A DNA stretch of 34,891 nt. Source: Caecitellus pseudoparvulus (lineage: Eukaryota; Protista; Bigyra: Bicosoecida). The translations under genes and the position numbers were made by a program. Positions 1 to 34,891 of the stretch are shown in pieces (position 1 is the stretch's first letter; every line of letters starts with the position of its first letter). Location of the stretch: contig CBFFRQ010000107.1 in assembly GCA_965644315.1 (NCBI GenBank), forward strand, positions 1-34,891, read 5' to 3'. Below the pieces are notes generated by a model. It saw nothing but the letters and a program-made list of their open reading frames with translations, did no database searches and was not told where the DNA came from.

Positions 1-122
1 AAATTGGAATAGAAATAGAGAATTAATTTGTTACTTAGTGGAAATAAAAAGTAATTAGTGAATTTAAATAATTAAGACTATTATGGTAAGAAATATTTGA
101 ATTGAAATACTTAAAATATCTT

Positions 123-233
123 TTGTGATTCCCGCCAAAATTAATTGAAAATTTTCTAAGTAATTGAGACTACTCTATATAATGTAGTCTCAATTACTTT
201 GAATATTTTCAACTAATTTTGGCGGAAACACAA
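123..233. repeat. ~50-bp imperfect inverted repeat (hairpin, 10-nt loop) within an AT-rich segment
   Basis: Left arm 123-173 ttgtgattcccgccaaaattaattgaaaattttctaagtaattgagactac. Reverse complement of right arm 184-233 ttgtgtttccgccaaaattagttgaaaatattcaaagtaattgagactac. Loop 174-183. Bases 1-233 are far more AT-rich than the rest of the window. Confidence 0.95.
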
Positions 234-234
234 G

Positions 235-333
235 CTCAACAGAGTAAATCAATCTCAGTTCCAAATTTCGACTCATGATCAGCGAGTCGAAATTCGTCAC
301 CACAATTGATTCACTCTGTGTATGGCGGTTGAG
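235..333. repeat. Second nested hairpin with internal loops
   Basis: aatttcgactc (264-274) pairs perfectly with gagtcgaaatt (284-294). acagagtaaatcaat (239-253) pairs with attgattcactctgt (305-319) at 14/15. ctcaac (235-240) can pair with gttgag (328-333). Confidence 0.85.
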
Positions 334-407
334 TCCCGAAATTCATTCGGTCCAACCCCTTGATGAGCTCTTGAGCGCGGCCCAGTTTGCATCAGCACGT
401 GGCGCTT

Positions 408-2468
408 TCACGGCTGTGTCTGAGCAGGGTTACTTCCTGCACTTCCTGCAGACTGGCTCGGCATACGCCAGCGTTGAAGCAATACGAATGCAGCAACAGC
501 AGCGACCAATCCCACGATCACCACAATGCCAGCAACCATCCAAGACTGCCCCCCTTCACTCGGCCCGCTGCTGCTCACCTGTCCCTGAATGGCTGAAGGA
601 TTGGAGGCCTGGGGTGGCTGTGGGGCAGCTGCAGATGAGGATGGTGATGAAGTCACACTGCTTGTCATGGACACTGTGGCGGTTGCACTGCTAGACGCCG
701 TCGAGCTGGTTGTCGGTGTCACAGAAGAGGACGGGGTGCCTGTCGGAGAGCTGGACATTGTGGCTGTTGTCGTCGCTGTCGCCGAGCTTGTTGCAGTTGG
801 GCTGTTAGTTGCCGTCGCCGAGCTTGACGGAGTGGGACTGTGGCTGGGCGTCACTGAGGGCGACTGCGAAGGAGAGGGTGTAATTGAAGCAGTCGCTGAT
901 GGAGTGGCTGTTTGACTGGAAGAGGAGCTTGCTGTCGGCGATACAGATGGGGTGGCCGAACTCGTGGGGGACACAGAAGGGGAGACTGTTGCAGAGGGAG
1001 TGCTACTGGGTGAGGAGGTGGGCGACGTGGATGGAGAGGGGACAAATCGAATGAAGCCTGCATCTGCAGGGTGCTCGTCGTCACCGATGTTCTGCGTGTT
1101 GCCGTAGCCAAGCTTGCCATGCTGGCCTTCACCCCAGCACATGGCACTTGCTGGGGAGTGCAGCACACACGTATGGCGCTCTCCTGCAGACAGGTGAGTT
1201 GCCACAGCCCCAGAGCCCATGTTCACAGTACCAACAGAGCTTGGATGCTCGTTGTCTCCAACGCTGGCGGTGTTGGAATACCCAAGCATCCCATGAGACC
1301 CCAGCCCCCAGCACATGACCCCACCGGTCGTCAAGAGCGCACAGCTGTGATCATTCCCGACAGTGATGTGAGATGCTGTTGCGCCCCCAAGATCAACAGT
1401 CCCAGCAGTTGCCGGGTGCTCATCGTTGCCAATGAACTCGGTGTTGCCGTACCCAAGTTGGCCACTGGACCCCGACCCCCAGCACATGACCTCTCCGCTC
1501 GTGAGAAGCACGCACGTGTGGCTCTGTCCTGCAGCAACTCGTGCTGCCGCGCGTCCCCCGCCCAAATTAACTTGACCTGCAGCAGCAGGGTGCTCGTTGT
1601 CACCAATGTGGTTGAAGTTGCTGTATCCGAGCCTGCCAGAGAATGCTGTCCCCCAGCACATGACCCCACCGTTCGTCAACACAGCACACGTGTGGCTGTC
1701 TCCAGCGGAAACCTGTGCTGCAGCAAGACCTGCACCCAGGTAGACAGCGCCTGCAGCAGATGGGTGCTCATTGTCACCAATGTTGTTGGTGTTACCATAC
1801 CCAAGCCGGCCGTTTGATCCAAACCCCCAGCACATAAGCAGCCCAGTTGTCAACACTGCGCACGTGTGGCTCTTGCCTGCAGACACTTGGGCAGCGGCTG
1901 CACCAGAGCCCAAATCAACGGTTCCCGCCGCAGCTGGACCCTCAGAGGCGCCAACGTTCTCCTTATTGCCGTACCCGAGCTGGCCGGCGATGGAGGAGCC
2001 CCAGCACATGACACCTCCGTCATCCAGCACAACACAAGTGTGGCTGCCTCCTGCCGAAACTTGGACCACGACAACACCAGCGCCTACGTTCACATTGCCT
2101 GCAGTTTCTGGTAGCTCGTTGTCTCCGATGGGGTTCAAGTTCCCGTACCCGAGCTGCCCACTGTAGCCTCCGCCCCAGCATCGCACCTTGCCGTCCGTCA
2201 CGGCGCAGGTATGCAAGCCGCCGGAAGATAGCTGAGTGTCTTCAACAGACGTGCTCGCCAAGCGGCGATGAAGGTTGACATCATTCAGCATCAAACTGAG
2301 TCCACGAAGTGCAACGTGAGCTTCGGCGCAGCCCAACGTTGCCAGGAAGGCAGCGGAGAGCACTGCGAAACGCCACCGGCACGCTGCGCCGGCTCCTGCC
2401 CGCTTTTGCAAGTGCGCAGCGCAAGACAGACAGGCGCTAGCGCATTGGTTCGTAGCATGGGGACCCAT
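408..2468 (-). CDS. Type I membrane protein: 7 RCC1/BLIP-II-like repeats + Ser/Thr/Pro stalk + TM helix
   Basis: Seven ~58-aa repeats (QVSAGxxHTCAVLxxGxVMCWGxGxxGQLGYGN-IGDNEHP), an N-terminal hydrophobic stretch FAVLSAAFLATLGCAEA, a long S/T/P tract and the TM segment WMVAGIVVIVGLVAAVAAFVLLQR. The ORF is open from 2594; ATG 2468 is the preferred but uncertain start. Confidence 0.9.
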   Translation of the reverse strand: MGPHATNQCASACLSCAAHLQKRAGAGAACRWRFAVLSAAFLATLGCAEAHVALRGLSLMLNDVNLHRRLASTSVEDTQLSSGGLHTCAVTDGKVRCWGGGYSGQLGYGNLNPIGDNELPETAGNVNVGAGVVVVQVSAGGSHTCVVLDDGGVMCWGSSIAGQLGYGNKENVGASEGPAAAGTVDLGSGAAAAQVSAGKSHTCAVLTTGLLMCWGFGSNGRLGYGNTNNIGDNEHPSAAGAVYLGAGLAAAQVSAGDSHTCAVLTNGGVMCWGTAFSGRLGYSNFNHIGDNEHPAAAGQVNLGGGRAAARVAAGQSHTCVLLTSGEVMCWGSGSSGQLGYGNTEFIGNDEHPATAGTVDLGGATASHITVGNDHSCALLTTGGVMCWGLGSHGMLGYSNTASVGDNEHPSSVGTVNMGSGAVATHLSAGERHTCVLHSPASAMCWGEGQHGKLGYGNTQNIGDDEHPADAGFIRFVPSPSTSPTSSPSSTPSATVSPSVSPTSSATPSVSPTASSSSSQTATPSATASITPSPSQSPSVTPSHSPTPSSSATATNSPTATSSATATTTATMSSSPTGTPSSSVTPTTSSTASSSATATVSMTSSVTSSPSSSAAAPQPPQASNPSAIQGQVSSSGPSEGGQSWMVAGIVVIVGLVAAVAAFVLLQRWRMPSQSAGSAGSNPAQTQP

Positions 2469-2978
2469 GGCAATGCCACGCGGCAATGAGGGATGCTGCG
2501 TGGGGCACAGCGCGTCCTGAAGGATCCGACACTGCACGTTCTGAAAGCGGTGTTGCCTGATTCGCGCCTGCGAGTGGTACAGGGAAAAGAGCATGATACA
2601 CGGACCCTAGTAGTGGTACAAATGAGAATTCATGTGCAACACAGTGCATCGACAGCACTAGGCAAGCATTGTGGCGCGAGCAGCACGCGTTGACAGCTTC
2701 TGATGGGCGTTTCATGCGCCATCAAGAAGCGGAGGCGACTCCCGGACCCCCAAGCGCGAAAGCCCTTTGACATACTCACACAGCAGAACATTGGAGCTAC
2801 GAGATCTGTCCTTGTCAAAAATAGTATGCTGCAATGTGCCGATTGTGCCCAGTACCAAAATGAAGCGGCACGGCCCGCCTTGCTTGGCTGTGGCGGGCGT
2901 CACCACCCCGCTCGGTCTGCAGTGGCAACCTTCCGCACACCGTGACACAATATGGAGCCTTCAATAGCCCCGCGTGGG

Positions 2979-3410
2979 CTACGTGGCAGCAGCGGCTGGG
3001 GCGACATGCTGCGCGTGCGTCCCAGCAGCCGCCCGATGCAGCACCTCAAGGAAGAGACACGATGCGCCCCACGCCGTGCTTCCCCCTCCATCATCATCCC
3101 GGGGCCAAAGTGTCCTTCCATTTGGACTACACTTCATAGCTGCCTCCAAAGCTGCCAAGGCCTGGACATCGAAGGGCCCAGCGACCTCTCAATAGGCGCT
3201 GTAGCAGCCGCTGCATCCACACCCAGTTCAAGGCTGGCAGCATGGTACTCCCGGAAGTTCCAGACCTCAAAACGTGCCACAGGGGCCTCTATCAGTCTCA
3301 CAAGCTCTGCAGCTTGCTGTCTTCAACTGTTGATCACGTTCACCTGCATCATCCGGCCAAATCCTGCAACTGCTCTCTCCGATGCCTCAGCCACCCAGAA
3401 CTGAACTCTG
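2979..3410 (-). pseudogene. Decayed coding remnant, unknown family
   Basis: Protein-like reading VQFWVAEASERAVAGFGRMMQVNVINS*RQQAAELVRLIEAPVARFEVWNFREY, with in-frame TGA at 3323-3325. After a frameshift near 3190 it continues EVAGPFDVQALAALEAAMKCSPNGRTLWPRDD...*. Confidence 0.35.
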
Positions 3411-3439
3411 CAGCCAGGACCGACGACCACATGTAAACA

Positions 3440-4939
3440 TCACCGCCCCCAAGCTGCCCTGAGGAGTAGAAAATGGCGCATCCCACTTCCCGTGCTTGTT
3501 CCGCACCAAGCAGCGTCCTTCCCTGCCTGCAGGGCAGTGTCCCCCGCCAACGCTGCAGCTTCCCGTGGCATGGCCCGGCTGCCTGTGAGCCCCATCAACT
3601 CTCGCACCACGTCCGGGTGGCCATTCCTGCACGCCATGCGGAAGCCCACGTCAGGGCCGTCCCAGCTTCCCACATGAACATCCACAGCTCTTTGTCCCGT
3701 GAGGGCCAACAGCTCGCGCACCACGTGCACGTGGCCACGCTCACAAGCACTCCGAAAACCAACCTCTGGCCCAGTCCCATCTGCAACATGAACATCAATC
3801 GCCCCGTCGCCAACCACGCCAAGTAACTCGCGCAGCACGGCCAAGTGGCCAAGGTAGCAAGCCCATCGGAAGCCATACTCGGGCCCAACTCTGTCTCCGG
3901 CGTGGATATCCACCGCACCCTCCGCTGGCAACGCCAACAGCAAACGCACAACGTTTGCGTGGCCATACCGGCAAGCGAGCCGAAAGGCAGACTCAGGCCC
4001 ATCAGCATCCCTTGCATGTACATCCACGGCCAGCTCGCCAGAAAGGGCGAGCAAGTCTCGCACGACAGTCTCATGTCCTCCTGCACATGCAGATCGAAAG
4101 CCAGCTTCAGCCCCATCCTCGTCACATGCGTGCACGTCTACCTGCCGATCACCAGTGAGAGCCAGCAGCTCCCGAACTACAGCACCATGGCCGTGCTGAC
4201 ATGCCCTCCGAAAGCCAGCCTCTGGTCCCTCCCAATCTCCAGCGTGCACGTCCACAACGCGGTGGCCTGTCAGCGCCAGGAGCTCGCGCACCACACCAAC
4301 ATGGCCCCGTGCACACGCGTACCGAAAGGGGGCCTCAGGCCCATCTTCATCTCCCACATGCACATCAATCTCACGGTCCCCGCCAAGCCGCAGCAACACA
4401 CGCACAACATCCAAGTGGCCGTGCAAGCACGCGGCTCGGAAGGCAGCTTCCGGCCCAGCCGAGTCCCCAGCGCGCACGTCCACTGCACGGTCGCTACCCA
4501 GACGCAGTAGCTCGCAAACAACATCTAGGTGGCCCTCAGAACTGGCCGCTCGAAAGGCAAACTCAGGCCCGTCTTCATCCCCAGCGTGCACATCCACGGC
4601 CCTTTCCCCGCTCAGTGCAAGCAGCTCCCGCACCGTCTCCACATGCCCATTCCAGCAAGCCAATCGAAAACCCGCCTCAGGGCCGTTCTCATCACCTGCA
4701 TGGACATCCAGGCCTGCCTCTTCCTCCACGGCCAGCAGTGCTCGCAACAGGCCAACGTGCCCTGCTGCACATGCTCTCAAAAAGCCAGCAGTAATGTCGT
4801 CCCCTGTCAGAGCCCCAAGCACAGACTCTGCACTCGCCTTTGACCCGTGGAGCATGTCCATCAGTGTGGATACGTCACCACCTGTGCAAGCAGCCCTCCA
4901 CTCTCCCACGGCACCGGCATCGTCCGCCTCACTCGCCAT
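3440..4939 (-). CDS. Ankyrin-repeat protein (~11 repeats of 38 aa)
   Basis: Tandem unit DVHAGDxDGPEAxFRxACxxGHxxVVRELLALxGxRAV matches the ankyrin helix-loop-helix pattern (A..GH..VV..LL). First ATG at 4939 (MASEADD). Confidence 0.92.
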   Translation of the reverse strand: MASEADDAGAVGEWRAACTGGDVSTLMDMLHGSKASAESVLGALTGDDITAGFLRACAAGHVGLLRALLAVEEEAGLDVHAGDENGPEAGFRLACWNGHVETVRELLALSGERAVDVHAGDEDGPEFAFRAASSEGHLDVVCELLRLGSDRAVDVRAGDSAGPEAAFRAACLHGHLDVVRVLLRLGGDREIDVHVGDEDGPEAPFRYACARGHVGVVRELLALTGHRVVDVHAGDWEGPEAGFRRACQHGHGAVVRELLALTGDRQVDVHACDEDGAEAGFRSACAGGHETVVRDLLALSGELAVDVHARDADGPESAFRLACRYGHANVVRLLLALPAEGAVDIHAGDRVGPEYGFRWACYLGHLAVLRELLGVVGDGAIDVHVADGTGPEVGFRSACERGHVHVVRELLALTGQRAVDVHVGSWDGPDVGFRMACRNGHPDVVRELMGLTGSRAMPREAAALAGDTALQAGKDAAWCGTSTGSGMRHFLLLRAAWGR

Positions 4940-5029
4940 GGCGTTGCGGCGCAGATTCCGCACATGTGGCCTCGATGCACCTCCGCGCTGTGGAAGGAGC
5001 AAGGCTCCAGCAGGCCGACCAGGGTCAAT

Positions 5030-5330
5030 TTCTAAGTTGCACTTTCACATTCCAGTTTTGAACATGAACAGTACCTGGGCTTCCGCGTTTTCCTCACGCA
5101 CCGTAACTGCTCCAAGTGTCAGCCGAGGCAGTGGCGTCTGCTGCCCCGCGTGCCTTTCGCCTCGTGCTGCCTCCACAGCTTCTTCGAGCTGGACTGCTCA
5201 CTCTCTTTTCAACCCAAACACCTTCATGGTCCTCTAGAGATCGCTCCACTCCCTAGTCTTAGCCGAGATCAGTTGCACGTCGCAAGAGTATCTGGGCAAG
5301 TTTCCGTTCGGCACCGGCGATGCTCCAAGG
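5030..5330 (-). pseudogene. Probable decayed fragment of the NTPase-nuclease family
   Basis: One frame reads DVQLISAKTREWSDL*RTMKVFGLKRE*AVQLEE...TPLPRLTLGAVTV...AQVLFMFKTGM*, with stops at 5234-36, 5198-5200 and 5045-47. By eye it resembles LVEVVSPASVTNSPRLSQLMRVLGLKEG...PPSQLMLESSVVPADVL in the 31231 gene. Confidence 0.4.
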
Positions 5331-5449
5331 AGCTAGGAGAAGTTTGCAGCTAGTCGACTTATCGTGCACTACAATGTGCCTGCCACCAAGCCAGGCAAAC
5401 TAGTGTGTGCATTTTGCAGCCCATGTCACCCTCTCTTTCCATTCTTTCC

Positions 5450-8400
5450 TCAAGAGCGAGCAAGGGGAGGGCGTACGACCAAGGGAGACTTGGTGCGAGT
5501 GGCCGGGATCTCCACACTCGAGTCCTCCGCTTCCTGGCGCAGGCCAGCTTCGCGCACCATGGCCACATCACGCGAGAGGGCGATTGCCTTGTCCACAGAA
5601 ATGCAGTTGCCGAGCGCAATGCAGGCCGCTGCGCTCCTGCGTGGTCCAAACGTGCAGCACCAGAGGCCTGGGTGTGGGACGTGCTTCAAGTGTGAATGCG
5701 TCGGCGATTGCTGCAGGTACAGCTTCAGCCAGTCAAAGACTGCAGCGTGCCGCGTACGCAGGGTGGCGACGCCTGCGCCGAGCAGGAGGAGGAAGGTCAT
5801 GGCCAAGAACAGTGTGTTGGCTAGGAAGATGGCGCCCTGCAGCAGGAACTCCGTCTTCTCCCCGACCAGAAGTTCGTCGCCCAGCGCCAGGCCTCCGAAG
5901 GCAGACACACAAATGGCGGTCAGTGCTGCGGTTTCCACAGCATTCATCAGCGTGGCCTCGTACGGCAAGGATGCAACATGGACGACAAGAGAAGCTGACA
6001 GCACGAGGCAGATCAGCGCTGCTTGCAGCTCGGCATTGCGCACGGTGACAGCGACTGCAGCAAGGAGCACTTTCCGTGGCAGCACGACCAGCAACTCCCA
6101 GTACCAGAAGTTGGGCTCGTCTTCTTCTTTGCGGGGTGAGTCCTCAGAGTGCGCACGGGGAATTCTGAACCCTTCATACACCGCACCGTACACTGCCTTC
6201 ACGCTGTGCTTGTAGACATGGTGCCTGTGGCGGCATACGAGACAGGCGCTGCCGAGCGGGATGCCGACGCCCCACACCAGCAAGCCAAGGTATGCTGCGA
6301 GCTGAGCGGTCTGGAACATGGAGTCCATGCTTCCGTGTGCGACATCTGAACGGAGGAACAGGAAGCCCAGGATGCGGAAGTCGTACGTGTCCAGCATGCG
6401 CAGACATGCCTCGACTACAGGGAAGTGCACCAGCAAGAGCAGGATGAAGGCTGCGCGATACGCTTGCTCAGCACACCTCGCCCGCTGCTTGAAGAGGTCC
6501 ACAGTCTTTGCCAGCACAGCTTTCTCCTCAGAGCGCATGTTTGCAGGGTGGGCCGGCGGTGCGCTAGGCATCACAGCTGCTTCAACCTGCGCTGCAGCCT
6601 GGCTGCGGCTTGATCGCGGCTTGCGCATATCAATGACAACTGAGCCTTCCGACTCTTCATCAGCCTCGGCCAGATCGTCCAAGTCAGCCCACGCAGATGT
6701 CCGTCTCGCTGCTGGAGATGGGTCGGTCGGGCCTGTGTCGTCTTGGAATGAGGTGGACCTTGGAACCAGCGCGGAAGGTCTGGATGTTGGAGACACCAGG
6801 GTCTTTGGCGCAGGGAAGGCAAACGTATCATCAACCAAAGCACGGTCTTTCTTGGGAGGAGTGGACACTGCAAGGGGCTGCGGAGCCACTACCCCAGACT
6901 TGGCAACGCCTTCCCCGCCAACTGAGCTCCCACCCTTCTCCTCAGCGTACCTCTCAGCAGCAGCCTGCAGCACTGCGTGGTTTTGCCGCTGCAAGATGCT
7001 AGTCACACCCGCTACGATCAGCGGAATGCTCACTGCAGCAATAGGTATGCTGAGGGTGATGAAGAAGCGAGTGTACATGTCTGCACGCAAGGCGCACTGG
7101 GCAGGCACCGAGTTGGTGCTGACGCCGACCGACACTGAGGAGAGCCACGCCATGAGGCCATCCAACGCGCTTTCAGGAGGCAAGCGGGTACTCAGCAGCA
7201 CTGCGTACATCTGGGCCCATTTGGTCATGACACGGAAGACTCCAATGAGCAGTCCCCTGCTTTGCCCCTCCTTGCTTTCCCGATCACTCGTGCACAGGGC
7301 CAGGTACACTAGGAGCCCCGTGAACAAAACCCAGGAGCCGATGCTCTGTAGAAAGCCAAAACTGTCATTGGGGCACTTCACACAAAGCAGCTGTGGGCTG
7401 GACCTTGCCCAGCCTTCAGCACACTCGCCACAGAGGATGCCCCTGTGCCCAGGCACACAGGAGATGCCACTCGAGTTTGCTGCGGGCTTGCACGCATCTG
7501 GAGGCATGCGCTGAAGGATGTTCGCACCAGCGTAAAGAACCGCTTTCCCTGCGACTGCGGCCTGCGACTCAGCTGTCTCATTCACCAGCGCTTGCAGACG
7601 CCGTCTCGCGGGCGAATCAGCGCTGGTTGTGTCACCCTGCAACTCAACGCTGGCCACATCTTTCAGCTTGCTCCAATACCTTTCCTGCAGCTTTGGGTGT
7701 GATGGCACCATGGACGCATCGGTCACACAGGTGTCACACCAGAAACCCGGGCGAGGCCTGAACTGCCCAGCAGCGCAGCTGATGCCGTTCAAGGGGCACT
7801 GCAAGCACTTGGTCTGGGCCAGGTTGGCGAAGGTGCCGCCAGGGCACTGCGTGCATGCAGCCTCTTGGTTTTCGACATTGGCCCGGATTGTTCCAGGAGG
7901 GCAGCGTTCACAACGAAGCCCAAAAGTGTCATTGCTGCTCTGGCGGCGCTGCCAGCCAGTAGCACAAATGCAGTCCATCTGCGAGTCAGCTAGCACCTCG
8001 CTGTCGGTGCGGCAAGTCGGGCTCACTACCACAGCAGGCACAGCCACCGCACCCCGTGACAGATACGGATATATGGCTTGCCCAGAGATAGAGGATGTGA
8101 GCAGCGTAGTCTGTGGCTGAGACGGTTGGACTTGCAGCACGGCACGCCCTTCGTCCAGCGCCGCCAGCCCAACAGTCAGGTCGGGTTCGCCAGTCACTAA
8201 CTGTCGCACTTGCGGTAACTCAACGAGGGACTCCACTTCGCGACTTGCGGCATCTCGGGCTTCAAGCAAGAGACCCACTTGCTGTCGCACAGACACAATG
8301 ATTGTGATTCCAGGCGCTGAGGCATCCATCATTGACATGTTGCGTTGCCCACTCAAAGCAGATTGAATGGCGATCACTTCGCGGTCAGCGCGTTTGGGCC

Positions 8401-9860
8401 ACGAAACGGCATCGGGCAGCATGAATCTGCTCGTGTGCGAGAACGCCCCTCCGCCGCGCACCTGCACCCGCACAGGGATAGCCCGGATTTCTTCGTACGC
8501 AGCCAGTGCGGCCACGTCTGTCGCACCTGACGCACCTTCTGCCACAGATGCAGTGATGCGCACCAGGATTGTTGCCGCAAGCTCTCCGCTACCGCACAAA
8601 AGTCCAAGTGGTGGCCGAGGCCCAAGACACAGCTCGCCTCCATGCACGACGCTGACTGACACCACCAGTTGCCCAGTGGAAGCAGGCAGCAAGAGCTCAT
8701 CCTTCGTCGTGGTTGTCTGCAGCCATGCGGCTGTGGACGAGGTGCCCTGCGACGGAACCACTTGCACGTGTAGATCAGCAAAGGAAGCCAACGTCTGCAG
8801 GGTGGCAATGCCGGAGGCGTCCTTGCTTGGCGCCACTGTCAGCGACACGGTGCCAGGAACTACAGAAAGTAGCGTGGAGCGCATGGTCACCGGCAGCGCA
8901 TGATCAAGCTGCCCAGCTTTGGACATGGCATCGTACTCGTTCGTGCGCAAGCGCAGGGTGCTCGAAAAAAGCCCGCTGACAGCTGCACCCGGAGACACCA
9001 GCCACACTGTGAGGAGCACGCGCTCACCCACGCCAAGAGACCCTTGCAGCACTCCCGACTCTTCTCGAAGGGAGCCGACGGAAACTACGCCCTGCTCACT
9101 GGCAAGCACGGAAGCAATGTCGGAGCCGGTGCCTCCAGCATGACCACATACACCTGCTGGGGTACACACAGCGAGCCATGGTGCCAATGTAGCGTCCGCG
9201 TGGTCAAGTGTCCAGGTCAGGGTGCCAGACCCAACGTTTCGCAGAAGCAGCTGTTGGGTGCTGTTGCCGCCTGGGATGACATTGCGCTCCACCACGCGAG
9301 GCCGTATGTCCGAGATCGGCGCGATGACCCGCAATGCGACCTGCACAATGACAGGCAAAAGGTCGGCCACCCGAAGTCGCCCAGGTGCCCAGCCGGCCGC
9401 TTCGTTTGAAGCCGTCGAGTTTGCCTGGAAGGTAACAGTGGCCCGGTGCAGGCCAGGAGGCAGGTTCGCAGACCTCATGGTCAAGATGACTCCTTGCTGG
9501 CCCTGGTTTGCGGGGAGTCGAGCCTTCTGGGATGCAGACAGGGTCAGCCAGCCCTGCTGTTGGCCCCGAAAGGATACCTGTGCGTCCCATTGCACGTGTT
9601 CGGCACTGGACACGATGACAGCTCGAGACTTTGCATCAGACTGGCCGTTGAGTTCGGAAGCAGCGGCCACTTCCACAGGGAATGCGGTGAGGAACGGCAG
9701 GGGCTGGGGAGTAACGCTGGCGGTGGACGAGGGGGAGGCACCGGGTGACTTCGTTGGCTGGGCGGATGCACTGCTGGATGCCGTTGGCGTTGGTGTCCTG
9801 CTGCTCGACGGGCGCTCGAGGCGGCGACCTGGACGGGGCGATGGAAGGCAGTGGCGCTGA
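5450..9860 (-). CDS. Large surface/membrane protein: Ig/BACON-like beta domains, Cys-rich (GCC2/GCC3-like) repeats, C-terminal multi-TM domain
   Basis: Motifs LLLRNVGSGTLTWTL (BACON-like); CERCPPGT, CTQCPGGTF, CVPGHRGILCGECAEGW (Cys-rich); several hydrophobic helices with YGAVYEGF...WYWELLVVLPRKVLL. The frame stays open upstream of 9676 through an S/T/P tract to about 9860. Confidence 0.8.
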
Positions 9861-10685
9861 GCTTTGAGCCAAGTCGACCACCTTCACGTGCATGACTGCT
9901 GTCGCATTCAAGCCGACGACGCCACGGACGTGAACCACAAGGTCAAATGCTCCCGAATTCTGAGTCGACTCCAAGTACGCGCTGGGGAGTCGTGGCAGCC
10001 CATCAACTACGGCAAGCCCAGGCTGCAAGGAAAGGGAGACGACCTAGCGTGGAAATGTAGACGCAAAGGTTCGAGTCACACTCCACCACTCAGTCGAGGG
10101 CAGACAAGGACCCCAAGCCGCTAGTCTTGCATCGATGCACGACACGCTCAAAACAGCAAGTGTCGCAGCAGATCCGATGTCTGCTGCGCCAGACAGAAAC
10201 AGGGGAGCGCCAACACTGGTCCCTGTCCGAGCACCGACCAACAGCACCGCTGGATCGTGCAGTGCTGCAACGATGGTGCCCCCATCGCAAGCCACTTCCT
10301 GCTGCGCAGTCGAGGATAGCCACTCGAGCGGCCTTGAAGACGGAGTCGCACTGCGAGTTGCTGTCACTGATGGCGTCACAGAGGGGGAGTTGCAGGGTGT
10401 GGATGCAGCTGGTGCTGAGGGCATGGCGACGCACGCTGTGGCATCGTGGGATGGGAGCGGAAGACTGCCGCGAGCATGCTGAGGGATACGGCATGCTACG
10501 CATGCACCCTTGTGCAGCGCCTGTGGGAGGCGCGCCAACCTGCGCTGAGCGGCGCAGCTGCCGTCAGGGGCAGTGGCAGAACGCTCCCAGGCCCACGAAG
10601 CGGCAGCAACACCAACACCTCTCGCAAAGCACTCCCTCGTCCATGCCGTCAAGCAAAGAGGGGGTGGAACCCTAGACCAGTGCAA
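9812..10685 (-). CDS. Upstream segments of the same membrane-protein gene (interrupted)
   Basis: ORFs 10044-10685 and 9636-10028 are one frame split by a single TAG (10044-46), which could be a splice-acceptor region or a nonsense codon. A 1-nt shift near 9812 (GCG CCC GTC vs GCG CCG TCG) would join them to the main ORF. Confidence 0.5.
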
Positions 10686-10885
10686 CTCATGCCATGGTCA
10701 TTCAGCATTGGGCCCCTCATCCACCGCCAGCAGCTTGGTCAGCGACCAGTCCGCACTGCGAGTAGGCCAAGACAACAGCAGCGGCGAGCTTCACCGGCAG
10801 CAGCGGGGCCAGGGTGCAACGCCAGCCTTCCACTTCACATTCAACAATGTTGCAAAGGCATTGACGTGCCAATCACGGCAGCCGC

Positions 10886-11895
10886 CCCACCTCGCGTCAG
10901 GCTCACAAATATCTCCCGTGCAAGAAACTGCACCTACATCCGATTTCCGCAGCTCAGCTGCCTGCACTGCACAGCCCCCTGGCCCTTTTCGCGGATAAAT
11001 ATCAGAAATGCAGATCTCTGACCATTTTCTACTGCGCTGAGACTTCGTGCTCGCCGTCCTGTTGTCCCAGCTCTCGGGCTCTCGTTTCCAGGCTTCACTA
11101 CATTGTTGACTGGTTCTCCCAACAGCAGCGTCAGCTGTTGCGAGCCGCTGCCCACAAGATCATGGCTGATCAAGAGCGACGACAGCAATAAAATGTGTAT
11201 ACAGCCTGGATAGATGTCGGAACTGCAAGAATTATTTGTTTGGTGGGCACTTGCGGCGGCACGGCCTCAATCTGGTGAGACAACGCTCGCCCCTGGTTCG
11301 CCACACGATGCACTGCATGCCTCGAAAGCTGCCCGGAAGGGTAAAGCTTTTGCAACAGTCCCCTATCTACTTGTTCTTGCTTGGCCCGAAGCTTGCATTA
11401 ACAATGTCAAAGGCTGCTCTCCCAACGCTGGAGCCACTCCTCGTCCGCCGAACTTTGATACAAAGAAATGCACATGAAGCAGAGCTTGCGTTTGAAACAC
11501 GCACACACGTTGTCCCAGGGCCCACTGCAAGCTGTTGAGGCACTGGAGGCATTTGCTGGGCCCTTGCGGCAATTGTTGGTTCTGAATTCTGGGGGTGCCG
11601 CAGACGGCAAAAGATTCTACTGGCCCCACGAGGTGGTCGCCGCACCTCCCGGATGGACGAAAGTCCTGAAAATGTGCATTCGGCACTGTGGGGCCGTGTT
11701 TGATCACGTGGTAGAACCTCACCTTCAGGGTGCAGGCGTGGAATGCGGGCAGCCCGCCGCGGACCACGCGCGGCGAGCCCGCTACACGGCCGCCACGCCT
11801 GCCGCCTGGACCATGCCGAGCAACCTCGCTCCTGGACGAGGTGGATCGGAAGAGGAGCAGGTATGGGGTGGATGTGGAAAACATGTGACCAGTAT
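10886..11895 (+). pseudogene. Decayed unknown gene convergent with NTPase-nuclease paralog 1 (partner copy 1)
   Basis: Frame 10886-11191 reads PTSRQAHKY...PISAAQLPALHSPLA...RLHYIVDWFSQQQRQLLRAAAHKIMADQERRQQ*. Further protein-like pieces occur in other frames (11236-11538, 11468-11965). Homologous to 30688-31130. Confidence 0.6.
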
Positions 11896-11899
11896 TGCA

Positions 11900-14800
11900 T
11901 TACTTCTTTTCTTGGGCTGGCACGGGGACTTCCAGGGACTTCATTTCTGGAGGAAGGAACCCTAGCTCAAACACTCCGTAGAAGCCTGGGATTGTCGCCA
12001 CCTCAGGTGAGTGACTGCCCTCGTCTATTGGCTGTGGTGTGCAGTAGATGAAGAAGAACTCAACATCACTGCTTTCCTGGATGGTTGCCGCAAGCGGAAG
12101 GTTCTCCAACTCCTCCTTCCCTTCGGCTGCCCCTGCTCCGCTCTCAATGACCTCCACAGCAACTGCGCTCTCGTCTGCATGTTCACCTTCTAGGCTTTCA
12201 CTGGTTGCCACTTCAAGAGTTCCAATATCATCATCCTCTTCATCAGCATCTATCTGTGTTTGCAGCAACCGAGCAGCATTGGCAAGAGCGTTGCTTCGCG
12301 ATGTGCCGGACAACACTTGTGGCTCCATGATAAGCTCCTCGAACTTCTTCTTCGAATTGCACTGAACTGTGCAGTTGAGATCGATGGGCACGCCAAACGT
12401 CCACAGGATGGCGTTCGCCATTGTGGTTTTCTTCCGACCCCCAAGATTCGACTTCCTAAACTTCATCTGTGACCCTTCGACTTCCGTGAAGTATTTGACG
12501 TTGCAAGCGAGGTTCGCGATGTCTCTGAGGGATTTTGGCAGTACAACCTCGCCCGTCGAAAGCGAATCATTGAAAGAAACAGCAAGATTCTTCAATATAC
12601 GGCTCTGCCCATGAGTTTCCAGGGAAGACACGGTGGTTTCAATGAAAGCCACCTGCAGCTTTGCTCGATTGTGTTCCGCCCCTGGAGTTGGCAAAGATGG
12701 GCGTCGGAAAACAACAAAGTCGACAGCCGGAAAGCTGTGGGGTGTGCGTACCACATGTACACTCTCAGGCTTCATGGTCTGCACGGCATACACATCAGCG
12801 GCTGAAAACCCGGCGCCCTCAGCTGTTTCCGTCGTTTGGGCTTTGGAAAATTCGTTGGTACCCTTGGTGTAGAAGTAGCTTCGAAGCATTTCAACAGGCT
12901 CTCTGTCTGCTGACTTTGACAGCGATGTGTAGTCGGAGCCAAACATGCCCATCTCCAGCAGACTTGCCACAGTGTGTTCAAAGTGCGTGCCACCACCAAG
13001 GTGGGCCACTCCATTCAGCAGTCTGTCCCAAGCATCCTTTGTTGCCTGGTCAGTGGTTGGCCCGGCAATTTCTCGGTGGCGCCTCAGCAGCGCCCTTATG
13101 AAAGCATGCCTTGCTATGTGAGATGCGAAGTCCACGTTCCCGTGCAACTTGAAGATGTTCGGGTTGACCCTCGAGAGGATCGACGCCGCAGCCATGGAGT
13201 GATCCAGGAACATGGCCACGCCTGGCTTATTGTCCAGCAGATCTTCCGCTGTCAAACTTTGGAATTTTTCTAGACACCGCCCTTCCATCCCACCCCTTGC
13301 CTCTACCCACGCTTCCCACACAGCCAAGGAGAACGAGTTGGGACCAACAACCGTGCTTGACTTCACGAATTCCGCAGCATGGCTCAGCGGACGAGCGACG
13401 CCATCAACAGACTCAATGAAGTCCTTCAGCAGCTTCAAATTGCTCTTCGTGCGCAGGTCTTCCATTGCCTGTGGGGGCAGCTGAAGGGAGCAATCGTGGC
13501 CTGCTGGCATGTCTGCAACAACGTCCACCTCCTTGGTCCACCCGAGAGAGTTCTTGCCATCCTTTGGCCCCAACATGAGCCGGAGCGCAAGCTCGGGCCT
13601 CATGCGTTCCATCTCAAAGAAGGGATGGAACATGTCGTTGGAAGTCTTGATTTCAAACAGCTTTTCCACGGGCTCGTAGACCTTCTTCTGAAAGAGGCTT
13701 GCGTGAAAATCAGGCGAGAATGCGAAGACTTTACTCGAGCCCTCTGTCCACTTGAACAACTCCTTCAGTTGGTACCACCACTGGGCATGCTGGCTGTCTT
13801 CTTCAGCAGGCTGGCCTTCACTGCCGGACATTGCTTCGCGACGGAGCAGCTCGCCTTGCACACTGTTGGCTTCGTCAATGATGAGCAAGCTAGGGGTGGG
13901 AAAGTCCCCCTCTTGTTTGCCGTTGTGATGGAACACTGAGCCACCACGAATCATCGTGCGTTCCAGGGCTTCGTATGCGTCAGCACCATAAAGGCCAATC
14001 GACGCCATGTCTTGGCACAACTCAGGCTTCTTGAGACTTTTGGCGCAGGACAGCGCAAGCCCGCCTTCCATCAGACTGCGCGCTCGCTTTTTGAACGTTT
14101 CTGTGCCTGGCACCAACACTTCTGACTTGGGCAAGTACATCACATCGCCGCCTGCGCCAAGGCCCAACATTAACGCCAACGCTCGCATTGACGCAGATTT
14201 GCCAGTTCCGTGAGAGGCTGTTGTCATGACCCCAAGTTGAGTTCCAAAGCAAGTTTTGGTGGCCTTCTCAAACAGCTTCACTCGCCCACGAGTCAGGACA
14301 TACGTCGTCACGGATAGGTCCTTACGCAGCATAGTCGAAGGTGATTCAGGGCGGATGCCGTACGTTGTTGGTCGCAAGCCTTGCAGAGACAAGTCTCCAA
14401 AGGGAACCTCTGTCAAGCCTGTCTTGTCGTGTCCAAACAGAAACGGCTGACCATTCCAAATAGGCAAGCGGAGAACCACAGCCTCCAAAATGCCGTCCAT
14501 GAAGATGGGAGAGCACCCTGTCGTCCACTCGATGCCCTTTTCGCCTTCTTCGGCATTCGGAAGGCACTTCTCCTCGGCGAGCCCTGTCATCAGCGCTTTG
14601 AAAACGTCCCACACTGTCGCCTTTTTTCGTCGGAAGGCATCCCCGGCCTCGAGCATCCAGCCGAAGTTGTCCACCAAGACATCCAAAGTTGCTTCGTCTG
14701 TGTTGAGGAGTCTCTGGATGAACTGCTTATCCACAACACCCGCATCTTCGAGCTGCTTCTTGGCCGCGTCTTCGCCTCGCCTCTTCAACAGCAGCAATGC

Positions 14801-15966
14801 ACGGAGTGGCACGGCCAAGTTCACAACTCCCAGCGCCCGAGCTTGGCTGTTGAACCACGCAGTGCGAACAGCCAGTCCAAGCGTTGCCTTGAAGTCGGCC
14901 ACCATGCTTGCGGAGACATGCTCCGGCAGCTCCTTGTCACAATATTTGTCAATGTCACACTTGGCCAGTGAGCCCACAGAGTGTGAGCAGACGCTCTTCA
15001 GAACCTTGACTCTATCCTCCGCCTTAGTAGTACCCTGCATCATCTTCATGGAGACCCTCACGACTCCACAACGCTTGAGGATTTCCCACAGCTCGTCTCC
15101 AGCACTTTTCTGAATAATCAAAAGCCAGAAGCCACTATAATGCGCAAGGAAGGTGAACACAAAGCGGAAAGTGTTCAACTCACCTTGCATGTCAACACTT
15201 CACTCTTGATGGCTTCCTGTGCTTCCATCTTCGCCAGCTTGGTTTCGATATCCAACAGTTTGGCCTTCGCGTCGCTCAAGTATGTCGGTAACTTCTCCGC
15301 CCACACTTGAGCAACGCGGTTCTCGAACTGCACCCCAATCGAGCTAATAAGTTCACCTTCGTGAGCCAGTTTCAAGCTGACGTCAATTGGCATGACAAAA
15401 ATGGAAGCAAGGAAACTATTTTGTTTTTCGGTACTTTTCTCCTCGAATCGAATCCCAAAATCAACTTGAGCTATGAAGCCGCTGGAGACGAGGGCTTGCA
15501 CCACGTTTACGTCGGGAGGTGCCTGCGAAGAAGGCCAGACAAAGTGCAGGACACGATGCCTCGCGCAGGCGTACCTCAAGGGCAAGCTACGTACCTTCAG
15601 CTTCTTGAGGGCAGAAAGGGCTATTTCCAATGGAACCTCTCCTTCTGCTTGCTCAAGCTCAGCCAAAGCCACAAGCAACTTCTCCCTCTTCTTCTGCGGA
15701 AACTTTTCCCACCATTTCGTGCTCCGAAGCTCTTCGCTGGCCTCCCGAGGCTCCGCCGCCGCAGCACCAGGCTCAGCCGCCGCAGCACCAGCTACAGACG
15801 AAGTGTGGCGCAACAGGCTGGGTGCCTGGGGCGGCTTGGGTGCGCGCGGTGGAGGCCAGAGGACTGAAGCAGCAGCAAATTCCGCCCCAACACTGCGCAA
15901 CGCCAACACAGGCCGCAGTGGCACCCCCAGGAAACGAGACAGGGTCGACGCAGCCTTCAAGCTCAT
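11900..15966 (-). CDS. P-loop NTPase + PD-(D/E)xK-like (REase-fold) nuclease, Crinkler/RHS-type, with mitochondrial-presequence-like N-terminus (~1306 aa, 3 exons)
   Basis: Exons 15966-15595, 15522-15184 and 15109-11900 join in frame. Walker A ASHGTGKS, Walker B LLIIDEAN, nuclease-like FPAVDFVV...AFIETTVSSLETH. N-terminus MSLKAASTLSRFLGVPLRPVLALRSV...LLRHTSS. Confidence 0.8.
15110..15183 (-). other. Spliceosomal intron (74 nt)
   Basis: AAG|GTGAGT...TTATTCAG|AAA. Removal fuses ORF 15175-15966 to ORF 11900-15190 in phase 0. Confidence 0.88.
15523..15594 (-). other. Probable spliceosomal intron (72 nt, frame-preserving)
   Basis: AAG|GTACGT...CTTCTTCGCAG|GCA, matching the size and splice signals of the other introns. 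Confidence 0.7.
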
Positions 15967-16069
15967 GGTGCCTTGCCTCGATGCTCAGGCGCTGCAGATG
16001 CTGACTATGCACGCTCACTACTCAAGGCTGCGCTGGTGCGGAAATGTGCGCAAGTCCACACAACGTAGA

Positions 16070-16454
16070 GCTGCACGAAGCTCTGAGGTGAGGCAAGCTT
16101 GAGCACGATGTGCCGGATGAACAGCACACGCCCTGCATCTTCTCGTGTTCATGGACCAGTCTTGATTTTTTCTTCTGCGTACAGTCGCGCAGCTTCGGCG
16201 AAATGCACGAAATGCCGCTTTTTGAGGTACGCGAATGATGCAAAAACATGTCTCAAGCAGCTGAAACTGGAGAACCAACGACAGAACAATGAGGAACCAG
16301 CGGCAGCTGCACCAGCAGGCGAGCCTGCCAATACGCTCCATGACATTCCATCAACTACTTTTTGGTTGCCCGCTCCTCCCACCTCCCGTACAGAGCCAAA
16401 GTAGGATCGCATCTTACCTGCAAGCGACCCAGTGGCAAACAGCACTGAGGCCAT
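16070..16454 (-). pseudogene. Decayed fragment of the NTPase-nuclease family
   Basis: WFSSFSCLRHVFASFAYLKKRH resembles DFASHIARHAFIRALLRRH (paralog 1). After the TGA at 16149-51, LFIRHIVLKLA resembles EFERDIVALLA (paralog 2). Confidence 0.5.
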
Positions 16455-16648
16455 CCACGAATCCATCAATATGATGTGCAAAGTCTTCCAAATGTGACCT
16501 TCAACAGTCACTTCAATGTGCAGCTAGCCTTCGTGCCACGCGCTGTGGGCTTCCTGCGAGCAAGGTGTACCTCGCCGCGCCCAGATTCCCAGGCAAGCTG
16601 CGAATTCAGCACGATCACCAGACCACAACTCAGCAGAATCTGTCTCCT

Positions 16649-19137
16649 TCATAAAACAGTTGTTGGAGACATCCGAGTTTTCTGTGCCCATTCAGCGCCT
16701 GCGATCCCTGACTGGGCATCCCACGGTGCGTCAGCTGTGAAGGTGGGGCCTGTGGCCTGCGTGAACGCCGCAGCGGCCAGAGACCCCTCGCTGAGCTGGG
16801 TGCCTTGGGCTGGCACGAATGCCAGCTGCCCTTCCACGGTAGAAGGCGCTTCTCCAAGGACGGACGCAGCAAGGGTGTGCACCGCACGGGCCAGAGCAGG
16901 CTGGTTGTGCACTGTGCCCTGCCAAACGCCATCTGCATCCAGGGTGCTGCTCGCCGCCAGCGCTATGGACAGCGGCTGCTGCACTGGCGCACTCCAAGCT
17001 GCGTCCACAGTCACACCCACGCTGGAGGCGACACTTGTCCAGCCGTCACTGGACTGCACGTGGAGGTTGGGGAACACTTGTGAGCCACTGGCGAGGTTCA
17101 AGCCAGACACGAGCAGCTCGCCTTGCAGGGCCTGCAGCTGGTCCAGTGGCACTGGCTGTGCGCCTCGCAAGTCTCGCAAGCCTGGCTGGGAGCCGAGGGA
17201 GATCTGCACAGAGTGAACAGGAGCCTGGGAAGCCACGGCCCACTGCACAGCCACGGCAGTTGTGTTCTGCTGGAAGCAACACAGCTCGCCTGCACTGCCG
17301 CTGGCAGTCAGCGGCACGGGTGCAATGGAACCTGAGAAGGCGGCCTCTTGCCCGATGAAGATGCTTCCACTGCCCGTGTTGGCAACGTTCCCAGCGCTGT
17401 CCGTCGCCCTCACCGACAAGGTCAACGCTTCCTGCCCGCCGCCCAGGGGCAAGGACAGGGTTGTGGCGGACAGTGAGGCGTTTGTGTCCAGCACAGCTGC
17501 AGGCGGAAGCGACACCTTTTGTGCCGTGCCCAGAGCAGTCCACCACAGTACTGCAGCTCCAGAAGAGGCGTTCACAACAGACACCTCGTACGTCAGGGAG
17601 CCTGCAGTCGCCACGGCGTCGCGCCACCGCCAACAGGCGTGCACTGGCGCCCCGACTGGCAGGAACAGATTCTCGACAGGCGGTGTGGACCCCGCATGCC
17701 CCCTGCAGGCAGCACACACTGACAGCCATGTGGGCACAGGAGCTGCCGTGTCCACCACAATGCCGTCTGTGAAGGCGTACGTCTGCAAGCCAGCGGCACT
17801 GGTCAGCATGACTGTTCCGTACAGCACGTCGCCCTGGCTTGGAGCAGAGCTGGGCACAGCAGAATACGTGTCTGAAGCCAGACCAGGGTGCGCATGCACG
17901 ACTGTCTGTGACGCTGCCACGACGTCCTCTGCACCGGGGCTGGTGCCCCACATGCACTGCACGTGCTCCAAGCCAGATTCGGCATCCGCTGCACCCTCCC
18001 ACGCCAGCGCTATGAAATCTGCAGATGCCGTGGATGCTGCGTCGAAGGATGCAGCCAGTTCATCGCCATCCAGGGGCGCCTGCAGCGAATCCCACACCCG
18101 CAGCAGTGTGGGGCCAGTGGCGTCCACTGCACCCGTGCGAGCAGTGCTGGTGGTGTACTCGCCAGCGCCATTTGCGACAGTGAGGGAGAAGTAGGCTCGC
18201 TACCTGTGCACAATGTTGGAGGCCAGGAATGTGTCGAGGGAGTCCACAGGCACAGCGGCAGGGGGCGCAAGCTGTGTGCCGCCTTGGGAAGTGCCAGCTG
18301 ACACGACCACCACAGCCAGGCCGCTTTCGGCATCTGCAGCGGCAACAAACGTCAGTGCAAAAGCGCCTGCTGCTCCAGACATGGAGGGTGCGCAAGGAGT
18401 GCAGTCAGTGATGGAGGCGCCGTGGGTGGCCTTGTACGTGCCAAGGGGGGGCACAGGCGCCACTGGCCGCCTCTCGGTACGTGCCTGGGGCACACTGCAG
18501 GGCTGGGGCATCTGAAGACATAGGCGGGCTGGGGGAGACACTCCCAATGGCACCCGAGTTGCAGGCATCACAGAGGGCGGGGTCGCTGCCCAGCACTTGC
18601 TTGCAGGCGGGCACGGCACAGGGCTCGCAAGCCTTGCTCGTCGCGTTCAGCACGGAGCCCGGTCCACACTGGCACACGCCGCCGCCGTGCGTGAAGTCTG
18701 GCACAAATGCAGCATTGGGGTCGGCACAGGCGCACGTGCTGCGCCCCGCAGGATCCCCGATCCCGAACGCTGTCAGCAACAGGGTCTGTGCACTCGCGCC
18801 AGCCAGGGAAGGCAGCGTCTCATCACAGGCAAAGCCGTCCGAGGAGGCCACGCTGGCGTGTCCTGCTTGTTCGTGGCACGAACACTGGTAAACACGGTGC
18901 TCCCAGGGGTCAACACCAGGCCTGTCGTAGCCCATGCCGTGCGTTGCGCCACGACTGACCAGAGCATGACGTCATCCAGTCCTGCGGCGCTGCCCAGCGC
19001 AACCTCGTCCGTTGCGATGCCAGTGGGGGCCACGAAGGAGTCCCAGTTCGCAGCTGCCTGACTGCAGTAGGCGGAAACGTCCACGGCACCGCCCAGTCGA
19101 GCGCCGTCGCGCACGATGCTGGCAGTGGCGCTGGCAT
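16649..19137 (-). pseudogene. FN3/Ig-like repeat surface-protein pseudogene with Cys-rich inserts, abutting the transposon
   Basis: Repeated motifs W..xxDAESGL/I, GTSPGAEDVV, SAAGL...TDGIVVDTAAP, SSDGFACDET. Two frameshifts (~18865, ~18447), an in-frame TAG at 18200-02, apparent 3' truncation near 16690, and a 5' end at the TIR. Confidence 0.75.
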
Positions 19138-19162
19138 GGCAATATACTGGAAATGGGCAAAA
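19138..19162 (+). repeat. Left terminal inverted repeat
   Basis: ggcaatatactggaaatgggcaaaa. Confidence 0.93.
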
Positions 19163-19285
19163 CATTCTCGCACCACCTCCAGTATTTTCGCTGACAGGGC
19201 GCAATTTTGGCATCCCATAGAGGATATTTGCAGGCTTTGATTTGTTGTTTGGGCTGCCACCAGCCCCACAGGCGCTGTTTTTGGC

Positions 19286-21758
19286 ATGGACCAGGCCATT
19301 TTCGCGGCGTCGCCCACGGCCCTTCCAGCGCCGTCTCCGCCTCTGAACTTGCAACAAGGGCCGTTCCTGATTAAAGTTTCTTCGTCTGACGCCCGTCACT
19401 GCGTGCTTTGTGCGCGCCGGAGGCAAGAGCAGGCTGTGGGGCTGCTTGCCTCGCAGGGTCGCTCCTCTGGAGCTGACCTCGTGACCAGGACACACTACTA
19501 CTGTTTGCGAACAGGGTGTCACTGGCGAGGGAAGAATCCCAGTAACTTCTCCAACCACCGATGTGGGCATGCGCGGGCCATGAAGCTGGCGGCAGGTGCG
19601 TGGCGTGGTGGTGCCTCAAACAGGCGTTTCGCCCAGCTGCGCAGCCAGCACGTTGAGCCTCCCTGCGGCGCAGAATCGGGTGCCTCACACCATGTAGTGG
19701 TAGAAATGCCTAAACCTTCGCCAGAAGTTGTGGTTTCCGATCCATGTGCGTGTGAAAGCGCCTTGCTTGCCGCGCCACAGCGTCACGGCAATGGTGCTGC
19801 CTCTGCGCAGGCACTGGCTCTGGCTCTGGAGGCGATGCAAGCCCAGCCATGGACCCCCCCCGCTCCAGCGGCGAGTGGATGCTGTATCCACGGGCCATCG
19901 CAGACATGGCTGAAGAGTTCTTCCGCCGAGGCCTTCCAGGCGGCCAGGGCACCACTTGGTTCACTCAAGCCATCGACTGCGCCCAAGCCATGGTGCGGGC
20001 CGGTGCAGCTGCGGCCAGTCGGCTGCTGCTGGACGCCGCGCCTGTCGGCGACGAGTTCGTCCAGCAGTGCACCAAAGACGACGTAGCTCCTGAGTGCCTC
20101 CCTGAGGCTCCCTCTGACATGATCGTGCCTCCCAGCGCGGCTGCCCTGGCTGGCTCAGTGGGCTCAGTGCTGGGCATGCTCATGGCATCCCCCGCGCAGC
20201 CTGTGACTCTGGGACTGCCTGGGGCGACCGTCATGGCCACCCGTGCAGCGATAAGCCGGGCTAGGCTGCCGCCCCAGCATGGAGAAGGGGTGCTGATGGC
20301 CTTCCCTGACAACCCTGCTGAGCCGGGCGTCGTGTCAGCGCTGCGAGATGGGCAAGGCTCCGTCGACGCCGCACTGAGAAAGGATGCCACTGAGAAGCAA
20401 GGCAACATGCTGTACAGATACATCGAGCCTTGTGAGGATATGGAGGGCAAGGCGGGCACCCTGGCAGGCACAACACACGCCGTCACAAGGGACTCCTGGG
20501 CTGTGCAGCCTGCCGCGAATGCTGCCCTGGCAGGCTCACTGTACGAGCACTACATCCCCACCGGGAAGCAGCCCGTCACCCTGGACGTCCAGCCAGTGGG
20601 CCTCGCTGCAACCCACCCAGCCTATGGCGAGCAGTCATCCTTCCTCCCTCGCCCTCCTGGCCCATGCCCCAGCAAGACTGTGCCGTGGAGCCCAGACGGC
20701 CACAGCCTGCCAGCCAGTGAAGCATACCAAGCAGCTGCAGCCGCAGCACGGTTGCGCTTCGAAGTCGCGGTGGCCGCACAAGCTGGCAGGCCGGCCCAAG
20801 TAGGAGACCGACCCATCCCTGCAGAGGTCCAAGCGGACCTGGACCAAATGGAAGCGGACCTGAAGGGAAGCATGGCGCACCCCTCCATGCGCACCGAACT
20901 CACAGTTTTATCCGTAAGCAGGAAGGGCTGGACTGATGTGCGACAGCAGCTGCCATGGGGTACCTGTCCCAAGGCTGGCAGCTGCGACGGCACGTGCAAG
21001 TGGACGACCAATGGCTCCTACAGCGCGAAGCAGTGTCTGTTCACCGGATTCAAGGGAGTTCAGCCTGTAACAAAGGCGACTCTGCTCTGCAGAAGCCATC
21101 GATTTGCTGTCACAGTGGGGTCGCGATCCTTTTGGAGGGTCAGGCACCAGCTGTACCCCGACGTTCTCCCAGATGGATCGCCCCCACCTGGCATGGAGGG
21201 CCGCAGGCTGGTCCTTTCCATACCATGCGCGATCGCTGGCACCATTCTAATGGACGAGGCTGCTGCTACGAGTCTGTGGGAGAACTACGTCGCGCACCGT
21301 CGGGAAGGCATGGTCAAGGTGCAGAAAGCCTTCTGGCGAGACCTCATGCGGCCCTTCGAGGACAAAGTAGACTCCTGGAAAGAGAAGCTGTTCAAGAAGC
21401 ACGCCTCTCTCGGTGAATGCCCTGAGGTGAAACATGCGCTGGCCCAAGCCGTGCGCCGAGCCAGAAAGCATGTTGTGGGCAACGTGCGATCCAGCACGAG
21501 TGTGAAGGCTCTGCGTGATGCCATCCTGCACATCTACCATGCCGCTGTCAAGCCGCATGTGGAGGGGTACCTGCAGGCCCTTGCACGCTTCGCTGACACC
21601 ATCAGCGTGGACTGGACCTTTGCATCTTCGGCCCGGGTGCAAGTCGCGGGCCCACAGCCACTGCGCAGGGCCAGAGCTGAGCGAGCGAGTCCACAGCACG
21701 AGCTGGGCGAGGAAGAGCCTGAAGATGAGCTGGATGGGGAAGAAGGCAGTGACTGTGC

Positions 21759-21813
<55 letters not shown>

Positions 21814-23514
21814 GAGGGTGCAGAGGAGGAAGCCTGTGTGGGCAGAAGAAGCCGGGCCACGCGGGCCACACGCAAGACCCGGTGGCGAATAGCTCCCTGC
21901 ATAGCCACGGTTGTGGGCCGGTACGGCTTCATCCTACAACCTCCAATGTTCACGGGCTACGAGAGCGCGGCAAACTTGGCCTGGGTCCTGGGCTTAGTGC
22001 TGTGCAGGCTGAAGGGGCACTTGCGGGAGCGCGGCCCGGCGGCGTCCCACCCCAGCGTCATCACAGTGGACAACCTCAGAACCCACCAGCACGCCCTGCA
22101 GGCAATCATCGATGTGCACTTCCCACTTCTACCGAAAGGCGTGGTGCGGTTCGCCGTGGACCCGTGGCACTTCGCCAGACGCGTGGCCAAGGCCACTGCC
22201 AAGCGAGCCATGCACCAGGATGGTCCACTCTTCATCAAGCTGTGGTTCGACACAGTGGAGTGGATCCGAACACCTGCACTGGGCGTGGTGTCCCCCAAAC
22301 TGCTCCTTCCAGAGGATGCCATTGCTCGGCAACGAGCCGCCTTGAGCTCTGCTGAGCCTGCCGACATCCAGGGCTTCATCGACTGCGCCTGCCGCATCTT
22401 GCGACGCAAGTCCCTGTCAGACTCCCAAAAGACACAAGTCCGAGAATTCCTCACAGCCTATGGGTGGGCCCTGTATGGCCCAGGGCGTGCAGTTGGGGCT
22501 GCCGCAAGGCTTCGCAAGCACGTCCCCCTCGCTCTGGCTGCTGCCTGTGCCACTGCAGCAGGCATGCTGCTCCGTCGGTGCCAAGGAGATCACTTCACAC
22601 CAACTCAGGCTGGGCTGCACCCGAGCGGGGTGCCCATTCTTCCCCTTCACATTGGGCCCTGCACTCACAAACAGGCCTCAGCGGCACTGGAACGAACTGC
22701 AAGCCTGTTTCGCCAGGTGTGGGCGCCTCAATCGCGGGGTGGCGCAGGCACTGCCGTGCAAGGCCGCATCACACGCGGCATCCTGGATCCCAAGTCCTCC
22801 TTTCCCGCCGTTCGTGCTCGGGTCAAGGCGTCATTGCAGAACGATGTGGGGATTCAAGACTTGCTTGATGGGCGTGACGCGGTGCACGGCGCCACCACCA
22901 CAGGGGGCAATGAGAGCCTGCACTCAGGCATGCGGCACATGGTGTCAGCAGGCACATCCACTCGCCCGGATGTCGCTGAGACAAACCTCACGCTGTACTG
23001 GCTGGAGAAGAACCAGGCCACTGCTGCCAAGTTGCTGTCCACGTGTGCGAGCGATGAATGCCGCCAGGAAGAGACACACAGCAAGTCTCAAGACGTTGCA
23101 GCCACTCTGGAGCTTTGCTCTGTACTGGTTGGTGATGTAGGTGGCCTTGCTCGAGGTACCCTGACAGCAGCCTTGCAGAGCTGCCCGGATGCGCCTGCCC
23201 CGACCACATTCGAGGAAGTCAAGGCCTCTGGCCTGCCACTGTACCACAAAGCCACCTCATCCGTCACGCCAGAGGTTGAAGAAGACATTCGCCGACTGCT
23301 CAGGGAGAAGAGGGAGACTCAAGAGGCCAAGACTGCCAGGTACAGCCCCAACACGGCAGCGCGCCGCATCGCCTCCGCTGCTCACGCCACTGTCGGCCAG
23401 GTCGAGCGAGTGGCCAGCAAGGTGCAGCGAGAAGAAGAGCAGTTTGTCCAGCGGGAGAAGCGAGCAAGGCATCATGGTCTCAGTTCGCCGAGTGCCAAGC
23501 GTGTGCGCCGCTAA
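19286..23514 (+). CDS. DDE transposase with N-terminal C2H2 zinc finger (~1361 aa if spliced)
   Basis: Predicted exons 19286-19595, 19674-19745 and 19811-23514 (GTGCGT...GCAG introns of 78 and 65 nt, phase 1). C2H2 finger CLRTGC-x12-HRCGH. Catalytic-like motifs ISVDWTF (D 21610), ATVVGRYGFIL, VITVDN (D 22069), VDPWHFARR (DxxH 22159), TGGNESLH (E 22912). Confidence 0.8.
21760..21813 (+). repeat. (AGCGAC)9 coding microsatellite, (Ser-Asp)9
   Basis: Perfect 54-nt hexamer run inside the transposase ORF. Confidence 0.97.
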
Positions 23515-24149
23515 GGGCTGGAGCAGGGCCACCGGCTCTCCCGCTGGGTGAAGGGAGTTTCATCCACACACAGACCAGCCACGACCCCGAGGCTAGACGC
23601 GTGGTATGAGAGACTTGCAGAATAGTTCAAAGTATTTTCAAATCACCTACATGTTGTAGACCTCTCAGCTGCTCAGAACCGGTAGAGTGCAGCCCTATGC
23701 AGAGATATCGCAGGCCTCGTGGATTGTCGTGGTGAAGCAAAGCGAAACGCCACACCTGCACTGTGCAGCGCTCTCTGGCGGGAGAGAGACAACCCACGGG
23801 CACGCTTTGGATAGGAACACTTCCGTAAATCTATTAGGATTGTATGCAGCACAAAGTTTTGGAAATTTCGTCTTCTGTTGGGGCATTATCTCCATGAAGC
23901 GTTGCAAAGCCGTAAAAAGACCTTGTCGCCGTCTCCAAGCCGGGTCACGAAGTGTTACGTTTTGGACTTGCCCATGATGGATTACAGCGATGGTGCAGGT
24001 CGCCGCGACCAGCACTCAACACACTTGAAACGCAGCGAGGCTACTGGCTTTGTGAGGCCCCCTACGCGCCCCTGGACTGGCGTCTGAGGTTCGCACGAAC
24101 CACTGCAATGTGCCTCATTCGCGCACATGATCATTGGGCACCGCACCAA

Positions 24150-24174
24150 TTTTGCCCATTTCCAGTATATTCCC
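24150..24174 (-). repeat. Right terminal inverted repeat
   Basis: ttttgcccatttccagtatattccc; reverse complement gggaatatactggaaatgggcaaaa. Confidence 0.93.
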
Positions 24175-24369
24175 ATGCACACGGGCAGCAAGCAGCTCTG
24201 GAAACTCAGCAGTCTCAGTACGCCCACCCTGACCTCATCCACCCACAATGCGCCAAGCAGCCATCTGTGTTCAATGTGCATTGCCTTCACACAGCCCACC
24301 AGGTACACAAGGGTCAGCCGATCCGCACACCAGCTTCCCACCGCAGCCGCTGAGCAAACTTGACACAAC

Positions 24370-27300
24370 TCAGTCTTTGGGCTGCAGGTTCTTGATGGCG
24401 TCGGCGATGCGCTGCTTGAGCGCAGTGGCCTTTTCCCTGAGCTGTTTTGCCACTTGAGAAGGGCCTGTTCCTGCCGCCAGGCCCAGGCCGCCGGCCAGGG
24501 GCATGGCGGAGTTGACCACTGCGCCAAAGGTGCTGCCGCCCGACATGGCCTGCACGCCCAGCAGGATGAAGACGAGCATGATGACGAGCAAGACCACAAG
24601 CACCATGAGGCTGTACAACAAGACGTCCCACGAGAGGCCCATGGCTGAGAGGGCTGCTTCGGTGATTTCCCGCAGCAGGATGTGGATGCCAGCCTTGAAC
24701 TCCTGGCGGTCCAGCACGTTGTCCGACTCGATGACGTCCAGAGACGCGAAGATGCGCTTGGCCCGCTCGTTGGTCAGGGGCAGTGACGCATTGGCAGTGA
24801 AGTCCACGAACTCGTCGAAGGAGATGCCGCCGCCGTCAGTGTCAAAGGCGTCGTACAGCAGGTCGATGGCTTGGTCGGACAGGCGCCCGTTGACGAGGGG
24901 CAGGGAGGCGAACTTGTTGGCGAGCTTGGTCTTGGCACCCGCCACGACGTTGTCCATGGCTGCCTTGGCCTTGTCCTTGGCAGCGTCCAGGGCCACCTTG
25001 GCCGCTGCAGTTGCCGCAGCAGTGGCGGCAGAGGCGGCAGCGCCGGGGGATGAGGTGTCCACCCCAGCCCGCTGCAGCTGCTCCACGAGGCCAGTGATGG
25101 TGTTGATGATGGTCTCCAGGCGGTCCTTGTTGAAGCCGCCGAACTGCAGGGCCAGCTTGCGCGCGCCGGAGATGTCTCTGCGCGACAAGGACAGGATGGC
25201 GTCCACGATGGCCAGGGCGCCGTGCTGCTCCACCGGCACCACACTCTCCAGCAGCTGCATGATATGCTCTTGCCGCTTCCCCAGCTCCTCCGCCACCGCC
25301 TTGCTCACTGCCAGCGCCTTCTTGGCAGAGCTGCCGCTGGTGGAGCCCGCTGCAGACACGGCCGCCGCAGCCGCCGCGCCACTCTGCCCTGCGGTTTGTG
25401 CTTGGGACGCGACAGAGGCAGCTGAGCCAATGACGGACTCAGCCTGTGACGCAGCGGCATTGGAGACGTCTTCCAGGGCACGCAGACGGGCCTGCATGAG
25501 CGCGATGAAGTGCTGGATGACGCCGAGGGCAGCCACAAGCTTGGGCTCGTTCTGCACCAGCGCCTGCACGAAGACGGGAATAGTGGTGAGGAGCTCACCA
25601 GGGTTGCCGCGAAGGAGGATGCCGCCCAGCGTAACGGCCAGGAACTTGGGGTCACGCAAGCGCTTGGCGAAGATCTCGTCGCCACTGCCCTGTGACAGGA
25701 AGTCCGTCACCATGCCCAGGGATGACAGGGCGCCTTGTGCCTGGGAAATGCCGCCTGAAATAGCCCCTGCCGCGCTGCCCACAGCTCCCAGAGCAGAGTC
25801 CCGCGCACCCATGATGTCCGCACTGAGCAGGGAGGACAAGTTGGCGCCGCCCACCATGCTGCTGGCGGCGTCCTGCGCCTGGCCCGCTGCTGCGCTGGCA
25901 GACGCGCTAAGCGCAGCCAGAGGCGCGGCCACCGACGTCGCGATGCCATTTGAGACTTGTGACGCGGCGAACTTGACCACCGCCATGGAGGCCTGTGCAG
26001 CCTGCGACACCTGCCCCTTGCGGGACCGGGCCGCCTTGCCTGACGTGTCGCGCTGCAGGACCGCCTGCACCTTATCCACTGGCCCCAGCAGGCCCATGGC
26101 AGACTCGATGGAGGATAGAGACACGCTCTGCAGCAGCTTCACCTCTTCGAAGCTGGTCAAGCCGGGAGGCAGCTCGTGGCCTCCTTGGGACACATCCCTG
26201 ACCCGCTGCACGATGGCCTCGGCGACAGGCTTGGGAAGGCGTCGCAGGAGGACGCGGATGAGGGAGTTCCGGATGCTCTCGTTGTGCAGCAGAGTAAGCT
26301 GCACGGTGTTTTGAGTCAGCATGACGCGGGGAATGCCAAGGATGCGGCAGAGGCCCGTCGCGACGTCGCCTTGCATGAGGGAGAAGAAGCCGATGAGGAC
26401 GCGGTCCACCTCTGGCAGGACAAAGGCCGGGTTGGCGCCCCACACAGCCCTGGACAACAAGCGCACAGAAGCGCCCTTCACGCCAAAGTACTTCTCCATC
26501 GTGCGGTTGGACATGCCCTGCAGGGACTGCAGTGGGTGCAAGCCCACCCCCACACTCCACCGCTGTGCCGCCTGCAGCACAGGCAGCACTTGTTCCAGCA
26601 ACCAAGGCCGGCGGGTGGTCTCTTCGTCCCCGCGGTCGCCGGAAGATGCCACCACAGCTGCAAGGGCAGGGCCGGCAGCCCGTGCGACGGGGAGAATACG
26701 CAGCAGTTCCTCAGCAGGCGGCAAACGCCCTGTCACGAACTTCAGGATGGTGCTGAGCACAAGGGCCGTGGCGCGCACAGGCTTGGCCTCACCGCCGACG
26801 TCGTCGTCTTCCTCCCTGCAGAAGGGGATGTTGCTGAAGCGGGCAGACTCCACACGCGTCAGCAGCTTCAGAGCCCTGTCCAGGTCAATGCAGGCGCTGT
26901 CCCGCGTCAAGTCCAGTCCCGCCTCGGCGGAAGCACGGGCAAGGTCGTCGCGGACAGCCAGAGACTTGACAGCTGCCGCGGCATCGTGGGAGGACAGAGT
27001 GCGCATCTCGTCTTCGTCGATCATCAGCTGCACCGTCGCAGAGCTGCTGCGAGCATCGCCCACCAGGCGGTGGAACTGGTTCGTGTGTTCCTCCTGCTTC
27101 TTGGCGAACTTGTCGCTCATCTCTGCCTCCACAAACTCGTCCAGGCGGTCTCGCTGCGAGTACAGGTCAGACACAAACGCCATCTGCATGCGCATGGCAT
27201 CGTGCACGGGAAGGTTGGCGCCGTTCACTGCCTCCACCATGTCCAGGCGCAGCTCCTCAGCCACGGCCTGGGACGTGAGCAACTCCCCTATGGGGCGGTA

Positions 27301-28137
27301 ACCTGCCATGGCCCGCGCATTCATGTACTTCATCTGGACGCGGTGCACGTGGAAGCGGCAGTGGAACTTGCCCCGCATGACGCTGACGGAAAAGGCGGGG
27401 TAGATGGGCATGCCTTGCAGGTCCAGGTTCTTGAAGGCGACGCCCATGGGTGCGTCGAAGTTCCTGTTCAGACCGAAGGTCATGGTGCGTTTGTCGTAGT
27501 CCACGGCGCAGCTGATGATGTCACCGTTCTCCCACTCACTGCCGAAGGAGCCGTCATCCCCGCCATTCCACTTCTTCCGACGCTGGCCGTCCCAGGCCCA
27601 CGAGTTGGGGTCGTCGCCAACGCCATTGTTGCGCTTGGTCGTGAAGGCGTTGTTCACCCAGCCCACCTGCAGGTACCGGTCTCGCCCAGAGAACACCTGC
27701 AGCTCGTAGTAGTACCTGCCTGACGTCACCGCTGCGCCTGGGATGGCCACTGTGGGGAACGAGGACGCCTTGCTGGTGTTTAGGGAGAACCACACACGGC
27801 CACTGCTGTCCCCCATGAACAGCCCATCGATGCCCAGGATCTGGTACTTCCGCCTGCCAGACACCATGGGCAGGGGGCGCGTTGGCCCGCCAGCGTTGAA
27901 CTCGGGCGCATACTTGCTCTGCAGCACCTTGCGGCTCTCGCTGCCCGCATACCGCAGCGCGTCATCGCTGTCGTCCATGACTGCAAAGTCAAAGTAGTCC
28001 TCCGCCTCTGCCACCTGGTCGCCGCCCTTGGGCGACATGGTCGAGCCTCTTCGGGGGTGTCCCTTAGAGTCCGGTGAGCCGAAGCCCTTCTTCTTGCTCT
28101 GCCCTGTCAGCAGCCGCATGGTACTCATCTTCAGCAT
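24370..28137 (-). CDS. SPRY-domain + helical region + EF-hand pair + C-terminal TM protein (3' part of a larger gene)
   Basis: SPRY motifs GRYYYELQV, LQVGW, GVGDDPNSWAWDG, WENGDIISCAVD, IYPAFS (~27720-27350). EF-hand-like FDTDGGGISFDEF and LDVIESDNVLDRQEF. TM LLYSLMVLVVLLVIMLVFILLGV. Confidence 0.85.
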   Translation of the reverse strand: MLKMSTMRLLTGQSKKKGFGSPDSKGHPRRGSTMSPKGGDQVAEAEDYFDFAVMDDSDDALRYAGSESRKVLQSKYAPEFNAGGPTRPLPMVSGRRKYQILGIDGLFMGDSSGRVWFSLNTSKASSFPTVAIPGAAVTSGRYYYELQVFSGRDRYLQVGWVNNAFTTKRNNGVGDDPNSWAWDGQRRKKWNGGDDGSFGSEWENGDIISCAVDYDKRTMTFGLNRNFDAPMGVAFKNLDLQGMPIYPAFSVSVMRGKFHCRFHVHRVQMKYMNARAMAGYRPIGELLTSQAVAEELRLDMVEAVNGANLPVHDAMRMQMAFVSDLYSQRDRLDEFVEAEMSDKFAKKQEEHTNQFHRLVGDARSSSATVQLMIDEDEMRTLSSHDAAAAVKSLAVRDDLARASAEAGLDLTRDSACIDLDRALKLLTRVESARFSNIPFCREEDDDVGGEAKPVRATALVLSTILKFVTGRLPPAEELLRILPVARAAGPALAAVVASSGDRGDEETTRRPWLLEQVLPVLQAAQRWSVGVGLHPLQSLQGMSNRTMEKYFGVKGASVRLLSRAVWGANPAFVLPEVDRVLIGFFSLMQGDVATGLCRILGIPRVMLTQNTVQLTLLHNESIRNSLIRVLLRRLPKPVAEAIVQRVRDVSQGGHELPPGLTSFEEVKLLQSVSLSSIESAMGLLGPVDKVQAVLQRDTSGKAARSRKGQVSQAAQASMAVVKFAASQVSNGIATSVAAPLAALSASASAAAGQAQDAASSMVGGANLSSLLSADIMGARDSALGAVGSAAGAISGGISQAQGALSSLGMVTDFLSQGSGDEIFAKRLRDPKFLAVTLGGILLRGNPGELLTTIPVFVQALVQNEPKLVAALGVIQHFIALMQARLRALEDVSNAAASQAESVIGSAASVASQAQTAGQSGAAAAAAVSAAGSTSGSSAKKALAVSKAVAEELGKRQEHIMQLLESVVPVEQHGALAIVDAILSLSRRDISGARKLALQFGGFNKDRLETIINTITGLVEQLQRAGVDTSSPGAAASAATAAATAAAKVALDAAKDKAKAAMDNVVAGAKTKLANKFASLPLVNGRLSDQAIDLLYDAFDTDGGGISFDEFVDFTANASLPLTNERAKRIFASLDVIESDNVLDRQEFKAGIHILLREITEAALSAMGLSWDVLLYSLMVLVVLLVIMLVFILLGVQAMSGGSTFGAVVNSAMPLAGGLGLAAGTGPSQVAKQLREKATALKQRIADAIKNLQPKD

Positions 28138-30521
28138 GGCGTCCTCCTTGTGTTCGTCCAGGTCATCATCGTCCTCACCAGGGTTGCCGCTGGAGGAAAG
28201 GCGGCCGGGAGATCCGTCCTGGGCTGGCTTGGCTTACCCACTGCCAGGTTTCTGCTTCTCTTCCGCTTCAAACCCGCCTGGGCTCTCTGCCCGACCCGAC
28301 GCAGGGTTGGCAAAGGAGGCGGTGCCTTGGACTTGCCAGCCCCATCCTGCGGTATAGACGCTAGCTCGTGCAAGCCACTCGCACCTGAGCCCGTCAGCGT
28401 CGCAGAAGGCTCCACACGGGCATCCAAAGCCGAGGGCCGGTGCCCGGCGCCCACTTGGCTAAGATCCACCTTGGACACCTGCGTGGAGGGATCCTCCGCG
28501 TGGCTTGCTTCAGACAAGCAAATGAAGTTGTTGTCCGTGTCCAGAGTCATCAGCTTGATCTTGCGATCGGCGCCGGTGGTGATGAAGAGGAAGTCGATGG
28601 CAGCGGACTCCCTGCCCACCCGCAGTGTCGGCATGGAGGAGCTGATCCACGGTTCCACCTTGTGCCGGAAGTCCTTGCTCATGGGCACGATCTGCGTGAT
28701 GCTGCCCTCGTGTTGGGGTGCCATCTCAGCGACCACCCGCCAGTCCATCCACAATGACTCCGAGACGTGTGCAGAGCGCGGCGCCCCGACCACGGCCAGC
28801 AGACGCCCATGTGACGTGCCCACCAGGATGACGTCGTTTGGGGTAGGCATGCTGGGGCGCGGCGCATCCACCACAATGGCCTCCTCCTCCTCGCTCATGG
28901 ACGCCTGCTTCTCAGTTGTAGCAGCCACGTAGTCCAGCCACACCTGCCGCTGCATCTTGCCGTCTTCGCCAGTGGCCTCCCACTTCACCGCCAGGGGGTT
29001 CGCGATGGACGAGACCTGCGTAATACGCTCCCCAGTCGACAGCTCGATGACGTCCGGGGCAAAGTGGTGCAAAGCACGCGCTTGCTCCGTGACATTGCTG
29101 AAGTAGATGCCACCAGCGCTCGTCACCGTCGCGAACCACGACAGAGCTCCCCAAGCCTTCTGATTGGCAGGGACGTGGTCAATGAGGGGCAGCTGGCTCT
29201 TGTACTTCAACTGCAGCCACGTCACTGGCGCTGCGGTAAACTCCCGGGACGCCTCCGTGTCTGGCTCCAGTCTGTCGCGCACTTCTCGCGTGGCCCCGAC
29301 AAAGGCAGAGGGGAAGGCGAAGAAGTACGACACGATGCCGACGGGGATGCCGTCATCGGAATGAGGCCGTGTAGCAGCAGGCGTGCCTGTCGCTCCTTCT
29401 CCAGGGTCGCCTCGTCCCCGTCTTCCAACAGCCCATACCCGTTGCCGCAATGGAAGACGTAGATCTCCCGCCCAGCAGTGAGCAAGTACTTCGTGTCGTC
29501 GTCGCTGGTGTCTGGGTCCAAGAGGGGCCAGTGCGCTGTGAAGTTGTTCAGGCGCCCTGGCAGCAGCTTGGCGGTGATGTGCTTGGCCGACTTCAGCCAC
29601 TTCGTTGTGGCGCCCAGCGGCTCGGCATCCAGCTGGGTCAGTCGCCAAGGCACAATGGTCTTCGACGCAGTCTGCACGAAGAGGGCTGGCTCCTCCCCCG
29701 TGGGGTACCGCTTGGTGCTTTGGACGAGCGTTCGAGCATCTAAGAAGCACTTGCCGTCCTCGCCCTTCAACGGGATGTCCAGCTTCTCCAGCCTGATGGG
29801 AATGGGCTCGTACCCCTCGCCAGGCGGCACGTCCATCTCTCGCAAGAAACCCGGCAAGATGCTATCGCCTGAGCCTGCAACATCTGCTTCCGAATTCTGC
29901 ACTTCCACAGGGGCGAAGTCGCCCTCCACACGGTCGTTGGAGATGCCCCACACGCAGACACCGACCTTATCAATGCCTACCAGAGCCACTGACCGCGCTT
30001 CATACGTCTCTCGCTCAGCACGGCACAGGGACTTGACTGCTTCGCCCTCCGTCTGCACGCTGTGGCCCAGCTCTTGTATGTACCACAAGCCGGCATACAC
30101 CTGCCGCACACACACAGAGCCTCGAGAGTCGCCTGTCACGAGACGCAAGCAGGCATGCCCCTCATCTGATGACGAGTTCCGGATGAAGGCGGCGGCAATG
30201 ATGCCTTCAAGAGTGGCCACTGACGATGTCGGGTGTGGCACGATGAGGTGTGGCACGATGCTGCCGCCGCAGTGCTCATCGTCAGCCCTTGACGTTGCAA
30301 TGCCGTGAATGTCGAACATGGCCCATGGTGAAGTCGATGGCTTCACACAAAGCCCGCAGGCGCTCAGGCGCCTCCACTTCCTCCACAGGCACACTCAAGA
30401 AATCCCAAAGCCAACACCTCTCGAACAGCACCCACACATCCATGGCGGAAAGCAAGGCAGAAAGGAATCCCACACAAGTACACATCCTGACATGAACAGG
30501 TAGCGATGAGGATATGCTCAC
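28138..30521 (-). CDS. WD40-like beta-propeller region, probably the 5' part of the SPRY/EF-hand gene (frameshifted)
   Basis: WD-like strings LVTGDSRGSVCV, VGVCVWGI, LVGTSHGRL, HEGSITQI...FITTGADRKIKL. ORFs 30282-30521, 29222-30394 and 28131-29750 are offset by 1-nt shifts (~30322, ~29358). The junction at 28150-28350 is unresolved. Confidence 0.55.
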
Positions 30522-30687
30522 CTGCCTGCAACTTGGTCAGTATGCCGCCAGCGCCACACCTGCTAGCCTTCTTCACGGCAGCGGCGAACTTCCCACGCAA
30601 CAGCGGCATCAGGGAAGATTTTCAGCCTTCACACTTCGAAATAGATTATTTTTCTATGGTCCTAATCCTCTAGCTTCAAAAACCACC

Positions 30688-31230
30688 CCCACCTTGCGCC
30701 AGCTTCTCCAGAATTGACGCCGGCAGGCATGGCAAACACAACCGATTTCCGCAGCACAGTTTGCCGCACTGCACGGCCCCCTGGCTGCCTGTCGCTGAGT
30801 GACGGCACGAATGAGACTTCCTGGTCAAAAATAACATAGAAGGGATCAGACTTACGGGTCTAATTCTCTTGCTCCTGCCCCTCTCAGCGCCAGGCTGCAC
30901 AAAATCGTTGGTTGCTAAATCACAACCGCAGCGCTTGCCGCTGCAGAGCACTGATGAAGAAGGCATAGCATCCCACGGGTGAGAAGTCTTTCTAGAGTCC
31001 ATTGTCATCTCACAGCTTGTAGGTGTCTCGTGACTTGATTGTTTCATGAGCTCCAATGGCGCCCTCGCCTCGATATGGGAGGGCATGTCTCGCACCGTTC
31101 TGCCCAGCAAACCTCCACAAACCTGGCAAGAAATATCGCGGGGCGAAAACTATGCAATCCACGCTCCGTGGCAGTCCTTCGTCTGACACATGGAAGCCTT
31201 GCCGAGAGGCATTTCCACACCTCAGTCACT
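30688..31230 (+). pseudogene. Decayed unknown gene convergent with NTPase-nuclease paralog 2 (partner copy 2)
   Basis: Reads PTLRQLLQN*...PISAAQFAALHGPLA...RLHKIVGC*. 30742-30785 matches 10940-10983 at 38/44 nt, with the same motif spacing. Confidence 0.6.
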
Positions 31231-34200
31231 TCAGCCACTGGGCTCACTTGGTTCACCGGCATCACTTGAGTCAGAGTCGAACACATCCGGAAACTCAGTG
31301 ATTTTTTCAGCCGTTGGCGTGGGCACAGGCACAAAGTCGCCACCCACCATCGCATGCACCAGCGGGGAGTCAAGGTACTTCGCGCATTGCTCCAAGTATG
31401 TCTTGTTTGCATCAAGACCTGTGTTTGTGATGTACAGCATGTGCACCCGCCACTCTGGCTTGCTTACTCCATCTACTGGCTCTGCTGTCACCCTCAGCTT
31501 CTTGTACTTGTCAACACCACTGCCCTTATGGTCGCCAGCTCCTTGCCCAACACCACTCACACCGTCAACGGTTACTTGCTCTGCCTTTACCCGCACGTCT
31601 GCCTTCAGCAGTTCTAACCAGGAGTTCACAACAGACATACCCCCCTCAGAGCCCTCTTCACCCCCAGCGTCTGATGCGGGCGCGTTCTCGCTGCCGCCAG
31701 TGTGCAACAACCTCACGTTTCCACCCTTGATAGCCTCGAGGTGTGATCGCTTTGAGAGCGCCACCTGTGCAATGTCGCGCAAGCCAGGGGGCACATCCGT
31801 GGGTTTTCCCTTTCCTGATGCGTGGGCGTACAGGTTGGAGGAAGTTACCTCTACGAACACGGCGTGCTTGACTTCTTTGTCACGATGCACCAACAAGGCG
31901 TCCACGCCAGGGCTGTTCTTCCACGTCTGGATCACCCAGGCGTCGCCTGCCTTCATGCCATGCAAGGATGACAACACATCTGCCGGCACCACGGAGCTCT
32001 CGAGCATGAGCTGGCTTGGTGGAACTTCGCCAACTTGTGGCGTCACCCCCTCCTTCAGTCCCAAGACTCTCATCAGTTGTGACAAACGAGGAGAGTTCGT
32101 GACCGATGCAGGCGACACCACCTCCACCAAGCCCAGGGAGTTTTCGTTCTGAGGGTACTCCATGGACTGCTTCACTTTCTCAGGAAGAAATGCTTGGCCC
32201 ACCGCCAAAGCACGGTGTCCGCACGCACCCAGCGCCAAGAGTGCGACAATGTCGCGCTCAAATTCACTCTCCGTGGAATCAGCCCCTCCTAACAGATTCG
32301 ACAATCGCTGCCCATCTGTTCTCCCGTAAGTACGTGACAGCAACACCTGCAGGAGGGCATGCCTCGCAGCCAAGGACACAAACACTGCGTTTCTTCTCAC
32401 CCTTTGGAGTTTGACATCAACACGAGATACCATGGAGGCATTCACCAGCCCATCAAGTGCATCCCCCATATGCAATCCCCAGGTCGCTGCCGCAATGGTG
32501 GACCAGGTAAGCGTCACCTCTGTGCTGTTGTCACGAAGCTGTCGCTCAAGGCGGCTCTGCAGCTCATCTGACAACTTGTCGAACGTTCGCTGCAGAGCCT
32601 GCTTGTGCCCCATGTGCTTCAGATCTTGAAGGTACTGCCGAACAAAGCGTGGCACATTGCCAAGGTACTGCAGCATTTCCCACACCTCATGCTCCGTTGG
32701 AATCGCAGGCCTGCCGCCCACTCCAGCGTGCCCTGCGCTTGGCAGCGACAGCTCTGCATCTACCCCACTAAAGAGCACTGCCATCATGGTCTTTGTCGTG
32801 GTTGGCCCCAGCTCGTAGAAAACCTCTGAAAATTGGCTCTTGATCGTTTCCTCCAAAATGGTGTCTGGGGAGCTTGCCAGCACACGCATCGTACCCATTG
32901 CTTGACTAAAACCGGACCAATCGCACCACTCTCGAAGCTCCCCTTGCAAAGTTAATGGCTTTGCATCCTTCACCTTTCGGTACAAATTGTTCACCTCATC
33001 CACCACAACCAAGCGGCGACTCTTTCGGGGCCCATGTTGGCTCGCGACACCGAACAGCATTTTCATCGCATTCATGAATACCATTGGAGGCGGTTCCTGA
33101 GGGCCCAGCAGCGGCCACATCCGTCTATGCAGCACATCGCCGCTCAGATTGTCCCCTGCGCTCGTGCTTAGTCCTTGCAGCAGTGTGTCAACTTCACTAC
33201 CAACAAAGGCACCGCCATCCCGTACATACAGCACGTCAGCCCCAGCGCCCACAGCCGCGATGCTGACCAACGCTGCCAGAGTGGTGCTCTTGCCGCATCC
33301 ATGCACCCCTGTCAACAAATGACCTGGGCGCTTTGTCTTCAGCGCTTCCGCGCAGCTTGCGAGGAAAGCAATGCGCTCTGGCGTCCACACGATGCTCACA
33401 GTGCGGACTGCTTCCCGCGGCAGCTGCTCCAGCGTGCCGTCTAGACGGGGCCGCACGGTACAAATGTGAACAAAGTCTCGTGCGCTTGGCCCATGAGTCA
33501 GTGGGAACAAGGACGGCGCTGCCTCCTCGTCTGTCGCCACGCAGATGCCATACTCTTGCTGGAAGTCTTTCGGCTCGAGAGCTTCGCTGCCCACAGGTGG
33601 AAGGAACCTTGTTGCAAATGCCACAACCTCCCCGTTCTTGTCAATCACAGGGTTCAATCCAGCGATGTCCATGGCGTGCTGCGACGCGCCTTCGCTTCCT
33701 GCTGCACCACCTGCATCGCCCGCTCGTCCCACGTGCTCCCTCTGCAGTGCAGCCTTGGCCCTCTCAAACCAATCCAATACTTCCTTCTTTCCTTCCAGCA
33801 TCGCTTCCCCGAGGCCAAGCTTCCAACCCAGCACATGCCGCAACGCCTGACGGTGGCTGGTCTCTGGCACGAACTCCTGCCCAGCCGCACTGTCGAGCAG
33901 AACTTCCCGCAGCGGAAGCACCGTATTCGAGACACCTGCAGAGGACAGCGCGGAAGCCCACGTGGCCTCTTCTTCGGCTCTCTTCTTGGCGGCGGCAGCT
34001 GCGGCGTCTGCAGCAGCTGCAGCAAGCTTCATTCGATTCATAAGCAGCACATGTATCAGCTGCTGGCGATTTTGCCGCTCTACGTAGAACATGTCTTGAA
34101 GAGACTTCTTGTTGATTTCCTTGGCGGGCACGAACAGCAGCGTCTCCATATCCTGCACTATCTCTCGCGCTGCAGCCTCCCAAGCCTGCTCATCCAAGTC

Positions 34201-34732
34201 CCGCAGTAAACCTCGCAGTGCAGGGCAAGCCAGTGCCAGAGCTGTTGCGGTTGTTGGGTCGGATCCCTGCGTCAAATGCGAAAAATGAAGTGCGCAACCC
34301 TCTCGGAAGCATGCAAGTACCACGGCCATCACCCCCAGCACGTACCTGAGGCAGCTCAGGGGGCAGAAATGGCACAGCAACATCCAGACCAAGTTCATGT
34401 AGAGCAGTGTGCAGACCTCCAGGCTCATACACGGCCAGCGTTTTCATCGCCGTAAGCACAGTGTCAGGCTCAGGCAGCATCGCCGTGCTGCTGAAGCGTG
34501 CTACTCCCACGCCCGGCCACGAGCGCCACGCCCTTGTACAAGACGCGGACTCTCGTCGCGGAACACTGCCTGGCATGGCTTCCCAGGCGTGCTCCACAGA
34601 GGAGGTGTACTCAACACAAGCAGTGGGCTTGAAAGCGCCGCCAGACGAAACGCCACCACGCCAAACAATGGCGGCGGCACCTCTGAGTGCCCTGCCAGCC
34701 GTAGCTAGAGCTGAGCGAGATGACAGAAGCAT
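31231..34732 (-). CDS. P-loop NTPase + PD-(D/E)xK-like nuclease, Crinkler/RHS-type, with mitochondrial-presequence-like N-terminus (~1140 aa, 2 exons)
   Basis: Exons 34732-34346 and 34266-31231. Walker A LTGVHGCGKST, Walker B LVVVDEVN, nuclease-like NSPGVDALLV...VFVEVTSSNLYAH. N-terminus MLLSSRSALATAGRALRGAAAIVWRG...ARFSSTA. Confidence 0.82.
34267..34345 (-). other. Spliceosomal intron (79 nt)
   Basis: CAG|GTACGT...TTTGACGCAG|GGA. Removal fuses ORF 34190-34885 to ORF 31231-34428 in phase 0. Confidence 0.88.
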
Positions 34733-34891
34733 GTCTGAGAAAGAATGCAAAGGCAGTGGAGTCGGGCGCACAGGCGCTCGATGGGAACTTGGAGTCGGTG
34801 TGGGCTTGTGCTGACGCCTGCGCCCCAGCACTTCGCAGAGCTTGCACAGCCTTGCGAAGCGCAGGGCTGAGCTTGCCTGCGTCACTTGAGG

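Follow-up and report, generated by a model that had tools for sequence, protein, structure and literature searches.

The window, a stretch of 34,891 nucleotides from Caecitellus pseudoparvulus, carries on its minus strand a gene of three exons (Table 1), whose coding length as computed from the exon coordinates is 3,918 nt, or 1,306 codons, for a protein of 1,306 residues. From its N-terminus, the protein consists of a basic leader, a further N-terminal region that reaches into exon 2, a predicted AAA+ ATPase whose C-terminal part is helical, and a predicted restriction-endonuclease (REase)-like domain; searches and fold models refer to the individual exons rather than to the joined, spliced protein. 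No ATG is found in the 154 nt that precede the start codon.

Table 1. Features of the gene and its 5' flank; all lie on the minus strand, and positions are those of the window.
Feature	Position	Basis or remark
Family-specific 5' module (promoter + 5' UTR)	15967..16700	17 genomic occurrences; RNA to ~16087
Start codon (ATG)	15964..15966
Exon 1a, 124 codons	15595..15966	homologous in 18-20 genomic copies
Leader, codons 1-60; basic, amphipathic, contains LLRHTSS	15787..15966	composition and hydrophobic moment
21-nt tandem duplication in exon 1a, giving an Ala/Glu/Pro linker	15748-15791
Intron 1, 72 nt, GTACGT..CAG (GT..AG), in frame	15523..15594	joint in X1; loose end at 15524 in X2/X3
Exon 1b, 113 codons; part of the N-terminal region	15184..15522
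Intron 2, 74 nt, GTGAGT..CAG (GT..AG)	15110..15183	joints in X1, X2 and X3
Exon 2	11900..15109
Start of exon 2 (its residues 1-239), conserved	14393..15109	alignment A1/A2: W151, W167, P216 and others kept
AAA+ ATPase and helical C-terminal part	13190..14392	predicted fold and motifs
Walker A, ASHGTGKS	14195-14218
Walker B, LLIIDE	13871-13888
REase-like domain	11903..13189	predicted fold, weak score
E711	12977-12979
PAVD	12719-12730
ETTVSSLETH	12611-12640
Disordered acidic insert	12134-12220
Stop codon	11900..11902	RNA contig extends to 11889

Transcription and splicing

The preliminary description had proposed that splicing adds a 5' exon to this gene, and both the joints in RNA contigs and a change of frame within exon 1 of paralogs bear this out. 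RNA contigs from run X1 contain the joints 15109>15184 (74 nt skipped) and 15521>15594 (72 nt skipped), both CT..AC on the plus strand; the 74-nt joint is also present, with one base changed, in the RNA-seq runs X2 and X3, where a contig joins exon 1b directly to the final 19 bases of exon 1a. Neither joint occurs in run X19, although this run spans both sites. Exon 1 of the paralogs L013 and L010 has its two halves in separate frames; intron 1 is thus real across the family. The gene is transcribed and spliced twice, as read from assembled contigs that are 92-100% alike and whose source may be the 98%-identical copy on contig C163 or another strain.

The 5' module and the leader

The 734-nt module upstream of the coding region occurs 17 times in the genome, each time immediately 5' of a leader exon of the family, and ten of its copies are 81-91% identical across all 734 nt. 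RNA depth in X1 extends into it as far as the 15917-16087 bin and is zero beyond. A stretch at 16070-16454, considered as a possible relic of a family gene, shows no significant similarity to the family's proteins and is part of this shared, non-coding module.

The leader had been described as resembling a mitochondrial presequence, and in composition it does: residues 1-60 include one acidic residue (E29) and eight K, R or H, the first 30 contain four K or R and one D or E, and the amphipathic start carries basic residues at intervals of about seven positions (maximum hydrophobic moment 0.55, reached in 129 of 5000 shuffles). This composition is close to that of the organism's own MnSOD and mitochondrial malate dehydrogenase (MDH) presequences. 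Four related leader types (A, A', B and C) occur in the family, each without acidic residues for 27-40 residues, and all four have the composition of matrix presequences, in that their N-terminal 20-60 residues are basic and hydroxylated, include hardly any acidic residue and could form an amphipathic helix. As possible processing-peptidase sites, which would have an arginine at -2 or -3, R-x/x-S-like strings (RH/TS, RF/SS, RF/AS) recur at the leader end among types A, A' and B, where type C has CF/SS or HF/SS, and an R-S/V-G string stands earlier in the leader; strings as short as these are common by chance. As read from the alignments, there is neither a hydrophobic signal peptide nor a basic NLS cluster conserved across the paralogs. 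Plastid targeting is unlikely, no light-harvesting protein gene having been found in a search of the assembly whose control was uninformative.

The simplest reading of the leader is that of a mitochondrial presequence, and import of the protein into mitochondria is plausible, at a confidence slightly short of even. Its length, the richness of half of it in proline and the motifs conserved across all its types would be unusual for an ordinary presequence and speak against import, as does the high GC content of the genome, which by itself favours N-termini rich in Ala, Arg, Ser and Pro. The leader may instead be a header particular to the family, like those of Crinkler/RHS proteins, and serve some other route or partner, so that the protein would act on nuclear or foreign (e.g. 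viral) DNA in the nucleus or cytoplasm. The motifs E[FYV]..W and R[FH]x[SA][ST]..EP and the proline-rich stretch, all common to the four leader types, suggest an element that is recognised as such more than they do a generic presequence, and GC-rich coding would favour such a composition in any case; the header is, moreover, exchanged between bodies as a module, much as has been reported of Crinkler N-termini (PMC5289972), and the CR (Crinkler/RHS) proteins so far studied act in nuclei (PMC5289972). This second reading is possible, at a confidence well below even; it has against it the acid-free and amphipathic start shared by every leader type, the likeness to the MnSOD and MDH presequences, and the lack of a signal peptide or a conserved NLS cluster.

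The AAA+ ATPase

Exons 1a and 1b have no Pfam match and yield no useful lead in the atlas. In the part of exon 2 that follows its conserved start, the domain model has an AAA+ fold with a helical lid and the sequence has a Walker A ([AG]x4GK[ST]) and a Walker B motif (hhhhDE), so that the P-loop NTPase recognised earlier can be specified, by model and motifs, as an AAA+ ATPase. Judged by the model, it is of the kind found in ORC/Cdc6, in MuB/TnsC and in the archaeal Walker ATPases; searches of PDB sequences with it return P-loop matches only. Identity to PAB2304 and SSO1545 (2qen, 2fna), MuB and TnsC is 11-15%, and the matched chains differ from the family in having no fused REase, no leader and no long N-terminal region. 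An origin from mS29 (DAP3) was rejected at the sequence level: Pfam DAP3 matches one ordinary mS29 gene in the genome and no family member, and in a profile comparison the P-loop alone aligned, with a probability of 31%.

The C-terminal domain

In the predicted core of the C-terminal domain, E711 belongs to a helix, D797 opens a strand and E824 stands close to where the following strand ends; the signature reads E...PxxD...ExT.S...H. Conservation of E711, D797, E824, H833, N899 and R647 extends to 32-42 of 42 sequences that span 15-45% identity. The REase fold that had been proposed for this part of the protein is upheld as to its place after the ATPase and the core pattern in the model; the score of the fold is weak. 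For this domain, Foldseek against PDB, PDB sequence searches and the fold search of the atlas gave no match.

The domain is a candidate nuclease-type domain with a putative PD-(D/E)xK core, and its putative nuclease activity enters the overall explanation given below. The lysine position of ExK is threonine in 37 of the 42 relatives, and in one subfamily (the copies on C67, and P0002) the glutamate is lost as well, which would be in keeping with a nuclease-dead binding module in a protein that cuts no DNA and serves instead as a sensor or scaffold dependent on ATP, in the manner of STAND/NLR proteins or of ORC. This is unlikely: the conservation of the six residues is what would be expected of a working active site, and known REases such as BamHI and BglII tolerate replacement of the lysine.

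Relation to Crinkler/RHS and other proteins

Crinkler/RHS-type NTPase-nuclease proteins are widespread in eukaryotes, and we know of no established role for them outside plant pathogens. The gene had been assigned to this group, a claim of which the domain order holds, while membership is not borne out by the sequence profiles compared. The commonest C-terminus in Crinkler/RHS proteins is NTPase + HTH + REase (Zhang et al. 2016, summarised in PMC5289972); in its predicted structures and in the order of the alignments the family has a P-loop NTPase, a helical part and a REase-like domain, and this predicted architecture matches that module. Two further features are common to both, a conserved N-terminal module recombined onto divergent bodies and large lineage-specific expansions, known from free-living eukaryotes too. 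The family differs in its leader, which appears to be neither ubiquitin-like nor one of the described helical headers and resembles an organelle presequence, in its motif, which is ExT rather than ExK, and in its host, a free-living marine protist and not a pathogen.

At E up to 1, Pfam gives no family match beyond the P-loop for the protein or its 42 relatives, and NCBIfam and PADLOC scans of the same sequences return P-loop-level matches only. There is no sequence-profile link to Crinkler, RHSP or any PD-(D/E)xK family among the profiles compared, the CR profiles of Zhang et al. not being among these. Language-model searches give a weak lead to a cluster containing trypanosomatid RHSP (score 0.82) and another, also weak, to a Mucoromycota cluster.

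Trypanosomatid RHS proteins, which are nuclear, resemble the family in forming a multigene family, in their placement in repeat-rich DNA or at chromosome ends, and in sharing an N-terminal part; they differ in that the Pfam RHSP model does not match the family and no hot spot of retroelement insertion is apparent at this locus. MGME1 and Pet127 are mitochondrial PD-(D/E)xK nucleases, single-copy housekeeping enzymes without an AAA+ domain; they would share with the family the fold class and, if import is real, the compartment, and no sequence similarity to it was found.

Family size and recombination

At least 45 copies of the family are present in the genome (51 matches from 45 scored candidates, the assembly being 30.6 Mb in size). 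Most of them lie on contigs 20-70 kb long or, where the contig is larger, no more than about 35 kb from one of its ends. The gene is thus one copy among these and not a single, isolated system, and has its 98%-identical twin on C163. A supposed convergent partner gene at 10886-11895 was rejected as a dispersed repeat, which is present in at least 50 copies, many of them away from family genes, and has zero RNA coverage. The family is rare, with 58 representatives among 1.84 billion proteins, and its two nearest outside records are copies at strain level (L001 against the C32 copy, dS 0.06; P0002, 97% identical to a C67 copy). Cluster look-ups returned no name, a second, word-indexed protein search with a 44-sequence profile added nothing, and a scan of viral contigs found no relative.

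Between close paralogs dN/dS is about 0.3-0.4, which points to purifying selection acting on the protein. The header differs from those of the C137, C32 and C109 copies by a dS of 0.13-0.18, whereas the bodies of these copies are saturated (pS 0.71-0.76, dN 0.54); conversely, the copies closest in body, C87 and C176 (dN 0.15-0.17), have headers that have diverged further (dS 0.6). The leader and the 734 nt upstream of it are far younger than the body, and therefore indicate recombination; the strong conservation of the leader largely reflects recent recombination and not additional constraint. The result is a lineage-specific expansion with recombination between N-terminal module and body, and this recombining, diversifying pattern would suit a protein engaged in genetic conflict or defence.

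A reading of the family as a selfish module that stems from a transposon (its ATPase TnsC/MuB-like, its nuclease TnsA-like) and spreads in repeat-rich DNA without service to the host is improbable: its copies do lie on small, repeat-rich contigs adjoining transposons and dispersed repeats, and a descent of CR NTPase-REase modules from prokaryotic transposons has been proposed (PMC5289972), but terminal inverted repeats and target duplications were not found flanking the unit, which has no transposase, carries spliceosomal introns and a host-type leader, shows selection on the protein in its dN/dS and kept ATPase motifs, and has bodies saturated in divergence, unlike a recent burst.

Proposed function

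The gene probably belongs, as an expressed copy, to a lineage-restricted family of 45 or more genes, whose proteins, of about 1,300 residues, combine the leader, the N-terminal region, the AAA+ ATPase and the REase-like domain. The AAA+ part, by binding and hydrolysing ATP, would control assembly on nucleic acid, and this assembly would gate the nuclease-type domain, as proposed for the NTPase + HTH + REase modules of Crinkler/RHS proteins. The family would diversify by duplication and ectopic recombination, by which the 5' module, with promoter and leader, is moved between divergent bodies; the leader, as a presequence, would put the protein inside mitochondria. The structure of the gene, its splicing and transcription, the number of copies, the AAA+ fold with its motifs, the signal of recombination and the make-up of the leader are results of the analysis; nuclease activity, ATP gating, biological role and location are here what we infer. 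The fullest form of the proposal is doubtful as yet: an imported, ATP-gated nuclease family that acts on mtDNA or on the organelle's genetic parasites, or triggers organelle-based cell death on infection, with recombination keeping the leader uniform as the bodies diverge and diversify.

The family is expressed, in a small and tractable genome, with a clear pattern of recombination and an address label that can be tested. If the leader directs import, the family would be the first case of an expanded and diversifying set of nucleases sent to an organelle, and would raise the question of what conflict occurs within protist mitochondria. If the leader is not an import signal, the family would still be a clean case of a conserved 5' unit exchanged among divergent enzymatic bodies, and would still mark an orphan AAA+/REase lineage with 58 representatives in 1.84 billion proteins.

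Gene structure and splicing

The gene consists of two long minus-strand open reading frames (15966-15175 and 15190-11900), which overlap by a few bases; with two introns, the resulting three-exon model comes, by arithmetic from the coordinates, to 1,306 codons. Searches and structure models were run on each exon separately.

Exons and introns of the gene model
Feature	Coordinates	Strand	Description
Exon 1a	15966-15595	-	gene model
Intron 1	15594-15523	-	72 nt, GTACGT..CAG; in frame within the first open reading frame
Exon 1b	15522-15184	-	gene model
Intron 2	15183-15110	-	74 nt, GTGAGT..CAG; joins the two open reading frames
Exon 2	15109-11900	-	gene model

The RNA evidence comes from Logan contigs, in which presence and joints can be read, but not expression levels. 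Both introns are spliced out in sequencing run X1, the 74 nt at joint 15109>15184 and the 72 nt at joint 15521>15594, with CT..AC on the plus strand and hence GT..AG on the strand of the gene. The 74-nt joint recurs, with one base changed, in the transcriptome runs X2 and X3; in a further contig of these runs, exon 1b is followed from 15524 directly by the last bases of exon 1a. The introns by which the preliminary description had added a spliced 5' exon are thus borne out. Run X19 shows neither joint, though its depth is 85-106 over both places, as expected if it is genomic DNA. The contigs matching the gene are 92-100% alike and may stem from the present copy, from its 98% identical twin on contig C163, or from another strain. 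Since the paralogs L013 and L010 have the two parts of exon 1 in different reading frames, the first intron is real across the family, though in frame here. Upstream, contig coverage stops in the 15917-16087 bin, and there is no ATG in the 154 nt before the start codon. Two additional joints, a 72-nt skip with non-canonical ends at 14873-14946 (RNA runs X2 and X3) and a 192-nt skip at 15270-15463 (run X19), are probably indel differences between paralogs or strains, not introns.

The ATPase and REase-like domains

Sequence searches of Pfam, NCBIfam, PADLOC and the PDB detected nothing in the ATPase past the P-loop. The structure model of exon-2 residues 240-640 has an AAA+ fold (pLDDT 75), with Foldseek matches to ORC, Cdc6, TnsC, Vps4 and NLR resistosomes; both motifs, Walker A (ASHGTGKS) and Walker B (LLIIDE), are intact, with key residues that 38-41 of 42 relatives retain. 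The P-loop NTPase proposed earlier is supported. At sequence level, a specific kinship with mS29 was rejected: searched with the DAP3 model, the genome yields a single ordinary mS29 gene and no member of the family, and hhalign aligns the P-loop only.

The C-terminal domain (exon-2 residues 641-1069) is modelled confidently (pLDDT 83.5, pTM 0.85). E711 lies in a helix (kept in 34 of 42 sequences), P794 (40/42) and D797 (41/42) just ahead of a strand, and E824 (32/42) near the end of the strand that follows; H833, N899 and R647 are nearly invariant. In the model, these residues fit a REase-like fold. Neither Foldseek nor an atlas search returned a match. In 37 of the 42 sequences, threonine replaces the lysine of classical ExK. 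We consider the restriction-endonuclease-like fold originally proposed probable, and put putative catalysis at even chances. The subfamily on contig C67 has lost the glutamate of the motif as well as the lysine. Two of its copies, L008 and L011 (G000:C67:105301-108372, 112176-115265), form a tandem pair of subfamily A' in which E-x-T is lost, the strand reads AFVLP and PxxD is kept; the loss suggests that some paralogs are catalytically degenerate. A language-model search points weakly to two clusters, a large one from Mucoromycota (0.90) and a trypanosomatid one with RHSP (0.82), which are leads only.

A presequence-like leader

Residues 1-60 hold eight K, R or H and, as first described, a single acidic residue (E29). 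The hydrophobic moment reaches its maximum of 0.55 over residues 4-21, a value equalled in 129 of 5000 shuffles, and basic residues occupy positions 4, 11, 18 and 24. Four types of leader occur in the family, A, A', B (that of the window's second paralog, among others) and C, each devoid of acidic residues over 27-40 residues. Common to all are an E[FYV]..W motif and a string R[FH]x[SA][ST] with EP after it; being homologous, the types do not count as independent cases. Extensions of the same make-up, 30 and 19 residues long, precede the organism's own MnSOD and mitochondrial malate dehydrogenase, respectively. Judged by composition, the leader has the look of a presequence, and mitochondrial targeting of the protein is a reasonable hypothesis, with the caution that the leader is long, one half of it is Pro-rich, and the genome is GC-rich. 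A plastid reading is unlikely, because no light-harvesting gene was found in the assembly. No Crinkler-type protein with a mitochondrial presequence came up in a literature search.

An upstream exon of its own gives the second paralog (31231-34428) a different leader, likewise acid-poor and of type B (34190-34735, minus strand; comparison sequences L035-L042). Of six other copies compared with it, five are 74-97% identical in this leader and the one on contig C19 is 64% identical; type B is related to type C. Just past the leader of the gene under study, a 21-nt tandem duplication (15748-15791; compared with positions 5585-4782 of sequence L005) encodes an Ala/Glu/Pro linker. The C163 twin has one extra unit, which inserts 7 residues; the length of the linker thus differs from copy to copy.

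Family and flanking DNA

In the 30.6-Mb, 215-contig assembly, of which the window is contig C107 in its entirety, the body profile gives 51 matches from 45 scored candidates. Most lie either on contigs 20-70 kb long or no more than about 35 kb from an end of larger ones, and often in tandem. Among 1.84 billion representative proteins, searched exhaustively with HMMER, there were 58 hits, none named; the family is nearly unknown beyond this genome. The top two outside hits differ from other paralogs only at strain level: metagenome contig L001 (dS 0.06 to the copy on contig C32) and L018, a 4.6-kb contig labelled Symbiodinium sp. KB8 and the sole database relative with a name. As L018 is 97% identical to L008, it most likely entered that culture as a contaminant, and the dinoflagellate assembly probably holds a contig from C. 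pseudoparvulus. Near-identical pieces also occur in sequencing runs of six differently labelled organisms. True outside relatives reach an identity of at most about 27%.

The downstream stretch 10880-11899, first taken for a conserved partner gene, proves to be a dispersed repeat, present at least 50 times in the genome; its 345-nt core (11515-11859; about 90% identical) lies at many sites that lack a family gene, many copies being far from any. It has no coverage in the RNA runs and very high DNA depth (peak 2,219 in run X19). No inverted repeats or target duplications were found at the unit boundaries.

Recombination of the 5' module and relation to Crinkler/RHS proteins

Compared with the copies on contigs C137, C32 and C109, the leader shows dS 0.13-0.15 and dN 0.07-0.08, whereas in the bodies synonymous sites are saturated (pS 0.71-0.76) and dN is 0.54; conversely, the closest bodies, on contigs C87 and C176 (dN 0.15-0.17), have more distant leaders (dS 0.6). 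The dN/dS of the leader (0.3-0.6) does not fall below the value for the body (0.3-0.4). Ten copies share the 734 nt upstream at 81-91% identity, and this stretch is found solely ahead of family genes. This segment and the leader have therefore been homogenised or exchanged as a 5' module by recombination, a pattern like that reported for Crinkler N-termini (PMC5289972).

In Crinkler/RHS (CR) proteins, according to the part of PMC5289972 that summarises Zhang et al. [quoted passage not shown] The present family evolves like this module and, by analogy, would work like it; Pfam did not assign it to CR proteins by sequence. The overall observation, a spliced gene of NTPase + REase-like kind with a presequence-like leader, holds: within the NTPase-REase kind, the family is a new, orphan variant whose leader is presequence-like and recombines.
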